Of a stretch of 64,000 nucleotides of DNA, positions 1 to 64,000 are shown piece by piece. The notes under the pieces were generated by a model. It was not told the origin of the DNA, ran no database searches, and saw only the letters and a list, made by a program, of their open reading frames with translations. The translations under genes and the position numbers were made by a program. Source of the DNA: an uncultured delta proteobacterium (GTDB taxonomy: Bacteria > Desulfobacterota > RBG-13-43-22); assembly GCA_963790475.1 (NCBI GenBank), contig CAWBOS010000010.1, positions 160,001 through 224,000 on the forward strand. Direction: 5' to 3'. How positions within the stretch are numbered: the stretch's first letter is position 1; every line of letters starts with the position of its first letter.

Positions 1-260
1 ATGATGACAAGATCTCCGACAGCCCCCTTCCGGGCTGCGGCACCGTTTAGACAAATCACGCCCGAGCCTCTGGGTCCTTCCAGGGCATAGGTGGAGAACC
101 GTTCTCCGTTGGCGATATTATAGACATGGATTTGTTCGTAGGAAATTATATCGGCGGCCTCCATCAGGTCCTGATCGATGGTCATACTCCCTTCATACTG
201 GAGATTGCTTTCGGTAATGGTCGCGCGGTGAATCTTCGATTTCATAAGGGTCCTGGTCAT
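1..260 (-). CDS. panD: aspartate 1-decarboxylase (partial, runs off window start)
   Basis: Minus-strand ATG at 260 reads [29 protein letters not shown] (PanD N-terminus with the G-S self-cleavage site); overlaps the panC stop (TAATG). Confidence 0.95.
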
Positions 261-1111
261 TATCCGTTATCCTCCAATAAACAATTATCTATCAGGCGGG
301 TGGCACCAAGCCACACCGCCAAGGCTAATACTCCCTGATCCTTGACAACCGTCAGTTCTTCAAGGGTTCGGGGATGGCAGATCTTGGCGTACTCGATCCG
401 CGTTTCCGGATGCCGGCCGATCAGGCCCACCACCCGGTCCAACAAGACTTCTGTCTTTCGTTCTCCCTTTCGGAAAAGGGTTTGGGCCCCCATCAAAGCC
501 TGGGAAAGGGTTCGGGCCGAGACTCTCTCTTGTGGTGAAAGGTACCGGTTCCGGGAACTCATGGCTAAACCATCGGCTTCTCGAATCGTCGGTCGGCCGA
601 TGACTTCGACATCCATATTCAGGTCCGTAACCATTTGTTGAATGACGATTAGCTGTTGAAAATCTTTTTGGCCGAAAATGGCCAGATGAGGTTTGACGAT
701 ATGAAACAGCTTGCAGACCACAGTGGTGACTCCTCTGAAATGTCCGGGCCTGACAGCCCCGCATAAGTTTTGAGTCACCTGTTCGACAGTCACATAGGTT
801 TGGAAAAACTCCGGATAAAGGGCCTTGGGTTCGGGAGAAAAGATGACATCTACCCCTCTTTTTTCAGTCAGGCGGCCATCCTCCTGTAGATCCCTGGGGT
901 ATTTCTCAAAATCTTCTTTCGGCCCGAATTGGATAGGATTGACAAAAATACTGACCACCAGTAGATCGGCTTTTTCCCGGCCATAATCCATAAGAGACAA
1001 GTGCCCCTCGTGGAGGGCCCCCATGGTCGGCACCAGGGCAGTCTTCTTCCCTGATCGCCGGGTCTCTTCGGCCACGGCCTGCATTTCAGGGATATCTTTG
1101 ATAAGTTGCAT
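260..1111 (-). CDS. panC: pantoate--beta-alanine ligase
   Basis: [44 protein letters not shown] and RLIDN motifs. Confidence 0.97.
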
Positions 1112-1144
1112 AAAAAAAGCCCCTGGACTTCCTCCAGAGGCTTA
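1112..1144 (-). terminator. intrinsic terminator/attenuator hairpin directly before the panC start
   Basis: Minus strand AAGCCTCTGGA-GGAAG-TCCAGGGGCTT followed by a T-run and then ATG. Confidence 0.7.
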
Positions 1145-1149
1145 AACTG

Positions 1150-1205
1150 GTCTTTGTTGGAAGTCTCAGTCCAACCTTTGTCGGATCCAAGCTGCCTTAT
1201 CCTTG
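1150..1205 (-). ncRNA. pan RNA motif (cis-regulatory leader of pantothenate genes)
   Basis: Minus strand GCTTGGATCC...GGACTGAGAC forms a stem with a bulged A, upstream of panCD; matches my recollection of the pan motif. Confidence 0.65.
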
Positions 1206-1294
1206 TTTCGTTCAAACTTTTCTCTTTTTATCATCCCTTCCGGCTGTCGTCAAGGGATTTTTTGTTTTTTCATCGATTTTTTTTAAAAACCTTC

Positions 1295-1325
1295 TTGACA
1301 TTTCCATCCATCATGTTAAATATAG
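1295..1325 (+). promoter_or_regulatory. sigma70 promoter for the pyr operon
   Basis: TTGACA at 1295-1300 followed by an extended -10-like TGTTAAAT. Confidence 0.5.
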
Positions 1326-1394
1326 AAAATAACTTGAAGGCCTAAAGAATCAGGCTTTTTAGAACATAATTTTCTAAAATAATAAGGAGAGGTT

Positions 1395-1487
1395 ATGCCT
1401 TGGGTTCCATATCAGTGGTACTGCAAAACCCCCTCGGTGCTTAAAGCCGAGGGGGTTTTTTTTGCCCTTAAAAAGGAAGAACTATGA
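1395..1487 (+). CDS. putative pyr leader peptide (30 aa)
   Basis: AAGGAGAGG RBS; [30 protein letters not shown]; spans the terminator and overlaps the pyrB start (ATGA). Confidence 0.5.
1425..1463 (+). terminator. attenuator terminator upstream of pyrB
   Basis: AAAACCCCCTCGG-loop-CCGAGGGGGTTTT followed by further Ts. Confidence 0.8.
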
Positions 1488-2422
1488 ACTTTTCCCGCCA
1501 TCACCTGTTGGGGATGAAGGGCCTGACCCAGGAAGAAATCGAAGCCATCCTGACCACAGCCGAATCCTTAAAAGAGATATCCTACCGGGACATTAAAAAA
1601 GTCCCCACCCTGCGGGGCAAAACCGTAGTTAATTTTTTTCATGAACCCAGCACCCGGACCCGGACCTCTTTTGAGATAGCCGCCAAACGACTCAGTGCCG
1701 ATACGGTAAGCCTCTCGGCCAATACCAGCTCATTGGTCAAGGGTGAGACCCTGGTGGATACGGCCCGTAATTTAGAGGCTATGAACCCCGATGTCATCGT
1801 TATCCGCCATTCCATGGCCGGGGCACCTCATTTACTTTCCCGGTCGATAAAATCGTCGGTTATTAATGCCGGGGACGGCATGCACGAACACCCCACGCAA
1901 GCCCTTCTGGACCTTCTGACCATTCGCGAAAAAAAAGGCCGTATCGAGGGATTACAGGTAGCCATTATCGGAGATATCGCCCACAGCCGGGTGGCCCGAT
2001 CCAATATCATCGGTCTTAAAACCATGGGGGCCCAGGTTATGGTGGCCGGTCCCCCAACAATGATCCCCCCTTTCATCGAGTCGCTGGGGGTCGGGGTTAC
2101 TTATCATCTCCAAGAGGCCGTGGCCTGGGCTGATGTGATCATGATGCTACGGGTCCAGATGGAAAGACAACAGCAGATGCTCTTTCCCTGTATTCGCGAA
2201 TACTCCCGCTTCTTCGGTTTAAGTCTGGAGATGATGACCAAGGCCAAACGGGATGTCATCATAATGCATCCCGGCCCCATCAACCGGGGGGTGGAAATCC
2301 ATCCTGAAGTGGCCGACGGACCTTATTCCGTGATCCTGGACCAGGTGACCAATGGGGTGGCCATCCGCATGGCCCTTCTCTATTTGCTTTTAGGAGGTAA
2401 ACGAAGTGAAATGGCTGATTAG
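1484..2422 (+). CDS. pyrB: aspartate carbamoyltransferase catalytic subunit
   Basis: [28 protein letters not shown] and MHPGPINRG motifs. Confidence 0.97.
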
Positions 2423-3719
2423 AGGGGGCCGGGTCATCGACTCACAAAACCAGGTGGACGACCTGATGGATATTTATATTCATCAGGGAAAGATTGTCGA
2501 TATGCTGCCCGTTCCCCTTAAGAGGACTTCAAAATCCTTTTCCGACTATCGGGTTATTCCGGCTGAAGGGATGATGGTTACCCCCGGATTGATCGACATG
2601 CATACCCATTTAAGGGAACCGGGTTTTGAATATAAAGAAACCATCCTGACCGGTACCCGGGCGGCAGTGGCCGGAGGGTTCGCGGCGGTGGCCTGTATGG
2701 CCAACACCGTTCCGGTCAACGACAACCAGTCGGTCACGGAGTATATCCTGAATAAGGCCAGAGAAGCCCGGCTGGCCCGGGTCTTTCCTGTTGGGGCCGT
2801 CAGTGCCGGGCTGAAAGGGGAGACTTTGGCCGAATACGGAGAACTGAAAATGGCCGGGGTTGTGGCCCTGTCGGATGACGGAAATCCGGTCATGAGCAGT
2901 CAGATGATGCGCCGGGCCATGGAATATGCCCAGGCCTTTGCCCTGCCCATTATCTCTCACTGCGAAGACCTGTCCTTAAGCCGGCCCGGGGTCATGAATG
3001 AAGGCCCCACTTCCACCCGGCTGGGACTTCACGGTATCCCATCCGTGGCCGAGGAGGTCATGGTCTACCGGGATATTCAGCTCTGTCAAATGACGGAAAC
3101 TCCTTTGCACATCGCCCATGTCAGTACGGCCGGATCGGTCCAGCTGATTCGCGAAGCCAAGAAAAAAGGGCTTCCCGTTTCGGCCGAAACCGCCCCCCAT
3201 TATTTTTCGCTGACCGAAGAGGCCGTTATCGGTTTTGATACTCTGGCCAAGATGAATCCCCCGTTAAGGACTAAGGATGACCTGCTGGCTATTCAAAGGG
3301 GGCTTAAAGACGGCACCATCGAGGTCATCGCCTCCGACCATGCCCCGCAAAGTCCTTTGGAAAAAGAAGTGGAATTTGACCTGGCGGCCATGGGGATCAT
3401 CGGTCTGGAAACCACCCTTCCCCTGACCCTCGACCTGGTTCACCGGGGGATATTAACCCTCCCTCAGGCCATTGGCAAGTTGACTCAGGGACCGGCGCGG
3501 ATTTTAAAATTGGATGGTTTTGGCCGGCTGGAGCGTTCCGGTCCGGCCCACCTGACCATTATCGACCCTGATCTGGTGTTTCAGGTGGATATCCGTTCCT
3601 TTATTTCCAAGAGTAAAAATTCCCCTTTCCATGGCTGGGAGTTGAAAGGCAAGGCCGTGCTGACCATGGTTGACGGCCGGATTGTTTTTAATCAAATGAC
3701 TCCGATCGCGGAACTATGA
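2406..3719 (+). CDS. pyrC: dihydroorotase
   Basis: [21 protein letters not shown] and SDHAP motifs; follows pyrB. Confidence 0.95.
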
Positions 3720-5095
3720 CCCCATCTATCCTTATCGTTGATGACGAACAAAGCCTGCGGGAAATGCTGGAGATTCTCCTCTCCCGGGAAGGATATAACG
3801 TGGTCACGGCCGCCAGTGGCCCTGAGGCCCTGGAGTTGTTTCAAAAAAACCTTTTTCAGGTTGTGCTGACCGACATTCGCATGCGTCCCATGGACGGGCT
3901 TACCCTGTTGAAGGAAATCAAGGCCCTCCGCCCTCAAACAGAAGTCATCATGATGTCAGCCTATGCCGATCAGGAAACCGCTATTGAAGCCATGAACGAA
4001 GGGGCCTACGACTTCTTCCCCAAACCCTTTAACAATAAAGAATTGAAACAGGTCATTAAAGATACCCTGGCCAAGGCCGAAGGAGAACCCTCTCCCACGC
4101 TTGAAAAAGCCCCCTTTCTTTCCCCTGGTTCCAGACCGATTATAGGTGAAAGCCCGCAAATGAAAAAGGTTTTTGACCTGATCTTAAAGGCCGGTCAGGT
4201 GATCAGCAATGTATTGATTACCGGGGAGTCCGGCACAGGAAAAGAATTGGTGGCCCAAGCCATTCATGAAAACAGCCTTCGAAAAAATCAGCCCTTTGTA
4301 ACCATTTCCTGCGCCGGGCTGCCGGAAACCTTAATTGAAAGCGAACTGTTCGGTTATCGAAAGGGGGCCTTCACCGGGGCCGTAATGGACAAGGTCGGTT
4401 ATGTGGAAACGGCCAACAAAGGAACTCTTTTTCTGGATGAAATCGGTGAACTTTCTGCGAATATGCAGGTGAAACTGTTAAGGCTTATTCAGGAAAAAAA
4501 ATATGTTCCCATTGGAGAAACCAGAGAGCGATCGGTTGATGTCCGGTTTATCCTGGCCACCAATAAAGATTTGGAGCAGGAAATTATAGAAGGCCGCTTC
4601 CGCTATGATCTTTTTTATCGAATCAATGTCATTTCCATTCCTATTCCTCCCTTGCGGGAAAGGCCGGAGGATATCCCCTTGCTGGCCAACTTTTTTTTGG
4701 AAAAATATTCCAAGACCGTAGGGAAACAGATTCGAAAAATTTCTTCCTATGCCCTCAAAATTCTTTCCGAGTACCACTTCCCCGGAAACGTGCGGGAGTT
4801 GGAAAATATCATCGAACGGTCGGTGGCCATGGAGCGTTCGACCATTATCCTTCCTGAAAGCCTGGTCCTGGCCCAGTATAAGGGGCAGGTCTCCGCCGGA
4901 AAAGCCGCTTTCCCTATGAGCCTTCCGTCGGAAGGATTGGATCTGGATCAAACCTTGGACACCCTGGAGAAGACCCTGATCCTTCAGGCTCTGCAAAAGA
5001 CCCAGGGAAATAAACAACGAACCGCCGCTTTATTGAAGATCAACCTGCGATCTTTGCGGTATCGGCTGTTGAAGCATGGGATGGAGGCGGAATAA
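3716..5095 (+). CDS. sigma54-dependent response regulator (NtrC/PilR family)
   Basis: N-terminal receiver, GESGTGKE, ESELFG..KGAFTGA, PGNVREL and a C-terminal Fis-type HTH. Confidence 0.93.
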   Translation: MTPSILIVDDEQSLREMLEILLSREGYNVVTAASGPEALELFQKNLFQVVLTDIRMRPMDGLTLLKEIKALRPQTEVIMMSAYADQETAIEAMNEGAYDFFPKPFNNKELKQVIKDTLAKAEGEPSPTLEKAPFLSPGSRPIIGESPQMKKVFDLILKAGQVISNVLITGESGTGKELVAQAIHENSLRKNQPFVTISCAGLPETLIESELFGYRKGAFTGAVMDKVGYVETANKGTLFLDEIGELSANMQVKLLRLIQEKKYVPIGETRERSVDVRFILATNKDLEQEIIEGRFRYDLFYRINVISIPIPPLRERPEDIPLLANFFLEKYSKTVGKQIRKISSYALKILSEYHFPGNVRELENIIERSVAMERSTIILPESLVLAQYKGQVSAGKAAFPMSLPSEGLDLDQTLDTLEKTLILQALQKTQGNKQRTAALLKINLRSLRYRLLKHGMEAE

Positions 5096-5100
5096 AAAGA

Positions 5101-5290
5101 GGTTCAAGGTTCAAGGTTTAAAGGTTGCTGGTTTGTTGGGAAATCCAGCAAGAAAGACATTCTGAACTTTTAAAAATGTTTACTGTTGAATACCTTCTCC
5201 CTTTTTGCTATCAAAGGCTTATTGCTCTCAACGACGGTCCTAATAAATAAAAGGCAGTTCCCCCAAGCCTTGAACTTTGAACGTTGAACA
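5101..5290. repeat. inverted pair of short heptamer tandem repeats
   Basis: GGTTCAAGGTTCAAGGTTT at 5101 and CCTTGAACTTTGAACGTTGAAC at ~5268; a similar pair lies at ~27965-28078. Confidence 0.45.
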
Positions 5291-5312
5291 TTAAGCTGTT
5301 TTCCTTTAACTC

Positions 5313-5879
5313 TTGATGAAAAAAAAACAAAGCACCATCTTAATCATTATCATGGTAGCCCTGGCCTTCGGGGCCGGTTTGTTGTGGCGGTGGGTCCAGG
5401 GGACCCCTTATTATGCCCTGTATCAAATCGGGGCCGGGTTGAAAAACAGGGACCTGAATACATTCCTGACCTATGTCGACGTGGAATCGATCCTGAATCA
5501 GCAGGCCTCAGAATCGATTTCCAGCTTACTGACTTCTCTGACGGCCTCCGGTCCCGTAGGCAAAATCGCCGGTCCCCTGGGGGAAATCAAAATCAAAATA
5601 TCTCCGGAAGCCAATAAAGGCCTGAGCAACCTGGCCATCCGGCAACTCCAAACTTATCTCGAAAATCCGAAAAATCCTACCTTGCCCTCATCCTTCCTGC
5701 TCCTTACCCTGGCGCAGTTTAATGTAAAACAGGATTATACCCTGGTGACATTGAAAAAGGACAAGGATCAGTTGAGGATGGGAATGCAAAAGCAGGAGGG
5801 CATTTGGAGGGTGAAGGAACTTAATCCGGAGGACACCCAAAGACTCATCAAGACCTATCTTCTACCTTCTCAGAATTAG
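5313..5879 (+). CDS. hypothetical exported/membrane-anchored protein (DUF2939-like)
   Basis: N-terminal TM helix followed by TPYYAL...D..F..YVD pattern. Confidence 0.65.
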   Translation: MMKKKQSTILIIIMVALAFGAGLLWRWVQGTPYYALYQIGAGLKNRDLNTFLTYVDVESILNQQASESISSLLTSLTASGPVGKIAGPLGEIKIKISPEANKGLSNLAIRQLQTYLENPKNPTLPSSFLLLTLAQFNVKQDYTLVTLKKDKDQLRMGMQKQEGIWRVKELNPEDTQRLIKTYLLPSQN

Positions 5880-5966
5880 ACCTAACTCCATTTTAGAAAT
5901 CGATCGACAGAGGTTAATTTGACCGAGTTGGCCCAACATCGAAGGGGGCTGTTGGTGCGTTCCGAT

Positions 5967-7310
5967 CTACCCGGAGGCAGGGATCTCAACGGGGAGCCAG
6001 GTTTTTTTAGTATACCGGTGGTAGAGGAGCCCGCATTGAACAAACTGGGAGATATTCATGCACCACCAAACCGAAACTGCCCCAAAACCGAAGACGACGA
6101 CAAACAGGTATACCAGCGGTAAGCGGATAAGCCAGACGCTCAGGGCGACACGGATCATGACGCTCCGGGTGTCACCGGCACCGCTAATCCCGCCTCCAAG
6201 GATAATGCCCAAGGCCATAAAGGGCTCACTGATCATGGAAATGTAGATATAGCGCACACTCTCACGAACGACAAGGGGGTTATTGGAGAGTGACGAGGCG
6301 ATCCACCGGGCATTGACAATGACCAATAAGACCATGAAGGTGACCACAGCGACTCCGATCAAGGCCGTTATCATTCCGCTTCGATAAGCCTCTTCCTGCT
6401 CCTTCCCGCCCAGCAGGTTTCCTACGATTACGGCGTTGGCCATATTGAAGGCGAAGGCCGGCAGATAGATGACCGATTCGATCCGAAGACCGGCGGTCAG
6501 GGCCGCCAGGATCTCAACCCTGTTTTCCGGTAACTCGCTGATGATCAGGAAAAGGATTATGCTTCCGGCCTGCCACAGGATCTGGACAGCGGCCATGGGC
6601 CATCCGATAACGGCCACTTTCTTGATCAAAGCTTTGGAAAAGGTCAGAGACTTGATCATTAATTTTTTTACACGGGACAGATTGATTAAAAAACCCACGA
6701 AGGAGGCCGTGGCCGTAGCCAGGGCAATTCCCTTGAAACCCAATGGGGTGGCGAAAACATAAAAGAAATTGAGCCCGACATTGAGAACGCAAACGACGGC
6801 CATGGTTTTTAAAGAGGCCCGGATCAGGTTGCAGGATCTCAGGATCCCGTTGCTGTTGATGACGATATATTGAAATAAAAGACCCCCTGAATAAATCTGA
6901 ATCAAGGGGATGGTAAAGGGCTTGACCTGGGCCGGGATGTTAAGGAAATTGATCAATAGCGGGGTGAAGACGATGCCGATAAAGGCGAAAATGATCCCTG
7001 CCCCCGCCGTTGCCGAAAGAGAGGAGAAGATGGCGGCGGTCAGTTGATCATTATCCTCGGAAGTGAAAAGCTGAGAGACCACCGACACCGTTCCCACCGT
7101 AAGGGCATTGGCCACTACGATGAAGATAAAATAAAACTGGATGACGAAGCCATAGGCCGCCTGAATGTCTTTTCCCAGCCGGCCGGCGACAAAGACATCG
7201 GTAAGACCGATGATGGCTTCAAAAACCATGATAAGGGTCATCGGCCAGGCCAGTTTCCAGCTTCGTGCGGCAAAACATTTTATATTATCGCTGTTACACT
7301 TTTCCAGCAT
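5967..7310 (-). CDS. MATE family efflux transporter
   Basis: 447 aa with about 12 TM; LAWPM..., D.FVAGRLG and GAGDTR motifs. Confidence 0.9.
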   Translation of the reverse strand: MLEKCNSDNIKCFAARSWKLAWPMTLIMVFEAIIGLTDVFVAGRLGKDIQAAYGFVIQFYFIFIVVANALTVGTVSVVSQLFTSEDNDQLTAAIFSSLSATAGAGIIFAFIGIVFTPLLINFLNIPAQVKPFTIPLIQIYSGGLLFQYIVINSNGILRSCNLIRASLKTMAVVCVLNVGLNFFYVFATPLGFKGIALATATASFVGFLINLSRVKKLMIKSLTFSKALIKKVAVIGWPMAAVQILWQAGSIILFLIISELPENRVEILAALTAGLRIESVIYLPAFAFNMANAVIVGNLLGGKEQEEAYRSGMITALIGVAVVTFMVLLVIVNARWIASSLSNNPLVVRESVRYIYISMISEPFMALGIILGGGISGAGDTRSVMIRVALSVWLIRLPLVYLFVVVFGFGAVSVWWCMNISQFVQCGLLYHRYTKKTWLPVEIPASG

Positions 7311-7344
7311 GTCCGGTTCCTTCCACCCTTTTCCTGCTTCTTGT

Positions 7345-7746
7345 TTATTTTTTGAAGATATAAAAAGTCCCGGTGGCCGTGGCGACCAGCTGGGCCTCCT
7401 GGTCTTTGACGCTCGATTCCAAAAAGGCGATATTCTTTCTTTTGTAGATCACCCTGGTGTCGCAAACCAGTCTGCCTGAACGCACGGATTTCAAATAATT
7501 GATTTTGATTTCAATGGTCGAACAGCGCTCATCTTCCTCCAGTAAGGTGGAAAGCGCCCCGCCCATTCCGGTGTCGGCCATGGAGTAGACCACCCCGCCG
7601 TGCAGCGTATCATAAGGATTTAAAAGTGAGCCGGTTATTTTAAGCTCCCCGCGACAGAAGCCTTTTTCCATTTTGATGAATTTAAGCCCGATTAATTCTA
7701 AGAAGCGCTTGGCCGGTTTTGAAGTTCTTGGGATTTTTTCTGGCAT
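7345..7746 (-). CDS. PaaI family thioesterase
   Basis: NPYDTLHGGVVYSMADTGMG and TIEIKINYL hotdog-fold motifs. Confidence 0.9.
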   Translation of the reverse strand: MPEKIPRTSKPAKRFLELIGLKFIKMEKGFCRGELKITGSLLNPYDTLHGGVVYSMADTGMGGALSTLLEEDERCSTIEIKINYLKSVRSGRLVCDTRVIYKRKNIAFLESSVKDQEAQLVATATGTFYIFKK

Positions 7747-7927
7747 GCTGTCAACCTTCCTCTTCTGGGGGCTTCGTCAAAAGAAAATCTTAATTTCATT
7801 ATTCTATTTAATTTTTCTGAAAAAACAAGAAATTCTCTCCACACTCTTCAATTCCAGAATTGAGCAACCCGCCAAGATTACAAAACGAAAAGTCAGGTTT
7901 TTTTACAACCGGATAAGTATCCCATCC

Positions 7928-8070
7928 GAGACCTTTGAAAAATGTTCAGTTTTGTTCAAGGTAAAGGAAGAGGAAAATTATAACCACAGGAATACATTTT
8001 AGTATTTTGAGGATTAAACTTTGAGTTTGACCCAGAGATTGAGCAAAAGGGGGCGTTTTTCAAAGGTCTC
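7928..8070. mobile_element. 143-bp MITE with 15-bp TIR and 5-bp TSD
   Basis: GAGACCTTTGAAAAA...TTTTTCAAAGGTCTC flanked on both sides by CATCC (7923-7927, 8071-8075). Confidence 0.85.
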
Positions 8071-8235
8071 CATCCGACCATTAAATTCCCGTCATTGGTT
8101 AGCACAAAATACACGCTTTCTTCCCGGAAAATATGGTCTTCACTGTATTTACTTCTCAGGTCGCCTTAGATAGTCTAAAAAAATACTAAACAGGATCGCC
8201 GGAGGCGGTCCGTTAATCTGAAAGGAGAAACGACA

Positions 8236-8523
8236 ATGGCATATGGAATCGTGCATTATTTTCAGGGGGGTACGAAAGAGCAGTACGAGGCGTCAATAGC
8301 GGCGGTGCATCCTAGCAGAGACATCCTGCCGAAGGGCCAGATCTTCCACGCGGCCGGCCCTTCGGCTGGCGGCTGGACGATCATTGCGGTCCACGACTCC
8401 AGGGGGAGCTGGGAGCAGTTCCGGGACGGCATCCTGATGCCTCAAATGCAAAAAGGCATCGAAGGCGGTTTCACCACGCCACCGCAGGAAACGGCCTTCG
8501 AGGTCTACCACCTGAAACCGTAA
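8236..8523 (+). CDS. conserved-type hypothetical protein
   Basis: AAGGAG RBS; 95 aa with coding-like composition. Confidence 0.75.
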   Translation: MAYGIVHYFQGGTKEQYEASIAAVHPSRDILPKGQIFHAAGPSAGGWTIIAVHDSRGSWEQFRDGILMPQMQKGIEGGFTTPPQETAFEVYHLKP

Positions 8524-8637
8524 CCGGCTGTTCATGATCGTTCATATTTCCTCGGATGCTCATATAACATTCGTAAACCATGGACACCGTGAATCGATAT
8601 TGCGGCTGATTTTGACATTAGAGGCCCGGAGTGAACG

Positions 8638-9108
8638 ATGAAACGGACTAAGACATTCTCTTGGAAGGGTCTGGTCTTGGCTCCTTTGCCCGTCCCTCTT
8701 ATCTTCAGCGCCCTGTTCGAGATTTCGATTCCAGACAGAAGTCCGATTCTGTCATTCTTGTTCTTTTTCGCCATGAGCAGTGTTCTGTCCTATGGCACGA
8801 TATTCTTCCTTTTGCCCTGCCTGTCCCTGGTTTCCAGATTCACCCCGCCGACGGCTCTCCTGACCTGCCACCTGGGAACGGTGCTGGGGGGCGTAGTGTA
8901 CCTCCCCATCATCTGGCAGTCGTACCTCGCCGGTGGGGACAATTCGGGACCGCCGCCAAACTCCTTTGGAGAATATCTCCGGCAACACTTGTTTGAGGGG
9001 GCGATCTACGGCTTTATTGTGGCCGGGCTTATAACGGCGATGCTGTATTGGTTTCTCCTCAATCAACCCTCTCGGAGAAAAGATCAGCCACAGTATGAAG
9101 ATGTTTGA
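8638..9108 (+). CDS. hypothetical membrane protein
   Basis: About four hydrophobic segments. Confidence 0.6.
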   Translation: MKRTKTFSWKGLVLAPLPVPLIFSALFEISIPDRSPILSFLFFFAMSSVLSYGTIFFLLPCLSLVSRFTPPTALLTCHLGTVLGGVVYLPIIWQSYLAGGDNSGPPPNSFGEYLRQHLFEGAIYGFIVAGLITAMLYWFLLNQPSRRKDQPQYEDV

Positions 9109-9222
9109 CAGGCCCAGAAGGATGAATTAATAAGTTAATTAAGGGCGTCTCGCTCCAATTAAAGACGATTAGATAAAAAGGTTTGAAAACACCGCAGGGG
9201 TGAAATAGTGGGGGTGATAAAA

Positions 9223-9336
9223 TTGGAAAAGGAAAGTCTGTCGAGAAAGATTAACTTTTTGAGACCCCTCTGGTGGCTTATTCACCTGGTCGGGATCTCA
9301 ACAATTTACACCATTGGGCACTTATTGTGGAGGTAA
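9223..9336 (+). CDS. membrane microprotein A (37 aa)
   Basis: TTG start after GGGGTGA; MEKESLSRKINFLRPLWWLIHLVGISTIYTIGHLLWR; paralogous to the next ORF. Confidence 0.7.
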   Translation: MEKESLSRKINFLRPLWWLIHLVGISTIYTIGHLLWR

Positions 9337-9337
9337 T

Positions 9338-9439
9338 ATGATTCAGCATTTCATGTTATTCAAACCGGGATGGTGGATTCTCCATATAGTCGCAGTTGGT
9401 TTTACTCTCTATCTCGGACATATGGTCAAATTTTTTTAG
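9338..9439 (+). CDS. membrane microprotein B (33 aa)
   Basis: GGAGGT RBS; MIQHFMLFKPGWWILHIVAVGFTLYLGHMVKFF. Confidence 0.75.
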   Translation: MIQHFMLFKPGWWILHIVAVGFTLYLGHMVKFF

Positions 9440-9452
9440 GGGGGTGGAGGAT

Positions 9453-9857
9453 ATGACCAGAAGAGCACTGCTTTTCGCCCTTTTCCTGCTGGCCCTGGGG
9501 GGATTCCTGCTTCACTACCGGATCCACCCTTTCTGGGTGGCCGATAAACTGGACCCCGGTACGTTTCACTTCAAGGGGACCTTTTTTCTGGCCAACCTGT
9601 TCCCTTTGATTGATGTGGTGTTGGTAACGATTCTTTTCCTGTCCAGAAAAACGGCCCTGTACGGGTATCTGCTCAACGGTCTCCTGGTTATCTATGGGAC
9701 CATTTTCATGGCCCATTTCTCCATGGCCAGTTTTATGGCTCAGTCGATTCCTCCAAGCCAATGGATCATGAAATCCCTGCTGCCTGATATCGGTATAGCT
9801 TGGGCCGATTTTTTTGTGGGCAAAGCCCTCTATGATTTCTATTTGGGTAGGAAATAA
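9453..9857 (+). CDS. His-containing membrane protein (about 4 TM)
   Basis: GGAGG RBS before ATG 9453; LLHYRIH and MAH in TM segments. Confidence 0.75.
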   Translation: MTRRALLFALFLLALGGFLLHYRIHPFWVADKLDPGTFHFKGTFFLANLFPLIDVVLVTILFLSRKTALYGYLLNGLLVIYGTIFMAHFSMASFMAQSIPPSQWIMKSLLPDIGIAWADFFVGKALYDFYLGRK

Positions 9858-9893
9858 AGCAGGACCAACGCTGCCGCGAGAGTTGAGGCATTC

Positions 9894-11903
9894 TTATTTC
9901 ATCGAGTCCAGCAACTTTGAAAGCAGGTCGGTCTTGCTGTATCCGTCTTGAGGCTGAACCTTGCCCTCGTCCGCAAAGCCGGGGGAAAAGGTATCCTTCT
10001 GGGCGAGCAAGGCCTTGACGTTGTCGGCCTCGATAAAACGCGACAGCCGGTTGAAGGTATGAATACCCATATTGCGGCCTTCATGGTGGGCAAGGATGAA
10101 GAGCCGTTCTCTGGCCCGGGTAACCGCCACGTAAAGGAGCCTGTGCTCTTCTTCCATCTCTTCATCGTCATGGGTGGTGTAGCTTGAAGGCAGCACCCCG
10201 TCAATCGCGCCGATAAGAAAAACATTCCGCCACTCCAAACCCTTGGCCGAATGAATAGTAGAGAGGATAAGCGGCCGTTCCCAGATGGTGTCATGGAAAT
10301 CCTTCACGCCTCGTTCCGGCGGTTCGATGGCCAGGTCGACGAGCAAATCCCGCACCGAGCCGTATCTCCCGGATATTTGGGCCACCGCTTCCAGATCGTT
10401 TTTTCGCAAACGCCAATCGAGATCGAATTCTTCTCTCAGGATCGGATCATAATAATCAGTAACAGCCTGGCACAAGACCCCGGGTTCACTTGGGGCCTTT
10501 ACGAGCAGTTGGGCAAGACGGGTCAAGCCTTCGGAGGATTTACCGCCCGCGCTGTATTTTTGCAGGACGTTTTCAACTATGCTGCCCAGGGTCTCATAGG
10601 CCGCGATTTCGTTCAGCAGTCTCTCGACGGTCCTGGGGCCGATGCCGCTGATAAGGAGAAGGACGCGGCTCCAGGCCAGTTCATCCAAAGGGTTGATGAA
10701 GAGCTTCAGATGGGCGATAAGGTCTTTTACGTGAGCGGTCTCATAAAATTTGAGCCCTCCGTGAACGGCGAAGGGGATATTCCTTTTGCTCAATTCGGCC
10801 TGGAGGGGGATGGTGATGTAAGCGGAGCGGAAGAGAATGCACTGATGGCTCAGTTCCATCCCCTGATCGTAGAACTCTTTCACCCGGTCCGCGACCCAAC
10901 CGGCCTCTTCATAGGCGTCTTTGGAGTAGATGAGCGACGGTTTTTCACCATGCTCTTTTTTCACCGCCTTGAGGCACTTCTGATATTTATTCTCCATGTT
11001 GTCCAGCACCGCGTTTCCGACATCGAGAATGGCCTGGGTGCTTCTGTAATTCGTTTCAAGTTTGATGATCCGGCAGCCGGCAAATCGTTGGGGGAAGGAC
11101 ATGATATTCTCGTGGGAACTACCCCGGAAGGAGTATATCGACTGGGCGTCATCGCCGACAACCAAGATATTTTGGTGGGCCTCGGCCAGGTGGTAGGCGA
11201 TATCCCCCTGTAAGGCGTTGGTGTCCTGAAACTCGTCAATCATGACATAACGGTATCTGGCCGCAATTTGGCAGCGGACCCGCTCATCATCGAGGAGGAG
11301 TTTGAAGTAGAGGAGGAGATCATCATAGTCCAGACATTGGGAGGTGATCTTATATTCCGTATATTTATCCCGGAGCGTCTTGATTTCCTCTTCGTACGGA
11401 AGGAAGGGGATGTAGTACTTCTCCAGCACCTGCCGGATGGGCATCCCCTTATTGAGGGCCATGCCGAGGATCTTTCTCAGCATATCTTTTCGGGGGCGTC
11501 GCTTTTTCTTCTCATAAAATCCGAGTCGGACGGCGCAGCGATGGATGGCTTCTTCGGCATCGGCCTCGTCGTAGATGGTAAAATCTTTGGACATACTGAA
11601 ATACTGGCTATAGATGCGCAGCATCTTGTTGGCGAAGGAGTGGAAAGTTCCCCCTTCGACGCCTTCGCACCTGGGGTCGTGGCGGGCGGCCCTCGATATC
11701 ATCTCCCGGGCGCTGCGCCTGGTGAAAGTGAGGAGCAGAATCGAGGTCGGCGAAACTCCGCTCTCGATGAGGTAGCGAACACGGAATTCGATGACCCGTG
11801 TTTTGCCGCTTCCGGCCCCGGCAATAACGAGCAAAGGACCATCGACGGTGGTAACGGCTTCGTACTGCTTTTCGTTGAGCTGTTCTCTGATGTCCTGGGT
11901 CAT
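9894..11903 (-). CDS. UvrD/PcrA-family ATP-dependent helicase
   Basis: AGAGSGKT, DEFQDTN, VGDDAQSIYSFRG, NYRS, STIHSAKGLEW and YVAVTRA motifs; start placed at MTQDI. Confidence 0.93.
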   Translation of the reverse strand: MTQDIREQLNEKQYEAVTTVDGPLLVIAGAGSGKTRVIEFRVRYLIESGVSPTSILLLTFTRRSAREMISRAARHDPRCEGVEGGTFHSFANKMLRIYSQYFSMSKDFTIYDEADAEEAIHRCAVRLGFYEKKKRRPRKDMLRKILGMALNKGMPIRQVLEKYYIPFLPYEEEIKTLRDKYTEYKITSQCLDYDDLLLYFKLLLDDERVRCQIAARYRYVMIDEFQDTNALQGDIAYHLAEAHQNILVVGDDAQSIYSFRGSSHENIMSFPQRFAGCRIIKLETNYRSTQAILDVGNAVLDNMENKYQKCLKAVKKEHGEKPSLIYSKDAYEEAGWVADRVKEFYDQGMELSHQCILFRSAYITIPLQAELSKRNIPFAVHGGLKFYETAHVKDLIAHLKLFINPLDELAWSRVLLLISGIGPRTVERLLNEIAAYETLGSIVENVLQKYSAGGKSSEGLTRLAQLLVKAPSEPGVLCQAVTDYYDPILREEFDLDWRLRKNDLEAVAQISGRYGSVRDLLVDLAIEPPERGVKDFHDTIWERPLILSTIHSAKGLEWRNVFLIGAIDGVLPSSYTTHDDEEMEEEHRLLYVAVTRARERLFILAHHEGRNMGIHTFNRLSRFIEADNVKALLAQKDTFSPGFADEGKVQPQDGYSKTDLLSKLLDSMK

Positions 11904-12225
11904 GTATGGCTGTATTCCTGATAGGCACTGCCTTAAATTCATTTTAAAAAGAAAAACAATTTCCTTTTTTGCCGCAGACAAGGCAAACAAAGACAGACGG
12001 AAGAATAGGCACTGATTGATGACCTGTCAATCAGTACCCGGCCGGCCTTTTCGGCCAATCAGGTTTTCCCCGGCAAAGATCTGCCCTGTAGTGTATTTAT
12101 ACGGGTCCGCTGGGGAAAAGGTCTGAAGTTGTCTGTGTGGGTCATAGTAAGAAAAGATTGAATATTCATTTCTGGTATTGAAAGTATCCCCCTTTTCTAA
12201 TATTTGTCAAGGTTTTCACTTGTCG

Positions 12226-12310
12226 AGAAATATTTTGACAAATTAAGAGGTTATAGTAATCTTATTATATCCATTTAGCCTTTCGAGATTCAAGATATTC
12301 TTTAGACAGG
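12226..12310 (+). repeat. promoter-bearing dispersed repeat, copy 1
   Basis: AGAAATATTTTGACAAATTAA...TTTAGACAGG; homologous to 13185, 33206, 37824 and 39693. Confidence 0.75.
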
Positions 12311-12311
12311 T

Positions 12312-13031
12312 ATGAATGACCGATTCATAGACAAATTCGACGTAATCCTGCTGGACATGGGCAACACCTTTATGTTCGACGTGGACCGGTTCGGGGAAGA
12401 TGAGGACTATCATTCGACCTACCGGGATCTGGGGGGCAGAATTCTGACTCCGGAGGAGGTGCGCGCCCCAATTACCGAGGTCCTTGACCGAATGCTGATC
12501 GCGGCACGGGACCCGGCTCGCGTTGACGATTTCGGAGATGTTCGCCGATTCCTACTGGAATCCGGGGCAGCCTCTAAACTTCCGCCTCAGGAATTAGACC
12601 TCATTGTGGCTGTGTTTTCCAGACACGAACTCGGTTCTATCCCCAAAGGTCATGCCGATGTCCTTCACCGACTCAGGAGTTCGCATTCCCTGGGCCTGGT
12701 GTCCAATGTCTGGTCGCCGAGTCCTGTTTTCGAATCCGCGCTGGAAAGTGCCGGTGTCCGCGACCTGTTCGCGGTCCGGGTCTGGTCCTCGGATCATCTC
12801 TCGATCAAGCCTTCGGCGCGGTTGTTTCGCATAGCTCTGGACGCCTTCGCCGTCGACCCGGCCCGTGTCGTCTACGTGGGAGACAACCCCAAGAGAGACA
12901 TAGCCGGAGCGAAAGTCATGGGAATGGCTGCGGTGTGGATTGAAAATAAGACGAGGCCCCTCACTCCGGAGATCCCCGAGCCGGATTACATTGTCTCTGA
13001 TTTGACCCAGTTGGTAGAGACCGGCTTTTGA
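12312..13031 (+). CDS. HAD-superfamily hydrolase
   Basis: DMGNT motif I, VSN, KP and YVGDNPKRDI motifs. Confidence 0.9.
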   Translation: MNDRFIDKFDVILLDMGNTFMFDVDRFGEDEDYHSTYRDLGGRILTPEEVRAPITEVLDRMLIAARDPARVDDFGDVRRFLLESGAASKLPPQELDLIVAVFSRHELGSIPKGHADVLHRLRSSHSLGLVSNVWSPSPVFESALESAGVRDLFAVRVWSSDHLSIKPSARLFRIALDAFAVDPARVVYVGDNPKRDIAGAKVMGMAAVWIENKTRPLTPEIPEPDYIVSDLTQLVETGF

Positions 13032-13325
13032 GAAAAGGGAGTCCTGGCCCATCGAGTATGATTAATATAGTTGGCGCCGTTGTCATTGTTTTGGGTATCG
13101 CCTTGATGTCAAATTGAATTTTCGGGGCCTATCGTCTTGACATTGGCGATTAGCGACCTTATGTTTTTCTATGGAAAAATTATAGATAACTAACTGGTTA
13201 TATAAAAGTTATCTGTTTCCTTAGCTTTTTTAAATTTAAGAAATTCTTTTCATAAGTCTAACTTGGCACAACTTATCAAGTTTAATTTAATCTGACGAAC
13301 GTGTAAAAATCACTCAAGGGAGGAA

Positions 13326-13499
13326 ATGATGAAACTAACCAGTCGGTTTATTCTTTTTCTTTGTCTCTTGGCCGTCTTGCTTGTGGGGGGATGCGTAATC
13401 GGACCCCCATATCATCAGGTACCACCAGATCACACCATCCCCGGGCCGGGAGGGACGAATGACCATGGTGACAGGAATGTCGTTTTGAAAACGCCATAA
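13326..13499 (+). CDS. small lipoprotein (57 aa)
   Basis: AGGGAGG RBS; MMKLTSRFILFLCLLAVLLVGG-C lipobox followed by a Pro-rich tail. Confidence 0.55.
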   Translation: MMKLTSRFILFLCLLAVLLVGGCVIGPPYHQVPPDHTIPGPGGTNDHGDRNVVLKTP

Positions 13500-13552
13500 T
13501 TCGGTTTCCGTTGTACTTTTTTTCGTGGAAAACGGAGATGCCTGACCGAAAT

Positions 13553-13659
13553 GGGGTCGGGCCTCTAAGTCGGGCCTAAAAAGAAGATTTAGGCTAAGAA
13601 TAAACCTATTGCCGGGACGTTAAAGAGGAATAATCACGGACTCGTCGTGGCCCGACCCC
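13553..13659. mobile_element. 107-bp mini-element with GGGGTCGGGCC terminal inverted repeats
   Basis: Perfect 11-bp inverted termini GGGGTCGGGCC/GGCCCGACCCC. Confidence 0.6.
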
Positions 13660-13667
13660 AGGCATCG

Positions 13668-14190
13668 ATGACTTATATCATTCTGTTGCGAGGCGTCGCG
13701 CCTACCGGTAAGAACAAAGTCGCCAGGGGGCCATTGCGCACTGCGCTGGAGAAAGCCGGACTCAAGAATGTACGAACCTGCATTCAAAGTGGAAACGTTG
13801 TTGCTACATCCATCTTAGGCCGGTCCGAGCTGTAAAAGCTGGTGCATGACTTAATCAAAGAGTGTTTTAGCGCCGATATCACGATTATCGGTAGAACGGT
13901 GCCTCAGTTTGGTAACATTCTCCTTCGTAACCCCTTTAGAAATGCCGATCCCGCGAAACTCTATTTCACGCTTCTGGCCGCCAAACCTGAAAATCGCCTG
14001 ATCAGCGAGTTCCTTGCTCCAGGATATTCACCGGACCAGGTGGAGATAATCGGGGACTGGTGTGCGTGCTCTGCGCCACCAGATAAAGCGACCTGAAGGC
14101 CAACAACAATTTCATCGAACGAAAGCTCAAAGTGGCGGCGACGCCCCGTGTCTACAATACCATCACCAAGCTTATTGAATTGGTGGGGAA
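13668..14190 (+). pseudogene. DUF1697-family pseudogene
   Basis: MTYIILLRG..PTGKNKV and VRTCIQSGNVV; in-frame TAA at 13833 and a later frameshift (NNNFIERKLKVAAT continues in another frame). Confidence 0.75.
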
Positions 14191-14329
14191 TAATAATCCC
14201 GCGCTGCTCGAAGGTGCCGTTTATCCGGACTGAGCGAACAGGGGCGGTTTTCATCCTTGACCCCTGATCCCTTCTCATCTTATAATCCGTCCCAACCAAG
14301 CCTATCTTTTTTATTCAAGGAGAACCGAT

Positions 14330-15304
14330 ATGAAAAAAATCAATACTGTACTAGGTTCCATTTCAGCGGAAGATTTGGGGTTGACGCTCATCCATGAGCA
14401 TATTGTGGCCGGCTTTCCCGGCTGGGAGTGTGACCCTTTGTCCAGACCGTACAATAGGGAGAAGATGGTCCAGTTAGCCCTGCGTTCCCTGGAACCGGTG
14501 AAGGCCTACGGCCTGAAGGCGATGGTCGATGCCACACCGGCGGACTTATACCGGGATGTGGAGATCATGAAAGCTGTCTCCGAACAATTACAAATTCACA
14601 TCGTCTGCTCCACCGGCCGGTATACCGAAGATATGGGCCAATGGACTTACCTGAAACAGCGGAGTCGAAGCGGGGTCGGTAATATGCGTGATGAGTTGTA
14701 TGACGGGATGATGCAGGAAATAACACAGGGCGTCGGAAAGTCAGGGGTGAAGCCCGGGGTGATCAAGGTGGCCACAGGCCTGAATAAAATCTCGACGATA
14801 GAAGAGGCCGTCTTGCGGGCAGCGGCCCGGGCCGCCAAGGAAACCGGACTTCCGATAATCACCCATACCGAAGCCGGGACCATGGGGCCCGAGCAGGCGG
14901 CCCTGCTGATCAGTGAAGGCGTGGATCCGGAGCGCATCATGATCGGCCACATGTGCGGGAACCCTTCCTTGCAATATCAGATGAGTGTATTGGACCAGGG
15001 CGTCAATATCGCCTTTGACCGGTTCGGGATAGAAATGTTTTTACCGGATAAAGTCAGGACCGCCGTGCTGGTCGGCCTTCTGGGGACCGGGTATGGGAAA
15101 CGCATCATGCTCTCCCATGATTTTATCGGCTGCTCATCCGGACGGGGAGGTAAAATGCCTGATGCGGGACGCCGAAATGTAGCCAACTGGTCTTTTAGCC
15201 ATATTTTCCGTGACATCATCCCGGCCCTTAAACAGGCCGGGGTCAGCGATGAGCAAATAAGAACGATGATGGTCGACAATCCCAAGCGCCTGTTGAGTCA
15301 GTAG
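14330..15304 (+). CDS. phosphotriesterase-related (PTE/PHP-family) metallohydrolase
   Basis: TLIHEH, GVIKVA, IITHT, IGH, FDRFG, LSHD and DNP motifs. Confidence 0.9.
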   Translation: MKKINTVLGSISAEDLGLTLIHEHIVAGFPGWECDPLSRPYNREKMVQLALRSLEPVKAYGLKAMVDATPADLYRDVEIMKAVSEQLQIHIVCSTGRYTEDMGQWTYLKQRSRSGVGNMRDELYDGMMQEITQGVGKSGVKPGVIKVATGLNKISTIEEAVLRAAARAAKETGLPIITHTEAGTMGPEQAALLISEGVDPERIMIGHMCGNPSLQYQMSVLDQGVNIAFDRFGIEMFLPDKVRTAVLVGLLGTGYGKRIMLSHDFIGCSSGRGGKMPDAGRRNVANWSFSHIFRDIIPALKQAGVSDEQIRTMMVDNPKRLLSQ

Positions 15305-15397
15305 GATCAAAAGGCCGGCACCTTCATTGCCAAAAGCCGGAAGTATGGGTGGCGGTTGTGGACCATAACCTGTGAGCGGAGTCCGAAAGATGAGCCA

Positions 15398-16768
15398 ATG
15401 ATCAAACAATCGGTGTTGTTGATTCTTGTTTTGCTGTTTGCGGCCTTTCCTGCGGGGGCGGAGACGGAACCCACGGAGGGAGGGATAATTCGAAAAATCG
15501 AGATCAAGGGAAACCGGGTGCGGGAAAGCGTGATACGGAAGGAGCTGACCTTCACCGAGGGGGACCGAATCAGCGAGGCGGCGATCGAGAAATCGAAGGA
15601 GAACCTGTATAAGCTGGGGTTGTTCAAAACCCTGGAGATCGCGCAGGTATGGGACGAGACGCTGGACGGCGTGGTAGTAACGATCAATGCCAATGACGGC
15701 TGGCATGTGCTCCCCTGGCCGATGGTCGGCAGTCGCGGAGGCAATACCTTCGCCGCCCTGATGGTGACGGAGAAGAACCTGTTGAAATGGGGGGAGGGGA
15801 TCACCCTCTGGGGTATGTCCGACCAGGAAAGCTGGTCGGCCATCGGAAGTGTCTACCTGCCGAATCTTTATATGATCGGCGGAATAATGCAGACGGATCG
15901 AACCGAGTACCTCTATGTGGACGGCGCCTACAATACCAAGGATTTCGACAGTCAATGGGGGAATGAAAAACCTGAGGATTTCGGGGCGATTGCTGATAAG
16001 TACCGGAAAAAAATCAAATCGTCTTTCATAGGAGGTGGTATTCCCCCCTTGAGGGACTGGAAGATGTACGCGGGCTTGGTATCGACCAAGGCGGACTACG
16101 GTTCTCGACTCCAGTCAAAGCCGGGTGACTCGGGGCAACTGAATTCGGTGATATTCTCGGTTGGTTACGGAAGAGCGGTCCGGACCTTGGGCGGCTACGA
16201 TAGCGGGGCCGGCGGGTTCGGACGGATTTTTGGAATGGGGATGGCGGGGGTGGAAGAGAGTTTGAAACCGCTTCCCAACCTGGAAACAACCTGGGGAGTT
16301 TTAATGACGGTTGAACGCGGAGATGAACTGTTAGGATCGGATGTTAATTTTACGAAAGTCACGGGCCTATTAAAACACACCACGCTTTTCCGTAACCGCA
16401 GCTATTTCGAAGCTTCGATGAGCGGTGGAGTTGGATATGATCTCCCGGAGAGCCGGCGGTTTGTGACCAACCGGTTGAACGGGTTGAAAGGGTTCTATGC
16501 GCGCGAATATCGGGGAGAGTCGATTGCGGTTGCCACTGCCGAATATTCGCATCCGCTTTTCCAAAACCGGGTGGGGGGGCTGATCGGAAGGAGTTATCTG
16601 GACCTGGCCGTTTGCCGGCAGGACGATAAACAATTTGAACGGCAAGGAGTGGGCCTGGAGGTGTCCTACAAGTTTTGGCGCTTCCCTTTGCCGCTGGGGC
16701 TGGGAATCACTTACAGCTTCGATGACCGGAACTTGCAGTACACGCTGGCCATGGGAGGAATGTTCTGA
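15398..16768 (+). CDS. POTRA-domain outer-membrane protein (Omp85-like)
   Basis: Signal peptide, IEIKGN.VRESVIRKEL POTRA pattern, C-terminal Phe. Confidence 0.75.
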   Translation: MIKQSVLLILVLLFAAFPAGAETEPTEGGIIRKIEIKGNRVRESVIRKELTFTEGDRISEAAIEKSKENLYKLGLFKTLEIAQVWDETLDGVVVTINANDGWHVLPWPMVGSRGGNTFAALMVTEKNLLKWGEGITLWGMSDQESWSAIGSVYLPNLYMIGGIMQTDRTEYLYVDGAYNTKDFDSQWGNEKPEDFGAIADKYRKKIKSSFIGGGIPPLRDWKMYAGLVSTKADYGSRLQSKPGDSGQLNSVIFSVGYGRAVRTLGGYDSGAGGFGRIFGMGMAGVEESLKPLPNLETTWGVLMTVERGDELLGSDVNFTKVTGLLKHTTLFRNRSYFEASMSGGVGYDLPESRRFVTNRLNGLKGFYAREYRGESIAVATAEYSHPLFQNRVGGLIGRSYLDLAVCRQDDKQFERQGVGLEVSYKFWRFPLPLGLGITYSFDDRNLQYTLAMGGMF

Positions 16769-16849
16769 GACCGCTAACAGCGGCCATAGGTAAGAAAATT
16801 CTGAGGGCGAGGAACCCATCTTCACTACAGTTTCTTCGATTGAGGTCTT

Positions 16850-17464
16850 ATGATACAGAAAGGAGTCGATTTAAGATCCGATAAATCGGCCACTCCAAGG
16901 AAGTTTAACCGGAATGAAGAAAGTCCGGAATGGGTCAAAAATCTTCCCCGCTACGACAATCCCAATCTGTGGCTGGCGATTGAACAACTGGTCGGGACGT
17001 TATTACCCCACTTTTTACTGCTCTCGCTGATGTTCGTGTCCATCAGGCCGGGCGTCTCCTACCGGGCCACCTTCTTGCTGGCGTTAATGGCCGTTCCTTT
17101 CTATATGCGGATTTTTATCTTTTTCCACGATTGCGGCCATGGTTCCTTTTTCATGAACAGGAAGGCCAATACCATCCTGGCCTATGTTTGCGGCATACTC
17201 ACCTTCATGAGGGGCGCTTCTTTTTACAAGCTCCCTCCCATCCTTCAATGGGCCACCGGAAACATCGGATTCCATTACGCCCATCACGTGAGTCCCCGTA
17301 TCCCCAACTACAACCTCCCCAAGTGCTTCACAGAGACAAGGGAATTGCACATAAGGGGGGTTACCCTCCGTAGAAGCCTGGATGCCCTTTTCCTGAGTCT
17401 CTGGGATGAAGACAAGAAAAATCCGGTAGGTTTTAGGGATATCAAAGAGCTGAAGAGGAAGTAG
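16850..17464 (+). pseudogene. fatty acid desaturase with large in-frame internal deletion
   Basis: His box 1 (HDCGH) joined almost directly to SFYKLP..LQWATGNIGFHYAHH (box 3); box 2 is missing. Confidence 0.75.
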
Positions 17465-17599
17465 AGTAGGGCAGATGCGGAATAAACTACGTCAAATGAA
17501 AAGATAAAGGATTTGCCCAAACCAGGCAAAAATAGAAGTTGTTGTTTTGAAGCGCCTGACATATAAAACTAAGATGAATGCCGGAACCTGCTTTGGGAT

Positions 17600-17926
17600 A
17601 TGAAACCTTGGGAAAGAACAAACTGACCGATCGAAAGAAAAGAGCAATGGCGACCGCCCGGAAAATCAATAGGACGGCTCTAAGACTTTAAAATAGTGAA
17701 GTCCTTGGTTGAAGAGGCCCAGGCCGGGGGCTAATGCGCAAGGATTTCAGTAGTGAGGAGATCGCGCGGATGATCTTCGCTGTGTCAGCGGCATAACCCA
17801 TGACTGGTGTCTGGTCAACGGCGGATTCGACCTTGTCTCCGAAGGAGAAAAGGTCTTCGGCGTTCTGCTGAGGGGATTGGGTCCCGAATCTCCCTCGAAA
17901 CCCATTAAAGGCCCCTCATCATCATA
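17600..17926 (+). pseudogene. collapsed paralog of the tetR at 24805
   Basis: 5' part matches ~24805-24892 and 3' part matches ~25218-25458; junction near 17688. Confidence 0.9.
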
Positions 17927-17975
17927 ACAGCCCGCCAATTTTTTTGCCGGATTAATTTTAATTGAATCGCGACTC

Positions 17976-18265
17976 TTATCATTACCCCCCCCCTTTTAAT
18001 ATTAATACAAATTGCTCAAATCGACCCAAAAAAAATCTTGACAGGCCCTCTTCACTAATATATAAAACGATCAAATAATGACCTAAGTCAATGACTATAG
18101 TCATTAATGAATGGAATTTGAACTGCTGGCGCCTCCTGCAGGTAAGAAATACCTTAATAAATTCAAGAAAGAGTCAAGGGAAGGCCCCTATAATCAGGGA
18201 ACGGGGAAATGAACGACACACAACCGGCTTCAAGGGAGTACTCGATATCCAAGGGACAGCGGACC
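17976..18265 (+). repeat. ~290-bp direct repeat, copy A (promoter, operators, MFS 5' end)
   Basis: Near-identical to 19851-20136. Confidence 0.95.
18038..18106 (+). promoter_or_regulatory. sigma70 promoter with tandem TGAC-N4-GTCA operators
   Basis: TTGACA-17-TATAAA; TGACCTAAGTCA and TGACTATAGTCA downstream. Confidence 0.75.
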
Positions 18266-18289
18266 CCTGGCATAGCCTGGAGGAAGAAA

Positions 18290-19417
18290 ATGTTCTCAAA
18301 ACTCGACCAGGAAGATGCGAGTGTTTTATCACGGCTCATACAGCATCTTGAGGATGCGGCGACGACATTCGTGGGATATCCATGCAACGGACGATTCGAC
18401 TACTCCGAACTGTTCCCATTTCTCTCCCACACTGTCAACAATCTCGGGGATCCTTTCGTCCCAAGCAATTACCGGATTAACACGAGAGAGATTGAATGTG
18501 AGGTGGTGAGGTTCTTCGCCGAGCTGTTCCACGCCCCCCTTCAAGACTACTGGGGCTATGTTACCAATGGGGGCACCGAAGGGAACATGTATGGCCTCTT
18601 CCTCGCTCGTGAAACCCTGCCCCAAGGTATGGTTTATTACTCGGAAGACACCCACTACAGCGTCGCAAAGATCCTCCGCGTGCTGAATGCGCGCAGTATT
18701 ATGCTCCGCTCGACAAACAATGGCGAGATGGACTATGACGATTTACGCGAGACTCTCCGAATATATAGGGACATCCCCCCAATTATTTTCGCCAACATAG
18801 GTACGACCATGAAAGGTGCGGTGGATGACCTTGGACAGATAAACGAGATCCTTAAATCTCTGGCGATACCACGGTATTACATCCATTGCGACGCCGCTCT
18901 CAGTGGCATGATTCTCCCTTTTGCCGAGAATTCGCGCCCATTCGATTTCAATTGTGAGGTCGACAGCATTTCCGTCAGCGGACACAAGTTGATCGGCTCA
19001 CCCATCCCCTGCGGCATTGTGGTCGCCAGAAAACGACATGTCGACCGGATCGCACGATCCATCGAATACGTCGGCGCGCTCGACACCACGATCAGCGGCT
19101 CACGGAATGGCATCACACCACTTTTCCTCTGGTACGCCATAAAAACCAATGGACATCAAGGCCTTAAGAACATCGTCAACGGTTGTCTTGACCTGGCGGC
19201 GTACTCTGTCGAACGCTTTTTAAGTGCCAATGTGGCGGCGTGGCGCAACGATCACTCGATCACCGTCGTCTTTCCGAAGCCTTCCGACATGGTTCTGCGG
19301 AAATGGCAAATAGCCGTGAACGGCCCTGCGGCACATATCGTCACCGTGCCTCATGTTACCAAGGAACAGGTTAACCAACTGACGCAAGATATTCTTGACA
19401 ATCCGAAGCCCTATTAG
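18290..19417 (+). CDS. hdc: PLP-dependent histidine decarboxylase family enzyme
   Basis: GYP.N, NNLGDP, WGYVTNGGTEGN, HCDAALSG, SGHK and GSRNG motifs; GGAGG RBS before 18290 (in-frame upstream ATG 18209 derives from the repeat). Confidence 0.85.
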   Translation: MFSKLDQEDASVLSRLIQHLEDAATTFVGYPCNGRFDYSELFPFLSHTVNNLGDPFVPSNYRINTREIECEVVRFFAELFHAPLQDYWGYVTNGGTEGNMYGLFLARETLPQGMVYYSEDTHYSVAKILRVLNARSIMLRSTNNGEMDYDDLRETLRIYRDIPPIIFANIGTTMKGAVDDLGQINEILKSLAIPRYYIHCDAALSGMILPFAENSRPFDFNCEVDSISVSGHKLIGSPIPCGIVVARKRHVDRIARSIEYVGALDTTISGSRNGITPLFLWYAIKTNGHQGLKNIVNGCLDLAAYSVERFLSANVAAWRNDHSITVVFPKPSDMVLRKWQIAVNGPAAHIVTVPHVTKEQVNQLTQDILDNPKPY

Positions 19418-19454
19418 CCCACCCCATAGCGAAGCACAAAAGCAGGAGAGTAAG

Positions 19455-19949
19455 ATGAAACAAATCAGGATATTGATGGATGACCGTTCTGGTCTCGTTG
19501 CGGACATCGCCAACACATTGGGATGCAAAGGAATCAATATCGAGACATTGGATGCCGAGTCGGAATGCGATCACGGGATTGTCGTGTTGACCGTCGATAG
19601 ATATGACGAAGCGGTGAGAGCATTGAGGGAAGCATCGTTCACCACCATCACCGAAGACGCCATTCTAATCAAGATAAAGGATGAGCCAGGAGCTCTCGCA
19701 ATAGTCGCCATGCGCTTCAAGGAAGCTAACATCAACCTCAAAAGCCTGCGCATCGTGAAGCGGGAAGCGGGTTACTCGCTTGCGGCCATTTGCGTGGAAG
19801 AGACTTCTGAGGCGTCTGAATTGCTGAAGGGGATGGCGGATACCGTTTATTTATCATTACCCCCTTTTAATATTAATACAAATTGCTCAAATCGACTCCA
19901 AAAAAATCTTGACAGGCCCTCTTCTCTAATATATAAAGCGATCAAATAA
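19455..19949 (+). CDS. tandem ACT-domain protein
   Basis: DDRSGLVADIA and DEPGALA repeats; C-terminus runs into the direct repeat. Confidence 0.8.
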   Translation: MKQIRILMDDRSGLVADIANTLGCKGINIETLDAESECDHGIVVLTVDRYDEAVRALREASFTTITEDAILIKIKDEPGALAIVAMRFKEANINLKSLRIVKREAGYSLAAICVEETSEASELLKGMADTVYLSLPPFNINTNCSNRLQKNLDRPSSLIYKAIK

Positions 19950-20136
19950 TGACTTAAGTCAATGACTATAGTCATTAATGAATGGAATTTGAACTGCTGG
20001 CGACTGCTGCGTGTAAGAAATACCTTAATAAATTCAAGAAAGAGTCAAGGGAAGACCCCCATAATCAGGGAACGTGGAAATGAGCGACACACAACCGGCT
20101 TCAAGGGAGTACTCGATATCCAAGGGACAGCGGACC
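19851..20136 (+). repeat. ~290-bp direct repeat, copy B
   Basis: Same promoter and operators (TGACTTAAGTCA, TGACTATAGTCA at 19950-19974). Confidence 0.95.
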
Positions 20137-21381
20137 TACATTTTCGTTCTCTTATGTTTACTCTGTTTCTTCGATGGCCTTGACCGGTACATAGTATCGG
20201 CAATATTCCCGTTCATCAAACAGGAATTTGCCCTGACCGATACTCAGAGCGGGATGCTCGTCGCGACCGTTTACTGGTCGATCCTGGTGCTCGTGTTTCC
20301 GGTCTCGATAATCATCGACCGTTGGAGCCGCAGAAAAACCATAAGCATCATGGCAATTTGTTGGAGCCTGGCATCGATGGCCTGTGCTTTCGCAGGTAAT
20401 TTCGCCCAGCTTTTCACAGCCAGAACGTTTTTAGGTTTTGGTGAAGCGGGTTTCGGAGCCGGTGGCGCCCCCGTGATTACCGGTCTTTATCCTCTGGAAA
20501 AGCGAGCTCGTATGATAGGTATCTGGGGCGCATCGGCCTTTTTTGCCAATGCAGTGGCTATGGCTCTCGGGGGTGTAATTGCGACGCGCTTCGGCTGGCG
20601 CGCTGTCTTCGGACTGACGGCTCTCCCCGGTTTGATTGTGGCCTTCTTGTTCTTTTTCATCAAGGATTACAAGACCGTTGAGCTGATAAAGGTGGTGAAG
20701 GCGGGGACCGGGGAGGCATTAAAGATCAAAATGAAGGCGGCCGACGCCGCCTGGGAATTTCTTCGGACGCCATCGCTTATTTTGACCTACCTGGGCATGG
20801 GGTTTGTGCAATTTGTGGCGGTGGGCATGCTCACCTGGTTGCCAACCTATTTCAACCGGACCTATGGCATTCCCATGGGCCAGGCCGGGCTGAAGGCAGC
20901 TTCAATCATGGTGCTTACCATTATCGGCGCGCCTCTGGGCGGTTTCCTGTGTGATCTGTGGGTGAAGAAAAAATTAAATACGCGGCTTGTTTTTTCCGCT
21001 GCAACCACCTTCCTATCGGCACTCCTCGGTTTCGCAGCCTTCTACCTGTTCAATGGCGACATCCAGTATGGCGTTCTCTTGATGATGGGTTTAACCACCA
21101 GTGCTTTTATTGGGGCAGCAACCACCATCACTCAGGAAGTAATACATCCCGGTCTAAGAGCCATTTCAGGAGGCCTGTCTGTGGTGGCTACAAGTTTGAT
21201 CGGTGGATCACTGGCTCCGGTGGTCATGGGCGCCATCTCCGATGCCGCGGGCATTAAGACCGCCATGATGGTTCTGCCGGCTTTCCTGTTTTTGGCGGCC
21301 TCTTTCTTTTTTATCGGCTCATTTTTCTTTATGAGGGACTATAACAAAGTTGAAAAGATACCGCTTCAGGCCGAATTCTGA
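20080..21381 (+). CDS. MFS transporter (Spinster-like)
   Basis: 12 TM, FDGLDRY in TM1, IIDRWSRR motif A; paralog of 29305. Confidence 0.88.
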   Translation: MSDTQPASREYSISKGQRTYIFVLLCLLCFFDGLDRYIVSAIFPFIKQEFALTDTQSGMLVATVYWSILVLVFPVSIIIDRWSRRKTISIMAICWSLASMACAFAGNFAQLFTARTFLGFGEAGFGAGGAPVITGLYPLEKRARMIGIWGASAFFANAVAMALGGVIATRFGWRAVFGLTALPGLIVAFLFFFIKDYKTVELIKVVKAGTGEALKIKMKAADAAWEFLRTPSLILTYLGMGFVQFVAVGMLTWLPTYFNRTYGIPMGQAGLKAASIMVLTIIGAPLGGFLCDLWVKKKLNTRLVFSAATTFLSALLGFAAFYLFNGDIQYGVLLMMGLTTSAFIGAATTITQEVIHPGLRAISGGLSVVATSLIGGSLAPVVMGAISDAAGIKTAMMVLPAFLFLAASFFFIGSFFFMRDYNKVEKIPLQAEF

Positions 21382-21486
21382 TAGGAAAGTCGGGTATGAA
21401 CAAATCGAAATCGAATAATGAGGAATACATTCTTCTCCGGATCTTTCCTAAAGGGAAATGATCCGGCGGAAAGGGAGGTCTGAGGT

Positions 21487-22758
21487 ATGAACATCGGCGC
21501 GATAGTGCCGGACATAAGTCTCCAGCAGGTGAAGGACGCCTTTGCTTTTACCGACCGAGTGGTTGAGGGATACCCTGACCGTCTGGCCGGGACAGCGGCC
21601 TGCCACAGGGCCGCCGAACACATTAAAGCTGAGTTTGAACGGTGCTGCGACGAAGGGACCGTTAAGGCTGAGCCGTGCGTTATCCACCCGCAGAGCTTCG
21701 TCAAGTATATACCGGGACTGGTGGTGCTTTATTACGGTTGCATATTACTGCTGTATTTCTTACCCTCCAGGGCTTGGATTTCCTTCGTCGGCCTGGCATT
21801 GGGCGGGTTCGCCTACTACGGGCAGAGCGTACGTCAATGGCACCTGCTGGACCCGTTCTTCCCCAGGAAGCTGGGCTACAATGTCTATGGCTCGATTGAA
21901 CCATCGGGCGAAGTGAAGCAGCAAGTCATCTTATCGGCCCACCATGATGCGGCCTACGTATTCCATTTACGGGCGCTCCTGCCTAAATTATACGGGCCCT
22001 ACAGGAAAGCCGGTGGAGTGCTGCTGCTCATCGCCGTATTGGTATCCCTTACCGCCTCTGTATTCGCCTCTTTTTTTAGCTTAGCCTTCCCGCCGTGGGT
22101 GGCCCTGGTGCTTCTCATACTGGGTCTCATCGAGCTCCCTTTTTTGTTTTTCACCACCAGCCAGGTGTCGCCGGCAGCGGGGGATGATATGATGGCCGTG
22201 GCCATTGCCGCCGGCATCGGCAAACTCTTCGGCGATGCTAAGGAGGCCGGGAGCAACCCCCTCAGACACACCCGGCTGATCCTTCTCTCCTTTGACGCTG
22301 AGGAGTGCGGCCTGCGCGGTTCCCGAGCCTGGGTCAAACAGCACCTGGCGGAGATCAGGGCCACGAAGAGCTTCGCCTTAAACATGGACCCTATATACAA
22401 GCTCAAGACGCTGAATTTTTTCGATGCCGAACTTGGCGGAAAAATAAAACTTTCCCGGGAGATGGCACAGGAATGCGTGGATATTGCGGCGGCCTTGGGA
22501 TATGAGACCTACGTCGCGCCGTCGCGCGGCGGCTCGGCTTCTGATGCCGCGTCTTATGGTGCGGCGGGTATCGAGGCTACCAATCTCCACGGCATGAGTT
22601 CAGGGAACAAAGATCTCGGTGTCTATCATACCGCCGATGATTTCAGCAAGCACATTGAGCCGGAGTTGGTGGAAGCCGCTCTCAAGATCGTACGGGAGTT
22701 TATCCTCAGGAAAGACGCCAGCGCCAAAAAAAATTATGGCCGGACAAACGATAATTAA
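21487..22758 (+). CDS. membrane-embedded M28-family metallopeptidase/hydrolase
   Basis: SAHHD, AGDD, FDAEE.GLRGS and YHT..D motifs with TM inserts. Confidence 0.85.
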   Translation: MNIGAIVPDISLQQVKDAFAFTDRVVEGYPDRLAGTAACHRAAEHIKAEFERCCDEGTVKAEPCVIHPQSFVKYIPGLVVLYYGCILLLYFLPSRAWISFVGLALGGFAYYGQSVRQWHLLDPFFPRKLGYNVYGSIEPSGEVKQQVILSAHHDAAYVFHLRALLPKLYGPYRKAGGVLLLIAVLVSLTASVFASFFSLAFPPWVALVLLILGLIELPFLFFTTSQVSPAAGDDMMAVAIAAGIGKLFGDAKEAGSNPLRHTRLILLSFDAEECGLRGSRAWVKQHLAEIRATKSFALNMDPIYKLKTLNFFDAELGGKIKLSREMAQECVDIAAALGYETYVAPSRGGSASDAASYGAAGIEATNLHGMSSGNKDLGVYHTADDFSKHIEPELVEAALKIVREFILRKDASAKKNYGRTNDN

Positions 22759-22902
22759 CCATGGGAAAAAGACTCAATTTAGAAAAGCCCAAAAAAGGGG
22801 GTGATGTGCAGATTCCCGTGAAAAAAAAATAAGTTAGGAGGTTTTGCTTTCTTAAAGAAGAGGCTGTTTTTCAAACTGCAACTACCACGAGGAGAAAAAG
22901 AG

Positions 22903-24141
22903 ATGATGAAGAAATTAGGCATGTTTGCTTTTGTTATGGCCCTGGCAGTCGCCTTTTCCCTGCCGGCCTACGCTGGCACCATTGCCGGTGAAAAAGAATT
23001 TTCCGTAACTATAGGCGGTTCGTATTCCCTTGATGCGAACTGGAATATCAGGGACAAAAATTACAATACTTTCATCAATCCGGCTGGCGGCGGGAAGGAT
23101 CAAACCAAGTTCATTATGGATGTCCCCTTTTGGAGCTACATGTACATACTAGTCCGGCAGGGGGGGTTCAGCGGCTATGCGGATATCGCTACCTCGATAT
23201 CCCGGGAGTCTAATCAGCTCCAAGTTCCCACCTCCAACTTCCAAAACGATGCCGACTTCATCACAAACGGTCGGTGGTACGGGTCCTATAGATTCGGAAA
23301 TATGGAAATCAGGGCAGGAAAGGATAATGGTTGGTTTGACTCCGATGCCTACGGGGTCGGTGGGCCATCGGTCCTTGGTTATTCTGCGGCCAACACTAGT
23401 CACGTAGCCTTGATCGGCTGGGGCTGGACTTATGACGGCAAGAGCGCCAATCTCAGGTTCCTCCACAACGTCAACAAGATGTTCGGCTACCAAATCGCCC
23501 TGGTCGATACCGGCACCTATGCCGAAACTGTCGGCACGGCGACCAGGCTGTCCTATGCTCAATATCCGGGCATTGCCGCCAAGATCCTGTTGAACTTCGG
23601 TGTGGTGAGCCTTTATCCGGCCGCTGTCTACCAGCAGGTTAAATGGGATAGTTTGACACCCGGGTTTCAGGACAATATGACCGCCTGGGCTGCGACATTA
23701 CCGGTAAGGGTCACGGTTGGTCCTTTCTCAGCCGGAGGGCAGATAACTTATGGAAAGAACGTAGGTGGTGCGACCTCTGGAAACGTCCTGCTGAGAGGAG
23801 AAAATTCCAATACCGGTTATCTAAGGGATGCCGCCGGCAACATCCAAGATACCACCGATTGGGCTGGCTTTATTGCTCTGGGCTATGCTTTTGGTCCGGC
23901 GCAACCGTATATCTGGTTCGGTTTTGACCATGCCCAAAATGACCATTGGAAGAATATTTTTAATGCCAATGATTACTATCAAAGGACGTCGTACGGGATC
24001 AATCTCTATTACACGATCGGCAACTTTCAAATTGTTCCTGAAGTTGCCTTTTATGATTATGGAAACTTAGCTGGGGTACCAGGCAAACAAGCTTTAGGCA
24101 CAGAGTGGTTGGCCGGCGTTCATTTCCGCTTCTCCTTTTAA
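22903..24141 (+). CDS. outer-membrane porin-like beta-barrel
   Basis: Signal peptide (AYA), aromatic/Gly-rich strands, C-terminal FSF. Confidence 0.75.
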   Translation: MMKKLGMFAFVMALAVAFSLPAYAGTIAGEKEFSVTIGGSYSLDANWNIRDKNYNTFINPAGGGKDQTKFIMDVPFWSYMYILVRQGGFSGYADIATSISRESNQLQVPTSNFQNDADFITNGRWYGSYRFGNMEIRAGKDNGWFDSDAYGVGGPSVLGYSAANTSHVALIGWGWTYDGKSANLRFLHNVNKMFGYQIALVDTGTYAETVGTATRLSYAQYPGIAAKILLNFGVVSLYPAAVYQQVKWDSLTPGFQDNMTAWAATLPVRVTVGPFSAGGQITYGKNVGGATSGNVLLRGENSNTGYLRDAAGNIQDTTDWAGFIALGYAFGPAQPYIWFGFDHAQNDHWKNIFNANDYYQRTSYGINLYYTIGNFQIVPEVAFYDYGNLAGVPGKQALGTEWLAGVHFRFSF

Positions 24142-24161
24142 TCTATTCTAAAAAAATAACC

Positions 24162-24197
24162 AAAAACCCCGGATGATTTTCTCTCCGGGGTTTTTTT
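24162..24197 (+). terminator. intrinsic terminator
   Basis: AAAACCCCGGA...TCCGGGGTTTTTTT. Confidence 0.8.
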
Positions 24198-24344
24198 GGT
24201 CAAATTTTTATAGAGACCGCCCGGGATGAATTTATCCGCTTAATCAACTTTACTAAAATCACGCTATTTTCCCAAAATAATTAATCCCAAAACCCTGGAG
24301 GGGCAACCTCCAGGGTTTTATTTACCTCCTAATTTTTGATAGGT

Positions 24345-24577
24345 TGGTTTTTCTGTTTTTCGTAAATCCTCTGTCCAATCCCCGCCCGCAAGATTCATCA
24401 ATATCAACGCCAGTACCGTTTGGGTATCCGTCCACCCTCGCTGTAAATGCTTCTCTAGGCTGCCGCCTATCCCCATCACCGACGCTAAATCCGGATAAAC
24501 CGGCAATCCCTCCATCGCGGTCATCCCCTCTCTTTCTTCTCTTCTTTGTACTTGAATGATAGAACTCCTTGTGTCAT
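24345..24577 (-). pseudogene. IS1380-family transposase 5' remnant
   Basis: MTQGVLSFKYKEEK (frameshift) MTAMEGLPVY.DLA...GWTD.Q.VLALILMNLAGGD..EDLR resembles IS1380 N-termini as I recall them. Confidence 0.6.
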
Positions 24578-24804
24578 AATGCTTTCACCTCGTTGATGAT
24601 AGTTCTTCCTTTAAAAAAGACTCTATCATCTCGATCCATCGAGATCGGCAAGGTTTTTTATTTTTTTGATAGTGAATTAAGGTGATCTGGTAAGCGAGGC
24701 GGAGAAGATGGCCCCTGTTGCGCTGCGCGGATTGCGGGCCAAATAAGGTTGTTGTTTTGTATACATCCTACAAATAAAACGTATACCGAAAGTTGTTTTG
24801 GAAT

Positions 24805-25458
24805 ATGGCCTTGGGGAAGAACAAACTGACCGATCGAAAAAAAAGAGCCATGGCGACCGCCCGGAAAATCAACAAGACCGCCTTGAAACTTTTTTATAGG
24901 GATGGATTTGATAGGGTCACGGTTGATGAGATATGCGAAAGTGCGGGGGTCTCGAAAGGCTCCTTCTATGTTTATTTCAAGTCCAAGGAGCAGGTCATTG
25001 TGGACGTGTACTCCAAAACGGACGAAACCTATGATGCCTACGTGGCCAATGATTTGGCCTCGATAACCAACCCGGTGGAGAAATTGTGGCTCCTGGGAAG
25101 GAAGGGGCTGAGTTACACCAGTGAGATGGGAGCGGAGATTATACAGGTTACCTACCGGGCCAGGCTGACTTTCGACAAGAAGGGCACGGCCTACCGTTCC
25201 GAGAACAGGTCCATATATAAAATAGTGAAGTCCTTGGTTGAAGAGGCCCAGGCCGGGGGCTACCTGCGCAATGATTTCAGTAGTGAGGAGATCGCGTGGA
25301 TGATACTTCGCTGTGTTGGTGGTATAACCCATGACTGGTGTCTGGTCAAAGGCGGTTTCGATCTTGTTTCCGAAGGGGAAAAGGTCTTCGGTGTTCTGCT
25401 GAGGGGATTACGTCCCGAATCTCTCCAGGGACCGATGGAAGGCCCTCCAAAACCATAA
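24805..25458 (+). CDS. TetR/AcrR family regulator
   Basis: GFDRVTVDEICESAGVSKGSFYVYFKSKE HTH. Confidence 0.93.
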   Translation: MALGKNKLTDRKKRAMATARKINKTALKLFYRDGFDRVTVDEICESAGVSKGSFYVYFKSKEQVIVDVYSKTDETYDAYVANDLASITNPVEKLWLLGRKGLSYTSEMGAEIIQVTYRARLTFDKKGTAYRSENRSIYKIVKSLVEEAQAGGYLRNDFSSEEIAWMILRCVGGITHDWCLVKGGFDLVSEGEKVFGVLLRGLRPESLQGPMEGPPKP

Positions 25459-25495
25459 AAGTCTACGGATTTCTTTTCGATTTCACACAAAAATC

Positions 25496-25565
25496 TTGAC
25501 AAGTCCATCTTCGCCGGTGTATAAATCGGTCCGGTAATGACTGAAGTCAATGACTATAGTCATTA
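25496..25565 (+). promoter_or_regulatory. promoter with tandem TGAC-N4-GTCA operators
   Basis: TTGACA...TATAAA; TGACTGAAGTCA (25538) and TGACTATAGTCA (25551). Confidence 0.75.
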
Positions 25566-25882
25566 ACCGATGAAACTCGAACGGACGGCGGCCGATATTT
25601 GTCGGGGCTATTTCGGATGCCTACAATATCCAGACGCGCTTGCCCTATTACCTGTAGGGCATCGTAATTTCCGGGATCCTGTTCTTCATTGCCTCATTTT
25701 TCTATGAAAAAGACCTGTTACAGGTTGAAGGCGTGGCACTGCAGGCTGCTGCCCAGGCTGGCAGAGTGGTTTATAGACCGGAAGATCAAGTGCGTGCAGA
25801 AGTCCGAGAAGACACTTCCAATTGGAAAAAAATAAATATTTTCATGGATTGGGTTTTCCCAAGCCAACAAGGAGATAAATCC

Positions 25883-27214
25883 ATGGCCAAACTTGAATTC
25901 CCTCAGAAAGGAATGCCCCGGGAGGAGCTTTTCTCCGAACTGCGTTCGCTGAAATCAGGCGACAGCGACTGGAAGAACGGGCGCATGTTCAGCCTCGTCT
26001 TCAATGCCGGTGAAGACATTGCCGGTGTAGCCGAAGAAGCCTATGCCTTGTTTATGGTGGAGAACGGACTCAGCCCTTTTGCCTTTCCCAGCTTGCTGAA
26101 GATGGAGACCGAAGTGGCCTCCATGATGGCCGATTTATTCCACGGTGATTCGGATACGGTGGGCAATATGACCTCCGGCGGGTCGGAGAGCATCCTCCTG
26201 GCGGTCAAGGCGGCTCGTGATTATGCCCGGTCCAGGAAACCTCACATTATTCGGCCTGAGCTCCTCATGTCCCTTTCGGCTCACCCGGCCTTTAACAAGG
26301 CGGCCCATTACCTGGGCCTGAAAACCGTTATTGTACCCACGCAAAAGGGAACCCTCGATGCCGATGTGGAGGCTATGGGCCGGGCGGTCACCGAGAATAC
26401 GGTCATGATGGTGGGCTCGGCACCGTCCTACCCTCACGGAATCATCGATCCTATAGAAGAGCTGGCCGGGAAGGCAGCCGGGAAGGACATCTGGATGCAT
26501 GTGGACGCCTGTGTGGGCGGGTTGGAGCTGCCCTTTGTTAAAAGGCTGGGCTATCCTCTGCCGAACTTTGATTTTCAGATCCCCGGTGTGTGCTCCCTAT
26601 CAGCGGATATCCATAAATACGGATTTACTCCCAAGGGGGCATCGGTGGTTCTTTTCAGGAACCCGGAATTGCGGAAATATCAGCTTTTCGCCTATGCCGA
26701 CTGGCCGGGGGGCGTCTACGCTACCCCGAACGTGTCCGGTTCGAGGCCGGGCGGCCCTATCGCCTCGAGCTGGGCCGTACTCAAATACCTCGGCCTGGAA
26801 GGATATATGCGTTTGGCGGCGCAAAGCATGGAAGCGACCCAAAAGCTGATCGAGGGCATCAAGTCCATTCCCGAGTTGTATGTCCTTGGGAAACCATTGA
26901 CCACTGTTTTCGCCATCGGAAGCGACGTGCTCAATATCTTTGCCCTGGGGGAGAAGATGAAGGAATACCGCTGGTTCATCGACAGCCAGCATTTACCCCC
27001 TTGCCTTCACATGACCATCTCGCCGATTCATGTTGCCATCGTAGAGCCTTTATTGGACGACTTGCGGGCCGCGGTCAAAGAAACGGCCCGGCTCAAGCCG
27101 GAGGACATCAGCGGTGAAGCGGCCATGTACGGCATGATCGGCTCTCTTCCCGACCGCGCCCAGGCCGAGGAATTTGCCGTGCAATACCTGAACGACCTGT
27201 ACCGTGTCCACTAA
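25883..27214 (+). CDS. sphingosine-1-phosphate lyase-like PLP enzyme
   Basis: TSGGSESI, HVDACVGG, SADIHKYG..PKG.SV and WPGGVYATP..SGSRPG motifs; AAGGAG RBS. Confidence 0.85.
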   Translation: MAKLEFPQKGMPREELFSELRSLKSGDSDWKNGRMFSLVFNAGEDIAGVAEEAYALFMVENGLSPFAFPSLLKMETEVASMMADLFHGDSDTVGNMTSGGSESILLAVKAARDYARSRKPHIIRPELLMSLSAHPAFNKAAHYLGLKTVIVPTQKGTLDADVEAMGRAVTENTVMMVGSAPSYPHGIIDPIEELAGKAAGKDIWMHVDACVGGLELPFVKRLGYPLPNFDFQIPGVCSLSADIHKYGFTPKGASVVLFRNPELRKYQLFAYADWPGGVYATPNVSGSRPGGPIASSWAVLKYLGLEGYMRLAAQSMEATQKLIEGIKSIPELYVLGKPLTTVFAIGSDVLNIFALGEKMKEYRWFIDSQHLPPCLHMTISPIHVAIVEPLLDDLRAAVKETARLKPEDISGEAAMYGMIGSLPDRAQAEEFAVQYLNDLYRVH

Positions 27215-27954
27215 TGGATCCCCTGACTGGGTCTCTTTTTCTTCTGGGGTGCATCCTGGTCCTGGCCCACACGGTTGAAACCACACTGGGTTTCGGCTCC
27301 ACCCTTATCGCACTGGCTTTAGGCATCCACCTTCTCCCCCTGGAGACGCTGGTGCCCATGCTGGTCGTTCTCGGGTTATTGCAGAGCCTGTGGCTGGTAG
27401 GCAGATGGTTCCGACACATTGATTGGAAGGTCCTATTATTAAATATTCTTCCGCTGGCCGCCGCCGGAACGGCCATCGGAATATTCAGCAGGGAAATCGC
27501 TGCCGAAAATACCCTCAAAGCCATTCTGGGCGGTTTTATCATCATCGTTTCTCTGGCCGAATTGGCTGTCCTTTTCATAAGGAAGACGCCCAGCGGTGAG
27601 CTGCGTTGGTTCTTCGGTCTTCCCCTCCTGATCGGCGGTGGGATTTTTCATGGCTTATTTGCCACCGGCGGGCCGCCGATTGTCTATTATGCCAGCCGCC
27701 GGTTAATGACCCAGCAGTCTTTCCGGGCCACGCTGTCTATGCTCTGGCTGGTGCTCAATACCGGATTGGCCATCACCTTCCTGGCGGGAGGGCAATTGGA
27801 CGGAAATAAAGCGGTAATGACAGCGGCGGTGCTGCCGGGATTGGCCGCGGGTGTTCTGTTAGGCAGTTTTATCCGGGTGAAAGAGTTCTGGTTCAAGGGA
27901 CTTACTTACCTCTTTCTCTTTTTCACCGGATTTATTCTGTTAATACAGGTTTAG
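27214..27954 (+). CDS. TauE/SafE family membrane exporter
   Basis: TLGFG and GLFATGGPP motifs, about 8 TM. Confidence 0.82.
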   Translation: MDPLTGSLFLLGCILVLAHTVETTLGFGSTLIALALGIHLLPLETLVPMLVVLGLLQSLWLVGRWFRHIDWKVLLLNILPLAAAGTAIGIFSREIAAENTLKAILGGFIIIVSLAELAVLFIRKTPSGELRWFFGLPLLIGGGIFHGLFATGGPPIVYYASRRLMTQQSFRATLSMLWLVLNTGLAITFLAGGQLDGNKAVMTAAVLPGLAAGVLLGSFIRVKEFWFKGLTYLFLFFTGFILLIQV

Positions 27955-28138
27955 TGCGAAAACAGGGTTCAAGGGTTTAAGGGTTTAAACTCCAGGCCTT
28001 TCACCCGGTTCCCCGTAGGGGAACCTTTTCTATAGCTCGATAAAATCGAGCGGCTGAAACCTTGGCCCCTTGAATCCTTTTTCGTGTTTCGTGGGTTCCC
28101 ACCAGGGCATGGGAAAAAAGAAAACCTAAGGAGAGATT

Positions 28139-29212
28139 ATGAAAACGATAAAAAAGGACCTTTCTCAAATGACCTTTGCCGGGCTGCGCAGTTTAGCCGA
28201 TCTTCCCTATTTCGAAATGGCGGCTAATGGGTTGCTCAGGCTTACAGTAGACGATCTGGATAAGGGTATCGACGGCCATACCCATTTAGCCCTCAACGCC
28301 CTGGCCGCCCCCAAACCGGACCTCCTGGCCAAGCCCGGAAAGACCATATATTACATCGGGCCCAATACCCCTCTTTCGATGAATAATTACATGGGGCAGA
28401 ACCAGACGGAGGCGGACATCGCTGAGATGACCAAAAGTCTGCTGGGATCGATCAGTCCCGGCGGCAGCGCCGCGACCGAGACACATACGATTCCCAATCT
28501 GATAGAGGAAATCGATCTTTTAGGGATTGAAAAAACGGTCATCTTCCCCATCGCCTATGGCCTTCCTTACGGCGATGATGTGACCGAATGGTACCTTGAG
28601 GCCATCGAAAGGTCGGGGAAAAAAGATCGCTTCATCATTTGCGGGAGCGTGAAGCCGACACTGCCGGAGGCCGTAGAAAAGACCAAGGCTTTGAAATTGA
28701 AAGGCGTAAAAGGTATCAAAGTGCATCCCAACATGGCCCGTTTCACCCCGAATGACAAGCGGGCCTGGGCCTTTTACGAGGAATGCTCCCAACTCAGGCT
28801 GCCGGTCCTGATCCATTGCGGGTTGGTGGGAAAGGAAGGAATAGTCAAGCCCGACCAGACCATGGGCTATACGGGACGGCACGCCGAAATAACCCATTTC
28901 TTCGAACCGATAGAGGAATTTCCCAACCTGCTATTCGTTCTCTGTCATTCCGGCGCACTTCAAAACGATCAGGCGATCGGTCTGGCCAGAAAAAACAGGA
29001 ATGTCTGGCTTGATATCCAGGGACAGAGCGTGGCCAATATCAGGAAGATGATCGCCGAAGTAGGTCCTGAAAGGCTTATGTTCGGCTCCGATTGGCCCTT
29101 CTTTCCGGTCGCTTCGCTTTTGGCCCGCCTGCTCATGGCCACCGAAGGGGACAAAAAAATAAGAAAAATGATATTCTCAGAAAATGCCAGGCGCTTCTGG
29201 GGCCTGGTCTGA
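28139..29212 (+). CDS. amidohydrolase family protein
   Basis: IDGHTH, GIKVHP, LIHCG, LCHSG and MFGSDWP motifs. Confidence 0.88.
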   Translation: MKTIKKDLSQMTFAGLRSLADLPYFEMAANGLLRLTVDDLDKGIDGHTHLALNALAAPKPDLLAKPGKTIYYIGPNTPLSMNNYMGQNQTEADIAEMTKSLLGSISPGGSAATETHTIPNLIEEIDLLGIEKTVIFPIAYGLPYGDDVTEWYLEAIERSGKKDRFIICGSVKPTLPEAVEKTKALKLKGVKGIKVHPNMARFTPNDKRAWAFYEECSQLRLPVLIHCGLVGKEGIVKPDQTMGYTGRHAEITHFFEPIEEFPNLLFVLCHSGALQNDQAIGLARKNRNVWLDIQGQSVANIRKMIAEVGPERLMFGSDWPFFPVASLLARLLMATEGDKKIRKMIFSENARRFWGLV

Positions 29213-29304
29213 CCCGCGCATTAAGCCATCTCCAACCGGATTTATTATGCCTTTGTCCACGGACCAGGCCTTCAATAAGTTAATCCAAGTGAGGAGCGCA
29301 GCCT

Positions 29305-30612
29305 ATGACCGAAGCCACAAGCACCTCTAAGGCCGGATACATTCTGAAGAGCGGACAAAGGACCTATATTTTCGTGCTCCTGTTCCTGCTCTATTTCTTC
29401 GACGTGGTTGACCGTTACATGGTCTCTTCCATGTTCCCTTTCATCCAGAAAGAATGGGGACTGACCGACATGCAGAGCGGTTTGCTGGTGTCAACGGTTT
29501 ACTGGTCCATCGTTGTCTTTGTATTCCCAGGCTCCATCATAATCGACCGTTGGAGCCGCAGAAAGACCATCAGCATCATGGCGGTCTTATGGAGCATCGC
29601 TTCGATGGCCTGCGCCTTGGTCGGCAATTTCAGGCAGCTGTTCACGGCCCGGACATTCCTGGGCATTGGAGAAGCAGGTTACGGCGCCGGTGGGACGGCC
29701 ATGATTACCGGACTCTACCCCATAGAGAAGCGAGGCCGCATGATGGGCTTATGGAACGCGTCGATCCCGCTGGCCACCGCAACGGCCATAGCCCTGGGGG
29801 GTATAATCGCCACCCGCTGGGGGTGGCGGGCCGCCTTCGGACTGACGGCTCTCCCCGGTTTGATTGTGGCCATCCTGTTCTTTTTCATCAAGGACTACAG
29901 GACCGTTGAGCTGGTGAAAACGGTTATTCAGGGGGAAGGCGATGTGGCGTCAAGGATCAAAATGAAGGCCGGTGATGCCGCCAGGGAATTTCTCCGTACG
30001 CCGTCGCTCATTTTCATTTACCTCGGCATGGCCGCTGTGCAATTCGTGGCTGTGTCCATCATCACCTGGCTGCCTACCTATTTCAACCGTACGGGCCATA
30101 TTCCAATCGACCAGGCCGGAACCAAAGCCGGAGCGGTCATGTTGCTGTCCGTTATCGGCGCACCCCTGGGCGGTTTTCTGGCAGACCTGTGGGTTAAAAA
30201 GCGCCTCAACTCACGGCTTCCCTTTTCAGCGATAACAACGACCATAACGGCCTTCTTTACTTTCGCGGCCTTCTCTCTTTTTGAGGGTAACCTCCAGTTT
30301 GTCTGTCTATTGATTATGGGCGTATCCATTATCTCCTTCTTGCCGGCAGCGGCTGCCGCGACACAGGAGGTCGTTCATCCGGGACTGAGGGCAATTTCCT
30401 ACGCCATCGCGGTTATTTTCATGAATCTGTTGGGCGGGTCCCTGGGACCCATTGTGATAGGCGCCATCTCCGATGCCTCCGGCATCAGGACCGCTATGAT
30501 GGTCCTGCCGGTCATTCTCGTCATTGGAGCAGCCCTGTTTTTTACGGGCTCGTTCTTCTTCCTGAAGGATTACAACAAGGCGGAGAAGGTACCGCTGGAA
30601 CTGGAATCATAA
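29305..30612 (+). CDS. MFS transporter (Spinster-like)
   Basis: FDVVDRY and IIDRWSRR; paralog of 20080. Confidence 0.88.
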   Translation: MTEATSTSKAGYILKSGQRTYIFVLLFLLYFFDVVDRYMVSSMFPFIQKEWGLTDMQSGLLVSTVYWSIVVFVFPGSIIIDRWSRRKTISIMAVLWSIASMACALVGNFRQLFTARTFLGIGEAGYGAGGTAMITGLYPIEKRGRMMGLWNASIPLATATAIALGGIIATRWGWRAAFGLTALPGLIVAILFFFIKDYRTVELVKTVIQGEGDVASRIKMKAGDAAREFLRTPSLIFIYLGMAAVQFVAVSIITWLPTYFNRTGHIPIDQAGTKAGAVMLLSVIGAPLGGFLADLWVKKRLNSRLPFSAITTTITAFFTFAAFSLFEGNLQFVCLLIMGVSIISFLPAAAAATQEVVHPGLRAISYAIAVIFMNLLGGSLGPIVIGAISDASGIRTAMMVLPVILVIGAALFFTGSFFFLKDYNKAEKVPLELES

Positions 30613-30728
30613 TTGTTTACCATTATCAGTCCTGGGGAGTGATCCTGTCTGACTGCCGGGGTGACCTTGTACAGCACCGTCCGGCCCGCCGAATGCCCAG
30701 TCTCTATTTCCCAAGCCAATCACAGGAT

Positions 30729-31274
30729 CTATTTGTCAAGCAGGAAAAGGGACAGATATTTTAAGGGGATGGTCCTGACCCGGGAAAAACCGGATGATGC
30801 CGCCAGACTTTCAAACTGTTCCGGTGCGATACGGTGCTTCAACGGCGGACCGAAACCCTCTTCCCTGTATGGCCATTCTAAGACCGCAACCCGGAGGGTG
30901 CAGACCCGGGCGGATTCTTTGAGCGTTAAGAGGGGTTGTTCCGATTCATGGAGCAACAAACCCAGAAAAACAAGGTTAAAAGCATTTTCCTCGAAAGGCA
31001 GTTTTTCCGACGAAGCCAGTTGGAAACTGGCGCCGGGAACGTAAGCCCGCGCGGCCTCCAGCATCGGCTCCTGGATATCGACCCCGGTCACTTCCAGGCC
31101 CTGATGGAAGAAAGCTTCAGCAAAAATACCGCTGCCGGTTCCGACATCGAGGATCGTTCGAGGGTTAATACCCTCCAGACACAACCTGACCACCTTATCG
31201 GTTTCAAGAAAGGCCAGGCGTTTCGGGTCGCGGAGTTTTTCGATTTTATCACGGTACACTTTGTCATCGCTCAT
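30729..31274 (-). CDS. class I SAM-dependent methyltransferase
   Basis: ILDVGTGSG and LPF.ENAF motifs; start uncertain (31274 or 31310). Confidence 0.85.
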   Translation of the reverse strand: MSDDKVYRDKIEKLRDPKRLAFLETDKVVRLCLEGINPRTILDVGTGSGIFAEAFFHQGLEVTGVDIQEPMLEAARAYVPGASFQLASSEKLPFEENAFNLVFLGLLLHESEQPLLTLKESARVCTLRVAVLEWPYREEGFGPPLKHRIAPEQFESLAASSGFSRVRTIPLKYLSLFLLDK

Positions 31275-31306
31275 GATAAGGTCTCCATCAGTATCTTCAA
31301 TTTTGT

Positions 31307-32058
31307 TCAATTACCGGTAAACACCGGCCTTCTTTTCTCTCTAAAAGCGCGGCCGCCTTCCTGTTGGTCCTGACTGTTGGAGACGGCCAGGAGGTCGCGG
31401 CGGGCGATACCGGATTGCTCGGAAGGTCCTTTGGGCAAAACCGCGTTGCGGATGAAACGCTTGAGCATGGTGATCACCAGGGGTGCGCTGTCCCTCAGAA
31501 TTTTCGCGTACTCCAGGGCGCCTTCGATATGTTTGCCTTTTGGTGTTACCTGGTTCACGAAACCGACTTCGTAGGCCCGTTGGGCGTTGTAATGTTTCCC
31601 GGTAAGCATGAACTCCATGGCGATCTTATGAGGCACCCGGGCAGCCAGGCCGGCGATCAGGCCGCCGCAGAATCCCACCTGGGCCTCGGGATAAAAAAAG
31701 TCGGCGTTTTCGGCGGCGACGGCTATATCACAGAACTGGACCAGCACGGCCCCGCCGCCCACACAATATCCGGATACGGCGGCGACTATCGGTTTGTCCA
31801 CATCCACACCGACCCCGGGCATACATTCCCAGAGTTCCGGATTGCGCGGCGGATCGCGCAAATCGGCGCCGGCAGTGAAGGCCTTTTCCCCGGCTCCGGT
31901 GACAATGGCACAGCGGTCGTCACTCTGGTTAAAGCGGATGAAAGCACTCTTCAGCCCGGCCACCACAGCGCCCGAAGGGCGTTGAGCTGCCCGGGGCGGT
32001 TGATGGTGATGGTCGCGATCAATTCTTTTGATTCATAAAGCACCAGATCATCGCTCAT
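31307..32058 (-). pseudogene. enoyl-CoA hydratase/isomerase, frameshifted
   Basis: ATG 32058 reads MSDDLVLYE...ITINRPGQLNAL; frame shifts near 31970 into AFTAGADL...KPIVAAVSG. Confidence 0.8.
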
Positions 32059-32281
32059 AATGGTTCCTCCTGGAATTTATTTCCTGTTGAAATATTTTTT
32101 AAGCGAAATTTTGTAGGCTTGAAGAAGTATAGGTTAAGTGGGGGGAGGGATCAAGCGGTTTCCCTTGGCGAGCGATCACAAAAGTGAAAAAATAAGGCCA
32201 GGGATTTCTGTGTGCCTCCGTGGCCGATTCGAATTAAGGTGTCTTCGTTTACCGGACTGAATGCGGCCAATCTTCGGCAAA

Positions 32282-32365
32282 AAGTAACTTATGGTGATTG
32301 ACTGGACTGGTTATGGCGGCGCCGAGCCCATGGCCGCTCGCAGCCATTGACCGTCAAAGTTATTG
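32282..32365 (+). other. degenerate attC-like palindrome
   Basis: AAGTAAC...imperfect inverted repeat...GTTATTG immediately before a TA pair. Confidence 0.35.
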
Positions 32366-32422
32366 ACAAACCCATATCGATCCTGATATCGTATTACAAA
32401 TTATATCGATGGAGGTAATGGT

Positions 32423-32629
32423 ATGCAATCAATAACGGTGTCCCCTAAATATCAGGTCGTTATCCCTAAAACAGTCCGGAAGTCGTTGAATATCCGTCCC
32501 GGCCAAAAAATGCAGGTTGTCGAATATGCCGGACGCATAGAGCTCATTCCGGAAAGGGATATTAAGGAGCTCCGGGGATTCCTCAGGGGCATCAATACTG
32601 AATTCAAACGGGAGGGAGACAGGGTATGA
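32423..32629 (+). CDS. AbrB/MazE/SpoVT-family antitoxin
   Basis: VSPKYQVVIPK.VR..LNI.PG pattern; overlaps the toxin start. Confidence 0.9.
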   Translation: MQSITVSPKYQVVIPKTVRKSLNIRPGQKMQVVEYAGRIELIPERDIKELRGFLRGINTEFKREGDRV

Positions 32630-33000
32630 ATATCGTGGATTCTTCCGGCTGGCTGGCCTACTTCGCCGATGAGCCTAATGCCAAACATTTCCTGATCCCT
32701 TTGAGTGATCCGACCTTGCTGGTTGTTCCGACGGTAACGATATACGAGGTCTTCAAGGTCATTCTCCGGGAATCAACAGAGAATGAAGCTTTGCAGGCGG
32801 TTGTTGCCATGCAAAAAGGAACGGTTGTGGATCTGAACGCACCCATGGCTATTTCTGCTTCGAAGCTAAGTTTGGAGCTTAATCTTCCAATGGCGGACAG
32901 TATCATTCTGGCGACGGCACAGGAATTCAAAGCCGTTCTCTGGACTCAGGATTCAGACTTTAAAAGAATAAGTAATGTGAAGTATTTTCCTAAGAAATAA
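32626..33000 (+). CDS. vapC: VapC/PIN toxin
   Basis: IVDSSGW, YEV, MADSII and WTQD.DF PIN residues. Confidence 0.88.
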   Translation: MNIVDSSGWLAYFADEPNAKHFLIPLSDPTLLVVPTVTIYEVFKVILRESTENEALQAVVAMQKGTVVDLNAPMAISASKLSLELNLPMADSIILATAQEFKAVLWTQDSDFKRISNVKYFPKK

Positions 33001-33094
33001 AAAATGGTGACCCATTAATCCCTCGAATGCCCGCTTCCCCCTAAAGAAGTGGAAGGAGAAAATAAAATAGCCTGGCGTCCCTTGATTTCTCCAG

Positions 33095-33290
33095 AGCCGC
33101 CCCACATTGCTCAAAGTGGCGGCTCGCCATCCTAAAGTGCTGAAGGATCTGGCGGCCTAATTGATATGCCGTGCTAAAGGGGACGAAGCGACCCTACGCT
33201 CACATAAGAAGTTTTTTGACAAATTAACTGGTTATGTTAAACTTGTCTTATCTGTTTAGCTTTTTGAAATTCAAAATACTTTTTAGACAG
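33095..33290 (+). repeat. HTH-antitoxin 3' remnant plus promoter repeat
   Basis: LLKVAARHPKVLKDLAA* tail followed by the TTGACA repeat; homologous to ~37725-37865. Confidence 0.55.
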
Positions 33291-33543
33291 GATCTACCGG
33301 ATTAGCTGGGTTTTAGTGCCTTTCCGGAAGAAAGTTACAAATCGTATCATCCTGCTGACAAAAATACTTGATGCGCCCGAAGCAGATCGGGGTTTCCGAC
33401 GAGAAGATTAGATTCCTCCTCGTCGGTGAATATCCGATGGCCGCCCACGGTTTGTCTCCGGGCTACTCTTGACACAGACATTTGTGTCATGCCCTTCTGT
33501 AGAAGATAAAGAAATCAAGAAGAGGAGGTATAGTTAAGACATC

Positions 33544-33762
33544 ATGATAAGCACACTTCAGATATCGCAGATGTCCCGGGAGGAGAAACTCCGGGTCCTG
33601 GAAGCCATATGGTCCGATCTCTCCAAGGACGAAGCTCAGGTGGAATCTCCCGAATGGCATGAGGAAGTTCTCAAAGAAACCGAGGCCAGGGTGGCTGCAA
33701 GTCAGGAGCACATTGTGGATTGGCCAACTGCAAAGCGGGAACTCAGAAAGCGCTTTGAATGA
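33544..33762 (+). CDS. addiction module antitoxin
   Basis: EKL..LEAIW.DL...SP.WH..VL..DW..AK pattern. Confidence 0.85.
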   Translation: MISTLQISQMSREEKLRVLEAIWSDLSKDEAQVESPEWHEEVLKETEARVAASQEHIVDWPTAKRELRKRFE

Positions 33763-34049
33763 GAATCAAGATCCTTTCCTCTGCCGTCGAAGACCTGCAT
33801 ACCGGTCGTCTCTTCTATGAGAAGCAGGGCGAAGGATTGGGCGAGTACTTCTTTGATTCCTTGTTCTCTGACATTGATTCCCTCCTGCTTTACGCAGGCA
33901 TCCATCAAAAGGTTTTCGGTTACCACCGTCTCTTGTCCAAGCGATTCCCTTATGCCGTATACTACACGCTTGATCAAGACTTGATCATAGTCAGGCGGGT
34001 TCTTGACCTCCGACGACATCCGGACAGAATTCGTCATGCTTTGAAATAA
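33759..34049 (+). CDS. RelE/ParE family toxin
   Basis: A.EDL....FYE.Q..GLG..F and RFPYAVYY...VLD.RR.P patterns. Confidence 0.88.
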   Translation: MRIKILSSAVEDLHTGRLFYEKQGEGLGEYFFDSLFSDIDSLLLYAGIHQKVFGYHRLLSKRFPYAVYYTLDQDLIIVRRVLDLRRHPDRIRHALK

Positions 34050-34200
34050 GGAAACTAAATAAGTTTCTTTTTGGGGCTAAAAAAGACAATACAGGCCATG
34101 AAAACCCCTATTTCTGGGACACTAAAGATGAATAATCATGAACTTATCGTGGTCCGATCCCATTCAAGGAATGGAAAGAATTCTTAAGGAGAAGGTAATT

Positions 34201-34419
34201 ATGAGACGGCGAAAAAAGACCAAGTATGTGCATGAAGGACAGTACGTGGCCGAAGTGGATGTCGATCTGATCGAAGACGAGGGTGAATGGTCCCCGTACC
34301 TTAGTATTGAAGATGCCTACAAACTTGATGACGTGCGAGATGCTCTCCGCCGAGGTGATCTTGTATCGGCTTCCCAATACGGCCGAATTTTCGAGCTTCG
34401 CCGCGTGGCCCAACAATAA
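34201..34419 (+). CDS. small hypothetical protein (TA-cassette associated type)
   Basis: AAGGAG RBS; K.VHEG.YVAEV.V.LI....WSPYLS..DAYKLD.VR.ALR.GD. Confidence 0.7.
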   Translation: MRRRKKTKYVHEGQYVAEVDVDLIEDEGEWSPYLSIEDAYKLDDVRDALRRGDLVSASQYGRIFELRRVAQQ

Positions 34420-34439
34420 CATTGGTATCACCTCAAAGA

Positions 34440-34596
34440 TCTTAAGGAGATTTATGGCCCGATTCCATGTCTCAAAAGATCCATCCAATCAACTAAGCCC
34501 CATCTTTGCCTACGATCCTCTTAATGTAAAAAATCCGTTCTGGTTATAACATGATAAAGGGGAGATATTAAGAAACCACAGAATAACTTGTTAGCC
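34440..34596 (+). pseudogene. collapsed tyrosine-integrase stub with attI-like core, copy 1
   Basis: RBS plus MARFHVSKDPSNQLSPIFAYDPL/NVKNPF; ends ATAACTT-GTTAGCC. Confidence 0.5.
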
Positions 34597-34688
34597 ATAG
34601 AATAGGAATTACAACAAATCATTCACGAAAACAGAAGCGAGCAAAAGGAGAAGACAAGGACCTCCATGACCAGGACCGAATACACGCT

Positions 34689-36080
34689 ATGCGACTATAT
34701 TTAATCAACCCTTCAAACCCGCTGGTCGCCATCACCAAAATCAAAGAGAGCCGCTGGAACCGGTACCGGGTGTGGAAACCCCTCGGCCTTATGGTTCTCG
34801 CGGGACTGACCCCGTCGGAGTGGGAAATCTCGATTGTCGATGAGAACCTCGGTGTGCCGGACTATTCAGCCATGCCGCGGCCGGACCTGGTGGGCATTAC
34901 CGCTTTCACTTCCCAGGCGAACCGCGCCTATGAAGTGGCCGCTTACTTCCGGAGTCTGGGCGTGCCCGTCGTTATGGGCGGTATTCATGCCACCATGTGC
35001 ATAGAGGAGGTCATGGAACGTGTGGACTCGGTTGTCACCGGGGAAGCGGAGAGCATCTGGCGGCAGGTCCTGGAGGATTCCCGACAAGGGAGTCTGAAGC
35101 GCCGGTATGACGGAGGGCTGGCTGAGATCGGCGATGTCCCCTTGGCCCGCCATGATTTGCTTAATAGGGGATATGCCTTCGGAGCAATTCAAACCACACG
35201 GGGCTGCCCACTGAACTGCACCTTTTGCAGTGTGACCGCTTTTAACGGCGCCCACTACAGGCTGCGACCCATTCCGGATATCGTCCGGGAATTCCGGTTG
35301 ATCCGCGAGAAACTTGTTTTGGTGGTGGACGACAATCTCATCGGCACACGTCCTGAACATATCGCCCGCGCCAAGGACCTGTTCCGGGCCATGGCACAGG
35401 CGAACCTGCGGAAGGAATGGGTTGCTCAGGCCACCATTAATTTCGCCGATGACGAAGAACTTTTGTCGTTGGCCGCGAAGGCCGGTTGCAGAGGCGTTTT
35501 TATCGGTTTTGAGTCCCTCTCACCGGAAGGGCTTCGGGAAATCGGCAAGAAATTTAACCTGCTGAAGGGCCGGGACTTCCGAGCCTCCGTGCAGCGCATA
35601 CAGCGGCACAAGATACTGGTCGTAGGTTCCTTTATCATCGGTCTGGACATAGACGAACCGGGCATCGGCAAACGTATCGCCGAGGTGGCCGGCCGGTATG
35701 GCGTAGACAATCTCAATACCCTGTTTCTGACGCCCTTGCCGGGCACGCGCCTGTGGGACCGGATGAAATCGGAGGACCGCATTGCCCTTAACAGGTTCCC
35801 GGAAGACTGGAAATATTACACGCTGACCTTCCCGGTTGCCCGGTATAGGCATTTGTCTCTTGCCGGCGTGATTCAGGAAATGGTTAACTGCGACCGGGTC
35901 TTCTACTCCATGCCGCGTATCCTGCGCAGGGTCTGGAGCAGCTTATGGCAAGGCCGCAAGCCTTTGATCAGTCTCGTGGGCAACCTTTCCTACAGAAGGA
36001 ATCTCCAGTTGAATCGCAAGTCCTATGCGGACTTTATGAGTTACTCGGGTAATAGGCACAATTCTGTAAGAGAGGTATGA
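34689..36080 (+). CDS. B12-binding domain radical SAM protein, copy 1
   Basis: DLVGIT and VVMGGIHA cobalamin domain; TRGCPLNCTFC. Confidence 0.92.
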   Translation: MRLYLINPSNPLVAITKIKESRWNRYRVWKPLGLMVLAGLTPSEWEISIVDENLGVPDYSAMPRPDLVGITAFTSQANRAYEVAAYFRSLGVPVVMGGIHATMCIEEVMERVDSVVTGEAESIWRQVLEDSRQGSLKRRYDGGLAEIGDVPLARHDLLNRGYAFGAIQTTRGCPLNCTFCSVTAFNGAHYRLRPIPDIVREFRLIREKLVLVVDDNLIGTRPEHIARAKDLFRAMAQANLRKEWVAQATINFADDEELLSLAAKAGCRGVFIGFESLSPEGLREIGKKFNLLKGRDFRASVQRIQRHKILVVGSFIIGLDIDEPGIGKRIAEVAGRYGVDNLNTLFLTPLPGTRLWDRMKSEDRIALNRFPEDWKYYTLTFPVARYRHLSLAGVIQEMVNCDRVFYSMPRILRRVWSSLWQGRKPLISLVGNLSYRRNLQLNRKSYADFMSYSGNRHNSVREV

Positions 36081-36319
36081 AAAAGAATAATGATCGGCTT
36101 TTTTGAAAACTATATTTCAATGCGCAATGATCATGTCTACGGCGATCCCGAATATTCTTGGCGTGAATATATTACTAAATGCAGCTTACCCATAGAATTG
36201 CCTTGACTTTGCTACAATCGTGCATAACTTAAGAATTAGAATCAACATCACAAAGGTTGATGAGGTAATTGGCAATAAGCCCGGCTAATCGGGAACGAGA
36301 CAAAAAGGAGTGTGTCAAG

Positions 36320-36661
36320 ATGCAGGTAGAACGAATGAAGGTTGCGCCCGATACAGTAGCGTATGCAGACGGGGAGCAGCACAAGCTGGTGGTGGAGTTC
36401 GCAATCCCAGGAGCGCCAACGGATACCATCGATGTAAAGATCCTCAACGATAGTGTATATTTATTGGCGCCAGCAAGGGACATTGAGTACGTTTCGGCAC
36501 TGGCTTTGACTTGGCCGGTGAAACCTGAGAAAGCCGAAGCGACTTACGAACACGGATTGCTCCGAATTGAGGTGCCCTTCAAAGATCCGATGGAGGATGC
36601 TGTGAAGGTCGCCATCAAAGAAGGTGGCGCGGAAACCAAGATCAAAACAATCGTACCCTGA
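36320..36661 (+). CDS. Hsp20/alpha-crystallin family protein
   Basis: IPG and AEATYEHGLLRIEVP motifs; AAGGAG RBS. Confidence 0.85.
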   Translation: MQVERMKVAPDTVAYADGEQHKLVVEFAIPGAPTDTIDVKILNDSVYLLAPARDIEYVSALALTWPVKPEKAEATYEHGLLRIEVPFKDPMEDAVKVAIKEGGAETKIKTIVP

Positions 36662-36786
36662 TGACCCGTTAAGTTGTTAGGCTAATAAACGAAACAACCG
36701 GGGTCGGACTTGACTTGACAATTAACTAATGAGGGTGGTCAGATACCTACTGGATTGTTAGATGACAATCAAAAAACAGGAGGTGT

Positions 36787-36900
36787 TTGAGCACCCAAGA
36801 GAAGCTTATCAGAAGAAAACAAAGTTTGATAGAGTTAGTCTAAATTCTTCAGAACGTATTCCAGGCCTGTAAAATCCATCGATTTTCGAGACAATTTATA
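36787..36900 (+). pseudogene. IS481-like transposase 5' remnant
   Basis: AGGAGG then STQEKLIRRKQSLIELV*ILQNVFQACKIH.FSRQ, resembling IS481 N-termini from memory. Confidence 0.4.
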
Positions 36901-37006
36901 CATTGCCGGCAGTACCGGCATTTTTTTTCGATAATGTACTATGGAGATCATGATATGAAAGACAAGCCTGCCATCCAGGATGTGATAGAGGAGAAATTTC
37001 GGTAAC

Positions 37007-37474
37007 ATGAACCTTTTGGAATCGCAATCAAGAGAAAACAAGCAATCATTGCATGAGTGGCGACAGGTGGTTGAATCCGTGGCCGCCTTTGCTACGAACC
37101 AAGGTGGATTTATACGCATCGGCATTAATCCCAGAGGGGAAAACTTTGGGGTCCGCATCGGCAAAGGCACTTTGGAAGATTTGTGCAATAAGATCAAACA
37201 AAATACGGACCCCCCTCAGTACCCATCTATCAAAGTGGAGGGGCAAGAGGAAGCTGGTATTATCGTAATCCAGGTTGAAGAATCACCTATCAAACCAGTC
37301 TGGGCTTTCGGGCGGCCTTTGAAGCGGGTTGGACGAACCAACCAGCATCTCTCAAGGAAGGAAACTCATCGGATGGTGGAAGCCACAACCGGCCACACTT
37401 GGGATGCGCTTCCGTCCCTGGGTTTTCCTTTAAAAGAGGCCTCCGAAGAATATGTCCGAGATCTCGCCACATAA
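37007..37474 (+). pseudogene. AlbA/Schlafen-domain protein, truncated
   Basis: AFA..QGG.I.IG, I.V.ESP.KPV and KRVG.TN motifs; stops early where full-length members continue. Confidence 0.65.
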
Positions 37475-37823
37475 CTGTTCTCTGGCGTGGGCCTGGTCCA
37501 GAGGGCACGCGGACGATCTCTTCCCAAAGGCTCAAGTGGTCGCATCACCCGATCGCCCTATTTTGACAGCACCCTGCTTCGTGAGGCCCAACAACCTTAC
37601 AGTGTCCATTTTGACCCTGAAAAACGCCTTTTAAGACAAAATATTACCCTTAAATGGGACGTTTATCCTGATATTAAAAGGGTTGGTCTGGTCCGGCCCC
37701 ATTCATCTTCTCCCCTTCAGCCTCTCAGCAAAGTGGCACCCGCCATCCTAAAGCGTTGCAGGAACCGGCAACATAATTGATACGCCGTGTCAAAGTGAAC
37801 GATCCGATCCTCTATTTTTCGAT

Positions 37824-38058
37824 AAGAAATATTTTGACAAATTAACCGGTTATGTTATACTTACCAAATTTAATCTGATCTTACAAGCCGCTTCCTAAAA
37901 GATCTTAAGGAGATTTATGGCCCTGTTCCATGTCTCAAAAGATCCACCGAATCAACCAAGCATTACCCTTACCAGGGATCTTCTTAATTTAAAAACCCGT
38001 TCCCGTTATAACATGATAAAGGGGAGATATTAAGAAACCAAAGAATAACTTGTTAGCC
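37824..38058 (+). pseudogene. promoter repeat plus collapsed integrase stub and attI-like core, copy 2
   Basis: TTGACA-16-TATACT, ATG 37917 MALFHVSKDP..., GTTAGCC at 38052. Confidence 0.5.
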
Positions 38059-38150
38059 ACAGAATAGGAATTACAACAAATCATTCACGAAAACAGAAGT
38101 GAGCAAAAGGAGAAGACAAGGACCTCCATGACCAGGACCGAATACATGCT

Positions 38151-39542
38151 ATGCGACTATATTTGATCAACCCTTCAAACCCCCTGGTCGCCATAACCAA
38201 AATCAAAGAGAGCCGCTGGAACCGGTACCGGGTGTGGAAACCCCTCGGCCTTATGGTTCTCGCGGGACTGACCCCGCCGGAGTGGGAAATCTCGATCATG
38301 GACGAGAACCTCGGTGCGCCGGACTATTCAGCCATGCCGCAGCCGGACCTGGTGGGCATTACCGCTTTCACTTCCCAGGCGAACCGCGCCTATGAAGTGG
38401 CCGCTTACTTCCGGAGTCTGGGCGTGCCCGTCGTCATGGGCGGAATTCACGCCACTATGTGCTTAGAGGAGGTCATGGAACGTGTGGACTCGGTTGTCAC
38501 CGGGGAAGCTGAGAGCATCTGGAGGCAGGTCCTGGAGGATGCCCGACATGGGAGTCTGAAGCGTCGGTATGACGGAGGGCTGGCCGAGATCGACGATGTC
38601 CCCTTAGCCCGCCATGATTTGCTTAATACGGGATACGCCCTCGGAGCTATCCAGACCACACGGGGCTGCCCACTGAACTGCACCTTTTGCAGCGTGACCG
38701 CCTTTAACGGTGCCCACTACAGGCTGCGACCCATCCCGGATATCATCCGGGAATTCCAGTTGATCCGCGAGAAACATGTTCTGGTGGTGGACGACAATCT
38801 CATCGGCACACGTCCTGAACATATCGCCCGCGCCAAGGACCTGCTCCGTGCCATGGCCCAGGCGAACCTTCGAAAGGAATGGGTTACCCAGGTCACCATT
38901 AACTTCGCCGATGACGAAGAACTCCTGTCGTTGGCCGCGAAGGCCGGGTGCAGAGGCGTCTTTATCGGCTTTGAGTCCCTCTCACCGGAAGGGCTTCGGG
39001 AAATCGGCAAGAAATTCAACCTGCTGAAGGGCCGGGACTTCCGAGCCTCCGTGCAGCGCATACAGCGGCACAAGATACTGGTCGTAGGTTCCTTTATCAT
39101 CGGTCTGGACATAGACGAACCGGGCATCGGCAGACGTATCGCCGAAGTGGCCGGCCGGTATGGCGTAGACAATCTCAATACTCTATTTTTGACGCCCTTG
39201 CCGGGCACGCGCCTGTGGGACCGGATGAAATCGGAGGACCGCATCACCCTTAACAGGTTTCCGGAAGACTGGAAATATTACACGCTGACCTTCCCGGTTG
39301 CCCGGTATAGGCATTTGTCTCTTGCCGGTATGATTCAGGAAAAGATTACCTGCGACCGGGGTTTCTACTCCATGCCGCGTATCCTGCGCAGAGTGTTGAC
39401 CAACTTATGGCAACGCCGCAAGCCGTGGATCAGTCTCGTGGGCAACCTTTCCTACAGAAGGAATCTCCAGTTGAATCGCAAGGTGTATGAAGACTTTATA
39501 TGTTACTCGGGCAATAGGCAAAATTCTGTAAGGGAGTCATGA
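38151..39542 (+). CDS. B12-binding domain radical SAM protein, copy 2
   Basis: Same length (463 aa) and highly similar to copy 1. Confidence 0.92.
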   Translation: MRLYLINPSNPLVAITKIKESRWNRYRVWKPLGLMVLAGLTPPEWEISIMDENLGAPDYSAMPQPDLVGITAFTSQANRAYEVAAYFRSLGVPVVMGGIHATMCLEEVMERVDSVVTGEAESIWRQVLEDARHGSLKRRYDGGLAEIDDVPLARHDLLNTGYALGAIQTTRGCPLNCTFCSVTAFNGAHYRLRPIPDIIREFQLIREKHVLVVDDNLIGTRPEHIARAKDLLRAMAQANLRKEWVTQVTINFADDEELLSLAAKAGCRGVFIGFESLSPEGLREIGKKFNLLKGRDFRASVQRIQRHKILVVGSFIIGLDIDEPGIGRRIAEVAGRYGVDNLNTLFLTPLPGTRLWDRMKSEDRITLNRFPEDWKYYTLTFPVARYRHLSLAGMIQEKITCDRGFYSMPRILRRVLTNLWQRRKPWISLVGNLSYRRNLQLNRKVYEDFICYSGNRQNSVRES

Positions 39543-39559
39543 AATAATGGGTTGTTGAT

Positions 39560-39632
39560 GACAGGTCTTGCAATATCACATTGAAGGAAATTGCCGAACC
39601 TCTGGGGTTCCACTATGCTACTATGAGTCGAA
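39560..39632 (+). pseudogene. Y1/RAYT-type transposase C-terminal HTH remnant
   Basis: TLKEIAEPLGFHYATMSR next to AGGTCTTGCAATATCACA. Confidence 0.35.
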
Positions 39633-39771
39633 AATACCCTTTCCCCTATTTTCCCAAGTTTTTACATTTCTTAATAAACGTATTTCTTCCCTAAGAAATA
39701 TTTTGACAAATTAACTGGTTATGTTAAAATTATCGTATCTGTTAAGCTTTTTGAAATTCAAAATATTTTTA

Positions 39772-40212
39772 GACAGGATCTACAGGATTACCTGGATTTT
39801 TGTGCCTTTCCACCTGCGGGCAGGCAGGGAAAGTCACAAACCCAATCTCTATACGGATAGAAACCTTGTATCAGTTTAGGTTTTTGAAATTACTATTCTC
39901 ACCGCTGAGGCGCAAAGGACGCCAAGAAGAAAATTTATCGATTGCCGGTGAGGGGCTGGCAATCGATAACCTTCGCTACCCTCCGGGTATTTATTTGGCC
40001 GGAGGCCAGAGCTGTTTTGTTTAATCCCGCCTCTCACGGGAATGAACAAGAATGATTCTCTCTGCGTTCTTTGCGGCTTTGCGGTGAACAAAAAATATTT
40101 TTTCAAATACCTAAAATATTACGAAACCCTAATTTCTGTTGAGAGAGGATTGAGGTTTCTCAGGATCTTCCGGAGCCTGAGAAAGGTACACGTAAATCCT
40201 GTTAATCCTGTC
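39772..40212. repeat. nested REP/MITE-like palindromic elements
   Basis: GACAGGATCTACAGGATT...AATCCTGTTAATCCTGTC encloses TCACCGCTGAGGCGCAAAG...CTTTGCGGTGA (39899-40087). Confidence 0.75.
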
Positions 40213-40270
40213 GGATAATATTTTATTCTTATCTTACAGACTCCTTCCTTTTAGATCTTTAAGGAGATTT

Positions 40271-40453
40271 ATGGCCCAGTTCCATGTCTCAAAAGATCCA
40301 TCCAATCAACTAAGCCTTACCTTTGCCTACGATCTTGTATTAATATCCAATTTAAAACCACAGCAGACAAAACAATATTATTTTGCTTACAGCCATATTA
40401 AGAATCCCTTGGGTAGGGGAGCTATTGAGAAACCACAAAATAACTTGTAAGGT
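40271..40453 (+). pseudogene. collapsed integrase stub and attI-like core, copy 3
   Basis: MAQFHVSKDPSNQLSLTFAYD...HIKNPLG...*; ATAACTT-GTAAGGT. Confidence 0.5.
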
Positions 40454-40469
40454 TTTAGAAGGAGGAGAT

Positions 40470-41198
40470 ATGGTCGATCAAGAGTGGTATAACATCATCG
40501 AACTAGTAGCCCCCTATGTTGTGAGGATTTGGACACCCCAAGGCTCAGGAACGGGGTTCCTTGTTTCAGTAAGCCAAAGCACGCCACTATGTGCAATAGC
40601 AACTGCGGCTCATGTAATTGCTCACGCACATTACTGGGAGGAACCTCTTCGCATAGAGCACCAGGCATCGGCAAAAACGTTACTCTTGAGGCAGCCGGAC
40701 AGAGCCATCAATATTGATACTAGCAAAGATACCGCTGCAATAACGTTTGAGCGAGGAGACTTAGCATTTCCAGATAATATCCTTACTCTCATAGAAAAGG
40801 GTAAATATTTCAAAGCGGGTGTGGAGATCGGCTGGCTTGGCTATCCGGCCATACCCAGAGCAAGTCTTTGCTTTTTCTCTGGTCGTATCAGCGCCTGGAT
40901 TGAAGCAGAAAACGCATACTTAGTCGATGGGGTCGCCATTAACGGGGTTAGTGGTGGTCCTGCTTTCACCCTTTGGGGTGGTATGCTAGCTGGGGTAGTA
41001 TCTGCATACATCCCTAATCGGGAAACAGGCGAAGCCCTTCCAGGGCTGGCTGTGGTTCGTGGAGTGAGCCAATTCCATGAAGTTGCCGATTCTTTTCGCA
41101 CACTGGATGAGGCAAAAGCTACAGAAACTCCAGCGACTGAGCCACCGCCTATACCCGATGGAGAAAATCAGACGAAAGCTGGTCGAAGCTCAGTCTAA
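40470..41198 (+). CDS. trypsin-like serine protease
   Basis: GSGTGF, TAAHV, DTA and NGVSGGP catalytic-triad motifs; AGGAGG RBS. Confidence 0.88.
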   Translation: MVDQEWYNIIELVAPYVVRIWTPQGSGTGFLVSVSQSTPLCAIATAAHVIAHAHYWEEPLRIEHQASAKTLLLRQPDRAINIDTSKDTAAITFERGDLAFPDNILTLIEKGKYFKAGVEIGWLGYPAIPRASLCFFSGRISAWIEAENAYLVDGVAINGVSGGPAFTLWGGMLAGVVSAYIPNRETGEALPGLAVVRGVSQFHEVADSFRTLDEAKATETPATEPPPIPDGENQTKAGRSSV

Positions 41199-41253
41199 CG
41201 GCATTAAGCGCGATGAAGGAAAACCCACGGCGCCTTATGCATCGCATTCGAAC
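41193..41253 (+). other. degenerate attC-like site
   Basis: GTCTAAC overlaps the protease stop; GCATTAAGCG...CGCCTTATGC inverted repeat. Confidence 0.45.
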
Positions 41254-41437
41254 TAAGGTGAGATATGAGTAACACGATTTTTATTATAGGAGCTGTTGCT
41301 CCAAAGCTGCCGTGTTATGTGGGGACACTGAAAAATAAGTAAGAAACCTATTCAGAATATTTGGCGAATATCAAGTGACTCCTATGTTAATTTATTTTTT
41401 GCCAGCGTCCTTATAAACACATAACAAGGAGTACTGT

Positions 41438-44140
41438 ATGCCTATCCTTCAAAAATGTCTTGACTTTCCTTGTGGGGCAAAATTCTACCGAGCAGACCTG
41501 CACATTCATTCCTTTGGTCCCTCCCATGATGTGGATGATGAGCAGCTAACCCCAACTAATATCGTGACCTCTGCCATTCATGAGAAAATCGATGTCATCG
41601 CCGTCACAGATCACAACGAAATTGATAATGTCATGGCTGTGATTCAATCTGCAGAAAAGAAGCTCCTGGTCATTCCAGGCGTCGAACTATCTACAAATCA
41701 GGGACACCTTCTATGCTATTTGCCGACCCTTGAAGCTTTGAACAAATTCTATGGCAGACTGGATATTGTGGATCGAGGTAAACAGACTTCTCGTTGCCAA
41801 AATGCAATTCTTGAATGCCTGACTCTAGTTAACCAGTTTGGCGGCTTTGGAATTCTTGCACACGTTGACGCAGGAAGTGGATTCGAGACCGAAGTTCCCG
41901 GCGCTGCTCCTCATAAAATTGACGTTCTGTGTCATCCAGCACTATTGGGTCTCGAGCTAAAATCAGCAAAGTCAGTAATTTCTTATGCCGATACTGATAT
42001 TGACAAAAATCGTACCGAGATTGGACGTGAGCGAATTAAACGGCAAGGCCTTGGTTCCAAACAATTTCTTGCCCGAATTCTAAGTTCAGACGCACATACT
42101 CTTGGTTCAATAGGACGCAATGCTGACGGTTATCAAAAGGTGACACGAGTTAAGATGGATCAACCGTCATTTTCAGCACTTCGCATTGCCCTGGAAGATA
42201 GCGACGCAAGGATTCGTATTGAAGATATGATCCCTCATACTGTCCCTGCCTTTCTTGGCATACACATTGAAGATGGCTTTTTGGGAAACCAAACAATTCG
42301 ATTTAGCAAAAATTTGAACTGTATCATTGGAGGTCGCGGAGCAGGCAAATCATTGACATTTGAGGCATTACGACTCTTGACTGGTGTCGAGAGCGGGAAT
42401 TCGGTTATTGATTCAGAAGTTTGGCCAAATAAACTTCATCTCTTTTGGGAAGATCCTGCCGGGCAAAGACATAAATTGACTAGATCAACAGGAGGTGACG
42501 TTGAGAATGCAGAGGACCCATTCAGCGGACCAGTGAAGTTTGAGCTAGACTGCTTTGGTCAGGGGGAGACGGCTAAAATCAGCGAGAAGGCAAAGACTGA
42601 TCCTCTGGCATTACTCACATATCTCGACAAGTTTGTAAACATTTCGGAGGCCACCGAAGGTGAAGCACTGGCACGAGGAAAGCTAGTTGAATTACAAACA
42701 AAGATCGAAGAAGCGACCCTGAAAGTTAATTTAATCCCACAATATGAGAATGCCTTGAAAATAACCCAAAACCAACTCGTTGCTCTTGAGAAAGCAAAAG
42801 CCAAGGAGGTTATCGAGTTGCAACGTAAAATAGCGTCGGAGAGAGAACTTCGACTTCAAATAAATTCTAAGATTGTATCTTTGAAAGAAGATGTTTCTCT
42901 GCGTCCAGCTAAAACACGGCTTGACGAGATAAAGTCGCTAGCCGACCCGAGTACTCTTGCGGTAGGTGTGGTCGAGTTTAAGGAAATTATTAAAAAAGTA
43001 GACGAATTAAAGATGTGCGTTGAACAAGCTGATGTTCAGGTGAAGGAGAAGTTCAAGGCGTTTACAGAGGGAACTATCGGATTACTTTCAAAATGGAAAG
43101 CGAAGGATTCAGAAACACAAAGCCAAATCGACCTGAAAAGGAAGGAATTGGAAGCACAAGGTATACGGCTGGATATGGCCTATGTCCAAAAACTTGCAAA
43201 AGACGAGGCTAGCCAGAAAAAAGATGTTGCTACTCTCAAGACATGGATTCCACATCTTAAGGAACTCAAGAAACAAAGAAATGAAACGCTGAAGGTTCGC
43301 TGGGAAAGCCGTGAACGGGTGGCAAACATTCGAGAGGCGTATGGACGTATTGCATCAAAGACCTTGAAAGAAGCCCTTTCTGATCTTCAGGTTAGTCTCA
43401 AATACATACGAAATGGATTTTCTCCGGTTGCTTCGGCGCAGATTATAAGTGCAATGGGGTGGAGAACCGTCCAGCAGCAGCGTGTCGCTGCTCTTGTTGA
43501 GAAATTAACCATTCCAGAACTTCTAAAAGTAATTGAACAAAAAAATATTGTTGCTATAACAAACTTAAAATCACCTGAAGGCGTGTCTATTTTTGAAAAA
43601 TCCGAGGCATCCGACATAATTCAGAAACTAGGACAGCCAGCGATCAAATTTGCGTTGGAGCGATGCGAGCTTTATGACCTACCGCGCCTAACTGTAACAA
43701 AAATCCTTCAGGATACTGTTGGAAAGGTCAAGCCCTTGTCGCGGGACTACTCCAAATTATCACTCGGGCAGCAGCAATCGGTGCTACTCGCCTTAATGTT
43801 ATCCTCGAACAGTAAACTCCCTCTAATTATTGACCAACCAGAAGACAATCTCGACAGCGAATTCATTTATCAAACACTTGTTCCTGTACTGCGCCGCGCA
43901 AAGGAAAGGCGACAAATTATAGTTGTTACTCACAACCCGAATGTCGCGGTGCTGGGTGATGCCGAGCAAATAATAATACTCAAGAGTACTAGTGAAAGGG
44001 CACAGATAATAGCGCGTGGATCTATAGACAATCCAGATACTTGTAAATATGCATGCAGCATCCTCGAGGGGGCTCAAGAAGCATTCGAACGTAGAGCAAA
44101 GATTTATGGACTGGGTGTACCTGTGTCTCAGAATTCTTAA
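41438..44140 (+). CDS. PHP phosphoesterase fused to coiled-coil ABC/SMC-like ATPase (Ppl/TrlF-like)
   Basis: DLHIHS, VTDHN, GVE, LAH and SDAH (PHP); GGRGAGKS, LSLGQ, IIDQPEDNLD and VTHN (ATPase); lower GC than flanks. Confidence 0.85.
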   Translation: MPILQKCLDFPCGAKFYRADLHIHSFGPSHDVDDEQLTPTNIVTSAIHEKIDVIAVTDHNEIDNVMAVIQSAEKKLLVIPGVELSTNQGHLLCYLPTLEALNKFYGRLDIVDRGKQTSRCQNAILECLTLVNQFGGFGILAHVDAGSGFETEVPGAAPHKIDVLCHPALLGLELKSAKSVISYADTDIDKNRTEIGRERIKRQGLGSKQFLARILSSDAHTLGSIGRNADGYQKVTRVKMDQPSFSALRIALEDSDARIRIEDMIPHTVPAFLGIHIEDGFLGNQTIRFSKNLNCIIGGRGAGKSLTFEALRLLTGVESGNSVIDSEVWPNKLHLFWEDPAGQRHKLTRSTGGDVENAEDPFSGPVKFELDCFGQGETAKISEKAKTDPLALLTYLDKFVNISEATEGEALARGKLVELQTKIEEATLKVNLIPQYENALKITQNQLVALEKAKAKEVIELQRKIASERELRLQINSKIVSLKEDVSLRPAKTRLDEIKSLADPSTLAVGVVEFKEIIKKVDELKMCVEQADVQVKEKFKAFTEGTIGLLSKWKAKDSETQSQIDLKRKELEAQGIRLDMAYVQKLAKDEASQKKDVATLKTWIPHLKELKKQRNETLKVRWESRERVANIREAYGRIASKTLKEALSDLQVSLKYIRNGFSPVASAQIISAMGWRTVQQQRVAALVEKLTIPELLKVIEQKNIVAITNLKSPEGVSIFEKSEASDIIQKLGQPAIKFALERCELYDLPRLTVTKILQDTVGKVKPLSRDYSKLSLGQQQSVLLALMLSSNSKLPLIIDQPEDNLDSEFIYQTLVPVLRRAKERRQIIVVTHNPNVAVLGDAEQIIILKSTSERAQIIARGSIDNPDTCKYACSILEGAQEAFERRAKIYGLGVPVSQNS

Positions 44141-44155
44141 GAGCAAATCAAATGC

Positions 44156-44258
44156 TGGTCGGATCAGGCCAAGGGATGGATATCTCAATGAATCAAATAA
44201 AAAATAAAGGGTAAAAAAGAGCTTTTAAGATGCCCTTTTTACGCCTTCAAAAAAGGTT
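44156..44258 (+). repeat. ~75-100-bp element-end repeat (also 48812-48892 and 60937-61036)
   Basis: GGTCGG...CTCAATGAATCAAATAAAAAA..GGGTAAAA...TTTTA(C/T)..C shared by three loci. Confidence 0.7.
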
Positions 44259-44365
44259 TTAAGAAAACCCTCGACGCCGTAAACGATGAATAATCATTAA
44301 GGTGTCAGGCTCGCCCCCATGTAACAAAGGAGAAAAGGGACAAAGCAAAACCGAAGGGATGAGAC

Positions 44366-45157
44366 ATGGCTACAACACAAGTTGGTTCGCACACTGTTTA
44401 CTATGATGATCTGGGGGCTGGCCACCCAATTGTGCTTCTCACCGGGCTGGGCGCCTCACGTCTTGGCTGGCGGAAGCAGCTTGAGCCCTTCTCGGCCAGG
44501 TATCGGGTCATCAATATGGACAACCGGGACTCGGGCGACAGCCTCCCCGACACAGGGCCATACGGCATTGCCGACCTGGCGGATGATGTGCGAGGTGTCA
44601 TTCAGAATCTCAAGCTTGAACGTATATATCTGGCCGGCATCTCCATGGGCGGATTTATCTCGATGGAACTGGCCATCCGCCATCCCGAGCTGGTCGAGAA
44701 ACTGGTTTTGGTTTCAACCAGCGCCGGTGGCTCAACCAATGTTCAGCCAAAGCCGGAAATTCTGACCCTACTGGTTCCCGGTGAGGCCGAGGATATTGAG
44801 CAGGTTGCCCGTCGAACCTTTACGGCGATTACGGGCAAAGGGTTTATGGATGCGCATCCGGAAGACCTGGAGGAAATTGTGAAAATCATGAAAGAGAAGG
44901 CGATGCCGCTAGAATCATTCCAACGGCAACTCGGAGCGGCGATGGTACATGATGCCACGGATCGTCTGGACCGGATTTCCGCGCCGACCCTGGTCATTCA
45001 CGGTGACTATGATCCGCTCATTCCCTACGAGAACGGCCAGTACCTGGCCGCGCACATCAAGGCCGCGCGACTTTCCACCTATCCGGGTGTCGGACACCTG
45101 CCGATCATAGAGGCGGCCGATAGATTCAATCGCGAAGTGCTCGAGTTTTTGGGATAA
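44366..45157 (+). CDS. alpha/beta hydrolase
   Basis: GISMGG nucleophile elbow, HGDYD and GH motifs. Confidence 0.9.
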   Translation: MATTQVGSHTVYYDDLGAGHPIVLLTGLGASRLGWRKQLEPFSARYRVINMDNRDSGDSLPDTGPYGIADLADDVRGVIQNLKLERIYLAGISMGGFISMELAIRHPELVEKLVLVSTSAGGSTNVQPKPEILTLLVPGEAEDIEQVARRTFTAITGKGFMDAHPEDLEEIVKIMKEKAMPLESFQRQLGAAMVHDATDRLDRISAPTLVIHGDYDPLIPYENGQYLAAHIKAARLSTYPGVGHLPIIEAADRFNREVLEFLG

Positions 45158-45159
45158 AA

Positions 45160-45622
45160 ATGAAAATCCGGCCAATCATTGAAGAAGACATTCCAGCCGT
45201 TGTAGATCTGATTCTCCAAAATTACGACGAGGTGATGCCTGCGTATCACTCACCGGGAGTTCTTGAGAAATCCAGATTAAAGGTAACCCCGGATCAAATC
45301 AGGGCACAGGTGAAAACCAATTTTTGTTGTTGAATCAGAGGGAGAGGTCATTGCTACAGCGGCGTTGGCCAACTTTGGAACAGGGGAAATCCCCAAGCAC
45401 AGCGTTTCTAATGTCTTTATCAAAGTCGACCATCAAAACCGGGGAATCGGGAAGTTTCTAATGGAACATCTCTTCCATTCGGCAGGCGATAACAATGTCG
45501 AGATCCTTCAGGTTCCAAGCAGTTTGAACGCCATCTCTTTTTACCAAAGAATCGGTTTTATAAAGAATGAAGAACAACCGGATTCGGCTGATGAAATCAC
45601 TTGGATGACCAAGGTACTTTAA
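45160..45622 (+). pseudogene. GNAT acetyltransferase, frameshifted
   Basis: ATG 45160 MKIRPIIEED; shift near 45320 into HQNRGIGKFLM...AISFYQRIGF. Confidence 0.75.
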
Positions 45623-45656
45623 ATAAAAGTGCCAAACTGTTAAAGGGGTGCTGGGA

Positions 45657-46085
45657 ATGAGATCAACTTTTCTGCCGATTGCGACGGCTGTAATGGGCGG
45701 TGTGCTCTACCATGTCGCGCAAAAATCTATTCCGAAGGCCGTCAGCCCTTTTGCTGCGATCATCGTCGCCTACACAGTCGGCATTGCCTTGTGTGGTGTC
45801 GCTTTTTATCTCGACCCGGCGCGTCCCTCTTTTCTATCCTCGGTGCGGGAATCGAACTGGGCCGTAGTCTTTGTGGGTGTTGGTGCCGCGATCATCGAGG
45901 TCTCGGTTCTGCTGGCCTACCGGGGGGGATGGAACATCAACACCATGTCGGTCGTCATGAGCATCTCGGTCGCATTAATACTCATCCCCGTCGGTCTGTT
46001 CTCTTTCAACGAGCACTTGTCGTTGCGGAGCGCAGTTGGGATCGCCTGCTGTTTGATTGGCCTCTGGCTGATCTCGAAAAGATAA
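45657..46085 (+). CDS. EamA/DMT-family small transporter
   Basis: Five TM, YHVAQK and F.E.LS patterns. Confidence 0.8.
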   Translation: MRSTFLPIATAVMGGVLYHVAQKSIPKAVSPFAAIIVAYTVGIALCGVAFYLDPARPSFLSSVRESNWAVVFVGVGAAIIEVSVLLAYRGGWNINTMSVVMSISVALILIPVGLFSFNEHLSLRSAVGIACCLIGLWLISKR

Positions 46086-46287
46086 ATTCCCGGCTTGGGC
46101 CTCTGATCGAGTTTTTGGGATAAGACAGAGCGGTTATTCCGGCGCGCAAAAGGTCGGAATGGGAAAAGAAATTCAGTCGGATTCGGAATAAAATGAGTCA
46201 AAGGTAAAGGTAAAGGATTTGACCCCAAACCCACCAAACCCATGAGGCGTCGGCTGAGTTCGGCGTTGGCCTTCAAAGGATGACTAA

Positions 46288-46677
46288 ATGAAAGAAAATG
46301 ACCGTTATCAAAGAGGCTGGGAAAAACTCAAGGAAGTTGACGGTGAGGCCGGCGAGCGTGTAATCGAAAGCCTCAAGGATATTGCGCCTGAGTTTGCCCG
46401 AATACTGATCGAATTTTCTTTTGGCGATATTTATTCAAGGCCGGGATTGGATCTAAAGTCCAGAGAAATAGCCGTAGTTGCCGCTTTGACCGCTTTGGGA
46501 AATGCCACACCGCAATTAAAAGTGCATATTCATGGTGCGCTTAATGTTGGATGCACGGAGCAGGAAATTGTAGAAATAATGATGCAAATGGCAGTGTTTG
46601 CGGGCTTCCCCGCGGCACTTAATGGATTGTTCGCGGCCAAAGAGGTTTTTGCTGAAAGAAAAAACACAAAAGGTTAA
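46288..46677 (+). CDS. carboxymuconolactone decarboxylase family protein (gene-cassette-like)
   Basis: [25 protein letters not shown] and AGFPAA motifs; bracketed by attC-like sequences. Confidence 0.9.
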
Positions 46678-46730
46678 CCTGGCACTCAAGCCGCCCCGAA
46701 CCTCACGCAGCTTAGCGAAGCGATTGGGCC
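46672..46730 (+). other. degenerate attC-like site
   Basis: GGTTAAC at the stop, CTCAAGC...GCTTAG inner boxes, GATTGGGC end; upstream partner ends GGCTGAGTTCGGC-GTTGGCC (46265). Confidence 0.5.
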
Positions 46731-46798
46731 CTATGGGAGCCGTTTTGAAACAATCGAGCATAATCAGGGATTCCATGTGAAACTACTAATAGAGGACA

Positions 46799-47277
46799 AT
46801 GATGGCTGATAAGAAAATGGATCTGGCCGGGCCGGGCATCGGCACTTATGAGGAAGTGGATAAAAGCCTTCCCCACAATTATAAGGTCTTGTTGGGTCCC
46901 AAGGAGAGAATGCGGGCACTGTTCAAGATTAAAAACTTCATCGAAGAGAACCTGTGTCGGGAACTCAACCTTTTCATGGTTCAGGTTCCGCTCATCGTCA
47001 CCAAGGACAGCGGTGTCAACGATTACCTGGACCGGGATGGTTCGCGCACGCCCGTTGAATTTCCCTGCGGGCTCGGTCTGGAAAAAAGAATCGAGGCCCA
47101 GGTGGTCCGGGCCGCCACCAAATGGAAGTCGTTACGAGAATCTGGTCGGTTATCTATGAGGCCGGCCAGATGGTCAGGAAAGACTTTCCCGCCCATCTGG
47201 GCGAGGTGAGCATCACGGTCTGGCCTGATGTCCTTAAATCGATTTGCAAAAAGAAAAATATCCGGGTATTGGAATAA
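46799..47277 (+). pseudogene. asnA: asnA copy with two internal deletions
   Basis: Collinear with 61091-62224 but lacking ~61420-61590 and ~61657-62139. Confidence 0.92.
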
Positions 47278-47350
47278 GGAATTGAGAAAAATCAGATGTG
47301 AGGTTAATGGGGTAGGGCAACGAAAACAATTTGAATCCCCGTCTGTGTGC

Positions 47351-47635
47351 TGGTGTAGTCTCTCAATAATAGGTTTACAATAGTCTTATTCCGTCATTCC
47401 TGCGAAAGCAGGAATCCAGGTTGAAAAGACTGGGTTCCGGATCAAGAGGGTGTGTCACAATTGCATTTATGTCATTTCGTGCAACCGAAGCGCGACACGG
47501 AATCCAGTTTTCCAATAAGTTCTGGATACCGGCTTTCGCCGGTATGACGACTTTGATGGCACTTTAAGTAATTACGAGACAGCCTCCAAGTCCGGAATGA
47601 CAACCATGGAGAGCGATTACTGTTACATTACACTA
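47351..47635. mobile_element. four-level nested MITE/REP palindromes
   Basis: Outer 20-bp imperfect TIR encloses GTCATTCC...GGAATGAC, which encloses a GAGG..CCTC element with CAA TSD, which encloses GTCAT...ATGAC. Confidence 0.75.
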
Positions 47636-47645
47636 AGAGTGAACC

Positions 47646-48176
47646 ATGGAGAGTAAGAAGATATCCGTGGAAGGCAGGGAACGTCTGCGAAGACGCTATC
47701 GGCCGGTCAGTGTCCGCGTTCTCTTCGTGGGCGAGGGGCCGCCGGCCTCGGGTCGATTTTTCTATCAGGCGGATTCGGGACTTTACCGGGCGATTCGCGA
47801 CGCCTTTGCCAACGTTTTCCCCGTGGTCGGCGACCAGGAGTTTCTGGAGTTGTTCCGATCGCTGGGTTGTTATCTGGTCGATTTGTGCGGCCGGCCCGTT
47901 GACCACCTGCCCGGTGACCAGCGCCTGAAAGCCTGCCTGGATAGCGAGGTTCGTCTGGCCGGGATACTGAAACGACTTCGTCCGGAAATCGTGATGACCG
48001 TGGTTCGATCGATCTCAGCTAATGTGAGGCGTACGCAACAGCGGGCCAACTGGTCGGGTATCCACATCGAACTTCCCTATCCGGGTCGCTGGAACCATCA
48101 CCGCACGGCGTTTCTTAAGGAGCTGTCACTCGTTCTTCACAGGATCTATAAGGGAAACGGATCATGTTCGCTATAA
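47646..48176 (+). CDS. uracil-DNA glycosylase-like superfamily protein
   Basis: VLFVGEGPP...FFY and LPYP motifs. Confidence 0.6.
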   Translation: MESKKISVEGRERLRRRYRPVSVRVLFVGEGPPASGRFFYQADSGLYRAIRDAFANVFPVVGDQEFLELFRSLGCYLVDLCGRPVDHLPGDQRLKACLDSEVRLAGILKRLRPEIVMTVVRSISANVRRTQQRANWSGIHIELPYPGRWNHHRTAFLKELSLVLHRIYKGNGSCSL

Positions 48177-48799
48177 ATCACGCGGCCACCGGGCTGATCA
48201 TCAAAAAGATATTTCCCGATGTACCGATGGCCATAATCTTGGTTTCGGTCCAGTTAATAGAGATCCTCTGGGTTGTATTAAACTTTCTCGGTGTGGAAAA
48301 GACAACAACCGAAGACAAAGTGCAATCAGTCAGCGACGTACATCTTGAGTATATGCCGTTTTCGCACTCAGTGGTCTCCACGGTTCTTTTGGCGGCCGGC
48401 GCCTGGATATTCCTGGACTTGGGATTCAAGGCGGCTGATATTGGAATAGCTGTGGCGCTGGGGATATGTTCTCACCTTCTGCTTGACCTGGTTAGTCATG
48501 CCCGTGATATTGTCATAGCGCCATTTCTGGACAGCAGAAAGTTCGGCTTGGGGCTCTATGAGAAACCGCCTTTGGCTTTCGTGTTTGAGACCATCTATGG
48601 GATTTTCTGCTGGTGGTTATACGGAGGCAGCAGGGCGTTATTTTTGATAATTGTCCTTTTTAACCTGGCGAACGCTTCTTTCTTTATCAAACCCATACCC
48701 GGTCCGGAAAGACTTATGGCACATCGGCCGTTCTCGATTACGGCCATAATAGCACTACAGATTGTCGTGACGGCGGTACTTGTAGGGTTGTTTAGCTGA
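48164..48799 (+). CDS. membrane-bound metal-dependent hydrolase-like protein
   Basis: N-terminal H, PFSHS and SHLLLD..SH motifs. Confidence 0.7.
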   Translation: MFAINHAATGLIIKKIFPDVPMAIILVSVQLIEILWVVLNFLGVEKTTTEDKVQSVSDVHLEYMPFSHSVVSTVLLAAGAWIFLDLGFKAADIGIAVALGICSHLLLDLVSHARDIVIAPFLDSRKFGLGLYEKPPLAFVFETIYGIFCWWLYGGSRALFLIIVLFNLANASFFIKPIPGPERLMAHRPFSITAIIALQIVVTAVLVGLFS

Positions 48800-48920
48800 A
48801 ATTTTGCGAGTGGGGGTCGGATCTTCTCATTGAACTAAATAAAAAAGCTGGGTAAGAAGGTCTTAAGGTGATATTTTTACCCCCAAAAAGCAGAAATCTC
48901 ATAAAGGGGAGAACCTGAAC

Positions 48921-49511
48921 ATGGTGAAAAAAACCAAGTTGTTGTTTTTAGCATTCTCATTGCTTTCATTCCTGATTGCCTGTGTTCCGTCAATGGATAT
49001 AAAATATGATAAACTTGCTAAAACGGAGTTGAAGCGCGGGACGGTTGCGGTTGGAGAGGTCAATAATAAACGTCTTAAAAGCTATGGAGGTCAGAGTTTT
49101 GGGTTATTAGGAAAACTTCGTGGAGGATATGGAAATCCTTTTGACCTGCAAACGGAGGAAGGAAAAGAGATTAACGTAGTTTTGAGGGAGATGGCTAAAA
49201 ACGTTCTGGAGCATAGCGGTTATACCTCAGGCAGAAGCGACAAGAAAGCTCCCAGGTTGGATATTGATGTGCTTCGCTTTTGGTGTGATGGGTATGGTAA
49301 CAAGTATACGATAGAAGCTGAGATTGCAGCAAAACTTGTCGATCCGCTGGATGGAAACGTCCTGACCCAGAGAGGAATTGACTTCGAGAGAGTATTTTCG
49401 CTTTCAACCCCCGGCAAGACGCGTGAAGCCTTTGATGTAGTATTTAATGACATACAGAAGCAATTGCTGAGGTTCATTGAGTCTAAAGAATTTCAGGCGG
49501 CTGTAAAGTAA
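48921..49511 (+). CDS. lipoprotein (YajG-like)
   Basis: LIAC lipobox; G.LRGGYGNP. Confidence 0.7.
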   Translation: MVKKTKLLFLAFSLLSFLIACVPSMDIKYDKLAKTELKRGTVAVGEVNNKRLKSYGGQSFGLLGKLRGGYGNPFDLQTEEGKEINVVLREMAKNVLEHSGYTSGRSDKKAPRLDIDVLRFWCDGYGNKYTIEAEIAAKLVDPLDGNVLTQRGIDFERVFSLSTPGKTREAFDVVFNDIQKQLLRFIESKEFQAAVK

Positions 49512-49540
49512 TTATTAAGGATCTAAGAAAAACCTCAAGG

Positions 49541-49627
49541 CCGCGAGCCAATCGATATTTTGTTCCCAATAAGGTTTGGCATATCACCTATCGAAGCATA
49601 GTCATTAAATTGTCGTGGCCCGACTCC
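49541..49627 (+). pseudogene. REP-associated (Y1) tyrosine transposase stub plus element end
   Basis: PRANRYFVPNKVWHITYR followed shortly by GTGGCCCGACTCC. Confidence 0.55.
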
Positions 49628-49721
49628 ATGCAATATCATCTGGGAAAGGGGCTCGGAATCTTGGTCTCTAAATAGGGCAGGGATGCCCTGGAATATAAAT
49701 TCCAAACTTAGGAGGTCAAAG

Positions 49722-51254
49722 ATGAATGTAGGTGAATGGCCCACTCGTTGGGCGCAGCGCTATCCCGATGAAGCCTGTCTCAAGTATGGAGACCTGCGGT
49801 TAACCAAGAAAGAATTCAACCTGCGTGTCAATCAGGCGGCCAACGCTTTTCTGGAAATCGGCCTAAAGAAAGGGGACCGGGTGGCCGTTCTGATGGCCAA
49901 CAGCAACGTATTTCTTGAGATCCTGTTTGCCATTTCCAAGATCGGCAGCATCATGGTACCGTTGAATTTCCGGTTAGCCCCCCCGGAGCTTGAATTCATC
50001 ATCAACGATTCCGAGCCGGTCATGGTCATCTATTCGCCTGAGTTCCTGACCGTGATGGACGCCCTTCGGGATAAATTACCCTCCGTCAAGCATTACATTT
50101 GTGAACTGGGGGGCGGAGCGGCCGACGATCGAATCTTCGAAGGCTGGATCAAGGACCGTTCGACAGAGGAGCCTGTGATGACCGAGATGGTGGACTTTGA
50201 AGATCCTCATTTTATCATGTATACCTCGGGAACGACCGGTCGTCCGAAAGGGGCCGTGGTCCGGCAGGGCCAGACCCAGTGGAACGCAATCAATGGTATA
50301 CATACCTACATCCAGATTCCACCGGCCGTGAGTCTGTGCAGCGCTCCGCTCTTCCATATCGGCGCCCTCCATGCCTCGGCTACGCCGAACCTTTATGCCG
50401 GGATCGAACTGATTATCCAGCGTTTCTTCGACCCGTCCGCGGCGCTCAAGCTCATTGAAGAAAATAAGGTGACCTCCATGTTCGGCATCCCGGTCATGTT
50501 TTTGTTCATGAGCCAGATGCCCGAGTTCGAGACCACCGATTTTTCCAGTGTCCAGTTTTTCATTGCCGGGGGGTCGCCTTGTCCCCGATCCCTGATCGAG
50601 GCCTACCAGGCCAAGGGGGTGAATTTCACTCAGGGTTACGGCATGACCGAAACCGCCACCGGGGTGACCGCCCTTCGGATGGAGGACTCCATTCGCAAGC
50701 TCGGTTCTTGCGGCAAGCCACTCTTCCACACCTCCATACGCATCGTGGATATGTTCGACAAGGATCTCCCTCAAGGAGAATTAGGGGAGGTACTCATTAA
50801 AGGCCCCACGGTGATTAAGGAGTATTGGCGCCGGCCGGAGGCCACGGCCGAGACCATCGTGGACGGATGGCTTCACTCCGGTGACGTGGGGTATATCGAC
50901 GAGGAGGGCTACCTCTACCTGATCGACCGTCGTAAAGATATGTACATCAGCGGCGGCGAGAACGTCTATCCGGCTGAAGTCGAGGATGTACTGATGCGTA
51001 TGCCCCAAATCGCCGATGCGGGGGTAATCGGGATCCCGGACGAAAAATGGGGGGAAACCGGACTGGCCGTGGTCGTGCTCGCCCCTGGCGAGAAATTAAC
51101 CGAAGACGAGGTCATCGAATATTGTCGGGACAAACTGGCCGGTTATAAACGTCCGCGAAAGGTGAAATTCGTCGAAGTATTGCCGCGGACCCTTACCGGC
51201 AAGATTCTAAAGAAAGAGCTGCGTGCCATGTATGGTGGGCTACAGTCTTCATAA
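49722..51254 (+). CDS. acyl-CoA synthetase (long-chain fatty acid/MenE-like)
   Basis: YTSGTTGRPKG, QGYGMTE, SGD.G, ISGGENVYP.EVE and GKI.K motifs. Confidence 0.92.
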   Translation: MNVGEWPTRWAQRYPDEACLKYGDLRLTKKEFNLRVNQAANAFLEIGLKKGDRVAVLMANSNVFLEILFAISKIGSIMVPLNFRLAPPELEFIINDSEPVMVIYSPEFLTVMDALRDKLPSVKHYICELGGGAADDRIFEGWIKDRSTEEPVMTEMVDFEDPHFIMYTSGTTGRPKGAVVRQGQTQWNAINGIHTYIQIPPAVSLCSAPLFHIGALHASATPNLYAGIELIIQRFFDPSAALKLIEENKVTSMFGIPVMFLFMSQMPEFETTDFSSVQFFIAGGSPCPRSLIEAYQAKGVNFTQGYGMTETATGVTALRMEDSIRKLGSCGKPLFHTSIRIVDMFDKDLPQGELGEVLIKGPTVIKEYWRRPEATAETIVDGWLHSGDVGYIDEEGYLYLIDRRKDMYISGGENVYPAEVEDVLMRMPQIADAGVIGIPDEKWGETGLAVVVLAPGEKLTEDEVIEYCRDKLAGYKRPRKVKFVEVLPRTLTGKILKKELRAMYGGLQSS

Positions 51255-51420
51255 AATGAGGAGCCTATTGCCTGTTTGTTGATGGGACTGTCTGTTAATC
51301 TTAATAGAGGTCGGGCTACTTGAAAAATTTCATTTTACATCAGATGTGAGAAATTTTACCCTTTCAAATGGACCTATAACTCGTTTTCCGAGGGCAAAAA
51401 GATCGTTTTTCACGCTTAGT

Positions 51421-52773
51421 TGATGAATGCCACGACATCGTGGACAGATTTTCATGCCATGACATCGTGGACAAAGGGTTTCTCAACGTAATGTGTAGTT
51501 GAACACCAACTGTTCGGTTTTATCCAAGTAGAGTTTTAGTTTTTGTTCTTTGACATCGATAGTAGCCACTACATATTGATATTCCAACTCGGGAGGCATA
51601 CTAAATATTTCACCGAAGATGTTCAACTTCAGGTTGCTCCGGATAAAGCGGACAAGATGATATCGTCCGAGTTCAGGTTTTTTGAGCCGATGCCGAGGCG
51701 GCTTCTCTTTTTTAGGGAAACGTAGCCTTCGCTTAGCAACCTCCAGGGCTTTCAGTGGCGTTTTGCCGCCCAGTTTACTGTAACGCTAGGAGCTATTGTG
51801 CCTCTGCTCGTAAGCCAGTGACCCCGATAACAGATCCGTCGGCGTGGCCATAAGGGTCTTGGCAAGAAACCGTTGTTCGTAATGGTCATTAAATTTCTCC
51901 ACTACCCCATTACGCCAGGGTTCGGCCATGGGGATGAACCACGGTTCGACTCCGTGATGGAGACACAACCGGATCAGTGGCCCCATACCGCGAGGATGGA
52001 TGGGACTACCGAAAAAAGACATCTCATTATCCACTTGGAGGTTATCCGGTATCCCCAGACGTTTCCAAATAGCCCAGAGGGCATCTATGACATTCTGGCC
52101 CGCTTTGGAGATGGATGGATGTACCCCACAGCGGCCCGTAGCCAGATCGACCACATTGAGGCTATAGAAGCGTAAGGGTCCTGTTAAATAACACGGACCG
52201 ACCCAATCCGCCTGATGGGTTTGATTCGGCACCAAGGAGGGCAGCTTCGGATAGGCTGTGCCCTTGGATTCATAGCGGCCGGTTCGACGATGGGTCAGAC
52301 CCTGGCGACTGAGAATCCGGTCGATAGTCCGAATGGAAGGCAACGGTTGGACGTTGAGTTCTTCCATTTCCCAGTGGATGGCTTGGGCGCCGCAGAACAA
52401 GTCCCGGTTGTAAAGGTTCAGACGCACCAACTTGACGATTTCTTCAATCTCCGGCGGGGTACGTGTCGGAGTGATCAGAGGTCGCTGGGACCGACTTTCT
52501 ACCCAGAAAGGATCGCCTTCTAAAAAACGGTTAACCCACTTGTACAACCACGTTTTCGAGCAACTTAGGGAGACACAAATGGATTCCGGTTTCTCCCCGT
52601 TAATAAAACGCTGTACGGCCCAAGTCCTTTGTTGCTGAATCTCATCAATCATGAACACCTCCATTTTGGTTTTGGTGTCCATGATTGTGACAGAGAGGCT
52701 ATTCGATTGTCACAGAACGTTGTTCACGATGTTATGGCACATTATTTAGTTCACGATGTCATGGCATTTAACA
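51421..52773 (-). mobile_element. IS481-like insertion sequence
   Basis: TIRs TG(A/T)T(G/A)AATGCCA(C/T)GACATCGTG(G/A)AC with subterminal repeats; degenerate flanks CTTAGT/TTTAGG. Confidence 0.82.
51483..52682 (-). pseudogene. DDE (rve) transposase with one in-frame TAG
   Basis: HTH, HQAD, QVDN and NGVVE motifs; TAG at 51786-51788, then the frame stays open to TGA at 51483. Confidence 0.8.
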
Positions 52774-52842
52774 TTTAGGCAATATGGCCAGAGGTACAGA
52801 TGGTTTCGAGGTAGGGTTGGTCTGGTCCGACCCCGTTTAACG

Positions 52843-53137
52843 GCGGCATTAACTCCTCCCCTTGTTCTATTTCCAAATTCATCTGTCATGACCGTCACTC
52901 CCACATCTTCGGGGCGGTACATAGTCGCAGAGCTTAGTTGGTTGGCACCTTTCAAAGTTTCCCTCAATATATGGAAATCTTCCCACACAAATATGGAACT
53001 TCCTCCAGATATGGGGAGCCAACTCATCGTTTCAACACTCTTTATTGTTCTCCCTCGTTAGTCAAACCCTACAATATCAGGTCTGTTTTCAGACTTTTTC
53101 TTTCCTCCCGGCTAATGGTACGCTGTTTGCACCAATA
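52843..53137. repeat. ~295-bp diverged direct repeat with sigma54 promoter, copy 1
   Basis: Homologous to 59142-59437; TGGTACG-N4-TTGCA at 53116-53131. Confidence 0.85.
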
Positions 53138-53239
53138 TTTGGTGTCTTGAAAGAATTTACAGGCAGGATTTCCCGTATAGAACCAGAGACCCAATTTTTC
53201 ATGGGAGAGGTGGGGTTTTTTGTTTAACTCTAACATCTG

Positions 53240-55087
53240 ATGGGTGACCTTACGAAAGATGATAATAAGACCAGAGGGAAACTCATACAGGAACTGTCGG
53301 AACTGCGCTTGCAAAATGCCGCTCTGGGAAAAACAATAACCGGGAATAGGTCGGCCGAGCTTGCGGTCGAGAAGGGCCGCTATGCCGAGAGAATCATCGA
53401 CACCCTGCATGAACCCTTAATCGTTCTGGACCACGATTTAAGGGTGGTCTCCGCCAACGACTTCTTCTATGAAGTCTTTAAGGTAAAACCTGAAAAGACT
53501 GTGGGACAGTTTATTTACGATCTGGGCAATAAACAGTGGAATATCCCCAAGCTGCGAGAACTGCTGGAAACCATACTTCCCTCGAAGGCTACCTTCGATA
53601 ACTATGAGGTTGAACACTATTTTCCTTCCATCGGCAGGCATATAATGCTTTTGAATGCCCGGGAAATTAAAAAAGTGTTGGGCCAAGAGGAGATCATCCT
53701 CCTGGCTATCGAGGACATCACCGAGCGCAAGCGAATTGAAAGCTTAGTAACGGAGTCTGAAGGGCTCTACCGGGGAGTTTTTGAGACTGCAAGTGATGGG
53801 ATTATGCTTCTCGAAAAACGAGAAGGGAAGATAACCCATACTAACCCGGCGGTCGAGAGGATGTTGGGCTATTCCACAAAAGAGTGCATCGGGAGTAAAC
53901 TTAATGACATCGGTTTTGTGCTCGATTTGAGTGATTTCCAAACGACGATGTTAAATTTGAACAAGAACGGTGTTATTAACTACACTGACGTTCCGGTAAC
54001 GACCAGGACCGGGCAACATATAGATACGGATATATATCTCGTAGACAAGACCAGGGTGGTACAATGCAATATTCGTGACATAACCGACCGCAAACAGGCG
54101 GCGGAAGCCTTGCGGGAGAGCGAGTTTCGCTACCATTTGTTGTTCGATGAAGCCCAGGACGGGATAGCTCTGGCCAACGAAGAGACTGGCGAGATATTGG
54201 ACTGCAACCAGGCCCTGTGCTTTATGACGGGAAAAAATAAGACCGAAATTCTGGGACAGCCCCAGAGTATCCTTCATTCACCGCATCGCTTGATTAACGG
54301 ACATTCATCGAGCTTCCCTGTTCCTGAGACTGAAGATCCGGGAAAGAGTATCGAAGATAACCTGTTATCCAAAAGCGGCAAAATGATCCCGGTGGAAATC
54401 AGATCCTCAAGGGTCCGGACCAACGGCGGTGATTATCTCCTGGGCATATTCCGTGACATCACCGACCGCAAGCTGGCGGAGAAGAAACTTCTACAGATCC
54501 TCGTAAGGCTCAGGAAGGCACTTAACACGACCATCCAGGTCATGGTGTCCACCATAGAGACAAAGGATCCTTACACCGCCGGTCACCAGATCCGCTCTGC
54601 GACCCTTGCCTGGGCCATTGCCATCGAGATGGGACTTACCCAGGATAAAATCGATGGTCTCCGCATGGCCAGTTCCATCCATGACATTGGAAAACTTTCC
54701 ATACCTGCTGAAATATTGTCCAAGCCGACAAAACTGTCTGAAATCGAATTTTCCCTCATTAAAGAACACCCTCAGAAGGGATATGAGATTCTCAGGAATA
54801 TAGAATCCCCCTGGCCCCTGGCAGAGATAGTCTTCCAGCACCATGAGCGGATGGACGGCTCAGGGTATCCCCGGGGTTTGAAGGGAGATGACATCCTGGT
54901 TGAGGCTCGGGTCCTTATGGTGGCTGATGTTGTTGAGGCCATGGCCACCCACCGTCCCTACCGTCCGGCTTTGGGGATTGATAAAGCCCTGGAAGAAATC
55001 TCTCACAACAAAGGGATCCTTTATGATCCGGAAGTCGTGGAGGTCTGCTTGAGACTTTTTAATGAAAAGGGATATAAACTCGATTGA
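53240..55087 (+). CDS. multi-PAS HD-GYP c-di-GMP phosphodiesterase
   Basis: Three PAS/PAC (DITER/DITDR), KDPYT.GH, HDIGK and HHERMDGSGYP motifs. Confidence 0.92.
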   Translation: MGDLTKDDNKTRGKLIQELSELRLQNAALGKTITGNRSAELAVEKGRYAERIIDTLHEPLIVLDHDLRVVSANDFFYEVFKVKPEKTVGQFIYDLGNKQWNIPKLRELLETILPSKATFDNYEVEHYFPSIGRHIMLLNAREIKKVLGQEEIILLAIEDITERKRIESLVTESEGLYRGVFETASDGIMLLEKREGKITHTNPAVERMLGYSTKECIGSKLNDIGFVLDLSDFQTTMLNLNKNGVINYTDVPVTTRTGQHIDTDIYLVDKTRVVQCNIRDITDRKQAAEALRESEFRYHLLFDEAQDGIALANEETGEILDCNQALCFMTGKNKTEILGQPQSILHSPHRLINGHSSSFPVPETEDPGKSIEDNLLSKSGKMIPVEIRSSRVRTNGGDYLLGIFRDITDRKLAEKKLLQILVRLRKALNTTIQVMVSTIETKDPYTAGHQIRSATLAWAIAIEMGLTQDKIDGLRMASSIHDIGKLSIPAEILSKPTKLSEIEFSLIKEHPQKGYEILRNIESPWPLAEIVFQHHERMDGSGYPRGLKGDDILVEARVLMVADVVEAMATHRPYRPALGIDKALEEISHNKGILYDPEVVEVCLRLFNEKGYKLD

Positions 55088-55234
55088 TAATTTCATAGGA
55101 CATCACGTTTTTTGAGTTAAATGCCTAAGCAAGCAAGGGTAATTATTCTAATAAGTTGTTTTAAAATCAACTCAAGCATTTTGTGCCTTGTGCACACAGC
55201 CTGGGGTATTTGTTTTTTAAGGAGGGCTTAAGAA

Positions 55235-56545
55235 ATGAAAGATAAAAAGCAGACGGAAGAGCCAAGGATTGAAGTGCTCTTAGAGTATGCCAATAGTATC
55301 ATTGCTACACTTAGGGAGCCATTTTTGGTTTTGGATGAGAAATTGCGAGTCATTTCTATCAACCAGGCTTTCTATAACACCTTCGAGGTTGCAGAAAAAG
55401 ATACCATAGGGCGATTACTTCCCGATTTAGGTGACGGGCAATGGAATATTCCTAAGCTGCTTCAGCTATTAAAAGAAATTATACCGAAAAAAAAAGTTGT
55501 GAAAGATTATGAGGTCGAGCATAAATTTGAGCAAATTGGACAGCGAGTCATGGTCCTGAATGCCTGTCAGTTGCGTGTCCCTGAGAAAATAGCAGCAATA
55601 ATAACGGCAGGGGTAAGAAAAGAAGAAGAAGAGTTAATCCTGATAGCTATTGAAGACATTACTGAGCGTAAGCGTTTACAGGAAGAATTAAGGGAGTCAG
55701 AGGAGCGTTATCGCCGAGCCTTTGAAACATCGAGGAATGCATCGTTGCTTGTGCATAAAATTGAAGCCGATATTCTTAATTCTAATGAATCTGCTCAGGA
55801 ATTCTTGGGTTATTCCTCAGAGGAGTTTTCGAAAAAGAAACTATGGGAAATCGGGGTCATTAAAAACGCTAAGGACTTTCAAGAGACGGTGTCAATATTG
55901 GAAAGAGAAGGGGTGATTCATTACCAAGACACACCGCTGACAACTAAGAAAGGCCTGAGCCTAAATGCCGATGTTTTCTTGGTTGACAAGGCAAAAGTTA
56001 TCCAATGCACCCTCCTGGACATCGCCGAGCGCAAGGAAGCGGAAGAAGCATTAAAGGAATCTGAACTGAGATTCAAGACCATCTTTAATGAATCTATGGA
56101 TGGGATGCTTTTAGCAGAAATAGGGAGAAGGCGATTTTTCATGTGCAATCCCAAAATTTGCCTGATGTTAGGATATAGCGAAGAAGAACTGATGGGCCTG
56201 GGAGTTGACGACATCCATCCTGAGGAAGATCTGCCGTTGGTGGTTGAAAAGTTTGAGCGACAAGCGAAAGGAGAAAATAAACTTGCGGTGGGTCTCCCGG
56301 TGAAGAGAAAAGACGGCAGCATTTTTTATGCGGATATTGGTACTTCACAGGTTAGCCTATCCGGCAAAAAATATCTTATGAGAAGCTTCAGGGATATTAC
56401 CGACAGCAAGAAAATACAGGATGAATTAAAAGAGAAGATGCAGGACTTGGAGCGGTTCAGTAAATTTGCCGTGGATAGGGAATTGAAGATGGAAGAACTG
56501 GAGAAGAAGATAAATAAGCTTGAGGAAAAGCTGGAAGCCAGATGA
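55235..56545 (+). CDS. multi-PAS sensor without output domain
   Basis: Three PAS repeats and a C-terminal coiled coil (RELKMEELE). Confidence 0.85.
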   Translation: MKDKKQTEEPRIEVLLEYANSIIATLREPFLVLDEKLRVISINQAFYNTFEVAEKDTIGRLLPDLGDGQWNIPKLLQLLKEIIPKKKVVKDYEVEHKFEQIGQRVMVLNACQLRVPEKIAAIITAGVRKEEEELILIAIEDITERKRLQEELRESEERYRRAFETSRNASLLVHKIEADILNSNESAQEFLGYSSEEFSKKKLWEIGVIKNAKDFQETVSILEREGVIHYQDTPLTTKKGLSLNADVFLVDKAKVIQCTLLDIAERKEAEEALKESELRFKTIFNESMDGMLLAEIGRRRFFMCNPKICLMLGYSEEELMGLGVDDIHPEEDLPLVVEKFERQAKGENKLAVGLPVKRKDGSIFYADIGTSQVSLSGKKYLMRSFRDITDSKKIQDELKEKMQDLERFSKFAVDRELKMEELEKKINKLEEKLEAR

Positions 56546-58227
56546 GATCTGAAGGCGAGATCGGGAAAAGGATGGCCCTTAAAGAAGAACGAGAGAAAAT
56601 CTTGGACAAGAAAGTATATTTGGAAAGCATTATGTCCTCGATGACGGATGCTCTGATGGTGATTAATTCCGACGCCACGCTTAGGTCAGTCAACAAAGCG
56701 GCCTTGGATCTGTTGGGTTACCAGGAAGATGAGCTTATCGGCCAACCGATAAAAAAAATATTTCTGCAAGAAAAAGAAAAAGAAGAAGAAAAAGAAGAAA
56801 CCTTTCTGCATAAATACTTTCAAGAAATAATTGTCGCCGGCGTAGCGTATAACATCGGCTTAACTTTTCTTACCAAACAGGGCAAGGCCATTCCGGTAAA
56901 TTTTAGCGGTGCGGTGATGCAGCAAGACGGTAAGATTATCGGCATGGTGGGTGTGGCCAGAGATATGCGTCAAATCATGGGCATCATAAGTGATTTGGAG
57001 AAGAAGGATAGGGAGCTTGAGGATCGCAGCAATAATTTAACCCGGATGCGGAGGGCTATGTTGCACATGATGGGCGATTTGGATAGTGCTAAAAAGGAAG
57101 CCGAGAAGGCGGAAAAAGAGCTGAGGAAGTTAGACCGGTTGAAGAGGGATTTTATTTCTACTGTTTCTCACGAACTACGTACGCCGCTGGCTATTACTAA
57201 AGAAGGCCTAAGCCTTATTTTGGATAAGATCCCCGGCAAAATAAATGAACAACAGGAAAAGATACTGAGTACCGCAAGAAGCAATATTGACCGGTTAGCC
57301 AGAATCATCGATGATCTCCTTGATGTATCCAAGATTGAGGCCGGCAAGGTTGAGTTAAAGAGAGGATTAGTGGATATAGCCGGGTTGATAAGAAAAACAG
57401 CTTCTTCTTTTGACTTGAATCTAAAGGAAAAAAACCTGGAGTTAAAAATCTATGTTCCCGAAAAACAGATCAATGCCTTTGTAGATCCGGATAAACTGAT
57501 TCAGGTTTTTACCAACCTGATAGGAAATGCCTTAAAATTCACGGATAGAGGTTATATAGAAATTTCACTGCAAGAGAAAGAAAAAGAAATTGAGTGTGTT
57601 GTGGCCGATACCGGTTTAGGTATTAGTGAGGAAGATCTGCCTAAAGTATTCGGTAAATTTGAACAGTTTGGCCGCCTGCCCGGCCCGGGAGAAAAAGGCA
57701 CAGGCTTGGGCCTGGCTATTACCAAAGGAATTATTGAACTTCATGAAGGCAAAATCCGGGTGGAGAGTAAACTTGGCCAGGGAGCAAAATTTAGTTTTAT
57801 TCTGCCTAAATATCCGGCTGAAGACATTTTTAAGGAATACCTTAATATCGGGATGAGAGTGGCCATGGACCAGAAGGTCCACATGAACTTAATCGTTATC
57901 TCTATTCTTGAGTTTAAGAAATTAAAACAGGGGCTTTCAGATGAGAAAATGGATATTATTTTAAGAAATATGAAGGTAATTATCGAAGATACTTTACGCC
58001 AGGAAGGGGATGCGGTGTTTAGTGATTCCGGCGAGATGATGATTATTCTGGCCGGCTGCGATAAAAAAGGGGCTTTGAGTGTAAAAAATAAGTTAAGAGG
58101 AGCTTTGGATAAGTATTTATCCAATGAGAAATTACCTCAAGATATTAAATTAAGGTTCGGTTCTGCGGTTTATCCGGATGAAGCTGAAAATTATGAAGAA
58201 TTAATTAAAAAAGCTAAGGAGGATTAG
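56542..58227 (+). CDS. PAS histidine kinase with C-terminal degenerate GGDEF-like domain
   Basis: SHELRTP, NLIGNA.KF, DTG.GI and GTGLGL motifs; tail LR..D....GE and G.A.YP.E....EEL.KKA. Confidence 0.88.
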   Translation: MRSEGEIGKRMALKEEREKILDKKVYLESIMSSMTDALMVINSDATLRSVNKAALDLLGYQEDELIGQPIKKIFLQEKEKEEEKEETFLHKYFQEIIVAGVAYNIGLTFLTKQGKAIPVNFSGAVMQQDGKIIGMVGVARDMRQIMGIISDLEKKDRELEDRSNNLTRMRRAMLHMMGDLDSAKKEAEKAEKELRKLDRLKRDFISTVSHELRTPLAITKEGLSLILDKIPGKINEQQEKILSTARSNIDRLARIIDDLLDVSKIEAGKVELKRGLVDIAGLIRKTASSFDLNLKEKNLELKIYVPEKQINAFVDPDKLIQVFTNLIGNALKFTDRGYIEISLQEKEKEIECVVADTGLGISEEDLPKVFGKFEQFGRLPGPGEKGTGLGLAITKGIIELHEGKIRVESKLGQGAKFSFILPKYPAEDIFKEYLNIGMRVAMDQKVHMNLIVISILEFKKLKQGLSDEKMDIILRNMKVIIEDTLRQEGDAVFSDSGEMMIILAGCDKKGALSVKNKLRGALDKYLSNEKLPQDIKLRFGSAVYPDEAENYEELIKKAKED

Positions 58228-58233
58228 AGAATT

Positions 58234-58602
58234 ATGGGGAAAAGAATATTAATCGCAGATGATGAAAAGGATTGGGTAAAGATGCTGGCCATAAGGTTAG
58301 GACACGAAGGCTATCAGATAGAAGGGGCATTCGATACCGTACAAGCTACGGCACAGGCAATCAAATTGCTACCGGATCTAATACTTTTGGATATCATGAT
58401 GCCTGGAGGCGGAGGATTGCAGGCATTGAAGAATATAAGAGCACACCTCAAAACATTCACTATACCCGCAATAGTACTTACGGCAAGAGGGGATAGGGAA
58501 ACAAAAGAAGCTGCAGAAGGGATGGGTATCTCCGGATATTTTATCAAGACTGAGAGCACAGTCGACCTTGTGGCTAAAATAAAAGAAGTGCTTGGCGAAT
58601 AA
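58234..58602 (+). CDS. single-domain response regulator
   Basis: ADDE, LDIMMP, T and K receiver residues. Confidence 0.9.
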   Translation: MGKRILIADDEKDWVKMLAIRLGHEGYQIEGAFDTVQATAQAIKLLPDLILLDIMMPGGGGLQALKNIRAHLKTFTIPAIVLTARGDRETKEAAEGMGISGYFIKTESTVDLVAKIKEVLGE

Positions 58603-58642
58603 CCAGCCGGGTTTTTAATTTAAAAAGGAGAGGAGATTCCCG

Positions 58643-59086
58643 ATGAAGAAAAAGGTATTAGTAGTGGATGATGAGCCGGACTTTGTAGAATTCTTGAGTA
58701 TTAGATTAAAAAGCAGCGGCTACGATGTCATAAGTGCCTCGAATGGGGAAAGTGGCCTAAAAAAAGCACAAGAAGAAAAGCCTGACCTGATTGTCCTGGA
58801 TATTCTTATGCCGAAAATCAATGGCTTTGAGGTGTGTAAACGTTTAAAAGAAAATGAATTTACCAAAGATATGCCGGTGATTATGTTGACCGCATTAGCC
58901 CGAGACCAGGATTTATCCAAAGGGTTAAGAGAGGGAGCGGATTGTTTTATTACCAAGCCATTTAATTCCGTGGATTTATTATCTGAAATAAAGACAGCCC
59001 TTACGGTTAACCAATATAAATCAACTATTAAACTTAATAATAACACGGGGGGAGGAAGAAGCGTAGTCATTGGGGGGAGATCTTGA
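58643..59086 (+). CDS. response regulator receiver protein
   Basis: VDDE, LDILMP, LTA and TKPF motifs. Confidence 0.9.
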   Translation: MKKKVLVVDDEPDFVEFLSIRLKSSGYDVISASNGESGLKKAQEEKPDLIVLDILMPKINGFEVCKRLKENEFTKDMPVIMLTALARDQDLSKGLREGADCFITKPFNSVDLLSEIKTALTVNQYKSTIKLNNNTGGGRSVVIGGRS

Positions 59087-59141
59087 ATGACTATTTGTAA
59101 TCCATACCCTATTTGAGAGGAGGCCCGGATATTTTGATTCA

Positions 59142-59437
59142 GCGGCATTAGCTCCTCCCCTTGTTCTATTTCCAAATGAATCTGTGACGACGCTCACTCA
59201 CACATCTTTGGGACGGTGCACAGTTGCAGAGCCGAGTTGTTTGGCACCTTTCAAAGTTTCCCGCAATATATGGAAATCATCCCATAAAAATATGGAAGTT
59301 CCTCCTGGTATAGAGAGCGAACTCACCGTGTCAATCTTCCTGATGGTTCCCCCCTGTTAATCAAACCCTGCAATATCAGGTCTGTTTTCAAACCTTTTCT
59401 TTTACCCTGACTAACGGCATGATAGTTGCGGTAATAT
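59142..59437. repeat. diverged direct repeat with sigma54 promoter, copy 2
   Basis: CGGCATG-N4-TTGCG at 59415-59430. Confidence 0.85.
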
Positions 59438-59544
59438 TTAAGTAAAAGAGAATGTAATGCCTGATCCGTAATAAAGTAATTTCTAAAGAAAACTTTAAAT
59501 CTTAACATTCCTATCAATTAACTTTGGGTAGAGAGGAGAATAAC

Positions 59545-59754
59545 ATGAAATATCAAATTACAATTCCCAGGTCCCCTTTAGAATCAGAAGTGGGAAAATG
59601 TATCACCCTGGTCCTGCCTAATGGCAGAGCAGTGGTCCTGGATTGGAATGAGACCCAAGGCGGGAAACCAGTGTATGCCGGTATCTACCAATTAAAATCA
59701 AAAGAAGTTAGATGGTTAGAGGTATGTGATCAAGCCAGCATTACCGCAATCTAA
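59545..59754 (+). CDS. small hypothetical protein
   Basis: GAGGAG RBS; lies downstream of the sigma54 site. Confidence 0.5.
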   Translation: MKYQITIPRSPLESEVGKCITLVLPNGRAVVLDWNETQGGKPVYAGIYQLKSKEVRWLEVCDQASITAI

Positions 59755-60299
59755 CCCTTTGACTATGGGTTGTGTGGAGAACGACAATGAGAAAAATTTC
59801 CTAAGTGTCCTGTGAGGTATCATCCATCCTTTAAAGATAGTTCATTTTTTCCGGTAATGCTTCTTTATATAGGTTAAAGCCCTTCAGAACCTCCTCATTG
59901 GTTCCGCTTTTGTCCAGGGGAAATCGCTGTGACAAATCCTAATAATTATCTTCTGCCTGGTTTGTGTCTCACGAGACTTCCTGATCAAGCGATCCCGGTA
60001 CATATTTCCCAAAGCTTGCCCTGAATACCCCTGAAATTGTTTTGATACCCTGTACCTTGCTGCCGGCATTATAGCGGGGGAATAGCTTCGAGTGCTTTTC
60101 TCTGAATTCAATTCAGGAAGTTATTTTGGCAGGAAATTGAGGACTCTTCTTAAATACCCGATTTATAGAATCTTGATCAAATTAGTCATTATAATTAGTT
60201 GCTTAAAGACTTTGTTATTGACAGGTTATTAATTCTTTACGTAAAATAGAGGTCAGAAAATACACGGGAAATGATAATCCGGAAATCAGGACACCTATC

Positions 60300-60860
60300 A
60301 TGGTGAAAAAAATCATCCATCTGGTCATTGGGTTAACCTTTTTTTTGTTCTTCTACGACTTTAATTATCAGAAATGCTCGGCAATGGAAGGAGGAAGAAA
60401 GATGCAAATAACCAGTTCCACTTTTGTAGAGGGTAGTATTATACCATCTAAATTTTCCTGTGATGGCCAGGATATTTCACCTCCATTAGAATGGAAAGAT
60501 ATTCCCGTTGGTACGAAAAGTTTTGCTCTGATCAGCGATGATCCGGATGCTCCTATGGGAACATGGGTTCATTGGGTCGTCTATAATATTCCTCCAAAAA
60601 TCACACGATTTGACGAAAACGTGAAACCCGAAAAGGAATTTAAGAATGGTATGAAACAGGGTAACAATAGTTGGCCTAAAATTGGATATGGTGGTCCCTG
60701 TCCACCAAGTGGCACACATAGATATTTTTTTAAATTATATGCTCTGGACACGATACTGGACCTGAGATCGGGAGCTACTAAAGTTCAATTACTAGAGGCA
60801 ATGAAAGGACATGTCCTTGCCGAAGCCCAATTGATGGGAAAATATAAAAGACAACGATAA
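60300..60860 (+). CDS. YbhB/YbcL (PEBP) family protein
   Basis: DDPDAP..TWVHWV and YGGPCPPSGTHRY.F motifs. Confidence 0.92.
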   Translation: MVKKIIHLVIGLTFFLFFYDFNYQKCSAMEGGRKMQITSSTFVEGSIIPSKFSCDGQDISPPLEWKDIPVGTKSFALISDDPDAPMGTWVHWVVYNIPPKITRFDENVKPEKEFKNGMKQGNNSWPKIGYGGPCPPSGTHRYFFKLYALDTILDLRSGATKVQLLEAMKGHVLAEAQLMGKYKRQR

Positions 60861-61090
60861 TGATTACCCTGGGTCCGATTTGATTTTCTTCTAAGGTTTC
60901 TATTCTACCTTCTCAAATAAGTTAAATGGGTCAAATGGGGGGCAGACCAGACCAAGGAATTGAACTCTCAATGAATCAAATAAAAAATGATGGGTAAAAG
61001 GACTTTAAAGTGCTCTTTTTATCCCCTCAAAGAAGGTTATTAGTCTGGCGCAGGTTAAACAAATGTTATATCCACTACCAATGGAGAACT

Positions 61091-62224
61091 ATGATGGCTG
61101 ACAAGAAAATGGATCTGGCCGGGCCGGGCATCGGCACTTATGAGGAGGTGGAGAAAAGCCTTCCCCACAATTATAAGACCTTGTTGGGTCCCAAGGACAG
61201 GATGCAGGCCCTATTCAAGATAAAGAAATTTATTGAGGAGAACCTCTGCCGGGAACTCAACCTTTTTATGGTTCAGGTTCCGCTCATCGTAACCAAGGCC
61301 AGCGGTGTCAATGATTACCTGGACCGGGATGGTTCACGCTCGCCCGTTGAATTTTTCTGTGGACTCGGTCTTGAAAAAAGGATCGAGGCTCAAGTGGTCC
61401 AGGCGGCCACCAAATGGAAACGGCTGGCCTTGAAGCAGTTCGACTGTGAAGTGGGCGAAGGGATTTGTACCGATATGAGGGCGGTTAGAAAGGATTATTT
61501 CCTGGACCATGACCATAGCGCCTATGTCGATCAATGGGATTGGGAACGGGTTATCACCAAGGAAATGCGTAATCTGGATTTTCTGCGGGATATCGTTGAG
61601 AGAATCTGGTCGGTGATCTATGAGGCCGGTCGGATGGTCAGGAAAGACTTCCCCGCGCTCAATACCGGTGATTATTCGGATATACCCAAGAAGCTGAAAT
61701 TTTTTCACGCGGAGGAAATCCTGGAACGCTATCCGGACCTGACCCGCAAACAGCGAGAGACAAAAATGGTCCAGGAGGTGCATCCGGCGGTCTTTATCAT
61801 AGGAATCGGCTATGTCCTGGAGGACGGTTATCCCCATGAGATGCGGGCCGCGGATTATGACGACTGGATCTCGCCTACCATTAAAAAGAACGGAAGGCAA
61901 TTCCATGGACTCAACGGTGATATCCTGGTCTGGAATCCGGTAACGAAGCGTCGCCACGAACTGACCTCCATGGGGATACGGGTGACTAAAGAGACCCTGG
62001 TACAGCAGCTCAAAGAGACCGGACAGGAACATTTTTTACAGTTGCCCTACCACCAGGCGATTCTCAAGGATGAGATACCCTTAAGTATCGGAGGCGGTAT
62101 CGGTCAGTCCCGGACCTTTATGTACCTGTTAAGGACCGCCCATCTTGGCGAGGTGAGCACCACAGTCTGGCCTGATGTCCTTAAATCGATTTGTAAAAGA
62201 AAGAATATCCAGGTATTGGAATAA
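61091..62224 (+). CDS. asnA: aspartate--ammonia ligase
   Basis: HSAYVDQWDWE, RAADYDDW, GLNGDI, EL.SMGIRV and SIGGGIGQSR motifs. Confidence 0.93.
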   Translation: MMADKKMDLAGPGIGTYEEVEKSLPHNYKTLLGPKDRMQALFKIKKFIEENLCRELNLFMVQVPLIVTKASGVNDYLDRDGSRSPVEFFCGLGLEKRIEAQVVQAATKWKRLALKQFDCEVGEGICTDMRAVRKDYFLDHDHSAYVDQWDWERVITKEMRNLDFLRDIVERIWSVIYEAGRMVRKDFPALNTGDYSDIPKKLKFFHAEEILERYPDLTRKQRETKMVQEVHPAVFIIGIGYVLEDGYPHEMRAADYDDWISPTIKKNGRQFHGLNGDILVWNPVTKRRHELTSMGIRVTKETLVQQLKETGQEHFLQLPYHQAILKDEIPLSIGGGIGQSRTFMYLLRTAHLGEVSTTVWPDVLKSICKRKNIQVLE

Positions 62225-62359
62225 GACTTAGAGAAAAATCAGATAGGAGGTTGATGGAAACCTATTTCCTGGAGACAAGCTATCCTGGCCCGACCCCATG
62301 CAACTCTTTACACTCATAGCTGATTCCGGTTCCATGCAGGAAGGCCACACAGTTATATC

Positions 62360-62542
62360 TTGGCTGAGTATGCTCGTCATACTCTGAGAAAGGACAAGAG
62401 GCTGAATATAAGGATTTCTGAGAGAGACCTCATAGAGTTGCAGAGAAAGGCTGTCAAAGAAGGTTTGCCGTATCAGACGTATGTGTCAAGTATCATTCAC
62501 AAATTGATTAATGGAACGCTGGTTGAAGGAACGACAAAATAG
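62360..62542 (+). pseudogene. 5'-truncated RHH/CopG-type antitoxin
   Basis: KDKRLNIRISERDL...KA..EGLPYQT; no clear RBS or N-terminus; followed by a half attC-like sequence (62555-62598). Confidence 0.6.
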
Positions 62543-62786
62543 GGGCCGGCGATTGGCCGGCAAATGGATGCAGCCAATCGGCGATAAAGCGGCCTCCCGA
62601 AATCCAAATCCATAATAATGACAAGATCTTGATCAAGACATGGCCGTGGGGGTTAAATCCCAAAAAATATCCAGAGGTTTGGACGGGGACGATGACTCCG
62701 GGGACCGTTTTGTTTTTTGATTTTTAGGCAAGGTTGGATTTTTTCAAAAATCAAACAGGAAAGGTGATTAGCTTGAAGAAACAGCC

Positions 62787-62814
62787 TTGACATCCCCCCA
62801 TCAAGCATTATCAT
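62787..62814 (+). promoter_or_regulatory. sigma70 promoter of the selenopeptide candidate
   Basis: TTGACA-16-TATCAT. Confidence 0.6.
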
Positions 62815-62849
62815 TAATTAAACCTTTACGAGAAGGGAGGTGGATCGGG

Positions 62850-62987
62850 ATGATCAATAAGTTGAGCCCTAAGGTCAAGGCCAAGGAAGCTGCCTACTGG
62901 GATAAAGTTAAGAAGGTCTGGAAAGAAAATCCTGGGAAGGTATGCCACAAGTGAAAGAGTTGAAAATCTTGAACGTTGCTTGGATAG
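62850..62987 (+). CDS. candidate multi-selenocysteine peptide (45 aa, CxxUxxUxxU)
   Basis: AAGGGAGGTG RBS; MINKLSPKVKAKEAAYWDKVKKVWKENPGKVCHK-TGA-KS-TGA-KS-TGA-TLLG-TAG; hairpin at 62974-62992. Confidence 0.6.
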
Positions 62988-62997
62988 CAACGCAAAC

Positions 62998-63050
62998 GAA
63001 GGGCGGATAGGCAGTAGGGTAATCCAATAGGCTTATCCGCCCTCTTCTTT
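62998..63050 (+). terminator. terminator-like hairpin
   Basis: GGGCGGATAGGC...GCTTATCCGCCC followed by TCTTCTTT. Confidence 0.65.
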
Positions 63051-63276
63051 ATTAGAATCCGCTTTGCATCCCGGGTAAAAAGTATTTTCAAGCTTATTTT
63101 GAAATCCTTATCAAGTCTGAAATTCAAATTCTAAACCCAAAACGAACCAGTCGCATGTTAACTCATCACTCTTTTGATTTTTTTATTCAATGGCATTTGA
63201 CCGGGCGGTGTAATCTCAGGATGGGGTGTTCTCCACAAAAGCCATAAAAAAATATCTTTGGCGGAAGGGAAATGTC

Positions 63277-64000
63277 ATGAAAAGCTATGAAGTCATTATC
63301 ATCGGGGCAGGAGATGTCGGGTTAGGGTTGGCTTTTAAGGCCGCTGAACAAGGTTTAAAAGTGGCTCTTATCGATAAGGGAATGGTGGGGGGGACCTGTG
63401 TTAATTATGGTTGTGTGCCTTCGAAAACGTTGATCATTACGGCGGACCGAATTATGGAGATTCGAGAAGCCGCAAGATTGGGTATCAGCACCCAAATAAT
63501 CGATATTGATTTCAAGGCGATCATGGGGCGGATGAGAATGGCCGTCACCAGCGGTAGAAAGGGGATTGAAACGGCCATCCAAGAGACTGAAAATCTCGAT
63601 TTTATAAACAGAGAGGGACATTTCATCGATGAGCATACCTTGGAAGTGGGGGATGAAAAGATAAGAGGGAAGAAAATTTTTATCGTTAGCGGTGCTCGTC
63701 CTTCGATTCCTTTACTACCAGGACTGGACAGGATTCATTATCTGACCAATGAGACGGTCCTGGAACTTGAGAAAAGACCGGAGAGCCTCATTTTTATCGG
63801 TGCCGGATATGTCGGGCTGGAATACGCCCATTTTTTTTCGGTTTTGGGCACCAAGGTAACCATCATACACAGCCATTCGACCTTCCTGCCTTTTGAAGAA
63901 CCGGAAATATCCGAATTGCTGAAAAAGGAAATGGAAAAAACTATCGAACTGCATTTGGGGGTCGAAACGCAAGAAGTGAGACAGACCGCAGGCGGTTATA
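63277..64000 (+). CDS. pyridine nucleotide-disulfide oxidoreductase (Lpd/MerA family), partial
   Basis: IIGAG, GGTCVNYGCVPSK redox motif and IGAGYVGLE; runs off the window end. Confidence 0.92.
   Translation, partial: MKSYEVIIIGAGDVGLGLAFKAAEQGLKVALIDKGMVGGTCVNYGCVPSKTLIITADRIMEIREAARLGISTQIIDIDFKAIMGRMRMAVTSGRKGIETAIQETENLDFINREGHFIDEHTLEVGDEKIRGKKIFIVSGARPSIPLLPGLDRIHYLTNETVLELEKRPESLIFIGAGYVGLEYAHFFSVLGTKVTIIHSHSTFLPFEEPEISELLKKEMEKTIELHLGVETQEVRQTAGGY

Follow-up and report, generated by a model that had tools for sequence, protein, structure and literature searches.

A gene for a 40-residue peptide with two candidate selenocysteine codons, and the radical SAM/SPASM enzyme genes beside its relatives

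Closest described systems

The closest known system to the gene described here is SbtA/SbtM (the "selenobacteriocin" system of Geobacter and relatives, TIGR04081/TIGR04082), and in the portions of the literature covered by our search it was the only natural selenocysteine peptide found with a radical SAM maturase. According to the parts consulted of two papers (PMC9204691, PMC11002830), SbtM oxidizes Cys or selenocysteine (Sec) to a thio(seleno)oxazole. Our family and SbtA/SbtM share a small precursor encoded with Sec codons and SECIS hairpins, an adjoining gene for a radical SAM/SPASM enzyme (the maturase in SbtA/SbtM) and an occurrence in anaerobic bacteria. They are distinct in both peptide and enzyme. 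Searches of Pfam and NCBIfam with the peptide gave no matches (0 NCBIfam families at E ≤ 10), and its motif is C-H-K-U-K-S-U-K-S, not SGUG or GGUG. Three enzymes of the family scored 129.8–140.7 bits against TIGR04082, whose cut-off is 350, and aligned only to positions 199–516 of this 516-position model; the N-terminal ~200 residues are absent. The family also has an arrangement of its own, in which two UGA codons appear to share one hairpin 3' of the stop codon.

SCIFF and ranthipeptide cassettes comprise a single radical SAM/SPASM enzyme and a short peptide that is conserved in its N-terminal part and rich in Cys in its C-terminal part. Our family resembles them in pairing a short peptide with one such enzyme. 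To our knowledge, Sec is not used naturally in the SCIFF/ranthipeptide, SkfB, PqqE, anSME or CteB systems.

A third comparison is with the UXX-star and KCU-star selenoproteins (NF041114, NF041211, NF033934), which, in the parts consulted of PMC13188914, carry Sec a few residues before the C-terminus. In these proteins, as in our family, the SECIS must therefore sit at or past the stop codon. The peptide matched no model of the NCBIfam library, which we take to include those of UXX-star and KCU-star, and the motifs (UxxT, GxGU, CU) and contexts given in the same parts of PMC13188914 are unlike those of the family; a U-x-x-stop ending alone is common.

The window analyzed here is a stretch of 64,000 nucleotides from an uncultured delta proteobacterium, and at 62787–63053 it contains a genuine gene, absent from the annotation, whose 40-residue product has one Cys and probably two selenocysteines. 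Our overall reading, to which we give a probability of about 0.72, is that this gene is transcribed and that its two-Sec product is a duplicate precursor for an enzyme that would act in trans. If true, it would add a new selenoprotein family to a catalogue of 119 and provide a new enzyme–substrate pair for selenium-dependent radical chemistry.

Anatomy and distribution of the gene

The features of the locus are listed here by position in the window.

62787..62814, + strand: sigma-70-type promoter, TTGACA-16-TATCAT (11 of 12 consensus matches)
62833..62842, + strand: ribosome-binding site AAGGGAGGTG (read in the sequence)
62850..62972, + strand: open reading frame, 40-residue peptide plus stop (translation, homologues, dN/dS)
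62943..62945, + strand: Cys-32 codon TGC (invariant Cys in relatives)
62952..62954, + strand: first candidate Sec codon, UGA-35 (never TAA or TAG in relatives; TGC in paralogue L002)
62961..62963, + strand: second candidate Sec codon, UGA-38 (never TAA or TAG in relatives; TGC in paralogue L003)
62970..62972, + strand: true stop codon, the third TGA (all three stops used in relatives)
62974..62992, + strand: SECIS hairpin 3' of the stop, 7-bp stem, loop UGGAU (fold, covariation)
63000..63053, + strand: intrinsic-terminator-like hairpin, 13-bp stem and T-rich tail (fold)
63155..63217, + strand: decayed radical SAM/SPASM stub, first ~21 codons (tblastn, DNA alignment)

The promoter, ribosome-binding site, ATG, Cys codon, three TGA codons and 7-bp stem all lie where the initial annotation had put them. 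Its terminator-like hairpin corresponds to the 13-bp stem with a T-run at the end of the list, which a simple terminator scan missed because the loop is longer than the limit of that scan; the stem is retained in the paralogues despite changes on both arms. When the three paralogues of this genome and a same-genus orthologue were aligned, the two hexamers (TTGACA at 62787–62792 and TATCAT at 62809–62814) were invariant while the 16-nt spacer varied, and GGTGGATCGGGATG of the ribosome-binding site was unchanged in all four copies.

Translation from the ATG at 62850 gives MINKLSPKVKAKEAAYWDKVKKVWKENPGKVCHKUKSUKS, a Lys-rich helix with a conserved K-E-A-A-[FY]-W motif followed by the Cys/Sec tail. 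The dN/dS of the reading frame against relatives is 0.04–0.34, and Cys-32 is encoded by TGC or TGT in all 66 distinct family sequences. The unit as a whole exceeds what chance would produce, with two further occurrences in its own genome and recurrence in other genomes. A 121-nt stretch of it folds at -41.6 kcal/mol (z = -4.95), and none of 200 shuffles was equally stable. Transcription would run from the sigma-70-type promoter to the intrinsic terminator as a separate unit. One metatranscriptome run contains a 223-nt contig that spans 62845–63064 at ~95% identity, a faint indication that a relative makes a short transcript. Another study's run (X16) has a contig of the C-U type, with TGC at the first Sec position (A>C at 62954).

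The family occurs in 16 of the 21 genomes of the window's class, in 26 of 401 sampled genomes of its own phylum and in 73 of 401 sampled genomes of a second phylum. Annotation overlooks it because gene callers terminate the frame at residue 34: the gene had been noted as missed by the open-reading-frame track and is indeed unannotated, and a word-indexed protein search returned only two clusters, both of unnamed 34-residue truncations. An FmdB-type or zinc-ribbon identity was considered and dropped, as no such model matches. We found no description of the family in the portions of the literature that were searched; Table S2 of PMC12013277, the BSepDB lists (PMC13326102) and the rest of Table 1 of PMC13188914 might include it.

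Paralogues, the enzyme stub and the partner enzyme

The genome holds three paralogues of the peptide gene, namely the window copy (U-U), a C-U copy (L002, at C10:534970) and a U-C copy (L003, at C15:128585). L002 has TGC at the first Sec site and L003 at the second, with the other tail codons and the hairpin almost unchanged. The genome itself thus supplies a Cys counterpart for each Sec position, and the exchange of TGA and TGC that the initial annotation had proposed to look for in homologues is found within it.

Only the C15 copy adjoins a radical SAM/SPASM enzyme gene, and the partner enzyme of the window copy is encoded on another contig. What the window retains of an enzyme gene is a stub of 71% identity over 21 amino acids to two intact enzymes (tblastn), in which a 19-nt deletion has taken out part of the CxxxCxxC codons and beyond which homology is lost (DNA alignment). 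We propose that a duplication carrying the peptide unit and the beginning of the enzyme gene produced the window copy, and that the enzyme stub decayed afterwards. Since this decay left the peptide unit intact, the window copy most likely encodes an additional precursor on which an enzyme acts in trans. The gene had been described as stand-alone, which is apt for the window copy as an orphan duplicate; the family, on the other hand, usually lies beside a radical SAM enzyme gene.

An alternative explanation is that the window copy is a non-functional relic, a partial duplication heading to decay whatever the family does elsewhere. The adjoining enzyme gene is reduced to 21 codons with a deletion, the copies are redundant, and another copy adjoins an intact enzyme gene in the same genome. 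Yet the window copy has accumulated a substantial dS of 0.29–0.36 from its paralogues at a dN/dS of 0.26–0.34, and its hexamers, ribosome-binding site, frame, Sec codons, stop, hairpin and terminator are all intact beside the decayed stub. Orphan peptide genes with an unlinked cognate enzyme also occur in at least four other genomes: among five orphan-bearing genomes searched, four encode one cognate enzyme elsewhere (564–582 bits). The fifth (G810) gave no cognate enzyme, with a best score of 189.5 bits, perhaps owing to incompleteness of the genome. We consider a relic unlikely and retain the extra precursor as the preferred reading.

The enzyme gene is an open reading frame of ~346–350 codons that lies directly downstream of the peptide gene on the same strand in 58 of 70 locus records, from two phyla; in one further record it is cut by the contig end. 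Its product matches the Pfam domains Radical_SAM and SPASM, and weakly Fer4_12. Across 42 enzyme sequences the CxxxCxxC cysteines (C19, C23, C26) are invariant, as are seven further cysteines (C253, C271, C309, C312, C318, C321, C344). By its sequence, the partner is a radical SAM/SPASM enzyme of no named subfamily: none of the NCBIfam maturase models was reached, the best being AhbD at 176–185 bits against a cut-off of 500. The nearest solved structures are SkfB (E 9.4e-27), PqqE, anSME and CteB. Pfam recognized no RRE or PqqD domain in the enzyme, and among the neighbour clusters of the loci no PqqD-like protein, peptidase or exporter was conserved.

A structure prediction of the complex between the C15 enzyme and the L002 peptide scored 0.89, compared with 0.01 for the best of three controls. 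The peptide used was the 37-residue table-11 product of L002, i.e., the C-U paralogue ending at its TGA. The mark of 0.89 was reached by 58 of 80 solved complexes and by 2 of 110 mismatched pairs, counts that apply to this complex only roughly, since it was predicted with our own alignment and with ligands included. At least 86% of contacts are shared between the runs, and the pLDDT of the partner is at least 74. In the predicted complex, peptide residues 12–21 contact the invariant W55, R287 and W290, and tail residues 30–37 contact positions 229–231 and 250–254 as well as C318 and C321. Distant solved complexes of radical SAM enzymes with peptides exist, which is a caveat in reading such predictions. 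The model supports binding of the peptide by the enzyme.

The initial annotation had listed metal binding, selenium storage, redox function and a RiPP precursor as possible roles. Because the family adjoins a radical SAM/SPASM enzyme gene, the last of these is favored as the probable role. The peptide helix would bind the enzyme such that the Cys/Sec tail reaches the auxiliary Fe-S clusters, where the enzyme may modify the tail by radical chemistry, either by a thio- or selenoether crosslink or by oxidation to a heterocycle as in SbtM.

A free-standing selenium or thiol protein (a soft-metal or metalloid binder, a selenium carrier or a redox peptide) that is no enzyme substrate seems quite unlikely to us. 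A tail of the form Cys-x2-Sec-x2-Sec that also has His and Lys could plausibly act as a chelator, several small UxxU or CU metal-binding selenoproteins are cataloged in the parts consulted of PMC13188914 (Table 1), and the existence of orphan copies and the missing RRE, peptidase and exporter would also fit. This explanation is at odds with the close same-strand adjacency to one enzyme subfamily across two phyla, a pattern typical of precursor and maturase, and with the complex prediction, in which the conserved helix contacts invariant residues of the enzyme and the tail lies by SPASM cysteines.

The in-frame TGA codons and the hairpin beyond the stop

The genome encodes the machinery for Sec insertion. 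All four genes that the initial annotation had named for checking are present above curated cut-offs: selA (629.5 bits, cut-off 268), selB (390.6, cut-off 242), selD (394.1, cut-off 125; the selD gene itself contains a TGA) and selC, the tRNA-Sec (74.3, cut-off 47).

To follow the three TGA positions we used 30 distinct relatives obtained by protein and profile searches, which are blind to the codon and in which a Cys codon would have scored higher. The genome-collection scan (40 family members among 80 loci) was excluded from these counts, as its search pattern demanded both TGAs. UGA-35 and UGA-38 are each TGA in 29 relatives and TGC in one; at neither position was TAA or TAG found, the substitution that the initial annotation had named as evidence against its reading of the first TGA. 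The third position is TAA in 12 of the same relatives, TGA in 9, TAG in 8 and AAA in 1. Because relatives show TAA or TAG there, the third TGA is the stop. The peptide had been predicted to hold up to three Sec (C-x2-U-x2-U-x2-U), with the caveat that the third TGA may be the real stop; two Sec are retained, the caveat was right, and the motif becomes C-x2-U-x2-U-K-S-stop. Downstream of the TGAs, Ser-40 is encoded by TCN in 18 relatives and by AGY in 4, and Lys-39 by AAA in 20 and AAG in 10. These synonymous changes are those expected from the selection past the first TGA that had been suggested for the window, and indicate, along with a dN/dS of 0.04–0.58, that coding constraint persists past both TGAs. 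In the second phylum, 75 of 76 matching rows have two in-frame TGAs. Taken together, the lack of TAA and TAG, the swaps to TGC, the Ser switch between TCN and AGY, the covarying hairpin described below and the Sec machinery are evidence for Sec at the first two TGAs; Sec is probably inserted at both UGA-35 and UGA-38. The core of the initial annotation, a small multi-selenocysteine peptide with a SECIS hairpin, is supported.

Cys forms are very rare. Apart from the paralogues of this genome, there were none in the 401 + 401 sampled genomes and none among 83 profile matches in 1.84 billion representative proteins, nearly all of which stop at profile position 34. The sole match reaching position 40 (P0005) was rejected as a Cys homologue because it has W at all three TGAs, a product of TGA=W translation, and three others (P0026, P0053, P0080) are long repetitive proteins that look unrelated. 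At least 118 metagenome matches of the C-U type were also set aside as chance matches, since none of the 80 loci listed has the N-terminal motif or the hairpin. Nearly every selenoprotein is reported to have Cys homologues in the parts consulted of PMC13188914. Of the nine codons that differ from TGA by a single base, two encode Cys, and the two TGA-to-TGC changes in redundant paralogues could be neutral.

The hairpin beyond the stop has the stem CGTTGCT/AGCAACG (62974–62980 and 62986–62992) and the loop TGGAT, which begins 26, 17 and 8 nt after the three TGAs, and folds at -8.3 kcal/mol. The bSECIS model asks for a loop of 3–9 nt, a stem of 4–16 bp, a G in the first two loop positions, a distance of 16–37 nt from the UGA and an MFE ≤ -7.5 kcal/mol (PMC13188914, parts consulted). 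The window hairpin fits this model with its 5-nt loop, G at loop positions 2–3 and 7-bp stem; its distances from the second and first UGA (17 and 26 nt) are within the range, whereas the third TGA is too near at 8 nt. Among 60 relatives, 55 have 20–22 nt between the U of UGA-38 and the start of the loop (21 in the window copy), and UGA-35 lies 29–31 nt from the loop, inside the published range and 9 nt past the spacing of the E. coli fdhF element.

The hairpin was found in all 60 aligned relatives, and an intact one was absent from 2 of 68 family loci (L132, L137). In an alignment fitted with covariance model R1, 91.3% of cells are paired and both sides have changed in six of the seven pairs. 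This alignment leans towards structure, has 24 gap cells in a single pair and takes in a spurious match (17.7 bits) as well as the two broken-hairpin loci. There are 54 compensatory cells, compared with 11.2 (sd 6.0) in shuffles, none of 500 of which reached 54; controls with partners slid by 1–3 columns had 17–74% of cells paired and 1–9 compensatory cells. The R1 fit replaced a MAFFT alignment (A3) that misregisters hairpins with a 4-nt loop. The proposed SECIS-like hairpin thus covaries, recurs and has the dimensions of a bacterial SECIS.

As for other structures, an Rfam scan of 62700–63150 (E ≤ 10) returned no SECIS and no credible family; its best match, SpF01, was rejected because its 26.6 bits fall short of the cut-off of 55. 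Folding of the single sequence also gives a hairpin that could belong to the first UGA alone (AAGA/UCUU, 8-nt loop); it was discarded because it begins 4 nt past that UGA, which is too close for the bSECIS model, and RNAalifold on the relatives gave no second conserved structure. We infer that one hairpin serves both UGAs, 9 nt apart. The single hairpin just past the real stop would recruit SelB, and SelB carrying Sec-tRNA(Sec) would read UGA-35 and UGA-38 as selenocysteine; if true, the family would be a test case for the service of two UGA codons by a single bacterial SECIS in the 3' untranslated region.

It is very improbable that the frame stops at the first TGA and that the sequence beyond a 34-residue peptide is an RNA element, for instance an attenuator or selenium-sensing leader for the enzyme gene: gene callers do give a 34-residue product for nearly all 83 database matches, and the hairpin and terminator do lie between peptide and enzyme gene in most loci, but TAA and TAG never occur at the first TGA, in contrast to the true stop, where each of the three stop codons is used, TGC replaces each TGA once, Ser and Lys codons vary synonymously after the TGAs (the TCN/AGY switch included), the hairpin matches the SelB-binding hairpin at the right distance, and the window copy keeps all elements though no gene is left to regulate.

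Going further than the two-Sec precursor reading, the family may represent a second and far more widespread class of natural selenopeptides, a proposal that we regard as tentative, at somewhat less than even odds. One fdhF-like hairpin past the stop would recode two UGAs nine nt apart, Sec would be chemically required, since there are almost no Cys forms in the family, and an RRE-less enzyme would make a selenium crosslink or heterocycle on C-x2-U-x2-U, fed by three genes (U-U, C-U and U-C), two of them unlinked, that together would form a natural Sec/Cys substitution series.

The fdhF SECIS of E. coli lies inside the coding region and serves one UGA, while the hairpin of the family lies beyond the stop with a further UGA 9 nt upstream. 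The fdhF stem carries a bulged U; in the family hairpin both U's are able to pair. The window's own variant differs from fdhF in its loop UGGAU. The commonest variant of the family, GTTGCAGGTCTGCAAC, has 14 consecutive bases of the fdhF apical hairpin, its stem-loop GTTGCA-GGTC-TGCA being the same base for base, and the loop of fdhF starts 22 nt from the U of its UGA, compared with 20–22 nt from the second UGA in the family. This near-identity suggests that E. coli itself may be a suitable host in which to test the system.

Two in-frame UGA codons in a conserved peptide gene

The initial annotation had described a small transcription unit with promoter, RBS, ATG, three in-frame TGAs and two hairpins, and we confirmed all of these elements:

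62787-62814, + strand: promoter TTGACA-16-TATCAT, 11 of 12 consensus matches
62833-62842, + strand: RBS AAGGGAGGTG, read in the sequence
62850, + strand: start codon ATG
62974-62992, + strand: 7-bp hairpin CGTTGCT-TGGAT-AGCAACG
63000-63053, + strand: 13-bp hairpin with a T-rich tail, not among the matches of a simple terminator scan

The ORF has 34 sense codons before the first TGA, the last four encoding V-C-H-K, and continues TGA AAG AGT TGA AAA TCT TGA. Folding of a 121-nt stretch gave z = -4.95, and none of 200 shuffles did equally well. Two further copies occur in the same genome, L002 (contig C10, 534970-535089) and L003 (contig C15, 128585-128704). The promoter hexamers, RBS, ORF, hairpin and terminator can be aligned across all three copies, so this is a conserved gene.

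To assess which TGAs are read as codons, we counted codons in 30 distinct sequences retrieved by protein and profile searches, in which a Cys codon would have outscored TGA. The first and the second position each carry TGA in 29 sequences, TGC in one and TAA or TAG in none. The third position carries TAA in 12, TGA in 9, TAG in 8 and AAA in 1. Because relatives use all three stop codons there, the third TGA is read as the stop, as the initial annotation had itself cautioned, and the predicted peptide is 40 residues long with the C-terminus C-x2-U-x2-U-K-S. Of the up to three Sec residues first proposed, two are thus supported by TGA/TGC swaps and by the lack of TAA/TAG, while the third falls away.

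The codons past the first TGA act like coding sequence. In the same set, Lys-39 is encoded by AAA (20) or AAG (10) and Ser-40 by TCN (18) or AGY (4), and comparing the window copy with ten relatives gives dN/dS values of 0.04-0.34. Such conservation and TGA/TGC interchange were the signs that the initial annotation had proposed to look for. The interchange is seen in both paralogues: the tail of L002 reads C-H-K-C-K-S-U-K-S, with TGC at the first site, and that of L003 reads C-H-K-U-E-S-C-K-S, with TGC at the second. The L002-type change is not an assembly slip, since it also occurs on a contig from a sequencing run of a different study. No other Cys forms were found in 401 + 401 sampled genomes of two phyla or in a database profile search, and in a metagenome scan chance matches drowned out any such signal. 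The two Sec-to-Cys events, both in redundant copies, are suggestive, not decisive. Overall, we put the probability that the first and second UGA both encode Sec at about 0.9.

The SECIS hairpin and the Sec machinery

The SECIS-like character of the 7-bp hairpin held up. It has a 5-nt loop with G at loop positions 2-3 and a 7-bp stem (-8.3 kcal/mol), and it fits the bacterial SECIS model from the literature at the spacings of the first two UGAs, 26 and 17 nt, but not at that of the third, 8 nt. All of the 60 aligned relatives have the hairpin, and in 55 the distance from the U of the second UGA to the start of the loop is 20-22 nt. In an alignment refitted with a covariance model, which biases it towards structure, 91.3% of cells are paired and six of the seven pairs have changed on both sides. 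Compensatory cells number 54 versus 11.2 in shuffles (0 of 500 reach 54), and sliding the partners by 1-3 columns lowered pairing to 17-74%. The commonest variant in relatives has 14 consecutive bases in common with the apical hairpin of the E. coli fdhF SECIS, where 22 nt separate the U of the UGA from the start of the loop. The alignment of relatives showed no additional conserved structure that might serve the first UGA. Most simply, a single hairpin past the stop codon would serve both UGAs. In two other loci, L132 (3792-3850) and L137 (2578-2653), the 3' arm is replaced or interrupted upstream of an intact enzyme gene; a pseudogene, a variant or an assembly error could account for each.

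All four components named in the initial annotation (selA, selB, selD and selC, the tRNA-Sec) are present in the window's genome with scores above their cut-offs. The selD gene (contig C10, 1969676-1970587, outside the window) has one in-frame TGA and is therefore probably a selenoprotein form of SelD. A second selA-like region (contig C13, 443305-444664, outside the window) lies in four pieces with an in-frame TAA, in addition to the intact selA that C20 carries. A broken copy, frameshifts or contamination could explain this region; the contamination rating of the genome is 9.68%.

Distribution and nearest known system

Profile searches reading through stops found the family in 16 of the 21 genomes that represent the window's class. 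For its phylum, 26 of the 401 genomes sampled gave matches (where four weak rows lacking a TGA are non-members), and for a second phylum 73 of 401 did. Of the 80 loci from a pattern scan that covered each species by one genome, 40 are family members. One group of these is labelled Nitrospirota, Thermodesulfovibrionales or Dissulfurispiraceae, the other 'delta proteobacterium', Thermodesulfobacteriota, Syntrophobacterales, Desulfobaccales, Desulfobulbaceae or Syntrophorhabdus. Protein databases hold the peptide as a 34-aa truncation, in two clusters and nearly all of 83 profile matches. One database member, P0005, is translated with TGA as Trp (…CHKWKSWKSW…), which shows Sec codons disguised by alternative-code gene calling.

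Neither peptide nor locus has a match in Pfam, NCBIfam or Rfam. The nearest described system, of the same kind, is the selenopeptide SbtA with its radical SAM maturase SbtM, as described in PMC9204691, PMC11002830 and PMC13188914; membership tests placed both our peptide and its enzyme outside it. The covered parts of a 2026 catalogue of 119 selenoprotein families (PMC13188914) list no C-x2-U-x2-U peptide, and no description of the family was found in the main texts of the literature searched. The original reading of a small multi-Sec peptide with a SECIS is supported, with two Sec instead of three.

The probable partner enzyme and the orphan window copy

The same ORF of ~346-350 aa begins 120-450 nt downstream of the peptide gene, in the same orientation, in 58 of 70 locus records; three of these records duplicate others within the region compared. 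One further locus ends at a contig end just inside this ORF, and one could not be judged. The ORF encodes a radical SAM/SPASM protein with invariant CxxxCxxC and seven further invariant cysteines. The enzyme reached no NCBIfam cut-off (AhbD, 176-185 bits versus 500; GeoRSP, 143-167 versus 400; SbtM, 130-141 versus 350), and its nearest solved relatives are SkfB, PqqE, anSME and CteB. The window's genome has a single cognate enzyme (589.7 bits; next best 174), which only L003 adjoins.

We predicted the complex of this enzyme (42-row alignment, three 4Fe-4S clusters, SAM) with the table-11 product of L002, 37 aa long. It scored 0.89 versus 0.01 for the best of three controls; 58 of 80 solved complexes reach that mark, as do 2 of 110 mismatched pairs, counts that are only rough here. 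Runs agreed in at least 86% of contacts, with partner pLDDT of at least 74. The conserved peptide helix contacts invariant W55, R287 and W290, and the tail lies near G229-P231, G251-C253, C318 and C321. Distantly related rSAM-peptide complexes have been solved, so the high score may stem in part from resemblance to them. It is fairly likely that the enzyme acts on the peptide.

The window copy is an orphan, flanked as follows:

62360-62542: 60-aa ORF immediately preceding the peptide unit, with a weak match to a CopG antitoxin (21.8 bits; cut-off 28)
63155-63217, + strand: enzyme stub of 21 codons that has lost 19 nt from the CxxxCxxC region
63277-63999: Pyr_redox_2 oxidoreductase (134 bits; C-V-N-Y-G-C redox motif), starting right after the stub

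The first 21 residues of a 30-codon ORF (63155-63247) are 71% identical to the enzyme N-terminus, and homology past the stub ends before the unrelated oxidoreductase gene, which is not conserved beside the peptide in other loci. With its peptide part intact and its enzyme part decayed, the window unit is therefore read as a partial duplicate. Orphans make up 10 of the 70 records, and four of five orphan-bearing genomes tested have a cognate enzyme elsewhere. In another genome, the orphan peptide gene of L104 is followed by a similar 23-24-residue enzyme N-terminal stub (1560-1631), which suggests the same kind of partial duplication, independently. A metatranscriptome run yielded a 223-nt contig over 62845-63064 (~95% identity). 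A relative with a short transcript would fit this, but such contigs carry no information on transcript ends and such libraries may contain DNA. The orphan copy is probably functional.

Other genes recur at these loci. In five loci the enzyme gene is followed by one for a YceI-like protein (PF04264, 143-157 bits; 175-179 aa). Two orphan peptide genes, one of them L002, have such a gene as their immediate neighbour; examples are L080:1979-2503, L131:4229-4759, L147:2227-2751 and L002:740-1276, among others. It may be a third component of the system. Immediately 5' of the peptide gene, in the same orientation, 11 loci carry a B12-binding radical SAM protein of ~540 aa (PF02310 + PF04055), for instance L081:1637-3256, the ten others being same-genus or same-family loci.
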